Shown here: positions 1 through 44,813 of the stretch, in pieces
How positions within the stretch are numbered: the first letter of the stretch is position 1
How the letters are laid out: each line of letters begins with the position of its first letter
Assembly (NCBI RefSeq): GCF_001194135.2
Contig: NC_068992.1
Span: 43,340,520 to 43,385,332, forward strand
Length of the DNA stretch: 44,813 bases
Direction: 5' to 3'
Source: Octopus bimaculoides
Taxonomy: Eukaryota
Position numbers and translations under genes: made by a program
The notes under the pieces: model-generated
Databases searched by the model: none
What the model was told of the DNA's origin: nothing
Seen by the model: the letters and a program-made list of their open reading frames with translations, nothing else

Positions 1-199
1 ATATATATGGTGAGAGGGATAACTCCCTTGGCAAACAGGACACAGTCGTGTGTCGATAAGCCAGCTGGAGGAGATGTCCTCCTGGGGCTAAAAGCAACAG
101 TAACATCCACCCCTAGGGGTCAGCCACACTTAAGTGGCAATATACTACACTTTATCGTGCAGTTACTGTTAATACTTCATTTAGAGAATTAACATTGCT

Positions 200-231
<32 letters not shown>

Positions 232-769
232 CATGTATGTATGTGCCCACTAGCTTTCAGGTACAGAGTACAAGGTTGCCTATTATGACGTTATCCAACG
301 TGTTCTGATCTAAGAATGTAGAGTATGGTCTAAGATATATTTTGCTGATATTTCTAGCAAATCAAGTGACAGCATACTGTCCTACCCCCACGCCCACCAC
401 GCTCTTTATCTCATAAGCATCATCTAAGTGTCGATAACCATAAATTGGAGTAAGGGTACTTCTGCTTCTTTCTTACAGTTTTTCAATTGTTCAATGAAGG
501 CAATTGATTAGGGAAATTCCGTTCATCATGAATACTGGCTCTGTATGACTGAATGTTTCACAAGTTTACATCGCCATCACGAAGTCCGAAGTTCGATATC
601 ACGGCGTAACATCTTTGGCGTGTGGAATTTTCGATAACCTTGATAGAACGAAAACAATATGGAAGCCCCGTCATAGTGACTCTTCCTGTAATCCAAAACG
701 TACAACCTTGTCACTTAGTCTCCAACTTAATCTGGTTGAGAGTTACGTAACCAGTTCACATACAGATGG

Positions 770-900
770 AACATCCTGCTACTGGCATGTTGGTTCCATA
801 AGTGCGTAGTTTCGATTCCAGGACGGGTTGCGAGTTGTATTGTTCAACAAGTTACTTCATTTCACGTCGCTCTAGTCCATTCAGCCATGGGAACCAACCC
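770..900 (+). mobile_element. Degenerate tRNA-derived SINE fragment (family S3)
   Basis: B-box-like GTTTCGATTCC followed by ttgtattgttcaacaagttacttcatttcacgtcgctctagtccattcagc; resembles the heads at 17330-17460 and 44600-44700. Confidence 0.45.
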
Positions 901-906
901 GCTATT

Positions 907-913
907 GTTACAG

Positions 914-977
<64 letters not shown>
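907..977. repeat. (CT)n(CA)n compound microsatellite
   Basis: Directly visible; CT-rich degenerate tract continues to ~1205. Confidence 0.95.
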
Positions 978-978
<1 letters not shown>

Positions 979-2413
979 TTTCTCTCCCTTATTCCCTCAA
1001 TTTTTCTCTCCCTCACCTCCTTACTTTTCTCATTCATTCACTCATTTTTTTCTCTTTTTCTCTCTCTCCCACTCACTCCCACACACAAACTCTAACTCTC
1101 ACTCCCTCAATTCTTCTCTCTCTTACTCTTTCACTCATTCACACTTTTTCTGTCTTTCTCTCACGCTGGTACTCTTTCGCTCTCTGTCTCTCTCGCTTTC
1201 TTTCTCACTCCAAAACCACAAACTCTGCATCCATGGTTAAAGGAACCAGAGATTGCACCCATGCCTGCTTGGGACCCTAAAACAATCGGTGAAATTTTTG
1301 TACATGTATTCCAGTCATACGCACCCAAGAGTGAGGGCTGATTCTACCGCACGATCATCTCCAAATTACTGGTGACACATAAAATGTAGGGTAGCAAAAT
1401 TCCTTTTAGAACATGAAAACCTTTTTCTTGTACAGTCAGTCGAAAACCCATATACGAGACGACAGCAGGTCACAGGACTCACACGGATCGAATGCGCAGT
1501 ATTTCAAGGTCTTAACCGTCGGAAAAACCCCTTTTGTTGAAATCCCATAATATTCAATTATGTCTTTGACATTTCTGGCATCAATAAAAAAATTACCAAT
1601 CAAGTCTAGTGGGTGGGGAGGGGTCATCTTAATCCTCTGTTCCTTTAGTCCCCAAATTTCTAGCCTTGTGCTTTCAGAAAAAATTATCAAGGGACTTGGA
1701 TTGGCAGATTTGCTACAGCGTCCTTTAAAATACCTTGTGATATTTGTTCTGGCTCTTTCTTTTCAGACTTCGTATATTACCTTGTCTTTCAGTTTTCCAG
1801 AGTCCATAAAATGAAGAAACAACCTAGTATTGGGGTCGATATAATTGATTATATCACTTTGGAAAATTTGAGGCATTGTGTCTACGTAAGACACTGTTAA
1901 TTAGATGTACGGGTATTGACTGTGTCAGTAGTATAGATTAATTATTGATTGTAAAGTGAATCCAATGTTTGGAATTCTCAAAATAAACATTAACATTGCT
2001 TGAAATACGAGGGTATAGATATTTGTGCGTGGATGTTTCTTGAGCATTAGACAAAGAGATAGAAAGTCATGGAGAGACATAGAGAGACAGAGAAACATAG
2101 AATGAGAAATAGGGAAAGAATGGCGCGGGTCAGAAGGGAAAAGAGGCCAATAAAATGAAATTAAACACATACACATACACACAAATAAATGCACAAACAC
2201 ATATAGATAGAGAAAGAGAGAAAAGCAGATAAATAATACAGACAGAGATATGGAGGGTTTTACGGACATATATACACATACACTCACAAATATATATATA
2301 TATATATTTACTTATATTTATATGTATATATAAATATATATTAATATTCATATTTATATATATATAAACATATATACATATTTGAATGTGTATATTATAC
2401 GCGCATGTATTTC

Positions 2414-2449
<36 letters not shown>

Positions 2450-4736
2450 NNNNNNNNNNNNNNNNNNNNNNNNNNNNNNNNNNNNNNNNNNNNNNNNNNN
2501 NNNNNNNNNNNNNNNNNNNNNNNNNNNNNNNNNNNNNNNNNNNNNNNNNNNNNNNNNNNNNNNNNNNNNNNNNNNNNNNNNNNNNNNNNNNNNNNNNNNN
2601 NNNNNNNNNNNNNNNNNNNNNNNNNNNNNNNNNNAGAGAGAGAGAGGGAGAGAGAGAGAGAGAGGGAGAGAGAGAGAGATACATCCATAAATATATACAT
2701 ACATAGAGTGTGCGCGTGTTTGTATGTGTGCGCGTGCGTGCGCGTGTGTGTATTCAAAGTGAGATCTAGCGAGATAGATAATTAGACAGATAGATGCAGA
2801 TATAGAAGCAGACAGGCGGACAGAAACACAAACAGGCAGAATTTGAGGGAAATACATACATTTATATATTTATATATATTTATATATATACTCACACCCA
2901 CAGAGAAGGCGGGAGGGAGAGAAGTAGAGGTGGGAGAGAGAAGAAAGTTCTACTATCACTAGCAGACATCTTAGATGTAATTCAAAGGCTGTTCTATTTT
3001 AATTACCTGAAATTTATGCGTCAAGTAAATTGATATAAATTAATACAAACAGCCATATATTAATTAACAAGTGTTTCTAACGCAGACAGCATACAGTCCG
3101 TTAGACTACTAATATGTTAACATTGGTGTTGGTCTTGATGTTTTTACTGTTGTTGTTGTTGCTGTCAGTTTGGCCTCAGCCTGACGTAGGTCCTTCGTAT
3201 TCAAGCAAATCTTATTAGCCTATGACCAAAAGACGTTCCTTCCGTGACAGTGCCATTTTTTCCACGTTTCGTTTTGTCTTATTTTCAGATATACCTTTAT
3301 CTTTATATCATTGAAAACATATATATTCGTCTCTTACTTTGTTGACACGAATGAGTGTAATTTGAGGAAAATTTGAGTGTTACTTTTAGCATGTCGATCA
3401 ACAAAGTAGAGACATCTTCCTTGCTTCGAAGAGGCGATTTTGTTACTTTTTTGATTTTTTTATATTTTGTTTGTTTGTTTGTTTTTGCTGATCTCCTTCA
3501 ATAAAAGTACCAATATTGAAGTGGCAAAGAAAAATGGTACAAAAATCAACAGAAACCTATCACAAAATAAAGATTTTAAATTTCAAAATTGCACTGGTAT
3601 AATAGTGAAACTTAGGACTCAAAATCTTCCAAACCTATTAGACGGATATTTTTCATTTTTCAACAATATTTATAAGTTTAACTAAACAAAGTTCAAAATT
3701 AGATCAGAATGCTTACACAAAAAATTATTATTCCATAATTAAACGAAAGAATACAACCCTAGGTACATAAAATATAAACAATTATGCGGGAATAAAGTGT
3801 GGTGCCTTATTTAAACTCAGCAGATCGTGTAGAACGCTTCAGGAGAGACAGCTCATACATAACATTAGAGAACCACAATGATAGATTCACAGCCATCCAA
3901 GACGCAGAAACATTAACAGAAGAAGTAAACTATGAATAATCTAAAAGCACAATATTAAAATTCTCTAAGCGTACAATTAAAAAGCATATCATTGTCACAC
4001 CAGCTTAATAATATTGAAGATAAATCAAGAATCACCAAGATCGATACTGTAGAATGCTAACCGTCCATTCCTAAGGGACTTCTCCTGAAAACCACAGGAG
4101 TTGCAAGTGAATACGATATATCTCGCACGAATATCAGGATTATGAGTATTTTTTTAACTTATGAAGGCCCCTAGCTGGTTGTGACTTATAGATACGAATA
4201 TTTTAATATGAATATTATTAACTTGAACGAGCAAAGATTGCGACCTTTTTTCGGTCTATATTTGCAACATATACAAAAAAATATAACACTGTTCACTAAC
4301 AATGGACGATACAGAGACCTCTGACCTGTAGCGTCCAACAATATGATCGGAGGTGGACAATCTCAGATTTTGTGAATCAACAGTTATGCTAGAATGTCCT
4401 ATTTGAACGCCTAGTAATATTTGATCCGTCACTGTTTGAAAGTTGGAACCCGCCTATGTCAAATATTTTATCTTTCATTCTTTAGAGTTTGATAACGTAT
4501 CATTCCGGGGTAGTGCATGTGAGGAATCGTTAGAACATTGGACGAGAATCTCTGTTGCATCCATTCCCATTCTGACGGCAACAACTGAAACAACACTGAT
4601 GCCTCGTCCTTTTTCTTGAATAACATTGGCGATGCGATAAGAGAGACCAGCATGCATTGGCTGCTGCAGCTTATGAACAAACTTTCAGTCTGGAACTCTA
4701 CGATTTGTCGAGATATATGATGACACCCGCCAGCAA

Positions 4737-5174
4737 TTTTTTTTCTTTTCTACTCTAAGCACAAAGTTCGAAAATTTTGTGGGAGGGGGCCAGTCGATTA
4801 GATCGACCGCAGTATGCAACTGGTACTTAATTTATCGACCCCGAAAGGATGAAAGGCAAAGTCGCCCCCTGCGAAATTTGGGCTCAGAACGTAAAGACAG
4901 ACGAAATACTGATAAGCATTTACCCCGGCGTGCTAACGTTTCTTATTTCTTTACTGCCCACAAGGGGCTACAAACAGAGGGGGAAAACAAGGACAGACAA
5001 ACGGATTAAGTCGATTATATCGACTCCAGTTCATAACTGGTACTTATTTAATCGACCCCCGAAAGGATAAAAGGCAAAGTCGACTTCGGCGGAATTTGAA
5101 CTCAGAACGTAGCGGCAGACGAAATACCGCTAAGCATTTCGCCCGGCGGCTAACGTTTCTGCCAGCTCACCGCC
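4737..5174 (-). mobile_element. Composite SINE S1: B-tailed unit (5174-4944) followed by A-tailed unit (4943-4737)
   Basis: Reverse complement starts GGCGGTGAGCTGGCAGAAACGTTAGC (A box) and has GAGTTCAAATTCC (B box). AGAAACGTTAGC is duplicated at 5149-5160 and 4932-4943. The two units end in different tails (..CCCCTTGTGGGCAGTAAAGAAATAAGAA vs ..TGTGCTTAGAGTAGAAAAG). Confidence 0.9.
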
Positions 5175-5704
5175 TTTCGCCAGGCATGAAGAGGCAGCCT
5201 CAATATCAATAGTATATGACTCGTCTTCTATCCTTCTTTTCCTTTGATACGATTAAGATCAATTTCCAATATTGTTATCAAGAGGGGATTTTTTAAAGGG
5301 TTTAGTTGATATCAACATCCCTAATACCTAAGTACTAGTGAAGCAAAAGCAGAAGCAGCTGAGACAAGTTACAACTGGATCTGGTGAAGGAAGAATGGAA
5401 GTGAATTTCAAATGGAATAATTTACTTGACAGTCAACTAAAGTTCATTGGCTATGGGGCACCTTCACCAACCAGAAGGGTTGCAATCCAGACAGTAGCAT
5501 AGAATATGATAACAGAGGGGTGTCCGAAAATCATGATTTGCATGCGCCTCGGCTTCCTTAGAACGTAAGAAGGTAAGAGCCGAAACACTTGCATGAGGAG
5601 ATAATCTTCTCTGAAGAATTTCTGCTGTTCAACTCTCTTTGGATTTTCTTAATACCATCACTGATATATGAGCTTATCAACTCTTTGAAAATTAAAATTT
5701 ATAA

Positions 5705-5800
5705 AATAGACTTTAGCCGGATTTGAACTCAGAACATAAATGATTTCTAATTAAATACTGCGTAGCTTTCCAGTCCGATGCTCAACCAGTTCTTGAAATC
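5705..5800 (-). mobile_element. Degenerate SINE S1 fragment
   Basis: Reverse complement contains GTTCTGAGTTCAAATCCGGCTAAAGTC, matching the S1 B-box region. Confidence 0.5.
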
Positions 5801-7491
5801 CACTTCTGTTCTGACTTGATTTGATTAATATTGCAAGCGTCTTTGGGACTTGAAATCAAAACTAATCGATATACACGAAATGATAGAAAAGCATTGAAAC
5901 CCATTAGAATTCACCATTCTATTGGAATGAGGAGCCATCCCCAAAAGTATTACATTACAAGCACTGAAGGAAAACAACTGAGAACATTTTAAAAATGTAA
6001 ATAACCAAACAAAAAACAGAATGCAATTCAATAAAGCACTGCTGAATATTGTAAACTTTGGATTTGCCCAAAATTATTTGAATACTAGAAAAATCGGAAA
6101 AATCGAATGTTATTTGTTTGGCCTGTTGAAACAGACAAATCAATGCAAGCCATGTATATGGTTTTGTTGATGTCGTATTTTTTTGTATCTTGTTATTCTA
6201 TATTTGTTTTTGTTTTGTTTAGAGAAAGACGTTGTAAGCAGAGGGTTGTATTGTTTTTTCTGCCGTTTTATTGGTTTATTTTGTCTTCTTTTGGATAAGT
6301 TATATATATGTATCAACACAAACACACGTGTATACACACGCACATATGCATATATATATATATATATATATCCAAGGAATATAGAATTGTAAATAACAGT
6401 AACCTAATAAGGAAACTGCAAACAGAACGAAAAAAGCCAATAAAATACAATTGTTCATTTATGAAGATCCAAACAGAGTTTCGTAGGACCCTTAGGGTTA
6501 ATGTGCCAGACCACAAGCGATATTCAGCAGAGACAGAAACACGCACGCACGCACACGCACGCACACGCATACACACACACACAAACACACACATCCACAC
6601 ACATCCACGACGCACATATATGCACACACAGATATGTATGTATGTATGTATGTTTGTATGTATGCTTGTTTGTTTGTTCCTGTCGTTGATAATGATGTTG
6701 TTTCGCCGCCATAAACACCGATGTTACAAACACAACACACAAGAGAATACAATAAATACAAGATGCAGCTATTTTTCTTCCCGATGCAAACTTTTGTCAA
6801 TGAAGATAAAAAGTAATTTCTTTCTTCTAGTATTTCTTACAGCAAATTGGTAACTGATAGCCGGTTATTTGATCTATCGTAGATTCCAGTCACCTTAAGC
6901 TTAACTTTGCTTTCTATGGAGACGTTAATAATGAAATTATTTTATAAATGAAAAGCGTTTCGTTGACAAAATAGGGAGAGTGAGGGATGAGAAGTTTTAT
7001 GGATCCATTCTGTATATTTTGTGTTCAAATACATCTGAGGTGTAGTTTCTATTTTGTGCCTGTTGGGGTCTGATAGAATAAGGACCAGGCAGTTTAAGTC
7101 ATATCCTTCTTATTCTTGTCTTCTTCTCTTCCTTTTCCTCTATCCTTTCCCTTTTTTCTGCTATTTATATTTTCTCTTTTCTTCCTTCTTTTTCTCTTCT
7201 TCATCTTCTTCTTCTTTACTGTTTCTTTCTTCCTTTTTTTCTTTCTTTCTTTTTCCTTCCTTCCTTTCTTTAGTTGTCTTCCATGCTGCCGGTTTGAAGT
7301 TATCTTCCGCTCTTAGATCCAAAAGTTACAAACGGTTTCAAAGGCTTATTACAGCAAACTATATTACATCAAATTATGTAACACACTGCTTTGCCATTGT
7401 AGTGCATTTGAGTTCAAATCCTACACGGTATACTTTATCTACTCGGTATACATTATCCGTCACCCTGTTTAAGACCATTATGTTTAACTTT

Positions 7492-7706
7492 GGCGGTGAG
7501 CTGGCAGAAACGTTAGCACACCGGACTAAGAGTTTAGCGGTATTTCGACTGCCTTTACGTTCTGAGTTCAAATTCCGCCGAAGTCGACTTTGTCTTTCAT
7601 CCTTTCGAGGTCGATAAATTATGTACCATTTGCGTACTGGAGTCGATCTAATCGACTGGCCCACTCCCCAAAAATTTCGGGCCTTGTGCCTAGAGTAGGA
7701 AAAAAA
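7492..7706 (+). mobile_element. SINE S1, A-tailed monomer (empty-site form)
   Basis: GGCGGTGAGCTGGCAGAAACGTTAGC...GAGTTCAAATTCCGCCGAAGTCGACTTTG...GTCGATCTAATCGAC...GGCCTTGTGCCTAGAGTAGGAAAA; only one AGAAACGTTAGC (7506-7517). Confidence 0.9.
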
Positions 7707-9514
7707 TTGTTACTTTTAGTAGAGGAGTTCATTCTGCTGTAAGAATTTGAAGAACATTTTTGAGTATCTTTCTAGGTCTTATGGTATGTTTCTAGGTCCG
7801 TCCCACTAGTTGCAGACGCTCCGTGAAGAGGCATGATCATTGCCTTCTCCCTGATTTAAACGACAAGATAAATAGACGCTGTAGTTCCTACTTTCTCGAA
7901 GTCATTAAAAGCAATTCAGCAAATTAGTCATTAAACTTTTACGTTTCTATCTTTTCTCAACACTGTTTTAAAAAATCATGATTCCGATAACTTTTTTTTA
8001 AATAAATGAAATTAGTGAGGGAATTATTAATAACAGAAGTCATATTTCGATTCTACGAAAGGAAATTTGATAAAGTTTTCTAGAAACCTCGATGGAGTAG
8101 GGATGGGGAAAACTAATGAGTTTCTAACAAGGAAACATCCTAGGTTTTATATAAAACCATCCAGAGTAAACAAAATAATATTTTTCACATACTGTAATAA
8201 CTTGTGTATAAAACCTAATGAGTTTTTGATTTATAATTGGTCCTTTTTAAATCGCTGAGGTAAGCTGAATGTATTTTCAGAGAGTTTTATATCGGGAATA
8301 AATGTATTGTTATCGGTTGTATCAGAAAGAACACTTCAAGGCCGTTGTAAATGATGTAGTCAAGTGGAAATGTTATTTCTTATTGAGAAATATCTTATTA
8401 TAATATTTGTTATTTAAACCATAAAATATTATCAAAGACTTAACTACGAAATCTAGTTTTCGTCGTAAATGGTATTATCTATCCAACCTCTCATAATAGA
8501 TTTGGAACTTTTCTCTCAACAGACTTATGAGATATTGTATACTGTCATTATTAGATACATACCAGATAATTTTAGTCTTATAAAGAATCTTTTTTCAAAT
8601 AAAGTTCCTCCATGTTCTTCACAATACGCTCTTTTATAAATATAGAAGTTTCATGTTGAATTTTGAAAATCGTCTGACTGGTACGTAGATGGTTGCTATT
8701 CTGTTATAATATCATAGGAATGACTATTAAGAAACATTGGCAATTATGTTTATCTTTTGGACACAATATCTACGGATTTTTTTTTATGCGTAAATGGACG
8801 ATTTAATTTTGATTTGTTGCATCTTCCTTCTAAAGCAAACTAAGATGAATTAAACAGTTAAAGAAATTAACGTTAAACAGAAGTGTAAATAAAAATATGT
8901 CGTGAAAGCTATTTTGAGATGTATCAAGAAAATGTTACCATTATCTGCCAGAACCGACTCTTGGAGTGTGGAGCGGGTTATTCGAGAGCTTTGAAGATTC
9001 AACAATGCCAGCAGGATTTTTATGGGTCCCGGCGCTCAGAATCTCCGGTGGGTCTCTTAAGAAACTCTTGCAAGGCAGTATGGTCTATGGGTTAAGTATA
9101 GGTTCTTAATTCTTTCATAGAAAAGATGACACGTAAAGTTGGTTTCAGTGTGATTTGAACTCATATCCCATCAAGACATCATGGATGTTTCAATTTACTT
9201 AAAATCCTGACAGTGGTCTCTATGCACTCTGCAATGTTCTAAATAAATGATTTCTTTGGATTGTACACAAAGGATCGAGTGTTTAAGAGAACAGGGATAT
9301 GAAGTTTTATGATGTGTAATAAATTGGTTTGACTTTAGAAGCGAAATTGTTTCCTGGGAGGTCGCCTCTTGTTCTATGGCGCAGATTTCATAATCTTGGT
9401 TTAACACAAGGGTACATATTTTATAGGAAATTGATAAAAGGGAATTAGAGAATCTACGAATATCAAAGCTTATTTGCAGCAGCAGCAGCAGCAGCAGAAA
9501 TGGAGCGCATCTGT

Positions 9515-9600
9515 GCTCTGAGATCAAACCGCATCGAGGTCAGCTTTCATTCCCTTTAGAATCGATAAAACGAATATCGATTGGTGGAATCGTATTTGTT
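9515..9600 (+). mobile_element. Degenerate SINE S1 fragment
   Basis: CTGAGATCAAACCGCATCGAGGTCAGCTTTCATTCCCTTTAGAATCGATAAAA aligns with the S1 core. Confidence 0.45.
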
Positions 9601-10024
9601 CTGTCCCCTTGCTTTCGGAGGCCAATCCTCGAAACTGTGGTCAGATAATCCTGAAATACATATTAAAACATTACACAAAATATATAATAGACTATACATA
9701 TATAAAAGAATCATACATTATTTAAAATCTCGTATGTTTGTGGTAAATCATAAGTGTTGTCAGTTATTCTATATTTTCACGTGAAGACCATGCGGTTGTA
9801 ACAAAATCATACTTTCTGTCAAATATATTTCTCTGTAAAACACACACACACATACAAACCCACGTACGTATTTCTCAACATAATTTTGAATGACATTAGG
9901 TGATCACTTCTTTCAAATTAGGCAAATTTATTATTATAAATGAAAAGAAAATTATATATCTCTTTTCAACGTTTTTCTGTGTTAAGTTTTAATAAGTTAC
10001 TTCCTTAACAACAAACACACAATC

Positions 10025-10039
10025 TTTCTCTCTCCCTCC

Positions 10040-10071
<32 letters not shown>

Positions 10072-10175
10072 CTTTCTCTCTCTCCCCCTCTCTCTCTCTA
10101 TCTCTCTCTCTCTTACTCTCTCTCTCTATTTCTCTCTCTCTTACTCTCTGTCTCTCTCTCACACACACACACACA

Positions 10176-10207
<32 letters not shown>

Positions 10208-10209
10208 GA

Positions 10210-10275
<66 letters not shown>

Positions 10276-10307
10276 GACTCTCTCTCTCTCTCACACACAC
10301 ACGCACA

Positions 10308-10345
<38 letters not shown>

Positions 10346-10355
10346 TTGTATATAT
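10025..10355. repeat. Compound (CT)n/(CA)n/(TA)n microsatellite with repeated (CT)n(CA)n blocks
   Basis: Directly visible. Confidence 0.95.
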
Positions 10356-11053
10356 ATATAACCTTCCCTCTCAATCAAGAGAGAGAGAGGGACCACTGTT
10401 CTTACCTCGATCTCTCACCCAACTATCATGTTCACACATGCTCTGTTGTATGTTGCTATGGGTCCTGCTTGTGATCCATCAGACATAAAAGATTTTTTCT
10501 GGTCAAAGCTATTTTATTATACCAAGAGGATTTCATAGGCATCTTAATTACAAAAACGTTGAAGTCACTAAAAATAATGTATACGCAGACATTGTTAGAC
10601 TGTCAAAATCTATGGTTTGCTGCAAAGAATATTGTACATAGAAATAAAACCATTTCGAAACAAATGTTGATTTTGATCTATTAAATTTTTCTTTTGTCTT
10701 AAGATAGTTTTACTTTCTATTAATTATTTCTTTTGATATAATATATAATTCGAAGAAAAAATATATGAATTTTTCTGGGCATAGAACAACGGGTAATACA
10801 ACAGTTAAGATATTTTGAATCGCATTGAATACATACTCACACTAGAAGAACGATCTTTTATGAGTAAATGCATCAAAAATGTACTCAAAAGAAACTTAGT
10901 CTATGATAGTAAATTTTAATTATTTTCTTATGGTTGTTTCTATAGATATTCTGTATGAATTGTAACCACTTCTGATTTTTGCTACTACGTTTCGTATCGA
11001 TACGTCAATAACATCACACCGCTGTATGCGGTGGCTATATAAGCAATGTGTTT

Positions 11054-11143
11054 GGAGGCGAGAATGGGTTTAGATACAGGCTGATGAAGGGGAAAAAGCC
11101 CCCCGAAATATGGCATATACACTCAATACCCATTTTTGTCTTC
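11054..11143 (+). ncRNA. Type I hammerhead ribozyme-like motif
   Basis: CTGATGA at 11081-11087; GGGG/CCCC stem II; GAAA at 11105-11108; near-palindromic stem III ATATGGCATAT; H17 = A11119. Closed by a 16-pair helix (11054-11069 with 11128-11143) containing four G.U pairs. The inner part of stem I is imperfect. Confidence 0.6.
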
Positions 11144-13170
11144 GATCTCAATGTTTGTTTACATCTGACGTCGCGATACGAAACGTTGCAGCAGAATCCA
11201 GTGCTGGCTATAAGTTCTATAGAATATAACCTTAATAAAATAATGTAAAGTGCACTGCTAACACAGTAGAACGTGTTGTTGACTTATAAAAACATTTAAC
11301 ATACTTTATAGTATATTATGGTTACATACCGAAATGCCACGTACCTACAAATCATTAATAGTAAATTTTAAATTATTTTCATTTATGTAAGAGTTTATAT
11401 AAATAAATGCTTTGCAAAAGATAAGACGATGGACTTCGGTCAAGATCGTGATTCAACTGCACAATGACACATAGAAAAGGAAATCATAAAATATATATTA
11501 AAATAGATATACGTCATTTAGTCAGACCTAAGTTTAAGTAACGTACTTTTGTAGCAAACATCAGGAAGGAAAAAATGGAATAGATGAAATGGTGTTGTTG
11601 TTTTTGGACGAGACCACGCTGTGACTATCACAAAATATAAACTTATTGAATGAAATACTGCGACTGCAGAATCACGCTAAAATATTAATTCAGTATGTGT
11701 TTACTTCGTACAAACTTCTGAGCACAACGTGAATTTAAAATTTAAAATCATTTCAAATTCATATACGAGTTAATATAAATGCATGTGTACGTGTGGGGGT
11801 GCGTGTGGTTTGTGTGTGTGTGTGTGGGGGGTGATTTTACTAAGAATGATTTTTTTCGCTGCTAGTGTGCATACCAATTTAGCAAATTATGCATCTATTC
11901 TGTTAGAAGGTATAATATTCTTTTGACCGGTAGTTTAATATTCATTCAAGATATTCGTTTGATATTAGTTTGTTGGAGAGAACAATTGGAAATGAAAATA
12001 AATATTCAGTTAAAATCCACTATTTAATGTTTTTATGTATAAATATCAAACTCTAATTTTACACCTAACAAAATACCGCCATTTATTTCTGGATAGAAAA
12101 CGTGTTCAGAATTTTGCTCTTGGAAAATTGGTAAACGAGATTGAAGATCTTATTAAAGACGTATTGAAGAATAGTGCAGCAGTATAGTCAATAAAGGATA
12201 AAAAAAAAAACAATAGTTATCACCGTGTCTAGTGTGTGACTGCTACAACAAACCAATTCATTCAAATATATTTCTCATTGTTGAGTTAAGCGATCGCATT
12301 TATTTATTTTATTTTTAAAGATGTTTTGAACGTAATTGAAATACATTCAGTACCTACGTTTGTTGTATTGAAAGAGAAAATCACAATTTTATGAGAATTC
12401 ATAGAAAGCAATGGAAGCCAAAGTGTATTCTGAAGTAAACTTTATTGAATTGAGAATACGCTTTGAGGAGTATTAAAGAAAGACTTTTAATGATATTCTA
12501 GGGAAGTGATCCTCAAAGCGGACGGTAGCGCCTCTCCGGATGGAACGGTGAGGAAATTTATATAGATAATGGTGACAAAGGATGCAGTAGGGTGGGAGAT
12601 AGATACATCTTTTAATCGCCTGAATTTCAAAAAGTTTCTTCAATTTTTATTCTGTGTGCGAGTCATCAGGTTACATTAATGTCCGAAGTATTTCTTTCAC
12701 GTTACAAAATATTCTGATGATAATGATCGAACTATCACCAAGAATTCTCTTTTCTTTTCTTTTGTTTTCTTTTTTTTTTTTTTCTTTTGGTAGGTCGTGG
12801 GGATGGTGGATGAATTAGATGTTACTGGGTTGCAACAAGGGAGGTTCGAAAAGGTGAGAGTAAAACAAAGTGGGCGATAGTTAAGAATGCTTGAGATGTA
12901 CTGCTCTTAACCGAAAGCAGCTACATTTCGCAGAAATACTTTAGTTAATTCTTCAAGTACCATGAAGATTTAATACGTCGTTAGTACAGNNNNNNNNNNT
13001 TTAGTTAATTCTTCAAGTACCATGAAGATTTAATACGTCGTTAGTACAGTAAGCTGTTAAGCTACAGATATAACATAACCCCTGGATTAAACATATTTGA
13101 ATATTTAATTCTGTCTCATGATTCTATATTTGCCTTCTGATATACGACAGTGTCGTTCCAATTATTCACT

Positions 13171-13239
<69 letters not shown>

Positions 13240-13494
13240 CTTCCTCCCTTTTCTCTCTCTCTCTCTCCCTATCTTTCTTCCTCTAGACCTAAGAGACAGT
13301 AAGATCACAGTTCACGTTGGAATTTCTTTCAACGTAGATTAGGTTGGTCATAGCTGGCATGGGCTTACAAAAAAATCATCGGCGGCAGCAATACATTTAA
13401 ACATGACAGCCATTGTTTTCCAATTTACGTTGGGTGATAATTTTCGTTTTAAAATAGTCCCAAAACATTTCATTTGGAAAACAGAAGAGAGTCG

Positions 13495-13600
13495 TTTATA
13501 CCCAAGTACCAGTACTTCGAAATCGGAGGGATAACAGCAAAGTCAGCCCTGGTAGGTCGACTTTGCAGTTAAAGTGTAAATATAACAAAACACCAAATAC
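13495..13600 (-). mobile_element. Degenerate SINE S1-like fragment
   Basis: AAGTACCAGTAC...GGAGGGATAACAGCAAAGTCAGCCCTGG is the reverse complement of a decayed S1 core. Confidence 0.4.
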
Positions 13601-13672
13601 CACTTTCTCTGAAAGGCTACCGATTCTGCCATTTACCGTTTTACACTCATGAGGTGAATGGCAGAATCGGTT

Positions 13673-13731
<59 letters not shown>

Positions 13732-13927
13732 ATCTGTTTATCTATATATCTTTCTTTCACTTTCTCTTTCGCGCTCACTCTCCAGCTGCCACATCCTAGA
13801 AGAGACAACCTAGAGGTGGTTATCGGTTTTTCTTCTCATGGATCAATTGTGAAAAGCACGAGTGGGTGTCTATCTACGTAGGACTTCATGGGCACCTACA
13901 TCTTATCATGTCACAATAGCCAAAGTG

Positions 13928-13930
13928 TAT

Positions 13931-14022
<92 letters not shown>

Positions 14023-14027
14023 ATAGT

Positions 14028-14090
<63 letters not shown>
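13928..14090. repeat. (TA)n(GA)n(GATA)n compound microsatellite
   Basis: Directly visible. Confidence 0.95.
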
Positions 14091-14134
14091 GGCGTGCTTG
14101 TTTCAATTTCCGTCTATCAGATCTACCCACAAGG

Positions 14135-14250
14135 TTTTATTCGGGCCGCGTGAAAAGTAGCATATACTTGCACAAGGTGTCACGCAGCGGGACAGAACCC
14201 AAAACTATGTGGTTGTGAAGTAAACTTCTTACCACACAGCCATGCCTACA
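14135..14250 (-). mobile_element. SINE S2 5' head fragment
   Basis: Reverse complement AGGCATGGCTGTGTGGTAAGAAGTTTACTTCACAACCACATAGTTTTGGGTTCTGTCCCGCTGCGTGACACCTTGTGCAAGT matches the head of the copy at 34007. Confidence 0.7.
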
Positions 14251-15411
14251 TTTATACACACATATATACTTGTATGTATGCATGTATGTATGTATGTATG
14301 TATATATGTACAGGTAGGCGTATATCTATTATTTAAGCTGAATAAAACTTCACGAGACTACGCTAGCTTTTGGATCATCTGGTATTAATGGAGTTAACAA
14401 TAAGCATGTGTTTATATACACATAGTTTTATAATACCGTTGAAATCTCGCCAAAAGTTTGAAAATTAAGTTGTAATTTGAGTGGTTGTCAAAATCCAACA
14501 GAGCGAATGTAATAATTTACAGCTTACGAATAGAAAATAGAAATGAAAATGAGAAAATGTGAATAAGGAAAGAAACATAAAAAGATACAATTAAACTATC
14601 TATACCAATGGTATAACAAACTCATATGCATATATATATACACATATAAATATGTATATATATATGTATATATATATATATATATATATNNNNNNNNNNN
14701 NNNNNNNNNNNNNNNNNNNNNNNNNNNNNNNNNNNNNNNNNNNNNNNNNNNNNNNNNNNNNNNNNNNNNNNNNNNNNNNNNNNNNNNNNNNNNNNNNNNN
14801 NNNNNNNNNNNNNNNNNNNNNNNNNNNNNNNNNNNNNNNNNNNNNNNNNNNNNNNNNNNNNNNNNNNNNNNNNNNNNNNNNNNNNNNNNNNNNNNNNNNN
14901 NNNNNNNNNNNNNNNNNNNNNNNNNNNNNNNNNNNNNNNNNNNNNNNNNNNNNNNNNNNNNNNNNNNNNNNNNNNNNNNNNNNNNNNNNNNNNNNNNNNN
15001 NNNNNNNNNNNNNNNNNNNNNNNNNNNNNNNNNNNNNNNNNNNNNNNNNNNNNNNNNNNNNNNNNNNNNNNNNNNNNNNNNNNNNNNNNNNNNNNNNNNN
15101 NNNNNNNNNNNNNNNNNNNNNNNNNNNNNNNNNNNNNNNNNNNNNNNNNNNNNNNNNNNNNNNNNNNNNNNNNNNNNNNNNNNNNNNNNNNNNNNNNNNN
15201 NNNNNNNNNNNNNNNNNNNNNNNNNNNNNNNNNNNNNNNNNNNNNNNNNNNNNNNNNNNNNNNNNNNNNNNNNNNNNNNNNNNNNNNNNNNNNNNNNNNN
15301 NNNNNNNNNNNNNNNNNNNNNNNNNNNNNNNNNNNNNNNNNNNNNNNNNNNNNNNNNNNNNNNNNNNNNNNNNNNNNNNNNNNNNNNNNNNNNNNNNNNN
15401 NNNNNNNNNNN

Positions 15412-15785
15412 TATATATTTGTAAGTCCTGGTGTTTTTCTTATGTATTTGTCTGAATATTTTTTTTATTATACCTAAGGCACCTACTATGATAGGAATTG
15501 TTTCTGTTTTTAGATTCCATATTCGAGTTACCTCTATTTCCAGGTCTTTGTATTTTGAAAGGTTTTCCATTTCTTTTAGGGAAACGTTGTCATCTGCTGG
15601 TATTGATACATCAATTAGGAAGCATTTTTTTTCTTCATGATCTTTGACAACTATATCTGGTCTATTGGCCTTAATTTCTCTATCTGTGTGTATTGGCATA
15701 TCCCATAGAATGGTTGCTTTCTCGTTTTCTGTGACCTTTTCTGGCGTGTGTTTATACCATCTTTTTTCTGTTGTTATTCCAAGTT
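15412..15785 (-). mobile_element. R4/Dong-like non-LTR retrotransposon, 5'-truncated RLE endonuclease fragment (family A); 3' end lost in the N gap
   Basis: GITTEKRWYKHTPEKVTENEKATILWDMPIHTDREIKANRPDIVVKDHEEKKCFLIDVSIPADDNVSLKEMENLSKYKDLEIEVTRIWNLKTETIPIIVGALG: RPD..D..K..KY..L restriction-like endonuclease signature. Confidence 0.9.
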
Positions 15786-17134
15786 TTGATAAAGTCTTTG
15801 GTAAAATTGTTCATTGTTATTCATTAGTTTAATTATGAAAAGTACTGAGGTCCATATTGATAGGAAAAAGTGTATTTCAATCTTCAAGTGATTATACTCT
15901 GTGATGCTCGCCTTTGAAAATTGCATGAATATTCCGTATTTTTATCTCGGGTCTGGACATGCTTACCAGGTTAAAATTCCTTTAGGAATAATGGCCACCT
16001 GAAAGAAAAGTTTCACAGCATCTAACAGCTGATGGATATTGTGAGGACATTTCAGATGTGCAAAGCCTACAGTTACATAGACTTTACAATATCGATTGGT
16101 TCTGTTAAAATATCTCGCGTTATAATAGGACGGTCGTTGGTGTAGTGTTTGTAATTGGACGATAGACGTGGTGCTCCCCTTGTTCTTAAATGTAGATTGT
16201 ATATTTCATTGAATTTGTAAAGTGTCAGCCTGTGCAATTTCTTCAGGTGCCGCTAGCTGGTCTAATTGATTCTCGATATAGCAATTCTTTGAAGGAGCTA
16301 AAATATTTGAACGGATAAAAGCATCAATTTTGACAATTATAAAAAATGTTTGTTGGGGAGGAGCTGTTAAATGCTCGGTTTTAGAGGTGTTTAATGGTGA
16401 AAACATTGTTATTGCGGCACGAATAGCTAATATTATCAATGTATACCTTGAAGGGGATACATTTCTGCATATATGGATAGTAGGAGCAATACGGAATTCT
16501 CCACCAAGTCTGAGTTGTGGGGAACGTATAAGGCTAGGCCAGATTACATTCCTCTTCGTAGTTTTCCTCTGAATTGTGACGGAAGAATTCTACATATTAT
16601 CGTGGAGGAGTGTCTGTAAAAGTAGCTAATTAGAGCCTCGTGATAAATGGAGCTGCTATGTGGAAAATTTTACAGGGTATCAATCGACTCTCATATCGAT
16701 ACTGGTTCTCACGCTTTTTGCTATATACTGTGGATGATTTACGTTTCTGTGATTGTATGCAGTCCAGTTGTGTGGAATCTTATAACTATTCAGTGCTTAC
16801 CAGTCGCAGAGAAAATAGTTATCACTAAGATGTTTCTAATACATATATTCCATTAAAACACTTTTAAATCTGTCAGCATAATCTTTCATACTACATAGCC
16901 AATTTCAAAGCCATCATTTCTGTAGATACCGGAGCTACGTCTCAGATCCGCCACCTTCTTTGAATGACAATTCTGCATGGAGACGTAGAGCAGTGTGTTC
17001 CCCTCCTTTAAAACCTAGAATGAACTGATATGGTGTTGAAATATTTTCCAACGTTTATCACTAACTTTTTGTCTATGTTGACAGTCATAGTGAAATAATT
17101 ACCGAAGTTCAGATGATTTAGATATATGTGTATA

Positions 17135-17289
17135 AGAATGACTATTTGTTTAAGAAGCTCTCTTTGTAACCACTTTGTTTTGGGTTCCGTCCCACAATAC
17201 AGCATCTTGGACAAGGGTCTTTCACCAAAGCCCGTGTCTGTCAAAGCCTTTGGAGTGAATCTGGTTGACTGAAACGCTATGGAAGCTCG

Positions 17290-17327
<38 letters not shown>

Positions 17328-17330
17328 CAA
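17135..17330 (+). mobile_element. SINE S2 5' portion running into (GT)n
   Basis: TAAGAAGCTC...AACCACTTTGTTTTGGGTTCCGTCCCAC...CTTGGACAAG...CAAAGCCTTTGGAGTGAATCTGGTTGACTGAAAC...GGAAGCTCGTCG(TG)n. Confidence 0.65.
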
Positions 17331-17460
17331 GGCACATGGCCTAGTGCTTAGGACGTTGCACTCCTGATCGATAGATCATGAGTTCGATTCCTGGATCAAG
17401 CAGTGCGTTGTATTCAAGAGGGTTTTCATTGACAGGGAAAATGTTGGCCTGCTCGACTTA
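17331..17460 (+). mobile_element. SINE S3 head
   Basis: GGCACATGGCCTAGTGCTTAGG (A box) ... GAGTTCGATTCC (B box). Confidence 0.6.
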
Positions 17461-18108
17461 TATTCATATACATACATACATACACACTTACAGACATACA
17501 TATTTAGAAAGAAACATACATGCATACATACATATACCTGTTGAATCAATCACAAACTTCTTCACACAAAATTTTCTTAAGAAAATACGAAGTTACAACA
17601 ATTTTAATATCATGCTTAGCGAAAGAGAAACCGGTCGGCAAACATAATGCTCTTTCACTCATAAGATGTATTAAAAAGTATGTAATTTATGTACATTTTC
17701 CTACTTTCATCATATATATTTTTTTTATTTTGCATCGAAATTCTCCTCTGCCATTTTTGTTACTATNNNNNNNNNNNNNNNNNNNNNNNNNNNNNNNNNN
17801 NNNNNNNNNNNNNNNNNNNNNNNNNNNNNNNNNNNNNNNNNNNNNNNNNNNNNNNNNNNNNNNNNNNNNNNNNNNNNNNNNNNNNNNNNNNNNNNNNNNN
17901 NNNNNNNNNNNNNNNNNNNNNNNNNNNNNNNNNNNNNNNNNNNNNNNNNNNNNNNNNNNNNNNNNNNNNNNNNNNNNNNNNNNNNNNNNNNNNNNNNNNN
18001 NNNNNNNNNNNNNNNNNNNNNNNNNNNNNNNNNNNNNNNNNNNNNNNNNNNNNNNNNNNNNNNNNNNNNNNNNNNNNNNNNNNNNNNNNNNNNNNNNNNN
18101 NNNNNNNN

Positions 18109-18198
<90 letters not shown>

Positions 18199-18239
18199 AT
18201 ATATATACATCAATTATTATACATATACGCTTTTATTAA

Positions 18240-18295
18240 CGCAGTCCTCCGTTATGGCCGCAGTCAAATGACTGAAACAAGTAAAGGAAAAGAAG
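18240..18295 (+). mobile_element. SINE S2 3' end
   Basis: ATGGCCGCAGTCAAATGACTGAAACAAGTAAAG, nearly identical to the end of the 34007-34400 copy. Confidence 0.6.
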
Positions 18296-18383
18296 AAAAT
18301 ATCAGTGTGTATGTATGTATATAATTATATATATATTTAATTATATATGTATGTATAATTATATATGCATAATTACCTATGTA

Positions 18384-18431
<48 letters not shown>

Positions 18432-19004
18432 TANNNNNNNNNNTACACTCTGAACTCACATATAGATAAAACATCACATACATACGTATATGCATACATG
18501 CATACATACATACATATAAACATACATACATACATACATACATACATACAGACAGACGTACGTTCATGTATTCGCTGGTTTATTACACGTCTCTGAACCG
18601 TATCGTCGATATACGATGGCTGTATGTTTACAGTTTAGTTTTATGAAACTCTCCACACTGTCTTTCTTCTGTATTGACTAATTGGTATTTACATTTCAGA
18701 CAAACTATTACGTCATCTCACTTATACATTACAATATAAACATACATTCATATGTAAACAAAACAAAAATCCTTTCCGTTTTCTGGACGTCTTCCAAACC
18801 GCCATTGATTTCAATGCTAACTTATAAAACTTTTCTGCTTCAGGAAAATATTTTTAAAAAAATACTGTTTATATTATTTCCAAATATAGATTAATAAATA
18901 AATATTCGTGGTGTTATTGTTATTGTTGGTGTTATATAAATAACAAGAGCCATAATAATGATAACTATTATTGTTGTTGTTATTATTGGATTATTAAAAT
19001 CATT

Positions 19005-19226
19005 GGACCAAAAGTAAAAAGAAAAATCGTGTACAAAATCCTTGCGGTATTTCTGCAGGACTTTTACGTTCTGAGCTCGAATTCCGCCGTGGCCAACATT
19101 GTCTTTCATCCTCCCGCGGTCAATAAAATAAATATCTCTGAAGCACTGGGGTCGATATGCGACCAAGCAGTCCAAGCACCACAAATTTCTGACCTAGCAC
19201 CAAAATTAGAAACAGTTATTATTATT
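19005..19226 (+). mobile_element. Diverged SINE S1 with (ATT)n tail
   Basis: TTTACGTTCTGAGCTCGAATTCCGCCGTGGCCAAC...CACTGGGGTCGAT...CAAAATTAGAAACAGTTATTATTATT. Confidence 0.6.
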
Positions 19227-19231
19227 TTCAA

Positions 19232-19457
19232 AGCGTTAAACTGGTAAAATCATTACCGTGCCGGTTCGAATGCTTAGCAGCATTTCTTCCGATCTTTACA
19301 TCCTGAGTTCAGTTGCCACCGAATTTGACTTTCATTCCATCAGGATCGACTAAATAAAGGACTAGTTGAGTCCTGGGGTTGATCTATTCGCCTAGCATCC
19401 TCTCTGAACAAGATTTCAGGCATTGTGCCTATAGTAGAAAGGATCATCATTATTATT
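19232..19457 (+). mobile_element. Diverged SINE S1 (A-type) whose (ATT)n tail abuts the retroelement array
   Basis: GAATGCTTAGCAGCATTTC...CTGAGTTCAG...GGCATTGTGCCTATAGTAGAAAGGATCATCATTATTATT. Confidence 0.7.
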
Positions 19458-19459
19458 TT

Positions 19460-20012
19460 TGAGTGAGAGAGCAGTGCATGCCATCAAAGCGAGGCTGGGG
19501 TACAAATATACGAAGCCCAGTGTACCCATCATGACTACTCGTTTGATAAGGGTACACCAGGCACATGCATCACAAACATCTGCGCGAAAAGGTGATCTCA
19601 TATCAAGATTAAGAGCGCATGACCTTGCAGGTGGGGCCCAGTTAGAGTTTTCTTCAGGTCGAGTAGCCCATCCCGCTCAAAAGGTCCCTCAATAAGGGTT
19701 GTTTAAGGATGTTGAACGAAAGACCCATGTTTCCAAAGGTGAGTTATTCAAACCCCAAAGAATTCCTCTCAACACATGTCTATGATGTTTCCCACTACTT
19801 CTACTCGTGATCAGAGATGCACATATCGTCAGCCATTAAGGGACAGACTCAACAGGTTAAGTTCAAACAAGTGACAAGCAAATCTGTGATATTGAGTAGA
19901 ATATTTAATGTAGCTTATCTTTTATACCAAGGAAAACAGTATACATGATAACACTTCCAATCAGTTGAGATGAGAAGTCATGAAAGCCACTGCCTGATAC
20001 TGCATCGGGGTA

Positions 20013-20013
<1 letters not shown>
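19460..20013 (-). mobile_element. ~550-bp TAA-flanked non-autonomous element, copy 1
   Basis: Clear end-to-end similarity to 22984-23529 and 23693-24253; flanked by (TAA)n. Strand is inferred from tail polarity shared with the neighbouring R4-like LINEs. Confidence 0.8.

Positions 20014-20067
<54 letters not shown>
20014..20067. repeat. (ATT)n/(TAA)n microsatellite, array spacer
   Basis: Directly visible. Confidence 0.98.
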
Positions 20068-20070
<3 letters not shown>

Positions 20071-20322
20071 TAGTTTTATTTTTATAACGTGCTTTCACTT
20101 CACTACCGAGCGCAGCTCTGTGCGCCTTGGGTACGTGCTGTGGTTTGCTGTGGTGCTCTTATGTTTACTGTATTGAAAGTGTTTTGCGTAGAATGTGTGC
20201 AGTACCCAGTAGTGCAATTTTCTGTATGTTATATATATTTATAAGTCCTCGTGTTTTTCTTATGTATTTGTCTGAATATTTTTTTTATTATACCTAAGGC
20301 ACCTACTATGATAGGAATTGTT
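20068..20322 (-). mobile_element. R4/Dong-like LINE 3' end (family A), 5'-truncated, (TAA)n on both sides
   Basis: TIPIIVGALGII, then after a frameshift KYSDKYIRKTRGLINIYNIQKIALLGTAHILRKTLSIQ*, a ~100-nt 3' UTR and an (AAT)n tail. Near-identical to 15412-15502. Confidence 0.9.
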
Positions 20323-20329
20323 ATTATTA

Positions 20330-20408
<79 letters not shown>

Positions 20409-20440
20409 CATCATTATTATTTTTATTATTATTATTATCA
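20323..20440. repeat. (ATT)n microsatellite, array spacer
   Basis: Directly visible. Confidence 0.98.
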
Positions 20441-20583
20441 TATACATTCAACAGATTAAACTGTTGGAAAAGAAAAAATCCTAACTCTGGGCTACAACAA
20501 GTAACCTTATATGCCAAGAACCCTCAACAGTATCCTTCCTGCCCCTAATAACACTGTTTTCTGGAGCTGTACAAAACTGGATT
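20441..20583 (-). mobile_element. R4/Dong-like LINE extreme 3' end (family C)
   Basis: Minus frame reads VQLQKTVLLGAGRILLRVLGI*, homologous to the family A terminus QKIALLGTAHILRKTL; followed by a short UTR and (ATA)n. Confidence 0.7.
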
Positions 20584-20584
20584 T

Positions 20585-22983
20585 TTATTATTATTATTTC
20601 TTTTTTATTACAGGTTTTGTTGGAACTGCTGGACTGTTGCGTAGCGGGCTTGGTACCATGCTATCCGTTCTTTTCAGTTATCTAATACTTTCCTTATTAT
20701 TATTTTTGTAACAGTTCTACTGGGCACTCTATTCTGATTTCCTCTATATTCTTCTTGACACCTGATACTGTTCCCTAGGATCCAACGATAATCGACACTA
20801 TCTTCACCTTCCTCATTTTCCATAGCCGGGCTATTTCGTACTTAAGAGGGTTGCATCTATCTTTTTATTGTCTTCCTTCTTGACTATTCGTGGGTCAAAG
20901 GTGTATGTAGCATCAACTATATAGTGCATGTGGTGCATCATGTCGACCACCACTAGAACCGGTCTGTTATGCTCCAACACCTGATCTGTTTGGATTGGGA
21001 AATTCCACAGGATTTTGCTAATCTCCGACTCCGCCACTCTCTGCGGTTTGTTCTCATACCATGTTTCGCCTCTCTCTAGCCCCCACTTTTCACACAGTTT
21101 CCAATATAGCACTTTCGTTACCTGACCATGTCTCCACAACTTATAGTGGCTTTCGTCATTTGTTTTTGATATCGGCAATGGGTTCATCCACTCAGATGCG
21201 GCACAGCGGAGACACTTGCTCATTCTTAAGTTTGGCCTTCCAATTCGTGGCCAAAGCTTGGTCTTCCGCTACCAGTATAGTGCTCTCAGTCTCTTTCTGT
21301 AGTGTTCCTTTCCTCACCTGTTGTGCCTACATGGAATTGATGATGTACTCACTTCTTGCGTAATTCTTCGTCATGTTCTTCTTATACTCCTTCCTTTATT
21401 TTCCCTTTTTTTCTCTGCTCTCAATATTCCCTCGTTCCTGACTGTCATTAGCAAGGTTTCCTTACTTTAGGCTAGGTATCTCATTAAACTCTCGAGTTCG
21501 ATACGGACACAGTCTTCCACACTTATCAGTCCCCTTTCTACATTTGTTCTCTTCATGTATAGGTGATCAGTGTCTGCAGGTGGATGATGGGCTCCATGCA
21601 TCTTTATGAGCTTTCTTGACTTCCTGTCCATCTCCTTTAGCTCCTCCTCTGTCCGCTTCAGGATTCCAGTGCCATACCGACCTTCTGCAACTGCGCGCGT
21701 GTTTATTGCCGAAATTAAGATTCTGGCATTCAGCTTTGAAACCAATATTTTTCTCACTCGCCATAGGTACTCTCTTTCTGTCTTTTCCTTTATGCTGTGG
21801 TGTTTGATTCAATCTGCCTCAAGTATTCTCAGGTATTTATAGCTGGATTGAGGTTGCATTGCCTTCATTAGTTCACCACTTGGCAACCCTATGCCTTCTG
21901 TTCTGACGAGCTTTCCTCGTTTCATCACCATCGTAGCACGTTTTGAGAGCCCAAACTTCATTTTAATATCATTGGAGAAATTCTACACAGACTGGACTAG
22001 ACTGTCCAGTTCTGCCTCACATTTATGAATAACAAGTCGTCCATGAATAACAAGTGCTTCAGTTTTTTCTTACCTCTTCCCAGGTCATACCCCAGCTTTG
22101 TTTTCTGTAGTATTTCACTCAAGGGGATCATTCCCAGCACAAAAATCAGTGGGGTCACATTGTCCCTCTGGAAGATTCCTCTCTTGATTTTCACCTCTCC
22201 TAATACTTGATTCCCTGCTGTCAATTCTGTTCGCCAACATTTCATATTGTTCCATATAAGGTTTCTGATGTTTCCTGCTACTCCATATATTTCCATTGTT
22301 CTTATTATCCGGCAGTCTGATATCATATCGTATGCTTTACGATAATCAATCCATGCCATACTCAGGTTTGTGTGTCTTCTTTTGCAGTTTCTGATAATTA
22401 CATAATCGATTAAGAGTTGATCCTTCATTCCCCCGACTCCTCTTTCGACACCATTTCTGTTCAGTAGCAGCCCATTTTTTACGAAGTATCTCTACAGTTC
22501 ACTGGCCAAAGCACCTGATATTAGTTGCCACATTAGCGAAAGACACGTAATTGGTCGAAAGATGGATGGAACTTTTCCCTTTCCAGGATCCTTGACGCAT
22601 AACAATGTTTTTTCCCCCTTTGTCATCTAGCTGGGTACTGCGTCTTCCTGCAAGCACTCATCTAGCAGTTTCGCAATCCTTTGATGGGAGCCCTCCCAGC
22701 TTCTTCATCCAATAACCTTGGACTCCATCTGGTCCTGAACTCTTCTAATTTCGGAATTCTCTTAACTGCTTTTTTATCATTCCTGCGGTTATTTTTATGT
22801 CTTCTTGGCCTTCTATATTTCTTAACCTATCATGAATTTCATGCAGCCACTCCACTTCATCGTTATGCTCTACAATTTAGTTCCAGATCCCTCTCCAGAA
22901 TGCACTGCTTTCCTCTGCATCTGACATCATTGTTACGTGTAACTGCCAATCTAGTTCCTGAAACAGTTTCTTCTAATTTTTTT
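20585..22983 (-). pseudogene. R4/Dong-like LINE (family B), 5'-truncated; RT, thumb, zinc knuckle and RLE disrupted by stops and frameshifts
   Basis: GPDGVQGYWMKKL; FRPITCLSLMWQL; [20 protein letters not shown]; [18 protein letters not shown]; HLLFMDDL; KLNARILISAINTRAV; RHGQVTKVLYWKLC; ILWNFPIQTDQVLEHNRP. 3' UTR ends in AATAATAATAA at 20585-20597. Confidence 0.95.
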
Positions 22984-23526
22984 CAATGAAAAAGCAGCGC
23001 ATTCCTTCAAAGTGACACTAGAGTACAAATATACAAAGCCCAATATACCCAACATGACTACACATCTGATAAAGGTACACCAAATACATGCATCACAACC
23101 GTATGTACGTGACATATTGATCTCATATCTAAATAAACTGTGCATGACCTTGCAGATGGGGCCCAGTTAGAATTCTCTTCAGGTTGATTAGCCCATTCCG
23201 CTCGAATGGTGACTGAACAAAGTTTGTTTAAGGATGTTGAACGAAACACCTAAATTTCCAGAAGTGAATTATTGAAATCCCAAAGAATTCCTCTCGACAA
23301 ATGGCTATGATGTTGCCCCACTACTTCTGCTCATGATCGGAGATGCACATATCATCAGCCACTCAACTGATTAAGGTCAAGCAACTGAGAAACAAATCAG
23401 TGATATTGAGCAGAATATTTGCTGTAGCCCATCTTTTATACCAAGACAAAACAATGTACATGATAACACTTCCAATCAGTTAAGATCAAAAGCCATGAGA
23501 GCTAATGTCTGGTACTGCATCAGGGC

Positions 23527-23529
<3 letters not shown>
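22984..23529 (-). mobile_element. ~550-bp TAA-flanked non-autonomous element, copy 2
   Basis: Homologous to copies 1 and 3; abuts the truncated 5' end of the family B LINE. Confidence 0.8.
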
Positions 23530-23596
<67 letters not shown>

Positions 23597-23613
23597 TATT
23601 ATTATTATTATCA

Positions 23614-23678
<65 letters not shown>

Positions 23679-23690
23679 TATTTTTATTTT
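23530..23690. repeat. (ATT)n microsatellite, array spacer
   Basis: Directly visible. Confidence 0.98.
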
Positions 23691-23692
23691 TT

Positions 23693-24253
23693 CATTGAGT
23701 GAGAGAGCAATGTATGCCATTAAAGTGACACTGGAGTACAAATATACGAAGCTCAATATACCTAACATGACTACAGATTTGATGAGGGTACACAAGGCAC
23801 ATGCATTACAACCATATGTGCACAACATGGTGATCTCATATCAAGATTAACAGCGAATGAACTTGCAGGTGGGGCCTAGTTAGAATTTTCTTTAGGTTGA
23901 GTAGCCCATCCTGCTCAAAAGGTTCCTGGATAAGGAAGGGTTGTTTGACGGATGATAAACAAAATACTCGTGTTCCCAGGGGTGAATTATTGAGACCCCA
24001 AAGAATCCCTCTCGACAAATGGCTATGATATTCCCCCACTACTTCTGCTCGTGATCAGAGATGCACCAAGGGACATGCTCAACTGGCTAAGGTCAAACAA
24101 CTAAACAACTGACAACCAATTTGTGGTATTGAAAAAAATATTTGCTGTAGTCCATCTTTTATACCAAGACAAAGCAATGTACATGATAACACTTCCAATC
24201 AGTTAAGATTACAAGCCATGAGAGCCACTGCCTGGTACTGCATCAGGTCATTT
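23693..24253 (-). mobile_element. ~550-bp TAA-flanked non-autonomous element, copy 3
   Basis: Homologous to copies 1 and 2, with a short internal deletion near 24065. Confidence 0.8.
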
Positions 24254-24256
24254 ATA

Positions 24257-24257
<1 letters not shown>

Positions 24258-24306
<49 letters not shown>
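24258..24306. repeat. (ATT)n microsatellite, distal end of the array
   Basis: Directly visible. Confidence 0.98.
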
Positions 24307-24308
<2 letters not shown>

Positions 24309-24580
24309 GTATTATCGTTGTTGTTGTTGTGTCGTTATCATCATCCTCATCATCTTTATAATTACTGAACGACATCACCATGTTCCAATGCAAAGGCGTC
24401 TTCAATATGAAACCATATTCACAGTAGAATAGAAATTTTTCCTCCAGCTTTACCCGGGGCACATTACGTAGAGCAAAATATTGTCCCCCCGCAAATATTC
24501 CAGCATCAAATCGATTCCTGGAGAAGCCATTTTACCAATTTAGATCTAATTGCAATATTGCAATTCAGATGGAGCCATAA

Positions 24581-24594
24581 CAACAACAACAACA

Positions 24595-24641
<47 letters not shown>

Positions 24642-24642
24642 A
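24581..24642. repeat. (AAC)n(TAC)n compound microsatellite
   Basis: Directly visible. Confidence 0.95.
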
Positions 24643-24944
24643 GCAACATTTTCTTGACATTATTGGATTAAAAGAATCGTTAGAGTTTCAGAGAAATGCT
24701 TTGCGGTCTTTGTCTCCAGTTCTTTACTTTCTCAATTCAAATCATAAACAAGCCATCCCGAGATATCAAGAGATTGTGGAGGCAACACGCACACATACAC
24801 ATATATACATATGTGTGTGTGTGTGTGAGAGAGAGACAGACAGACAGACAGACAGAGACAGAGAGAGACAGAGAGAGACAGAGAGACAGAGAGAGAGACG
24901 GGTTTCTTTCAGTCTCCGTCAACTAAATTGACTTAAAATTCTTT

Positions 24945-25060
24945 TGTCAACCCAGGGTTGTAGTAGAATACAATTGCCAAGTTACCACACAGTAGGACTG
25001 AAACTGGAGACATTTGGTTGAAAAGCAAACTTATTACCGTAGAGCAACGTTCGTGCCTGT
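24945..25060 (-). mobile_element. Degenerate SINE S2 head
   Basis: Reverse complement ..GGTAATAAGTTTGCTTTTCAACCAAATGTCTCCAGTTTCAGTCCTACTGTGTGGTAACTTGGCAATTG.. matches the S2 head. Confidence 0.6.
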
Positions 25061-25433
25061 AAGGATTGGTAACATAAAGTACAAGTCTTTGTAACATAAA
25101 GTACAGATTTTGCACAAAAATCGATTGCGACGACTTCATATCACCTCAAAATTGCTGGCGTAGTGACAATGTAAAGATTTATTAGGATGGTGTAAGAGCA
25201 TATCTTTGGAGAGTGATACAAAACAGCCTTGCTATATCTGGCCCGGTTCTTTGCTTTTCAATTTCGAACCCCAACAACTATGTCTTACATTCCTCTGGGA
25301 GTTGGTAAGATTAAGTAAAAAATCAAATGTTAAGTTCTATGATATCGACTGACTCCATTCCCTTAAGATTGCTGGCCTCGTTTCGAAAGCAGACACTGTA
25401 GTTATTAATACCATTAGTATTGATTGCTGTTAA

Positions 25434-25540
25434 GGCGGCGAGCTGGCAAAATCCTTTGTGCACCGCACAAAATGTTAACCAGCATTTCTTCCGGTCCTGA
25501 CTTTTCACTTTCACGGTCTCGAAAAAAGTACCAGTTAAAC
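25434..25540 (+). mobile_element. SINE S1 fragment, internally deleted
   Basis: GGCGGCGAGCTGGCAAAATC...CACAAAATGTTAACCAGCATTTC...AAAGTACCAGTT. Confidence 0.55.
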
Positions 25541-25597
25541 TTGTGCTGAAATTAGATCGCTTATCATTGTTGTTAAAGTACCGAGCCGGCAGAATGT

Positions 25598-26509
25598 GAG
25601 GCTATCATGTTCACTGCAGATGAAATGACCTTGGCCTTCTTTGGAGTAGATAAGGAGGGAAGTTTGAACAGCACGGATTGTCTCTTTGTCTATGGCTCAA
25701 AGTGATGAAGCCAATACACATCCTGGGTTCGGAATCATTCAAGGAGACCAGCCGGATCTGACTGAAACAATGCCAGATTTTCTCGTGATGTGATCAATCT
25801 GGAGCGCATTTGATCTGGTGTCAGAAGACAAGGGCACCCATGCCTTGCCAAATTCATTGTGCAGAATATTTTAAATTCTATCACAGGATATTCTAATAGT
25901 ATTGGCTATTTGATTCATAGTCAATCGCTTCTAGTCTGTTACTATGTGGTGAAACAGGGTCAATGTTTTCCTCTGTGGTGGCAGTTGCAGAGCGTCCAGA
26001 CCATGGGTCATCTTCAAGACTCACCCATACCCTCCTAAAGTCAGCTGCCTACTTTTGCACTGTCGATAAAGCTGAAACGTCAACCCCCTGATGTAGCAAC
26101 AATGTCAGTATGAACGGTCTTGGGGGTTAAACCCTTTTTCTGCAGGTATTTGATAACAGCACGATGCCAATTTCTTTTCCATTTTCAAGACAGGCAGTTA
26201 CTAGTTATTTCGAAATCCTCTTTGAACAGTCAGATTACCTTGGGAAAAACAAACGTGGTTATTTATTAGGTTGTACAAAAAATAATGGCCGATTTTAAAA
26301 ATAAGCCTATATTCTTGAAAAACTGAACTTATACAATACAAAGGCTTAATCATTCAAAACATGATCTCTGAACAGCTATGCATTTCTCCCATCGATTAAC
26401 AAGGTCATCTATGCCTCTTCGATAAGAGCTGAAATTAATCTGTGCAAGATTTCACAGCTCTAGCGTCACTCCTTCATAGTCAGCCTATAATCTTTTCAGC
26501 CCACTCTCG
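25598..26509 (-). mobile_element. Mariner-type DNA transposon, 5' half only, degenerate
   Basis: Terminus TA|CGAGAGTGGGCTGAAAAG at 26509; ATG at 26182. Decayed frames: WHRAVIKYLQKKGLTPK, SLEDDPWSGRSATATTEEN, AWVP, LLTPDQ, TQDVYWLHHFEP, TPKKAKVISSA. No third-Asp region or second TIR. Confidence 0.85.
26266..26422 (-). mobile_element. 3' end plus one TIR of a second (Hsmar1-like) mariner, nested in the 5' UTR of the element above
   Basis: TTAGGTTGTACAAAAAATAATGGCCGATTTT at 26266 resembles the Hsmar1 TIR; minus frame RGIDDLVNRWEKCIAVQRSCFE* is a mariner C-terminus; TA at both junctions. Confidence 0.7.
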
Positions 26510-26721
26510 TATACAATGTAAGTGGATATGTGAATATATGTGTGTGTGCATGTGTGTGTATTTGTGAGCATGTGGGTGAATATATATCTGCAGTCCTACG
26601 ACTCATGAAGCCGGTTTACTTGATTTCCGTGCCGAGTAGCCGGCCCAGATCACAACACTCCCTGAACGGAACACTTGCAATTTTAACAGGTGATAAGTGT
26701 ATCACATCGACACCTCCATCA

Positions 26722-26785
26722 TTACCACTACCACCACCACCACCACCATCACCACCACCACCATCACCACCACCACCACCACCCC
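26722..26785. repeat. (CAC)n/(CAT) trinucleotide repeat
   Basis: Directly visible. Confidence 0.95.
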
Positions 26786-27080
26786 CGAAACTTAATTTCA
26801 TTGAATCTTAAGGCATTAAGGAGAGGAAAAAATTGACTATGATGGAAATGAACCCAGAGCATAAAGNNNNNNNNNNNNNNNNNNNNNNNNNNNNNNNNNN
26901 NNNNNNNNNNNNNNNNNNNNNNNNNNNNNNNNNNNNNNNNNNNNNNNNNNNNNNNNNNNNNNNNNNNNNNNNNNNNNNNNNNNNNNNNNNNNNNNNNNNN
27001 NNNNNNNNNNNNNNNNNNNNNNNNNNNNNNNNNNNNNNNNNNNNNNNNNNNNNNNNNNNNNNNNNNNNNNNNNNNNNNNN

Positions 27081-27118
<38 letters not shown>

Positions 27119-27624
27119 GTGGAGTATATATTGTATTGTATAATTGGTTATATGGAGAAGGGAAAGGTTTTGTTTTGCCTCCTTGCACCTCTAGAAAGTC
27201 ACGTAAGAAACATGTAAGATATTACACACAAACCGACTACAATAATAACCTCAAGAAAAAAAGTTTCCAAAATGTTATCGTCTACTTTTGGTACGTATAT
27301 TTTTGTTGTTATTCGTCTGTTTCCATTACATACACATATATGTATATATATATACATTTTCGTATATGTGTATATGTGTGTGTATGTGCGTATGTGTGCG
27401 CACACGTGTGTACATGTATGCTTTTCTCCGCTTTTTAAACTATTGGGCTGCTGATGTTATGTAAATACATATTGGCAGCAATATCTGACGCGCGAAGCTC
27501 AAGATAATATGTCCAGCTTTTTATAATAGAGACAAAGGGCGGTGTCGAGTGTAGAGGGGTTCCCCTTCCCCAAAAATGCCGATTATTACGATACAGATAC
27601 GTACAAACATGCCTACATTCATAC

Positions 27625-27698
<74 letters not shown>

Positions 27699-29245
27699 NN
27701 NNNNNNNNNNNNNNNNNNNNNNNNNNNNNNNNNNNNNNNNNNNNNNNNNNNNNNNNNNNNNNNNNNNNNNNNNNNNNNNNNNNNNNNNNNNNNNNNNNNN
27801 NNNNNNNNNNNNNNNNNNNNNNNNNNNNNNNNNNNNNNNNNNNNNNNNNNNNNNNNNNNNNNNNNNNNNNNNNNNNNNNNNNNNNNNNNNNNNNNNNNNN
27901 NNNNNNNNNNNNNNNNNNNNNNNNNNNNNNNNNNNNNNNNNNNNNNNNNNNNNNNNNNNNNNNNNNNNNNNNNNNNNNNNNNNNNNNNNNNNNNNNNNNN
28001 NNNNNNNNNNNNGCTATCATTTCCTTCATTGACAATGAAAATTGTTCGCTGTGAAATAGTAATTATATTTTCTGCAGATAAAGAAAGTTTCCAGACTAGA
28101 CTCCTACTGATGAACAACATAATCTTAGCGCTGGTGTTATTTTTATTTTTATTGTTCATTTTTTCTTGTTGTTTATTTTATTGTTTTGATGTAGCAGAGT
28201 TCGGGGGAGAGGGGCAGAGGTTAGATAGTTATTTTTCTTTTTCTTTTCTACAGTTTTATTTACTGTGTTCTTTTTTTTGGGGGGGGGGGCTGGCGTGTAC
28301 TTAACACAAGGCGAAGTTTTATAGGCAAAAAGTAAAGTATTGATTAAATCGACCCGTCTCTTTTTTTTATTCCGTTCTTACATGTTTGTATATTCCGTTA
28401 CTGGATATAGATTTTGGGAATAAATATTTACATGAGACTATTCCTACTAGGTAGGAAATACAATCAATTCGATTCTATATTTCAACACCAATACAATCAC
28501 AAGAAACTCCCAAATATTTCACTGGTACTTGATTATATATGTTAACAAAGACAAACAACCACCCACAATGGGATTCTAATTCGAGAAAGAAATACACTTT
28601 CCGGTTTAGCCTCAAGGCCAGCGCTATCGGAGGAACATGGTTAATCGATAGTATCAATCCCAGTAATAGACACTACTATATATATATATATATATATTTC
28701 CCTTTTTTCATTTTATTTTTAATACATTTATGTCAGGTAAGATGACCTACATTGGTTACTCACTTATGAATATGTGGCAAATCAAAGGTCCGAGTTCAAA
28801 GGGGAGAAAGAAGTGGCAAATAAATACTTGGCGAAATAAACATCAGACATGATTCGCCTCGTAGGGAAACTGCAGGAGCTGCTCAGAAGTTTTGCAATCA
28901 CTTCTTCAAAAATCTATCACTATGTTAGAAACCTTTCGGCATCATCAGACGGTATCTCAGAGTCACAAGCATTTCGCCCCTTAGCCTGTGTTGGGCAGGA
29001 AGGACTGAACAAATCTCCACCTGCGGAAAGGCCTTACTTCCTTTCATTCCAATATTGTTACCCTCGTTTACGTGCAGTATAGCCAAATAGTTCAAGGTTT
29101 GATTCCGCTTCATAGCAAATTCAGCATTTCATATCTTCTACAGTCATAAGCCGACTTATATCCTAGGAGTGAAATTTGTAAACGGAAACTGTATAGAAGC
29201 CCGTCAGGTATTTTGCACCTGTAATTCAGCAGGTGGATCATTGTC

Positions 29246-29281
<36 letters not shown>

Positions 29282-29831
29282 TATCACTTTGCTTTTGCCT
29301 AAGAATAACATTAAAGGTGTATACATGCGTGTGGAATACTCAACAACTTGGACGTTAATTCAAGGGTGTGTAATTCAGCTGTACAAATATCTGAATCCTC
29401 ATCGCTAAGCGACGGAGATCCGCCATCAAGACCAGTTTTACGGGTTTCAATCTCTATATTAGAACCATGCTGGAGCAGTGCTTTCAGCGAGTGGAGATTA
29501 GTTGATTATATCGCTCACTAATCTTTCCAACTTGCTACTTAACTTTATTGATCTTTATTTAATGGATTACTTCTCCTTCAGTGTAAAGAGACATAACTCG
29601 CCCGAAATAAAATAGAGGTTTCGATTCACCGATTTATTGGCATCCGCATGCCGATATAGACACACACACACATACATATATACATAAATGAATGCACATA
29701 TATATATATAGATAGTAGACAGGCAGACAGGCAGACAGGCAGACAGACAGACAGACAGACAGACTGATAGATAGATAGATAGATAGATGGATAGATAGAT
29801 AGATAGATAGATAAGTGTGCATGCGCATATA

Positions 29832-31055
29832 TCAGGTTGGTGCAAAATTAATGTCCGATTTAAAGATCTAAGGTAAAAATGAATAAGCCAATAACTATGG
29901 AAATATGTATTCCTTAACATACTCTCCATTGCTTTCAACGACCTCATTCCATCTTTCAACAACCTTATAAATGCCTCGCTTGGAAAATTTTGTAGGTTTA
30001 GAACGAAAATATGAATCCAACTCATTTTCAGTCTCTTCTCTTGTTGTAAACTTTCTCTAGTCCTCGGAACAAATGGTAACCAGAAGGAGCAAGGTCAAGA
30101 GAATATGGAGAATGAGGCAGTATTTTCCAACCAAGTTCTTCCAAGAGGGTTTCGGTCAGTCGAGCTGTGTGAGGACGGGCATTATCGTGATGGAAGATGA
30201 CACTTTTTCTGTTAACCAAGGATGCTCGCTTTTGGTTCAGAACTGTTTTCAAACGACGAAGTTGCTCATAGTGCAGATTAGCATTAATTGTTTAGTTGCT
30301 GTCCAATAAATCATAATAGATTACTCCTTTAACATCCTACCATACACTCAACATGATCTTTTTTAGATGAAGTCCTCCTCGACTGATCCATGAACGGCAG
30401 CGTTTAACATTATGGTAAAGAATCCACTTCTCATTACCTGTAGTAAGCCTATCTAAACATGTTGCTTGAAAGTGTCACGAAAGCAATCATTGGCAACAAG
30501 TAACACCCTGCTGTCGATTCTGTGGAGACAGCTCGTGAGGGACCCATTTTCCAGCCCCTGAAACCTCTCAAATGTGTTTTAGCTAGCGTGCCACGGTTGT
30601 GTGTCCCACGTTTAACTATTTTGCAAGTTCCCTTGTGGTAATGGTAGAGTTGTCTGAGACATGAGCTTCAAACATTTCGGAATCAAGTTTTTTTGGACGA
30701 CCCTCTTTCGGCTCTTCTTTCAAAGTGAAATCATCACTTCGGAAATGAGAAAACCACCTCCTGCCACTTCTTTCATTCACTACATCATCCCCATAAATTC
30801 TCTGAATAGATCTTGCTGCCGCACTTGCAATAACACCTTTATGAATCTCGTAGAGTAAAAACATTTCCTATGTGATCTTTAGATGGGACAAACATGGTGG
30901 TAAAATTTTCTGAGAATTATCGCCTGAAGTTAGAAAATCTGAAAGAAAATAGTACAAATTAGACACAGAAATATCTTAAAACTCTAAGAAGAGGTTTAAA
31001 ATTCGCTCTGAAACATTTTTTGTAGAAATCAGACATTACTTTTGCCCCAACCTGA
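29832..31055 (-). mobile_element. Full-length (1224 bp) dead mariner, Hsmar1/cecropia-like
   Basis: TIRs TCAGGTTGGTGCAAAATTAATGTCCGATTT (29832) and reverse complement TCAGGTTGGGGCAAAAGTAATGTCTGATTT (31055); TA target duplications at 29830-31 and 31056-57. Transposase remnant ~30895-29895 with WVPHEL, TGNEKW, HHDNARPH and YSLDLAPSGYHLF. Confidence 0.95.
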
Positions 31056-31457
31056 TATATATATGTGGGTATGTTTGCATGTATGTTTGTATGTATTATA
31101 TATTATCTAAATACATATAAAAACACATATCTATATATATAGACTAAAGATATGCAAATATGTGTGAATATACCTGCCTGTATGACTACGTTCGTACATA
31201 GAAGTAGTCACGTGCGTATATTGCCATTTGTGAAATGAGTTGAAGGAGCATGCGCCAAAATTGGTTTATGAAAAGAGGATCTACCCCAGCGCCAAACAAG
31301 GATTTTTACATTTACTTTTATGGCATAATTTTTCTGGGGCATTTAAATCTGTAGACATGTTATTGTGGTACTATGAACTTACGCCTAAGATTACTGAGAT
31401 TCAATCAGTCATTTTGTGTTGCTATCTGTACGTAATTATCTTAAACGATAAACGTGA

Positions 31458-32075
31458 GCGTAGGGGAGGTTGTGTAGTAAGAAGCTTGCCGGGCGAAATG
31501 CTTAGCGGTATTTCGTCTGCCGTTACGTTCTGAGTTCAAATTCCGCCGAGGTCGACTTTGCCTTTCATCCTTTCGGGGTCGATAAATTAAGTACCAGTTA
31601 CGCACTGGGGTCGATGTAATCGACTTTATCCCTTTGTCTGTCCTTGTTTGTCCCCTCTATGTTTAGCCCCTTGTGGGCAATAAAGAAATAAGAAGCTTGC
31701 TTCCCAACCACTTGGTTTGGGGTTCACTCCCACGTGGTAGTTGTGGCAAGTGTCTTCTGTTATAGCCACGAGCTGATCAAAGCCTTGTGAGTGAATATGG
31801 TAGAGTTAAACTTAAAGAAGCCCGTCGTATATAGTATATATATGTATGTATGTGTGTATGAGTGTTTGTGTGTGTGTGTCCGTCCAACGTCGCTTGACAA
31901 CCGATGCTGGTGTGTTTATATCCCCGTAACCTAGTGGTTCGGTAAAAGAGACCGACAGAATAAGTACTAGGCTTACAAAGAATAAGTCCTGTGGTCGACT
32001 TGCTCGACTAAAGGCGGTGCTCCAGCATGGCCGTAATCAAAATGACTGAAATAAGTAAAAAGAATGAAAAGAAGA
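31458..32075 (+). mobile_element. SINE S2, near full length, interrupted in its head by an S1-B insertion
   Basis: The head TGTGTAGTAAGAAGCTTGC resumes at 31695 as GCTTGCTTCCCAACCAC..., and ends GGCGGTGCTCCAGCATGGCCGTAATCAAAATGACTGAAATAAGTAAAA. Confidence 0.9.
31490..31694 (+). mobile_element. SINE S1-B, 5'-truncated, inserted in the S2 head
   Basis: CGGGCGAAATGCTTAGCGG...GTTTAGCCCCTTGTGGGCAATAAAGAAATAAGAA, flanked by the direct repeat TAAGAAGCTTGC (31478-31489 and 31689-31700). Confidence 0.95.
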
Positions 32076-32879
32076 AAAAAAGAGAGTACGTGTGTACATA
32101 TATATAGCTATATATACATATACATGTATTTGTGTGTGTATTTAATAAATAGATAAATAATAAAATATGTTATTATTTAAATAATAAACTATGTTTAAAT
32201 TAACACTCCATGAATGATAAAATTACAATAAACAGAGGAAGTAACCTTAAAATGAAATGTACAGTCACTATTTGAAAATAGTCTAACACCACCCATGTGA
32301 TACATAGTGAATTACACCCCCATTAATATAAAAATTAATTTAACTAAAAATATATATTAAAACCTAAACTATCAACATTTAAAACTAATACATCTAAATA
32401 AATTAAAATTGTAGTAAAAACTGAAACTCTCACAACTAAAGGAGTCGGGGTTAAATAAATATATTGATTTGGATTCTTACTTTTATTTTATTTTTATTCT
32501 TTTCACGAGTAGAGACAGGAGTGATAGCCAGACTTTATAAACCCGATCTAAGGAGAATGTTAGTATGACCTAGTTCCTCATAGCTACAGCTAGCTATTGT
32601 CCACTGTGGTCGTAAATTAACTGCAAGCTATTTTTTGAAAGGAATCCAAATGGCACACATGCTGACAAACACAGACACAGAGGCACATGCTGAAACCTCA
32701 GTTTATAAGCAACTCTTCATTCATTAGGATCTGAACGAATATTTGTCACTTTTGCCCTGAAGAGATTTTTTCCTTTTAAATACATAATGTAATCTTACTT
32801 GCACAACATGAATAAAGGTAAGAAATTAAAACGTACGTAGGCGATATGAAACTAACTATTTTATTTTTTATATATTGTA

Positions 32880-33045
32880 TGTTTTTGTGTCTGTACCTGT
32901 GCTCCCACCACCACTTGACATTCGGTGTTGGTGTGTTTTCGTCCCCGTAAGCTAGCGGTTCGGAAAAATAGACCGATAAATAATGCCATTCGTTCGACTA
33001 AAACGTTTTGAGGCCGTGCCTACAGCTAACTAACGGAAACAAGAT
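32880..33045 (+). mobile_element. SINE S2 3' portion
   Basis: GGTGTGTTTTCGTCCCCGTAAGCTAGCGGTTCGGAAAAATAGACCGATA...TTCGACTAAA. Confidence 0.6.
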
Positions 33046-34006
33046 TCAAACTTCAGCGTTGTTCTTCAATTTCTAAAGGATAAACAGTACCATATGCAAA
33101 ACAGTAGACATAGATGTCGCTACAGTTTATTTCCTTCCAAAGAGAAACATGTTTCGGTGCTATTTTTGGCACTTCTTTTCTTTGTTTCTTATGTAAGAGA
33201 TGGTAATTTAAATAAACATCAGAAATGTCTGTTGTAACATTAATCTAAAACAAAAGTGAAAATATAAACAAGACGTAGTCTCGAGCAATGGATGATGACT
33301 TCCGGGCACACAGTTTTATTTTTTGTTTATTGCTTCTTTTGTTTTTTTGTTTTTCTTTTTGCAAGTCAAATTATATAAACATTTAAAGTTCTATCTTAAA
33401 CGAAGCTAATCAATAGTATTTCACACAGAAAGTCATGAACACGACGTAAACAGACGGCTAATTTTACCAGATGTTTCTTTAAGAAAAAGTAACAATATAC
33501 ATTAAGAATCCCTTTGATTAAGATGAATTTTTTTGTGTCTCTCAAAATCATCGTGAGTAAACTAAAGCGTAAATTCCATTACCTAAACTGATTTACGTAA
33601 TTTTAGTTCCTGGGGGGTTATTTGCTTAATGCTAACCTGAATTGTATATGCCATCATCAGTTCTCCTGTCTCTAATTCAATGACGTAACAGCCGCTCATT
33701 TTAATTTCAAGGTCGTTTAGCAGACGACATGTTGAGCAATTACTGCTGCAAACCATTTTGAAAAAGAATTAACTGGACGCAACTTAAAGCATTTTGGTGT
33801 TAACCACTTCTTTATATATAAATATGCCGTTAAATATGTTGAACTATTTGCAATTTGGATAATGACAATGGTGCTATTGTGAACTGTCTCTAAAAATTAT
33901 TCCGAGATTGATAAAATCATATCAATGAAATATTTGAATCGCTGGTTAATTAACTAAATTCAGAAAAAAAGTGTAACCTTTTGATTAATGATAAATAGTC
34001 TCAATG

Positions 34007-34197
34007 GGCGCAGAAGTGGCTGTGTGGTAAGTAGTTTGCTTACCAACCACATGGATCCGGGTTCAGTCGCACTGCGTGGCACATTGGGCAAGCGTCTTCT
34101 ATTATAGCCTCGAATCGTCCAAAGCCTTGTGAGTGGATTTGGTAGACGGAAACTGAAAGAAGCTCGTCGTATATATCTATATGTGTGTGTGTGCGTG

Positions 34198-34228
<31 letters not shown>

Positions 34229-34400
34229 TTGTGTTTGTCCCCGACTATCGCTTGGTGTGTTTACGGTTCGGCAAAAGAGACCGATAGGATAAGTACTGGG
34301 CTTGCAAAGAATAAGTCATGGGGTCCAGTTCGACTGAAGGCGGTGTTCCAAAATGGCCGCAGTCAAGTGACTGAAACAAGTAAAAGAGTAAAAGAGTAAA
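34007..34400 (+). mobile_element. SINE S2, full length, with internal (GT)n and (GTAAAAGA)n tail
   Basis: A box TGGCTGTGTGG, B box GGTTCAGTC, CORE-like TTGGGCAAG segment, and tail GACTGAAACAAGTAAAAGAGTAAAAGAGT. Confidence 0.95.
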
Positions 34401-35525
34401 TGCCCATCTTGTGAGTCCTTTATTTCTTTAATTTGTTGTAACCAAGATTGCTAATGTCATGTTGGAAAAATGCCTTCAATGGATGTTATGTATATTTGGT
34501 GATTCTTTCTCAATAACATGAAACTAAAAAGTATTTCATTGTTAGTTTCTGACAGACTAATCACTTATTTCTTATATCTTACTCATCTTTACCTTCAAAA
34601 TTCCAATCTTATGCCTAAATTAGAAGCAATTATCAGAGAGCGATACATTGACAGAATTGTTTGAGGGTAGAAAGGAATGATATGCAGGATTTTTTCCGGC
34701 TTAATGCATTCTGAGTTCGACTCTCATTAAGATAGACTTTAAGTTTTATTACTTTGGGGCCGATAAAATTACCTCCCCTGAACCAAAATAGAGCACCATT
34801 ATCATTGTTATCAGTATAGTTGGCGCAGTAACCGTCGTCTTCGTCGTTTTGTTTTGGTTTGTTCTTTTGTTTTTTTTTAACTTCTGATCATGACTTATGA
34901 AGCAGAGCATTGATCCAAAGGTGTGATCATCTTGTTCTTGATTCTTCAGTTACAAAACCATCAGAATATTTGGCTATTCTTTCTAGTGCGTCAAAAGGCC
35001 GCGCAGAAATTTTATCGTTGGCTCAACCAGTGGGGCATGCGTTGAAGAAATTTGGCGGATATTTCCATCAAGTATAGCTTCGTTATCTCTGTATACATAC
35101 AAACATACATACATGCATACATACATACATACATAAGGTATTATGGTGTGATTTAAAGTTAATTTTGCAGCTAATTCCTGCAAGTCAGCTGACAACATAT
35201 ACGTCTCCTCGCTGTCGTAAATATATATAAACATATATAATATATTAGGGTGTGGTTTTGAAGAAATTCGGTTGCTATTTCTTGCAGTCAGAGTATGCAA
35301 GTATAATTTTATCCACGTTTTGATTCAACCTGAATTGCAGTTAGATTTTAATCATTGAAAGTATAAGTAAATTGAACATTTTCGACTGAAATCAATGCAT
35401 CGAATGAAATATTTTTCTATTTTCCGACAGTTAACTTCCAAAGCTTGTACCCTTTTGCGGCGGAAGCTTTGCAAATATAAATATATTCTGAAACGCCTGA
35501 CGAGAAATTATCATCCATTTTACCC

Positions 35526-35747
35526 AAAATCAGCTTCGACTCTTTGACTTAATCAAATTCATTTCTCTTTCCTGGTCTTCTTGAATAGATTGCGTAATGT
35601 TTAATTCTTTTCGAAGGGTGCTCGGCAAACCATAAATTTATTCTGAAATCCATAACAAAAAAATCATAGCCCATTTGACTCAAAATTGTCTTCGACTCTC
35701 TAGCATGGTCGAATTCATTTCTTTTTCCTGGTTTTCTTGAATAGATT
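35526..35747. repeat. Diverged direct duplication with 156-bp period
   Basis: 35526-35591 and 35682-35747 share TTCGACTCT...AATTCATTTCT.TTTCCTGGT.TTCTTGAATAGATT. Confidence 0.75.
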
Positions 35748-36354
35748 AAGTATAATTTCTCCTTGTCCAACTCCCACACTACTTCGCAAGGTCATTTACA
35801 CGACAATAAATCTCCTAACACTTCCAATTAATCGTTGTAATTCACTGTTTCAGAAGAATTTAAATATTTTATTTCGCTTAATGTGCACTGACTTAAAGTA
35901 AAGAGAAAACAGCTGTGATATTTATCGTTACATGTGAAGCGTTTTCCAGTGTCTTTTTCCTACCACATCAGCTACTATAAACTAGCAAACACGTAACTCA
36001 GGTCATTAAAATTCTTATAAATATGTTATATACTTGAAAAGTGGCTTATGCTTGAAGACAGATTTGCATTTAAATATCAGCCAGCGAGTCTTGCACCTAG
36101 ATTTGTTCGAAAACTGAAACTATAAAAACAAAATTTAAAATTGTAAAAATATCTCTGCAATACAACTGATTGTTGTATAATAGACTAACTTTCTACACTA
36201 TAAGGTACAACATCTTTTTTATACCTACCTACCTACCTACATACATACATACATACATACATACATACATACATAGAGAAAGATAGAGAGAGAAGTTGGT
36301 GATACAAACAGGAAGATAGAACTCGAACATGAGTGTATATATTTATTTATTTAC

Positions 36355-36402
<48 letters not shown>

Positions 36403-36409
36403 ATTTATG

Positions 36410-36477
<68 letters not shown>

Positions 36478-36556
36478 AAGATACATACATACATGCATAC
36501 ATACATATGCATATATATGTATGCATGTATGCATATATGTGTATATATGTATATAT

Positions 36557-36603
<47 letters not shown>

Positions 36604-36646
36604 CATGTATATATATGCCAACACCTCAACATGCATATACAGAGGA

Positions 36647-37048
36647 AATGAGATAAAAATCCAAGGCTGTGAAAGATTTCAGAACATTTATAAATAAGTC
36701 TTACAGCTGTTTCCTGGATATTTTATATATCCTTTCATCGGTGACGGTGTGAGAAAATGGTTAAGCAATAGTTATTCTAGGTAAGATATGAAATAAAAAG
36801 TGAAGTTGAGGAATGAAAACAGACGTGAGATATGCAGGGATATTTTATCTGTATTTCCATTATTTAGGCAGAATGGTATACATATAAGATTTCTTCACAT
36901 TGTGAGTAAGTTCCAATAGTATTTAAAATTGGTCATTCGAAGCATAGAGTTTATAAACGGTGTTATTGAATCGAGTTTTTTTGTTTTTTTTTTAATCCTG
37001 TTTATAAATGTTCTGAAATCTTTCACAGCCTTGGATTTTTATCTCATT
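36647..37048. mobile_element. Perfect 48-bp inverted repeat enclosing a hammerhead-like motif; probable Penelope-like remnant
   Basis: 36647-36694 is the exact reverse complement of 37001-37048. The Penelope assignment is inferred only from the ribozyme motif; no RT or GIY-YIG coding sequence is seen. Confidence 0.55.
36698..36745 (-). ncRNA. Minimal type I hammerhead ribozyme-like motif (degenerate core)
   Basis: Reverse complement GUCA-CCGAUGA-AA-GGAUAU-AUAAA-AUAUCC-AG-GAAA-C-AGCU-G-UA-AGAC: stem II of 6 bp, palindromic stem III, GUA cleavage triplet; core CUGAUGA mutated to CCGAUGA. Confidence 0.55.
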
Positions 37049-37559
37049 CTGTTAATTTTTTTTATATATACACATGCTGATATATGACCTACGTTGGACT
37101 CCTCATTCACATAATTACCGAACTTGGAGCTGTCCATAGCACTTATTCATTATTACCTGACACCTTTGGGTCTTATTGACACCATTACCTCTCATAACCT
37201 CTATTTCATGTTAAATGTTCTTACGTATGTCTCGCCGTTGTAGTTAATTAGAACCCTGCATTAGATGTTCTAAGTGCCTATAGAAGCGTAACACCTATGG
37301 ATCATGAATGTTGATATATATTTCAACATTAACCTCTTACAAATACGAGTCCATGTTAGGCCATTAGCCACCCATATGAAGGAAACTTCCATGTGTCCTA
37401 TCCAAACGACAGTACGGTATACTGTATCAAGGCATCTCCGCATTACCTACCTATACTCTTATTGTTGATGTTATTTGCCGTTAATTTCGTCTCTCGAGAA
37501 ACATTGAGAATCTTCGATATTTCGCATTTAGCCCTATGCTATACAAAGAATATTTACTG

Positions 37560-37863
37560 TGGTTTTGTGTATGTGTGTGTGTGTGTGAGTGTGTGCGCAC
37601 GCTCGTCTTTGTATGTGAGTGTGTGTGCATGTTTGTGTGCGCGTGTGAGTGTGATTGTGTGTGTGGTATGTGTGGTGTGTGTGTGCGTCGCGAACGTGTG
37701 TCTGTGCGTGCGAGTGTGTGTGTGCGTATGAGTGTCTGTATGCGTATATGCATGTGTGTGTATGCGTGTGAGTGTGTGTGCGCGCGCATGTTTGTGTGCG
37801 CGTGTCAGTATTTGTGTGCTTGTGTCTGTGTGTATGTGTGAGTGTGGGCGCGCCCACGTCTTT

Positions 37864-37908
<45 letters not shown>
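37560..37908. repeat. Degenerate (GT)-rich low-complexity tract
   Basis: Directly visible. Confidence 0.9.
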
Positions 37909-37909
<1 letters not shown>

Positions 37910-38125
37910 ATCTTTGTTTGTGGCTGTCTCCACCGACCGCATAGTAACTGTTGTAGGTTTGTTTACGCCCTCTTAGTCTAGCGGTTCGGCAAAAAGAACA
38001 AACGCTAGAATAAATAGCAAGCTCCTCAAAACATAATTACTGGTTTCGATATTTTCGACAAAGGACTTTTACATGAGGCGTCCTATCATGGCTGCAGCCC
38101 ATTGACTGGAACACGCAAACGGTAA
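37910..38125 (+). mobile_element. Degenerate SINE S2 3' portion
   Basis: CTAGCGGTTCGGCAAAAAG...AGAATAAATAG...TTCGAC...ATGGCTGCAGCCCATTGACTGGAAC. Confidence 0.55.
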
Positions 38126-38791
38126 GAAACAACATCTAAAACATTGAAATTTTCTGATAAATAGTAATTATAAAAAATTTCCTTTCAACTGATTTTTAAA
38201 CCAAATATCCAAATAAATACCAACATATTTTCCAGACGCTTATTCAAAATTATTTGGCTTCAGATTTCACGAATATTCTTCACACAGAAAAATTCGGGAG
38301 GCTCAGAAATGACTTCCACTTTGAACCAAACTACGACGTTGCTTGCTGGGAATAGTTGAATAGTTGACGAATGGTAATCCCGCTGTTTGGCAGCATCTTT
38401 GATATTCTGGCTTTAAACTGTAGACATCAAAGTTAAAAACGCCTTTATCAATTGTAGCTATATCCATTCTATGCTGATCCGTTTTGTCACAAGATAGAAA
38501 TGGTTATTAATATTGCAAGACATTCAACATGTGCAACATTGGAGTAAATTAGATGAAATGATATTTCGTACACTTTTATGAGTACGATTTTACATTGATA
38601 TATTTACAGGTATATACGTGTGCGCGTTATTACATATGTGTGCGCGTTGATACATACATGTGCGCGTTGATACATACGTGTGTGTGTTTCTGTGAATATA
38701 TAGACATTTATGTATGCACATACATATATATATGAATAGATATACATACGTACATATATATATATATGTATAGATAGATAGATAGATAAAT

Positions 38792-38842
<51 letters not shown>

Positions 38843-39003
38843 GACACACACACACNNNNNNNNNNNNNNNNNNNNNNNNNNNNNNNNNNNNNNNNNNNNN
38901 NNNNNNNNNNNNNNNNNNNNNNNNNNNNNNNNNNNNNNNNNNNNNNNNNNNNNNNNNNNNNNNNNNNNNNNNNNNNNNNNNNNNNNNNNNNNNNNNNNNN
39001 NNN

Positions 39004-39066
39004 CACACTCACGCAAACACACACACTCACGCAAACACACACACTCACGCAAACACACACACTCAC
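39004..39066. repeat. 18-bp minisatellite (CACACTCACGCAAACACA)n
   Basis: About 3.5 visible copies next to an N gap. Confidence 0.85.
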
Positions 39067-39175
39067 ACATATGAAGACGCATGTAAAGTGACTTTTAGAA
39101 TAATACGCCATGCTCTTGTTGAGATTTGTCCACTAGAAAGATAGTTTTATCGAAAATTGTATTACATATTTTAAC

Positions 39176-39224
<49 letters not shown>

Positions 39225-39994
39225 TCAACACCAACAACCATAAAACAATAACACGAACAGGAATAACATGAAGAAAAAGAGAGGTGGAGAAAGAACATGG
39301 TAATGGCGAAGGCGATGAGGAAATTGGAAGAAAAGACATATGAGGAGGAGGAGGAGGAGGAGGAGGAGGACAATGATTATTATTATTACGAGGGTAAGGA
39401 GGGAGAGGAGAAAGTCCTTTAGAATGGAATACTTCAGCAAAGAACAATAAAGCATATTTGGCAAGGAGAACAGAAAAAGACAACTAAATGCATTGATGCA
39501 AGATGTGGAAGTTATTAATCAATAACATAAAATGTTGAAGAATACGGAATATAATGAAGTAGGAAATGTTGACATCAAATATGTGATGTTCTCAGATGCC
39601 ATACTTAAAAACTGTAAGTGCATATACACCGATTTATATATATATATATATATATATGCGAGTTTTTGCAGAGTTACAAATCCTCTCTAATTAAGACGAA
39701 TGAAAATGCAATATGAAAGTAATTCATATGCGGAGAACATCTGAAAAGAATACCTAGCTGTGTGTGTGTATACGCGTATGTGTATGTGTGTGTGTATGTG
39801 TGTGTGTATATATGTGCGTGTTTGTTTGTGTGTGTGTGTATTGCATATATATATATTAAGAAAACGGAGGACGTCTGAAACATCCCCACGTATGGACGAA
39901 AGAGCTGAATAAAGAATTATCCAAAATTATGACTTCCTCCTTTTTCTCAATATACAAAATCTGTACATCAATTGTAACAACCTACACATGTATA

Positions 39995-40030
<36 letters not shown>

Positions 40031-40514
40031 NNNNNNNNNNNNNNNNNNNNNNNNNNNNNNNNNNNNNNNNNNNNNNNNNNNNNNNNNNNNNNNNNNNNNN
40101 NNNNNNNNNNNNNNNNNNNNNNNNNNNNNNNNNNNNNNNNNNNNNNNNNNNNNNNNNNNNNNNNNNNNNNNNNNNNNNNNNNNNNNNNNNNNNNNNNNNN
40201 NNNNNNNNNNNNNNNNNNNNNNNNNNNNNNNNNNNNNNNNNNNNNNNNNNNNNNNNNNNNNNNNNNNNNNNNNNNNNNNNNNNNNNNNNNNNNNNNNNNN
40301 NNNNNNNNNNNNNNNNNNNNNNNNNNNNNNNNNNNNNNNNNNNNNNNNNNNNNNNNNNNNNNNNNNNNNNNNNNNNNNNNNNNNNNNNNNNNNNNNNNNN
40401 NNNNNNNNNNNNNNNNNNNNNNNNNNNNNNNNNNNNNNNNNNNNNNNNNNNNNNNNNNNNNNNNNNNNNNNNNNNNNNNNNNNNNNNNNNNNNNNNNNNN
40501 NNNNNNNNNNNNNN

Positions 40515-40840
40515 TTTCTACTCTAGGCACAAGGCCTAAAACTTTTGGGAATGGAGCCAGTCGAATAGATACACTCCAGTAAGCAACTAGTATTTAATTT
40601 AACGACCCCGTAAGGATGAAAGGCAAAGTCGACCTCGGCGGAATTTGAACTCAGAATGTAACATCAGACGAAATACCGCTAAGCATTTCGCCCGGCTTGC
40701 TAACGTTTCTTATTTCTTTATTACCCACAAGGGGCTAAACATAGAGGGGACAAACAAGGACAGGCAAAGGGATTAAGTCGATTACATCGATCCGCTAAGC
40801 ATTTCGACCGGCACGCTAACGTTTCTGCCAGCTCACCGCC
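40515..40840 (-). mobile_element. Composite SINE S1: internally deleted B-tailed unit plus A-tailed unit
   Basis: AGAAACGTTAGC duplicated at 40815-40826 and 40699-40710. The B unit jumps from GCTTAGCGG directly to ATCGATGTAATCGAC at ~40791, losing the B box. Confidence 0.9.
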
Positions 40841-42748
40841 TGAAAGCATGTATATGTGTGAATATGCAAACACCTATCGCAAGGAATCGTTTGCGTAGCT
40901 CATAGAAAGACTTGCGCACTTTGTTCCGAATCTATGCCTTTTGCGTTCAAATCCTGTCAAGATCAGCGCTAATATTTAACTTTTCAGTGTCCAAAAATAA
41001 AACTGAATCCTCAACGGTGGATTAGGGGAACTGTGGAAGACCGGGCGGTATACCTTAGTGTATTCACTGCGGACCTGCTTGATCTGGCTTCTCAGTAAGC
41101 AAACATTCCCTTGGATAACATTAGTAGTAACTTGTAGGAATAGCAAATTGTCGATATTGCATTGAACGCTCTTTCTTAAGCTCTGTATATGTGTATATTT
41201 ATTAAAATTTTACAAGAAGAGGTGTGCGAGTGACTTTGAAATTTCAGCCTGCTGATTGTATATATAGTTTACTGTTCTCTTAAGTTCAGATCAACAAAAA
41301 TGTACTCCACCCTGTGAAAGATAAATACCATTTAATGTACACCGCATTAAAATTATAGCTACTAAGATAAGAGCTCATAAATGTTCAAGTACCAGTGTCC
41401 TATTTTCCAAATACAACAAATTATGTACCCAGATAGCTTGGTGACACAAGGCATATTATTAAAATATTCCTAATCACGTGGTCTTAATGGCAAAAAGCTT
41501 TTAGTTTGATACAATGTACATTAAATGATATATATATAAGCCTTATTTGACCGGAGTAGAATAATCTCAAAATGCGTTCTGAGTTCTCTTCTGCATTCGA
41601 GTAAAAAAGGAAAATTATATTAATCATTGCTTAACATTGATTTTGTTTTAGTTATTATTTACTGTTATAACCAATCAAATTCTTTATAATGAATTTTAAC
41701 AATAGTAAATATCACATAGAAAATTGCATCCAAAATTAGCAAAACGTACACGGTTTTTAAAAAATAATAATAGTATACCATAACATTAAATGGCCACTCT
41801 TAGATAAGATGACAAGTTATATGCAATTTAATGCTTTCTATATGTTAGCTTTATTTATAACCAGGAAAATTATTAATCTTGAAACATCAAAACAAAATAT
41901 TATGGAACTAATCACATCGTGCTCCCATGAACGTAATTACCTCCATAAAAACCTTAATAACATAGAAATACGAATAACATGAAATTAGGATCGAAAACAA
42001 TTTTCCATTTTATTTTTAGTTTCATTCATTATTTTCTAGTCATATAAATAGCAGTTTCAATATTGTAAGTAATAGTGTTAGGATGACCTCATTTCTTTAA
42101 TATTGAACTAACAAGGACCTACATATAAAACATAATCACATCCCTATCCAAACTGAAGGTCTGAAATCCCAGTTGAACTCAAATTATATCGTGTATTTCA
42201 TGGCTAATCAGCTTTAAAGTCACTCTTGAATAAATAAGCTCCAAGAATTAGCTCACAAACCTTGATGACATCTAAATGGATACAGCAAATATATATCAAA
42301 AACGGTGCAATCACACACACAAATATACATTGGGGAATATATTTAACTGTTCAAATAAACATGCAAAGGTTTCAGAAGAAGGCGCATATGCAGTAATCAA
42401 AATGATTTATAGATACAAACACAAAAACATATTCATAATTACATTTGATCAAGCACGGAGAACTGAAAACATGCATAATAGTCAATAAGAATATGGCGTG
42501 AAACGTTTCAGGGCAAAGGAATGTTATTATTTTTATTCACATTTAATACAAAGATTAAAAGGACGAAAATAAATGCATAATCAAATAGTATCTAATTTAA
42601 CAAAATCCTGATGGAAATATTACTCATAAGCAACAACAATTTTCCAACAAAATCACACTCACACGGACACTCACNNNNNNNNNNNNNNNNNNNNNNNNNN
42701 NNNNNNNNNNNNNNNNNNNNNNNNNNNNNNNNNNNNNNNNNNNNNNNN

Positions 42749-42792
<44 letters not shown>

Positions 42793-42971
42793 ATGCATAC
42801 ATACATACACACATACACATACACATATCCTTAGACAAATAAGGACAGAGAGAGAGATGTATAAATATATATATACATACATATATCTATACGTATATAT
42901 GTATACATATACACATATACATATATATACATACATATACATATATGTGTGCGTGTGTGGGTGTATGTATG

Positions 42972-43420
42972 TCATTATTCATTATTCAGAATTCTTGGAA
43001 AAAGAGAAAGAACTGGTTTCTAACCTACATTCAAGGTCCCTTGATTGGAATTTCAACATCAACAACAGGGTATTTTGTTTGTATGTATATATATTTTATG
43101 TATGTATTCTCATGCATTTAGTTGCATATCTAGACATGCCCATATATATTTAACTGATACTTCTAGAAAGTTTTACAGATTTTTACAGTTCCAGAGATGG
43201 ATTGGACCTGTAGTATTCGAATTAGCTTTCTCAAGATTGATATTTAGGCGGTGTGTTACATATCCCAGAGCGCCAATAATAACAGGTATAAACCTGAATT
43301 TGTAATCTGGGTAGAGTAACTGCAGATTTCTCAATAGTCCAGCATAGGTGTTCTCTTTACACAACTGTGCAGAGTCTCTCTTCTCTATCCCAAATCATTA
43401 TATCAGGTTTGCCGTGCATG
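42972..43420 (-). mobile_element. RLE-type non-LTR retrotransposon 3' end (fourth family), internally deleted
   Basis: KPDIMIWDREERLCTVV / KENTYAGLLRNLQLLYPDYKFRFIPVIIGALGYVTHRLNINLEK / LIRILQVQSISGTVKICKTF*, then a 3' UTR ending TGAATAATGAATAATGA. Confidence 0.8.
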
Positions 43421-44479
43421 TATGCATGTATACATGTATATATATATATATATNNNNNNNNNNNNNNNNNNNNNNNNNNNNNNNNNNNNNNNNNNNNNNN
43501 NNNNNNNNNNNNNNNNNNNNNNNNNNNNNNNNNNNNNNNNNNNNNNNNNNNNNNNNNNNNNNNNNNNNNNNNNNNNNNNNNNNNNNNNNNNNNNNNNNNN
43601 NNNNNNNNNNNNNNNNNNNNNNNNNNNNNNNNNNNNNNNNNNNNNNNNNNNNNNNNNNNNNNNNNNNNNNNNNNNNNNNNNNNNNNNNNNNNNNNNNNNN
43701 NNNNNNNNNNNNNNNNNNNNNNNNNNNNNNNNNNNNNNNNNNNNNNNNNNNNNNNNNNNNNNNNNNNNNNNNNNNNNNNNNNNNNNNNNNNNNNNNNNNN
43801 NNNNNNNNNNNNNNNNNNNNNNNNNNNNNNNNNNNNNNNNNNNNNNNNNNNNNNNNNNNNNNNNNNNNNNNNNNNNNNNNNNNNNNNNNNNNNNNNNNNN
43901 NNNNNNNNNNNNNNNNNNNNNNNNNNNNNNNNNNNNNNNNNNNNNNNNNNNNNNNNNNNNNNNNNNNNNNNNNNNNNNNNNNNNNNNNNNNNNNNNNNNN
44001 NNNNNNNNNNNNNNNNNNNNNNNNNNNNNNNNNNNNNNNNNNNNNNNNNNNNNNNNNNNNNNNNNNNNNNNNNNNNNNNNNNNNNNNNNNNNNNNNNNNN
44101 NNNNNNNNNNNNNNNNNNNNNNNNNNNNNNNNNNNNNNNNNNNNNNNNNNNNNNNNNNNNNNNNNNNNNNNNNNNNNNNNNNNNNNNNNNNNNNNNNNNN
44201 NNNNNNNNNNNNNNNNNNNNNNNNNNNNNNNNNNNNNNNNNNNNNNNNNNNNNNNNNNNNNNNNNNNNNNNNNNNNNNNNNNNNNNNNNNNNNNNNNNNN
44301 NNNNNNNNNNNNNNNNNNNNNNNNNNNNNNNNNNNNNNNNNNNNNNNNNNNNNNNNNNNNNNNNNNNNNNNNNNNNNNNNNNNNNNNNNNNNNNNNNNNN
44401 NNNNNNNNNNNNNNNNNNNNNNNNNNNNNNNNNNNNNTATATACATCACCTGACTGACCGGACTATCTAATGTTTTATA

Positions 44480-44700
44480 TGTCGCAGATCACAGTGCGGT
44501 TCCAATCATTTTCGCTTTTGAATGATGCCACCAAGCAGGCTGGTTAGGCGAAAAGGCTAACGTTGCCCTTGATTGGAAGGCTAGTCTATTCGCAGATTTA
44601 ACGATATATAGCTGAAGGGCACAACTTGCCATCTTGTCGGAAGATCGACCCTGGAAGTAATGATCGTGGGTGCAACACCCTAACCAGAAGTCCATGCGCC
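44480..44700 (-). mobile_element. SINE S3
   Basis: Reverse complement begins GGCGCATGGACTTCTGGTTAGGGTGTTGCACCCACGATC, matching the head at 17331. Confidence 0.6.
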
Positions 44701-44772
44701 TTCACATATATACATGCATATGTATGCATTTATGTATGTATGTAAGTATGTATCTATATGCTTATGTGTGTG

Positions 44773-44813
<41 letters not shown>

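What the first reader, a model, noticed from the sequence alone, without database searches (positions are those of the whole stretch)
19460..24306. Multi-family, head-to-tail retroelement array built inside a (TAA)n microsatellite
Seen, reading the minus strand from 24306: (AAT)n, 550-bp element, (AAT)n, 550-bp element, 2.4-kb family B LINE, (AAT)3, family C 3' end, (AAT)n, family A 3' end, (AAT)n, 550-bp element, short AAT. All three LINE pieces point the same way with AAT-type tails. Established: Bombyx Dong and related R4-clade RLE elements insert into TAA repeats. Inference: at least four families share one target, and each insertion regenerates a (TAA)n tail that recruits the next. The result is a self-propagating landing-pad array reminiscent of telomeric retroelement arrays, but at an interstitial site.
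Basis: partly seen in the sequence, partly recalled or inferred. Interest (0 to 1): 0.72.

Follow-up and report, generated by a model that had tools for sequence, protein, structure and literature searches.

The report
Dong-type retroelement pile-up in TAA repeat
A 4.9-kb stretch of what is probably an octopus genome holds six retroelement copies, all pointing the same way and separated by TAA repeats. This is the expected footprint of Dong-type LINEs, which insert only into TAA microsatellites, so it is a clean example of a known behaviour, not a new mechanism.

Summary
Window 19443-24315 (minus strand) reads: (AAT)n, S1, (AAT)n, S2, LINE B, short AAT tail, LINE fragment C, (AAT)n, LINE fragment A, (AAT)n, S3, short AAT. 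It contains no assembly gaps.

One correction. B runs on through its stop codon, 3'UTR and its own short tail.

The LINE pieces encode a reverse transcriptase, a CCHC knuckle and an R2-type restriction-like endonuclease (RLE). Intact relatives in other assemblies lie between same-strand (TAA)n tracts, and three loci are three-copy head-to-tail arrays. Published work shows that Dong elements of the R4 clade target TAA repeats.

The 550-bp element S is non-coding and has one sharp 5' end. All four 5' junctions seen abut TAA, including a 5'-truncated copy in an unrelated scaffold. It behaves as a non-autonomous passenger.

Best reading: successive, orientation-specific insertions into a TAA tract that each insertion renews. 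This is a known kind with new members. Clade assignment by RT phylogeny and a genome-wide census could not be done. Interest is low to moderate.

The parts
24258..24315 (-). (AAT)19 tract upstream of S1. No recognisable element lies 5' of it, so it is probably a remnant of the original target microsatellite.
   Evidence: TRF; sequence
23695..24253 (-). S1, a full-length copy of the ~555-bp non-coding element S. It starts AAATGACCTGATGCAG and ends CTCTCACTCAA.
   Evidence: blastn; alignment A1
23529..23694 (-). Tail of S1: an A-rich start followed by (AAT)~52 with interruptions. It is also the 5' flank of S2.
22982..23530 (-). S2, a full-length S copy. Only A7T (22973-22981) separates it from LINE B.
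20611..22977 (-). LINE B, 5'-truncated at about aa 362 of a ~1157-aa ORF. RT lies at about 22565-21825 and the CCHC plus degraded RLE (NRPV for NRPD) at about 21215-20830. There is a 24-nt deletion near 20712, a stop codon near 20683, then the 3'UTR. It carries at least 11 in-frame stops and at least 5 frameshifts.
   Evidence: comparison with the L001 3' end
20582..20610 (-). B's own short tail, TAATAAAAAAGAAATAATAATAATAAAAA.
20440..20581 (-). C, a 142-bp 5'-truncated 3' end of a different LINE lineage. It encodes ...LQKTVLLGAGRILLRVLGI* and is followed by a 3'UTR.
20317..20439 (-). (AAT)~40, the tail of C and the 5' flank of A.
20068..20322 (-). A, a ~250-bp 5'-truncated 3' end of a third LINE lineage (IPIIVGALG...IQKIALLGTAHILRKTLSIQ*) plus its 3'UTR. 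It is young: 97.6% identical to a second copy at 15412-15496.
20011..20067 (-). (AAT)19, the tail of A and the 5' flank of S3.
19459..20015 (-). S3, a full-length S copy.
19443..19458 (-). Short tail of S3, AAATAATAATGATGAT. It marks the end of the array; an unrelated dispersed SINE follows.
15412..15800 (-). Second copy of LINE family A, outside the array. It is 5'-truncated, has an intact RLE reading frame (ANRPDIVVKD...IDVS...KE.E) and runs into an N gap. It serves as an age reference for A.

Best explanation
This is an interstitial (TAA)n microsatellite, in what is probably an Octopus genome, that was hit repeatedly by TAA-specific retrotransposition. The hits came from three lineages of Dong-type (R4-clade-like) LINEs and a 555-bp non-coding passenger element, S.

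Inferred mechanism, from Dong and R2 biology:
- The element's restriction-like endonuclease nicks the TAA duplex in one polarity.
- The (UAA)n 3' tail of the RNA pairs with the nicked strand and primes reverse transcription.
- Copying often stops early, which gives 5'-truncated copies.
- The new copy ends up between TAA repeats and brings a fresh TAA tail.

Later insertions of any family that uses the same machinery land next to earlier ones in the same orientation.

Shown here: the anatomy, the co-orientation, the RT/CCHC/RLE content, TAA on both sides of intact relatives, arrays in relatives, and the independence of the S copies. Inferred: the cleavage specificity, priming by the tail, and mobilisation of S by these LINEs.
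For: - Anatomy and tracts.
- B covers aa 362-1141 of intact relative P0001. RVT_1 matches at E = 1.5e-10. There are 613 homologues, most of them about 1130 aa long and with a single ORF.
- All 71 full-length homologues examined carry the CCHC motif. The C-terminal profile hits the CCHC knuckle and endonuclease of solved R2 proteins at E = 2e-7. Full-length P0001 hits R2 at 2e-25 against 1e-15 for L1 ORF2.
- Intact or truncated relatives in L001-L009 are flanked on both sides by same-strand TAA. Across 19 oriented loci there are 43 same-strand tracts and 2 opposite-strand tracts.
- L002, L003 and L009 are each head-to-tail arrays of three LINE copies separated by (TAA)n.
- All four S 5' junctions seen abut TAA. 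One is a 5'-truncated copy in the unlinked scaffold L038.
- That unlinked copy is as similar to S1-S3 (76-81%) as S1-S3 are to each other (77-84%).
- The elements differ in age. A is 97.6% identical to a second copy, while B is riddled with stops.
- Another SINE family in the same window has mixed orientation.
- Literature: Dong targets TAA (PMC3812793), Dong's 5' end abuts TAA repeats (PMC3774820), and Dong-R4 LINEs are abundant and recently active in octopus (PMC13282606, PMC8967140).
Against: - No RT phylogeny against reference R4, Dong, NeSL, CRE or HERO sequences could be made, so the clade is inferred.
- S shares no detectable 3' sequence with A, B or C. Its link to these LINEs therefore rests only on its tail and target.
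- The second A copy at about 15800 has no clean TAA tract on its 5' side, so targeting is not absolute, or that flank has decayed.
- A free (AAT)16 tract at 39176-39223 carries no element.
- Only one genomic window and one extra S copy were available, so there is no genome-wide statistic.
- The S2/B junction lacks TAA and the B/C junction has almost none. A single chimeric event could also produce those two junctions.
Confidence: 0.8

Rival explanations
1. Part of the array was made in one event. During target-primed reverse transcription the RT jumped from the 5' end of one RNA template onto the 3' end of another TAA-tailed RNA, joining elements head to tail (for example C-B-S2) without separate integrations.
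For: The S2/B junction has only A7T and the B/C junction only about 29 nt of degenerate tail. Every other junction has 57-166 bp of TAA.
Against: The elements differ in age: A is young and B is heavily decayed. The long, separate TAA tracts at the other junctions fit separate insertions. Insertion close to the start of an existing tail gives the same junctions.
Confidence: 0.12
2. The elements merely carry TAA-type tails and insert without target preference. The cluster is then chance nesting in an AT-rich region, with the tails later expanding into microsatellites.
For: Retroposon A-rich tails are a known source of TAA microsatellites (PMC3812793). The second A copy has no clean 5' TAA tract.
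Against: S1, the L038 copy, and the full-length LINEs in L001 and L008 have TAA directly at their 5' ends with no upstream element to supply it. The strand bias is 43 to 2. All six pieces are co-oriented, whereas another SINE family in the window is not.
Confidence: 0.04
3. The S copies and their TAA spacers arose by local tandem duplication or unequal crossing-over between TAA tracts, not by retrotransposition.
For: S1 and S2 are adjacent and separated only by a microsatellite that could mediate unequal exchange.
Against: S1, S2 and S3 are equidistant from one another, and no closer to each other than to an unlinked copy. Each has private indels. Different LINE families are interleaved among them.
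Confidence: 0.02
4. The order of the pieces is a short-read assembly artefact across TAA tracts.
For: The window is a gapped draft scaffold with 11 N-runs. TAA tracts of 57-166 bp are hard to span with short reads.
Against: There are no Ns inside 18444-26866. The repeated units are about 20% diverged and so are not collapsible. The same architecture occurs in megabase contigs of relatives at about 270x coverage.
Confidence: 0.04

Closest known systems
Dong (Bombyx mori) and the Dong-like elements DongAg and DongBg, in the R4 clade of RLE-encoding non-LTR retrotransposons
   Same: Single-ORF LINE with RT, a CCHC knuckle and a restriction-like endonuclease. It inserts into (TAA)n, has a TAA-type tail, and its 5' end abuts TAA repeats. 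A mollusc member (from Biomphalaria) is already known (PMC3812793, PMC3774820).
   Different: No sequence comparison with reference Dong or R4 was possible. The 5'UTR does not resemble the Bombyx Dong 5' end quoted in the primer of PMC3774820. Here three lineages and a non-coding passenger sit in one tract.
R2 and its non-autonomous derivatives (SIDEs)
   Same: Homologous RT and homologous CCHC plus RLE domain. Both are target-specific and orientation-specific, and both have non-autonomous passengers that use the same target.
   Different: R2 targets a unique 28S rDNA site and has N-terminal zinc-finger and Myb domains. No such domains were seen in P0001 (Pfam finds only RVT_1; by eye). R2 SIDEs are derived from R2 ends, whereas S shows no homology to the LINE ends available.
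Other microsatellite-specific LINEs (Kibi in TC, Koshi in TTC, Waldo and Mino in AC-type repeats, Togen in TG)
   Same: The target is a simple repeat that the element's own tail reproduces, so copies pile up in repeats (PMC3812793, PMC4640811).
   Different: They have different repeat targets, and several of them use an APE-type endonuclease instead of an RLE-type one.
Telomeric retroelement arrays (SART/TRAS in Bombyx TTAGG repeats; HeT-A/TART/TAHRE in Drosophila)
   Same: Several families lie head to tail in one orientation within or at a simple-repeat target.
   Different: Those arrays are terminal and linked to telomere maintenance. This array is interstitial, small (4.9 kb), mostly decayed, and shows no sign of host function.

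Membership tests
RLE-encoding non-LTR retrotransposons (R2 group in the broad sense) | Reverse transcriptase domain of the LINE type | tested here: met
   PF00078 matches at E = 1.5e-10 on the stitched B translation. P0001 matches R2 proteins in the PDB at 2e-25.
RLE-encoding non-LTR retrotransposons (R2 group in the broad sense) | C-terminal CCHC knuckle followed by a PD-(D/E)xK restriction-like endonuclease, with no APE domain | tested here: met
   The CCHC motif is present in all 71 full-length homologues examined. Profile A3 aligns to the R2 CCHC knuckle and endonuclease region (KPD...D...K) at E = 2e-7. Pfam finds no Exo_endo_phos domain. In B itself the PD motif has decayed to PV. The A copy at 15412-15699 keeps NRPD.
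Dong / R4 clade | Insertion into (TAA)n in a fixed orientation, with TAA on both sides | tested here: met
   The window array. Relatives L001-L009. 43 same-strand tracts against 2 opposite-strand tracts. Arrays in L002, L003 and L009.
Dong / R4 clade | 3' end carrying TAA-type repeats | tested here: met
   The tails of A, B, C and S, and the tails of L001-L009.
Dong / R4 clade | RT phylogeny groups the element with R4, Dong and Rex6, and not with R2, NeSL, CRE or HERO | not testable with these tools
   No reference sequences of these clades were available. Only solved R2 proteins could be compared.
Dong / R4 clade | HDV-like self-cleaving ribozyme at the exact junction of TAA and the element's 5' end (PMC3774820) | tested here: inconclusive
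   No Rfam ribozyme family hits the LINE 5'UTRs. A conserved 5' stem pair is 100% paired with 2 compensatory changes in 8 sequences. A home-made HDV-like descriptor, with no positive control, gives one solution at the junction in each of L001 and L004, and 3-6% of shuffles do as well. In the L003 lineage a conserved ~165-nt leader precedes this block, which argues against cleavage there.
SINE (Pol III, tRNA/5S/7SL-derived) | tRNA-, 5S- or 7SL-related head with internal promoter boxes | tested here: not met
   ARAGORN finds no tRNA in the window. Rfam finds no tRNA, 5S or 7SL match in 19000-25000 at E <= 1. S is better described as a non-autonomous, LINE-dependent retroposon of unknown origin.
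Non-autonomous LINE-dependent retroposon (for S) | Non-coding, multi-copy, variable 5' truncation, and the same tail and target as an autonomous LINE | tested here: met
   No conserved ORF. There are 3 copies in the window, 1 in L038 and 2 behind Octopus bimaculoides gene models. The L038 copy is 5'-truncated and lies between (AAT)10 and (AAT)4. Sharing of LINE 3'UTR sequence was tested and not found.

The most novel reading that the evidence does not exclude
S is a previously undescribed kind of passenger for Dong-type LINEs. It would be recognised only through its (UAA)n tail and target, with a precisely defined 5' end made by an unknown processing signal. Head-to-tail arrays like this one would then also act as source loci: one read-through transcript is cut into several element RNAs, so the array propagates at the RNA level as well as by attracting insertions.
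Probability: 0.1. Interest if true: 0.55.

Novelty: new member of a known kind. Interest (0 to 1): 0.3.

Why it matters
The locus is a compact, gap-free illustration of how a microsatellite-specific LINE family and its passenger turn one TAA tract into a growing, co-oriented cluster of retroelements.

For octopus genomics it links the abundant 'Dong-R4' LINEs, and at least one of the many unclassified SINE-like families, to a specific target. That link explains part of the association between simple repeats and retroelements in these genomes.

It also warns annotators that AAT-rich coding remnants can be mistaken for element tails. It does not change what is known about the mechanism.

Tried and rejected
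1. S as a tRNA-derived SINE or a carrier of a known ribozyme. ARAGORN and Rfam at E <= 1 found nothing relevant in 19000-25000.

2. The S 5' end as a derivative of the conserved LINE 5'UTR block. By eye the two share AGTACCRGG and TCTCATGG. nhmmer with a 10-sequence profile found no hit on S, so the idea was rejected.

3. An HDV-like fold at the S 5' end. A home-made descriptor gave 0 solutions in S1-S3. RNAalifold on three copies showed no covariation. The descriptor had no positive control, so this is weak negative evidence.

4. A shared 'TGGTTGTG' hairpin between S and the LINE 3'UTRs. It is not conserved among the S copies, so the idea was dropped.

5. Rejected by tblastn to aa 1141 and by the IIIRKVLDN* reading.

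6. Finding the same locus, or O. bimaculoides scaffolds, through exact-protein look-ups of a window ORF and of P0260. Neither is on record.

7. Searching for same-genome full-length family A elements with the A C-terminal peptide. Only short fragments at no more than 86% identity turned up.

8. A metagenome scan with the LINE 5'UTR motif. It gave 11 true LINE 5' ends, all from one lineage, and 17 GC-rich bacterial chance hits.

9. Searching the C-terminal domain as a single sequence against the PDB. It found nothing. The profile search was needed.
Full report
**What is there**

Read on the minus strand, window 24315 to 19443 contains the following pieces, in order:

| Piece | Coordinates | Notes |
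|---|---|---|
| (AAT)19 | 24258-24315 | No recognisable element upstream |
| S1 | 23695-24253 | Full-length S |
| A-rich start, then (AAT)~52 | 23529-23694 | Tail of S1 |
| S2 | 22982-23530 | Full-length S |
| A7T | 22973-22981 | Only separator before B |
| LINE B | 20611-22977 | 5'-truncated |
| B's short tail | 20582-20610 | |
| LINE fragment C | 20440-20581 | 142 bp |
| (AAT)~40 | 20317-20439 | Tail of C |
| LINE fragment A | 20068-20322 | About 250 bp |
| (AAT)19 | 20011-20067 | Tail of A |
| S3 | 19459-20015 | Full-length S |
| AAATAATAATGATGAT | 19443-19458 | Short tail of S3 |

TRF reports the four long tracts. A TAA 15-mer occurs 94 times in the window against 0 in shuffles, and 83 of those matches lie on the minus strand inside the array. 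The window is a gapped draft scaffold with 11 N-runs, but none falls between 18444 and 26866.

- tblastn with the closest intact relative, P0001 (1157 aa, 55% identity), aligns aa 362-1141 to 22990-20703.
- Frame 0 reads ...TKIIIRKVLDN*.
- The DNA matches the L001 element on both sides of a 24-nt deletion that removes the codons for ACLLGTAR.

B therefore keeps its stop codon, a roughly 75-nt 3'UTR and its own short tail. The 3'UTR shares the AGCATGG(G)TACC block with L001. It encodes ...LQKTVLLGAGRILLRVLGI*.

**What the LINE pieces are**

- The stitched B translation matches Pfam RVT_1 at E = 1.5e-10. It carries at least 11 stops and at least 5 frameshifts, so this is an old copy.
- It has 613 homologues, most of them single ORFs of about 1130 aa on 3.6-4 kb contigs.
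- P0001's best solved relatives are R2 proteins (2e-25), ahead of L1 ORF2 (1e-15).
- All 71 full-length homologues examined carry a C-x2-C...H...C knuckle.
- A profile of the C-terminal 200 residues, which included the window's own family A peptide, aligns to the CCHC knuckle and endonuclease region of R2 proteins (KPD...D...K) at E = 2e-7.

These are RLE-type LINEs. A, B and C share no nucleotide similarity and have clearly different C-termini, so they are three lineages of one superfamily. A is young: it is 97.6% identical to a second, longer copy at 15412-15800 that still has an open RLE frame.

**Target specificity in relatives**

I fetched nine loci that encode relatives.
- Full-length elements lie between same-strand TAA repeats. 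In L001 the layout is (TAA)n, then AAAT, then TCCCCG..., ORF, 3'UTR and (AAT)17. The L008 contig begins with (AAT)18 and ends in (AAT)5.
- Across 19 LINE-bearing loci, oriented by the LINE, there are 43 same-strand TAA tracts (1638 bp) and 2 opposite-strand tracts (27 bp).
- L002, L003 and L009 each hold three co-oriented LINE copies, full-length and 5'-truncated, separated by (TAA)n.
- Two of these loci lie on contigs of 1.1 and 3.4 Mb whose names record about 270x coverage. The architecture is therefore unlikely to be peculiar to short-read assembly.

The architecture of the finding is the normal habit of this LINE group.

**Literature**

- Dong targets TAA microsatellites in Bombyx, Anopheles and the snail Biomphalaria (PMC3812793, citing Kojima and Fujiwara 2004 and Xiong and Eickbush 1993).
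- Dong belongs to the R4 lineage. Its 5' end abuts TAA repeats, where an HDV-like ribozyme cleaves (PMC3774820).
- RLE clades are mostly target-specific (PMC4640811).
- Dong-R4 LINEs are abundant and recently active in octopus, with 5 families and 1129 recent insertions in O. vulgaris (PMC13282606; see also PMC8967140).

**The 550-bp element S**

- The three copies are 79-80% identical to one another.
- They begin at the same base (AAATGCCCTGATGCAG) directly after (TAA)n, and end CTCTCACTCAA followed by an A-rich stretch and AAT repeats.
- They have no conserved ORF, no tRNA-like head and no Rfam match.
- A spurious antisense ORF from the S consensus finds two UniRef 'uncharacterized proteins' of Octopus bimaculoides (96% and 89% identity) and one marine-metagenome scaffold. 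This places the family, and probably the window, in Octopus.
- On that scaffold (L038) the S copy is 5'-truncated to its last ~180 nt and lies between (AAT)10 and (AAT)4. This is the signature of target-primed reverse transcription into a TAA tract.
- The unlinked copy is as similar to S1-S3 (76-81%) as S1-S3 are to each other (77-84%). The array copies are therefore independent insertions, not local duplicates.
- S shares no 3' sequence with A, B or C. Its dependence on these LINEs is inferred from its tail and target only.

**Controls inside the window**

- A different dispersed SINE family has about seven copies, two of them directly downstream of the array. Its copies lie on both strands.
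- The only other sizeable TAA tract, (AAT)16 at 39176-39223, lies on the opposite strand and carries no recognisable element.

**Mechanism**

The best-supported reading is successive, orientation-specific insertions into one TAA tract. Each insertion is bracketed by TAA and adds a new TAA tail. The mixed ages support separate events: A is young, B is decayed, and the S copies are about 20% diverged from one another.

The two junctions with almost no TAA (S2/B and B/C) could also come from template switching within a single event. This cannot be decided here.

**5' processing**

- The relatives' 5'UTRs share a conserved block. Its first two helices are 100% paired in 8 sequences, with 2 compensatory changes.
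- A home-made HDV-like descriptor finds one solution exactly at the TAA/element junction in each of L001 and L004, and none in S1-S3.
- Rfam sees no ribozyme in these 5'UTRs.
- One lineage carries a conserved ~165-nt leader upstream of the block.

The ribozyme question stays open, and the origin of S's sharp 5' end is unexplained.

**Verdict**

This is a known kind of system (Dong-type TAA-specific LINEs) with new members: three octopus lineages and a non-coding passenger. It does not reveal a new mechanism.

Not done, because the data were not available: an RT phylogeny against reference clades, a genome-wide flank census, and long-read confirmation of this locus.

Noticed in passing
window 15412-15800 (minus): A second, longer copy of LINE family A with an open RLE reading frame (ANRPDIVVKD...IDVS...) runs into the N gap at 14690-15411. 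It shares with the array copy an A8 homopolymer that shifts the frame before the C-terminal LLGTAHILRK motif. Its 5' flank is only degenerate AT-rich sequence, not a clean TAA tract.
   Followed up: partly
window 43242-43416 (minus): A 3' fragment of another RLE-type LINE (KPDIMIWD...IIGALGYV), weakly similar to P0001, lies next to an N gap and an (AT)n/(ATAC)-type repeat. It has no TAA tail, so it may be a lineage with a different repeat target.
   Followed up: no
window 39176-39223 (plus): A free (AAT)16 tract of the opposite polarity to the array, with no recognisable retroelement on either side. It looks like an unoccupied potential target.
   Followed up: partly
window 19000-19442, 31496-31625, 40515-40688, 7534-7701, 5009-5139, 4824-4895: A different dispersed SINE-like family, 70-79% identical between copies, occurs on both strands. 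Two copies lie in tandem directly downstream of the array. I used it as an orientation control.
   Followed up: partly
window 24897-25250 (minus) and 34026-34168 (plus): A repeat that ends in GACGGARACTGAAAGAARCYCGTC is followed immediately by dinucleotide or tetranucleotide microsatellite. There are 2 exact matches against 0 expected, and a partial match near 17282. It may be another microsatellite-associated retroposon family.
   Followed up: partly
window 24325-24345 and 19443-19450: Both outer edges of the array carry GAT repeats: gatgatgaggatgatgataac upstream, and aataataatgatgat downstream. They may be remnants of an original compound (GAT)n(AAT)n microsatellite at the empty site.
   Followed up: no
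L001 2799-2920; L003, L004, L007 and L013-L037 5'UTRs: There is a conserved ~120-nt 5'UTR block in the LINE relatives (TCCCCG...CCGGGTTGGCGTCCGGCGGGG...TCTCATGGG...GATGGTGTCNCGATAAAA). Two of its helices are supported by compensatory changes. In L001 and L004 the block starts exactly at the TAA junction. In the L003 lineage a conserved ~165-nt leader precedes it.
   Followed up: partly
L004, L005, L008 and similar 3.6-4 kb metagenome contigs: Many contigs that encode full-length relatives are barely longer than the element and stop in or near TAA repeats. The assemblies seem to break at the microsatellite target.
   Followed up: no

What the first reader, a model, noticed from the sequence alone, without database searches (positions are those of the whole stretch)
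31458..31710. A SINE that appears to target the tRNA heads of other SINEs: insertion with a clean 12-bp target duplication
Seen: an S1-B unit (tail ..GTTTAGCCCCTTGTGGGCAATAAAGAAATAAGAA) sits inside the D-arm/A-box region of an unrelated S2 SINE. It is flanked by TAAGAAGCTTGC at 31478-31489 and 31689-31700, and its 3' end (TAAGAA) overlaps the target. The other two B-tailed copies in the window (4944-5174, 40711-40840) also end at AGAA inside a SINE head with a 12-bp repeat (AGAAACGTTAGC). So 3 of 3 B-tailed copies lie in Pol III heads, although AGAA/TAAGAA sites are abundant in this AT-rich DNA. Established: some non-LTR families are target-specific for small-RNA genes or repeats (Tx1-clade Keno in U2, Dewa in tRNA-array spacers, CRE in SL RNA), and SINEs borrow their 3' tail from the partner LINE. 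Inference: S1-B is mobilised by a LINE whose endonuclease recognises tRNA D-arm-like sequence, making it a SINE-parasitising SINE that lands beside an intact Pol III promoter.
Basis: partly seen in the sequence, partly recalled or inferred. Interest (0 to 1): 0.78.

Follow-up and report, generated by a model that had tools for sequence, protein, structure and literature searches.

The report
Ordinary nested octopus SINE insertion
A young, 5'-shortened copy of an octopus SINE (S1-B) really did jump into the head of an older, unrelated SINE and left a 12-bp duplication, but the wider sample points to short tail-to-target sequence matches and a general habit of S1 SINEs piling up head-to-tail, not to a SINE that homes on tRNA-like heads.

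Summary
TAAGAAGCTTGC occurs exactly twice in the window (31478-31489 and 31689-31700), flanking a 199-bp S1-B copy. Three other S2 copies read straight through the site, so this is a true nested retroposition with a target-site duplication.

- The "12-bp TSDs" of the other two B-tailed copies are the first 12 nt of a ~150-bp S1/S1 direct repeat. Only AGAA is shared between the B tail and the S1 head.
- 76 kb of Octopus bimaculoides genome and several Logan contigs contain full-length S1-B monomers with their own heads and their own TSDs in non-SINE DNA.
- B tails also join S1 at positions ~50 and ~118.
- A-tailed S1 copies abut S1 heads just as often as B-tailed ones (5/12 versus 2/4).
- B-B-A and B×5-A arrays exist.

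S1 head-to-tail stacking is therefore real and strongly non-random, but it is neither specific to the B tail nor tied to a D-arm. The best explanation is priming on AAGAA/TAAG-like sites by the A/G-rich tail, with microhomology or homology resolving the 5' end. Endonuclease recognition of tRNA D-arms remains possible at about 10%. A genome-wide tabulation could not be run.

The parts
31456..31489 (+). 5' part of the host S2 SINE head, with a degenerate A-box-like motif. It ends in TSD copy 1.
   Evidence: Alignment with S2 copies at 34005, 17151 and 14242; A/B-box scan.
31478..31489 (+). Target-site duplication, copy 1: TAAGAAGCTTGC.
   Evidence: Exact 12-mer, 2 matches in the window against 0 expected.
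31490..31688 (+). Inserted S1-B SINE. It is 5'-truncated at S1 position ~30, so it has no A-box of its own; the B-box-like GAGTTCAAATTCC lies at 31532-31544. The B tail reads through to 31694, overlapping TAAGAA of the TSD. It is the youngest S1 copy seen, at 2-3 substitutions in ~199 sites against the subfamily consensus.
31689..31700 (+). Target-site duplication, copy 2: TAAGAAGCTTGC. Its first 6 nt are identical to the end of the B tail, giving a 6-nt tail-target microhomology.
   Evidence: the B-tail consensus ends ...GAAATAAGAA.
31701..32080 (+). Remainder of the host S2 SINE: B-box-like GGTTCACTCCC, a CTTGGGCAAG-type core, an internal TA/TG microsatellite, and the tail ...ACTGAAATAAGTAAAAAGAATGAAAAGAAG.
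4940..5174 (-). Dimer 1, upstream unit: S1 with a full head and a B tail.
4742..4943 (-). Dimer 1, downstream unit: S1-A starting at S1 position 19 (ACGTTAGC) with an A tail. The AGAA at 4940-4943 is shared with the B tail.
40707..40841 (-). Dimer 2, upstream unit: S1 with a full head and a B tail, carrying a ~105-bp internal deletion.
40515..40710 (-). Dimer 2, downstream unit: S1-A from position 19. Its A tail runs into an N gap.
7492..7706 (+). Monomeric S1-A with an unoccupied AGAAACGTTAGC (7506-7517). Serves as a control head.
34005..34395 (+). Uninterrupted S2 copy. Serves as the empty-site reference.
14079..14245 (-). Uninterrupted S2 head with TAAGAAGTTTAC: an unoccupied target motif.

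Best explanation
The feature at 31458-31710 is an ordinary nested retroposition.

**The S2 event.** An S1-B SINE RNA was reverse-transcribed at a nick in an older S2 SINE. The target's TTCTTA, the complement of TAAGAA, paired with the 3' end of the RNA (...AUAAGAA). The staggered second nick 12 nt downstream produced the TAAGAAGCTTGC duplication. The copy was 5'-truncated at S1 position ~30, where a GC microhomology joins it to the target. The site was chosen by a short tail-to-target match. S2 heads carry TAAGAA in their consensus and S2 is abundant, so they are hit now and then.

**The two 'B-tail in S1 head' composites.** These belong to a general S1 habit. S1 copies of either tail type accumulate head-to-tail because S1 tails end in AAGAA-type sequence and the S1 head holds AGAA at positions 15-18. 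New copies are therefore primed at, or resolved against, these motifs in resident copies, with homology helping the 5' join. This gives the recurrent ...ATAAGAA|ACGTTAGC junction, dimers and longer arrays.

**Shown versus inferred.** Shown: the insertion, the TSD, the empty site, the truncation, the general tandem bias, the monomeric S1-B copies elsewhere, and the variable junction positions. Inferred: priming by microhomology and the order of events within dimers.
For: **The insertion itself.** TSD and empty site. The insert is the youngest S1 copy (2/199 and 3/198 substitutions) inside an old S2 (~72% identical to its paralogue).

**Chance level for the S2 hit.** TAAGAA occurs 48 times in the window and 45 of those pre-existed. 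Three of the 45 (6.7%) lie in S2 heads. One S2 head is occupied, against 3 unoccupied S2 heads confirmed in the window and about 10 apparently uninterrupted ones in L004 inferred from BLAST hit spans.

**The dimer '12-mers' are not TSDs.** They are the start of a ~150-bp homology.

**S1-B inserts elsewhere.** Monomeric full-length S1-B copies with their own heads and TSDs lie in non-SINE DNA in O. bimaculoides (L004) and in Logan contig L007. The L006 B tail runs into unique DNA.

**Other junction positions.** Position ~50 (L006) and position ~118 (L001).

**A tails behave the same way.** 5/12 A tails are followed by S1 heads, including ...GAAAAGAA|TTGTCAGCACGCC.

**Tail targeting shown directly.** In the L004 triple the 3'-most unit is much younger (90.5% against 72-76%). 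A 16/19 TSD flanks units 2+3.

**Arrays argue against a single amplified dimer.** B-B-A (L010) and B×5-A (L005) arrays have units closer to the consensus than to each other, and the age gradient runs in opposite directions in the two arrays.

**Background.** SINEs make up 11.6% of the O. vulgaris genome, with hundreds of SINE families (PMC13282606).
Against: - The unselected sample is tiny: 4 B tails in about 103 kb. Of these, 2 are dimers and 1 is in an S2 head. The fourth lies only ~10 bp upstream of, and antisense to, a third tRNA-like SINE (S3). None is far from a SINE 5' end.
- The S1 and S2 sites occupy comparable places just 3' of, or inside, the A-box-like motif.
- The Logan contigs were found through S1-derived ORFs, so they are biased towards composites.
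- Microhomology priming is inferred, not demonstrated.
- No partner LINE was identified.
Confidence: 0.68

Rival explanations
1. S1-B is mobilised by a LINE whose endonuclease recognises D-arm-like sequence (AGAA.C.TT.GC), or is tethered to Pol III-bound heads. S1-B therefore homes on the heads of other SINEs.
For: - One insertion lies in the S2 head, with a chance of about 3-7% per event.
- The junction ...AAGAA|ACGTTAGC is seen in both window dimers, in the conceptual translation of at least 10 independent ORFs, and in 7 DNA junctions in L005 and L010.
- The upstream B unit is younger in dimer 2 (p=0.026) and in L010 (76/68/64%).
- The L004 monomer lies 10 bp from the 5' end of an S3 SINE.
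- L1-Tx1-clade LINEs, a clade with target-specific members, are listed as recently active in O. vulgaris.
Against: - Full-length S1-B monomers have TSDs at sites unlike a D-arm: TATAAGGCCTAAG and the imperfect 16-17-bp TSD of L007 (ATATTATCTGAGAGAAT / ATATCACCTGACAGGGAAC).
- A B tail runs into unique DNA.
- Junctions occur at S1 positions ~50 and ~118.
- A-tailed copies show the same head adjacency.
- In L005, L011 and the L004 triple the downstream units are the younger ones.
- The dimer 'TSDs' are undefinable.
- Neither head scores as tRNA.
Confidence: 0.1
2. The B-A composite is a dimeric SINE family, analogous to Alu left and right monomers, that amplifies as one unit. The two window dimers are copies of it and the S2 case is an unrelated chance hit.
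For: - The junction is identical in many diverged copies.
- An A-rich linker (AATAAAGAAATAAGAA) joins the units.
- Dimer 1 is flanked as a whole by TGC(C)TGGCG.
- The L and R units of dimer 1 are equally diverged (6.2% against 8.5%, not significant).
Against: - d1R and d2R are no closer to each other than to an unrelated monomer (83.6% against 84.2/83.6%).
- The L and R units of dimer 2 differ in age (p=0.026).
- B-B-A and B×5-A arrays, an A-to-position-20 junction and A-to-full-head tandems show that the junction forms repeatedly with different partners.
Confidence: 0.15
3. The composites are made in a single retroposition event. The reverse transcriptase jumps from one S1 RNA, at AGAA near its 5' end, onto the 3' end of another S1 RNA, producing concatemers as in chimeric retrogenes.
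For: - The acceptor is always the complete 3' end of the upstream unit.
- Junctions show 4-nt microhomologies (AGAA, ATAA).
- Template switching is the mechanism usually invoked for SINE module exchange (PMC4758252).
- Units of several pairs are of similar age (dimer 1; L004 4215-4539).
Against: - Ages clearly differ within some arrays: the L004 triple at 72% against 90.5%, and dimer 2 at p=0.026.
- The S2 case has a bounded 12-bp duplication on both sides, which would need two switches.
- B tails can prime on their own, as the monomers with TSDs show.
Confidence: 0.08

Closest known systems
Alu-in-Alu insertions and dimeric or multimeric SINEs (Alu left/right monomers; tRNA-SINE dimers and trimers such as those cited in PMC4758252)
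   Same: Related monomers are joined head-to-tail through an A-rich linker. New copies land in the A-rich tails of resident copies. Nested copies are flanked by TSDs.
   Different: - Here the linker is the A/G-rich B tail, and the downstream unit lacks its first 18 nt through an AGAA overlap.
- Arrays reach at least 6 units.
- The junction seems to form repeatedly rather than once.
Target-specific non-LTR retrotransposons (Tx1-clade Keno/Dewa, R1/R2, CRE/NeSL; named from established knowledge, Kojima & Fujiwara 2004 as cited)
   Same: The junction is identical in many copies, and the insertions lie in or beside small-RNA-type sequence.
   Different: The family also inserts, with ordinary TSDs, into unrelated DNA. 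Junction positions vary (19, ~50, ~118, and upstream of full heads). Both tail types behave alike. No specific endonuclease or partner LINE is known.
Pol III-proximal integration (Ty3, Dictyostelium TRE5-A; from established knowledge)
   Same: The four unselected B tails lie between about -10 and +35 of SINE 5' ends.
   Different: These SINE copies have not been shown to be transcribed. The host A-box is degenerate. Other B tails lie in unique DNA. The sample is far too small.
Chimeric retrogenes made by LINE RT template switching (Buzdin 2003, cited in PMC4758252) and microhomology-mediated 5' junctions of truncated L1 insertions (established knowledge)
   Same: Short microhomologies (AGAA, GC, ATAA) sit at the joins, and the complete 3' end of the upstream unit is retained.
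   Different: Age differences within some arrays, and bounded TSDs, show that at least some composites are sequential insertions.

Membership tests
LINE-dependent (TPRT) nested SINE insertion | Direct target-site duplication bounding the insert | tested here: met
   TAAGAAGCTTGC occurs twice, against 0 expected.
LINE-dependent (TPRT) nested SINE insertion | Empty site in paralogous or orthologous copies of the host | tested here: met
   S2 copies at 34005, 17151 and 14242 read through the site. Orthologous loci were not available.
LINE-dependent (TPRT) nested SINE insertion | Insert ends with the complete family 3' tail; 5' truncation is allowed | tested here: met
   The B tail is complete and the insert starts at S1 position ~30.
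LINE-dependent (TPRT) nested SINE insertion | Partner LINE sharing the 3' tail | tested here: not met
   nhmmer with the B-tail profile found nothing in the window or L004 beyond the S1-B copies themselves. The genome was not searchable.
Target-specific retrotransposon system (tRNA/SINE-head homing) | Nearly all copies sit at one target sequence | tested here: not met
   The L004 and L007 monomers and the L006 tail lie in non-head DNA. Junctions also occur at S1 positions ~50 and ~118.
Target-specific retrotransposon system (tRNA/SINE-head homing) | Constant TSD length and junction | tested here: inconclusive
   TSDs of 12 bp (S2), 12-13 bp (L004) and 16-17 bp (L007). In the dimers the TSD cannot be defined, because the repeat extends ~150 bp.
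Target-specific retrotransposon system (tRNA/SINE-head homing) | Specificity belongs to the element with that tail, so a control family lacks it | tested here: not met
   A tails are followed by S1 heads at 5/12 against 2/4 for B tails, p=1.
Target-specific retrotransposon system (tRNA/SINE-head homing) | Insertions at the same position in genuine tRNA genes | not testable with these tools
   ARAGORN found no tRNA genes in the window. L004 was not scanned, and the octopus genome is not searchable here.
Dimeric SINE family amplified as a unit | The same monomer-monomer junction in many dispersed copies | tested here: met
   Seen in both window dimers, in at least 10 ORFs carrying ..ANVS|YFF.., and in L005, L010 and L011.
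Dimeric SINE family amplified as a unit | Both monomers of a copy have the same age and co-cluster with other dimers | tested here: inconclusive
   Dimer 1: 6.2% against 8.5%, not significant. Dimer 2: 3.0% against 9.8%, p=0.026. d1R and d2R are not closest relatives.
tRNA-derived SINE head (S1, S2) | Match to a tRNA covariance model or tRNA finder | tested here: not met
   No RF00005 hit at E<=10 on 7480-7610 or 33990-34120, and ARAGORN found 0.
tRNA-derived SINE head (S1, S2) | A-box and B-box motifs at Pol III spacing | tested here: inconclusive
   - S2 (34005): TGGCTGTGTGG (1 mismatch) at position 14; B-box-like motif at position 57.
- S1: TGGCAGAAACG at position 11; AGTTCAAATTC at position 74.
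- Interrupted S2: A-box motif degenerate.
CORE-SINE (octopus OR1/OR2) for S2 | Shared ~60-bp CORE domain | not tested
   This is a lead only. The papers state that octopus OR1/OR2 are CORE-SINEs, and S2 has CTTGGGCAAG-type sequence. No reference sequence was available for comparison.

The most novel reading that the evidence does not exclude
S1 retroposition in octopus is genuinely directed to the 5' ends or heads of resident Pol III-type SINEs. The direction would come from the partner LINE's endonuclease or from tethering to Pol III factors. S1 elements would then parasitise one another and S2, building arrays at a fixed ...AAGAA|ACGTTAGC junction.
Probability: 0.1. Interest if true: 0.7.

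Novelty: new member of a known kind. Interest (0 to 1): 0.27.

Why it matters
As it stands, this is a textbook nested SINE insertion and matters little in itself.

The by-product is of modest interest to transposon specialists. In octopus, whose genome is unusually rich in SINEs, S1 elements stack head-to-tail far more often than chance, through a recurrent microhomology junction, into dimers and arrays of at least six units. This may help explain the hundreds of apparent SINE 'families' reported for these genomes. It is also a trap for repeat annotators.

If the minority reading were true, it would be the first SINE/LINE pair in an animal known to home on the heads of other SINEs.

Tried and rejected
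**Public DNA scans.** Exact-pattern scans for the B tail and the S1 core gave 0 hits in metagenome contigs (2 scans), genome contigs (2) and viral contigs (1).

**First protein search.** Searching with the junction-spanning ORF gave 1 hit, P0001/L001.

**RT search.** The RT ORF search gave only 50-57% identical RTs. The one contig fetched from them, L002 (ENA, 8.8 Mb), holds no S1 or S2.

**Window ORF look-ups.** ORFs 31240-31533 and 21997-22428 are not on record. P0123 is not on record either.

**Literature.** Full-text search for S1 sequence strings gave 0 papers.

**Rfam and ARAGORN.** Neither gave a tRNA call for the heads.

**Ideas considered and dropped.**
- That S1-B is natively headless. 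L001, L004 and L007 show B units with their own heads.
- That arrays arose by local unequal crossing-over. L005 units are closer to the family consensus than to their neighbours, although very early duplication cannot be excluded.
- That position 27 is a strict A/B diagnostic site. The L004 B monomer has the A-type state.
- A consistent age polarity within arrays. L005, L011 and the L004 triple have younger downstream units, while dimer 2 and L010 have younger upstream units.

Full report
**Context**

The window is 36% G+C, has many N gaps and is full of SINEs, a LINE RT remnant and a mariner remnant. It comes from an octopus genome. S1-derived ORFs recur in Octopus bimaculoides protein LOC106868243 and in Logan contigs.

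Two SINE families matter here.
- **S1** starts GGCGGTGAGCTGGCAGAAACGTTAGC... and comes with two alternative 3' ends. The A tail is ...GGCCTTGTGCCTAGAGTAGAAAAGAATATA. The B tail is ...TAATCCCTTTGTCTGTCCTTGTTTGTCCCCTCTATGTTTAGCCCCTTGTGGGCAATAAAGAAATAAGAA.
- **S2** is a longer SINE with a CTTGGGCAAG-type core and an internal TA/TG microsatellite.

**Observation**

TAAGAAGCTTGC occurs at 31478-31489 and 31689-31700 and nowhere else, against 0 expected. Between the two copies lies an S1-B copy that starts at S1 position ~30 and ends with the full B tail.

Three other S2 copies in the window (34005, 17151, and 14242 on the minus strand) read straight through GTAAG(A/T)AG(C/T)TT(G/A)C. This is therefore a genuine insertion with a 12-bp TSD into an old S2. 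The last six bases of the tail (TAAGAA) equal the first six of the TSD.

The insert is the youngest S1 copy seen, at 2-3 substitutions per ~199 sites against the subfamily consensus.

nhmmer finds exactly three B tails in the window.

**What the other two copies are**

Each is a composite: an S1 with a full head and a B tail, followed by an S1 from position 19 with an A tail.

It is also present in the lone S1-A at 7506-7517. In the composites it is only the beginning of a ~150-bp direct repeat between the two units, which are 83-86% identical.

The only sequence shared between the end of the B tail and the S1 head is AGAA. These are therefore not clean TSDs, and the three cases are not three equivalent events.

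**Chance level for the S2 event**

SINE heads make up 2.4% of the non-N window. Of the 45 pre-existing TAAGAA sites, 3 (6.7%) lie in S2 heads, because TAAGAA is part of the S2 head consensus.

One S2 head is occupied. Three S2 heads in the window are confirmed unoccupied, and about 10 more in L004 appear uninterrupted from BLAST hit spans.

A single hit at roughly 3-7% per event, picked out after the fact, is weak evidence.

**Reaching outside the window**

No public DNA collection on hand holds octopus sequence. The reverse strand of S1 is an open reading frame, however, so S1 copies appear as 'proteins'.

An HMMER scan of the representative library found 34 such ORFs. At least ten read ..ANVS|YFF.. 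in conceptual translation, which is the same B-tail-to-S1-position-19 junction.

One hit, P0122, is an annotated O. bimaculoides protein. It gave L004: 76 kb of chromosome CM046612.1, of which 62 kb is non-N. The Logan contigs L005-L012 gave DNA for further copies.

**What these loci show**

1. *S1-B can be a complete monomer outside any SINE.* L004 holds one B tail, on a complete S1-B monomer (40900-40604, minus strand). It has its own head and the TSD TATAAGGCCTA(A)G, and lies in neither S1 nor S2. L007 holds another full-length S1-B with an imperfect 16-17-bp TSD in unique DNA. In L006 a B tail (...GGGTAATAAAGAAATAAATAAAAA) runs into unique AT-rich DNA. S1-B is thus a normal SINE with its own head that can insert elsewhere.

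2. *The junction position varies.* B tails also join S1 at position ~50 (L006) and position ~118 (L001).

3. *A tails do the same.* In the unselected sample (window plus L004, about 103 kb), 5 of 12 readable A tails are followed within 25 bp by an S1 head.
   - Three are followed by a full head.
   - One is followed by a head starting at position ~9.
   - One starts at position ~20: ...GTAGAAAAGAA|TTGTCAGCACGCC.
   - For B tails the figure is 2 of 4 (Fisher p=1).
   - Random placement would give well under 1%.

4. *Tail targeting is seen directly.* In the L004 S1-A triple the 3'-most unit is far younger (90.5% against 72-76% identity to the query). A 16/19 TSD flanks units 2+3. A young S1 landed exactly at the tail of an older one.

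5. *Arrays exist.* L010 is B-B-A and L005 is B×5-A, all with the AAGAA|ACGTTAG-type junction.
   - L005 units are closer to the family consensus (63-72%) than to each other (51-62%).
   - The age gradient rises 5' to 3' in L005 and falls in L010.
   - In window dimer 2 the upstream B unit is less diverged than the downstream A unit (4/132 against 19/194, p=0.026). In dimer 1 the two are alike.

The junction therefore forms repeatedly, with different partners and in both temporal orders. This argues against a single amplified dimer, and equally against a one-way rule that B inserts into heads.

**Mechanism**

The simplest account covering all cases is as follows. S1 RNAs end in A/G-rich sequence: ...AAATAAGAA or ...AAATAAATAA for the B tail, and ...AAAGAATATA for the A tail.

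First-strand synthesis is primed where the nicked target is complementary to that end. This fits the TSDs beginning TAAGAA, TATAAGG and TATAT.

The 5' end is then sealed by microhomology: GC in the S2 case, and AGAA at S1 positions 15-18 against an upstream ...AAGAA. When the target is itself an S1, homology can do the sealing instead.

S1 tails, the S1 head and the S2 head all carry such motifs. S1 copies therefore stack on each other and occasionally hit S2 heads.

Shown here: the insertion, the TSDs, the truncation, the tandem bias, the monomers and the variable junctions. Inferred: the priming and end-joining steps.

**Head anatomy**

Neither head is recognised as tRNA by Rfam or ARAGORN.

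A-box-like and B-box-like motifs are present. The S2 site lies just 3' of the A-box-like motif, and the S1 site lies inside its own. In the interrupted S2 copy, however, that motif is degenerate. 'Beside an intact Pol III promoter' is therefore not shown.

All four unselected B tails lie within about -10 to +35 of a SINE 5' end. The L004 monomer sits 10 bp upstream of, and antisense to, a third tRNA-like SINE, S3. Two arrays show younger upstream B units. I put about 10% on real head-directed or Pol III-directed targeting.

**Comparison with known systems**

This works like Alu-in-Alu-tail insertion, dimeric SINE formation, and microhomology-mediated LINE/SINE junctions.

It fails the defining tests of target-specific retrotransposons. 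Copies are not confined to one target, and a control subfamily behaves the same way.

SINEs are 11.6% of the O. vulgaris genome, with some 900 'recently active' SINE families reported (PMC13282606). Composite formation of the kind seen here may contribute to that number.

**Verdict**

The feature is an ordinary nested insertion within a SINE family that has a strong but unspecific tendency to multimerise. The genome-wide tabulation and orthologous-locus comparison that would settle the residual question could not be run with these tools.

Noticed in passing
window 4742-5174, 19036-19442, 40515-40841; L004 4215-4539, 65993-66580, 69437-69760: S1 SINEs of either tail type sit head-to-tail far more often than chance. 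Of 16 readable S1 3' ends in about 103 kb, 7 are followed within 25 bp by an S1 head.
   Followed up: yes
L005 1-1985 (Logan SRR11869384); L010 3204-3803 (Logan SRR11869391): Tandem arrays of S1 units share the same AAGAA|ACGTTAG junction: at least 5 B-tailed units plus a terminal A-tailed unit in L005, and B-B-A in L010. Units are closer to the consensus than to each other, and the age gradient runs in opposite directions in the two arrays.
   Followed up: partly
L004 40915-41190 (+): A third tRNA-like SINE, 'S3' (GGTTTGTGACCCAGTGGTTACG...GGTTTCAATTCCTGG...), has its 5' end ~10 bp from the TSD of the monomeric S1-B, in antisense orientation. A related copy interrupts an S1 at L004 69785-69900. 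53-bp direct repeats (40476-40528 and 41238-41290) bracket the S1-B plus S3 pair.
   Followed up: partly
L004 69675-69700: A (TTAGGG)3 telomere-like run has apparently grown out of the GCTTAGCGG motif of an S1 head.
   Followed up: no
window 31960-32080 and 34300-34400 versus the S1 body: - The S2 3' region and the S1 body share a motif block (ATAAGTAC.AG ... GGTCGA..T..TCGACT).
- The S2 tail (ACTGAAATAAGTAAAAAGAA...) shares GAAATAAG with the B tail, hinting at a common module or a common partner LINE.
- The B tail carries AATAAA 14 nt before its end.
   Followed up: no
window 40792-40800 (dimer 2 upstream unit); protein P0147: A ~105-bp internal deletion in the B unit of dimer 2 joins GCTTAGCGG to ATCGATGTAATCGACT. 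A Logan ORF shows a similarly shortened B unit.
   Followed up: no
window 20831-22428 (-), 14596-15699 (-), 20229-20447 (-): Frameshifted LINE remnant with an RVT_1 domain; the best relatives are 50-57% identical. LINE C-terminal ORF fragments are repeated at 15412-15502 and 20232-20322 (98% identical).
   Followed up: partly
window 30028-30864 (-): Mos1-type mariner transposase remnant, with an HTH_48 domain and a DDE-region motif HHDNARPH.
   Followed up: partly
window 19450-20085, 22967-23599, 23677-24315: An unclassified ~636-bp repeat in three copies (~81% identical), two of them adjacent in tandem.
   Followed up: no
window 12940-12989/13000-13049; L004 40784-40798: Exact duplicates on either side of 10-N gaps. 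These are assembly artefacts, not biological repeats.
   Followed up: no
window 36647-36694 / 37001-37048: Exact 48-bp inverted repeat about 300 bp apart.
   Followed up: no
L004 10001-66298 (gene LOC106868243): The annotated O. bimaculoides 'protein' P0122 is largely a reverse-strand translation of tandem S1 SINEs, so it is probably a spurious gene model.
   Followed up: partly
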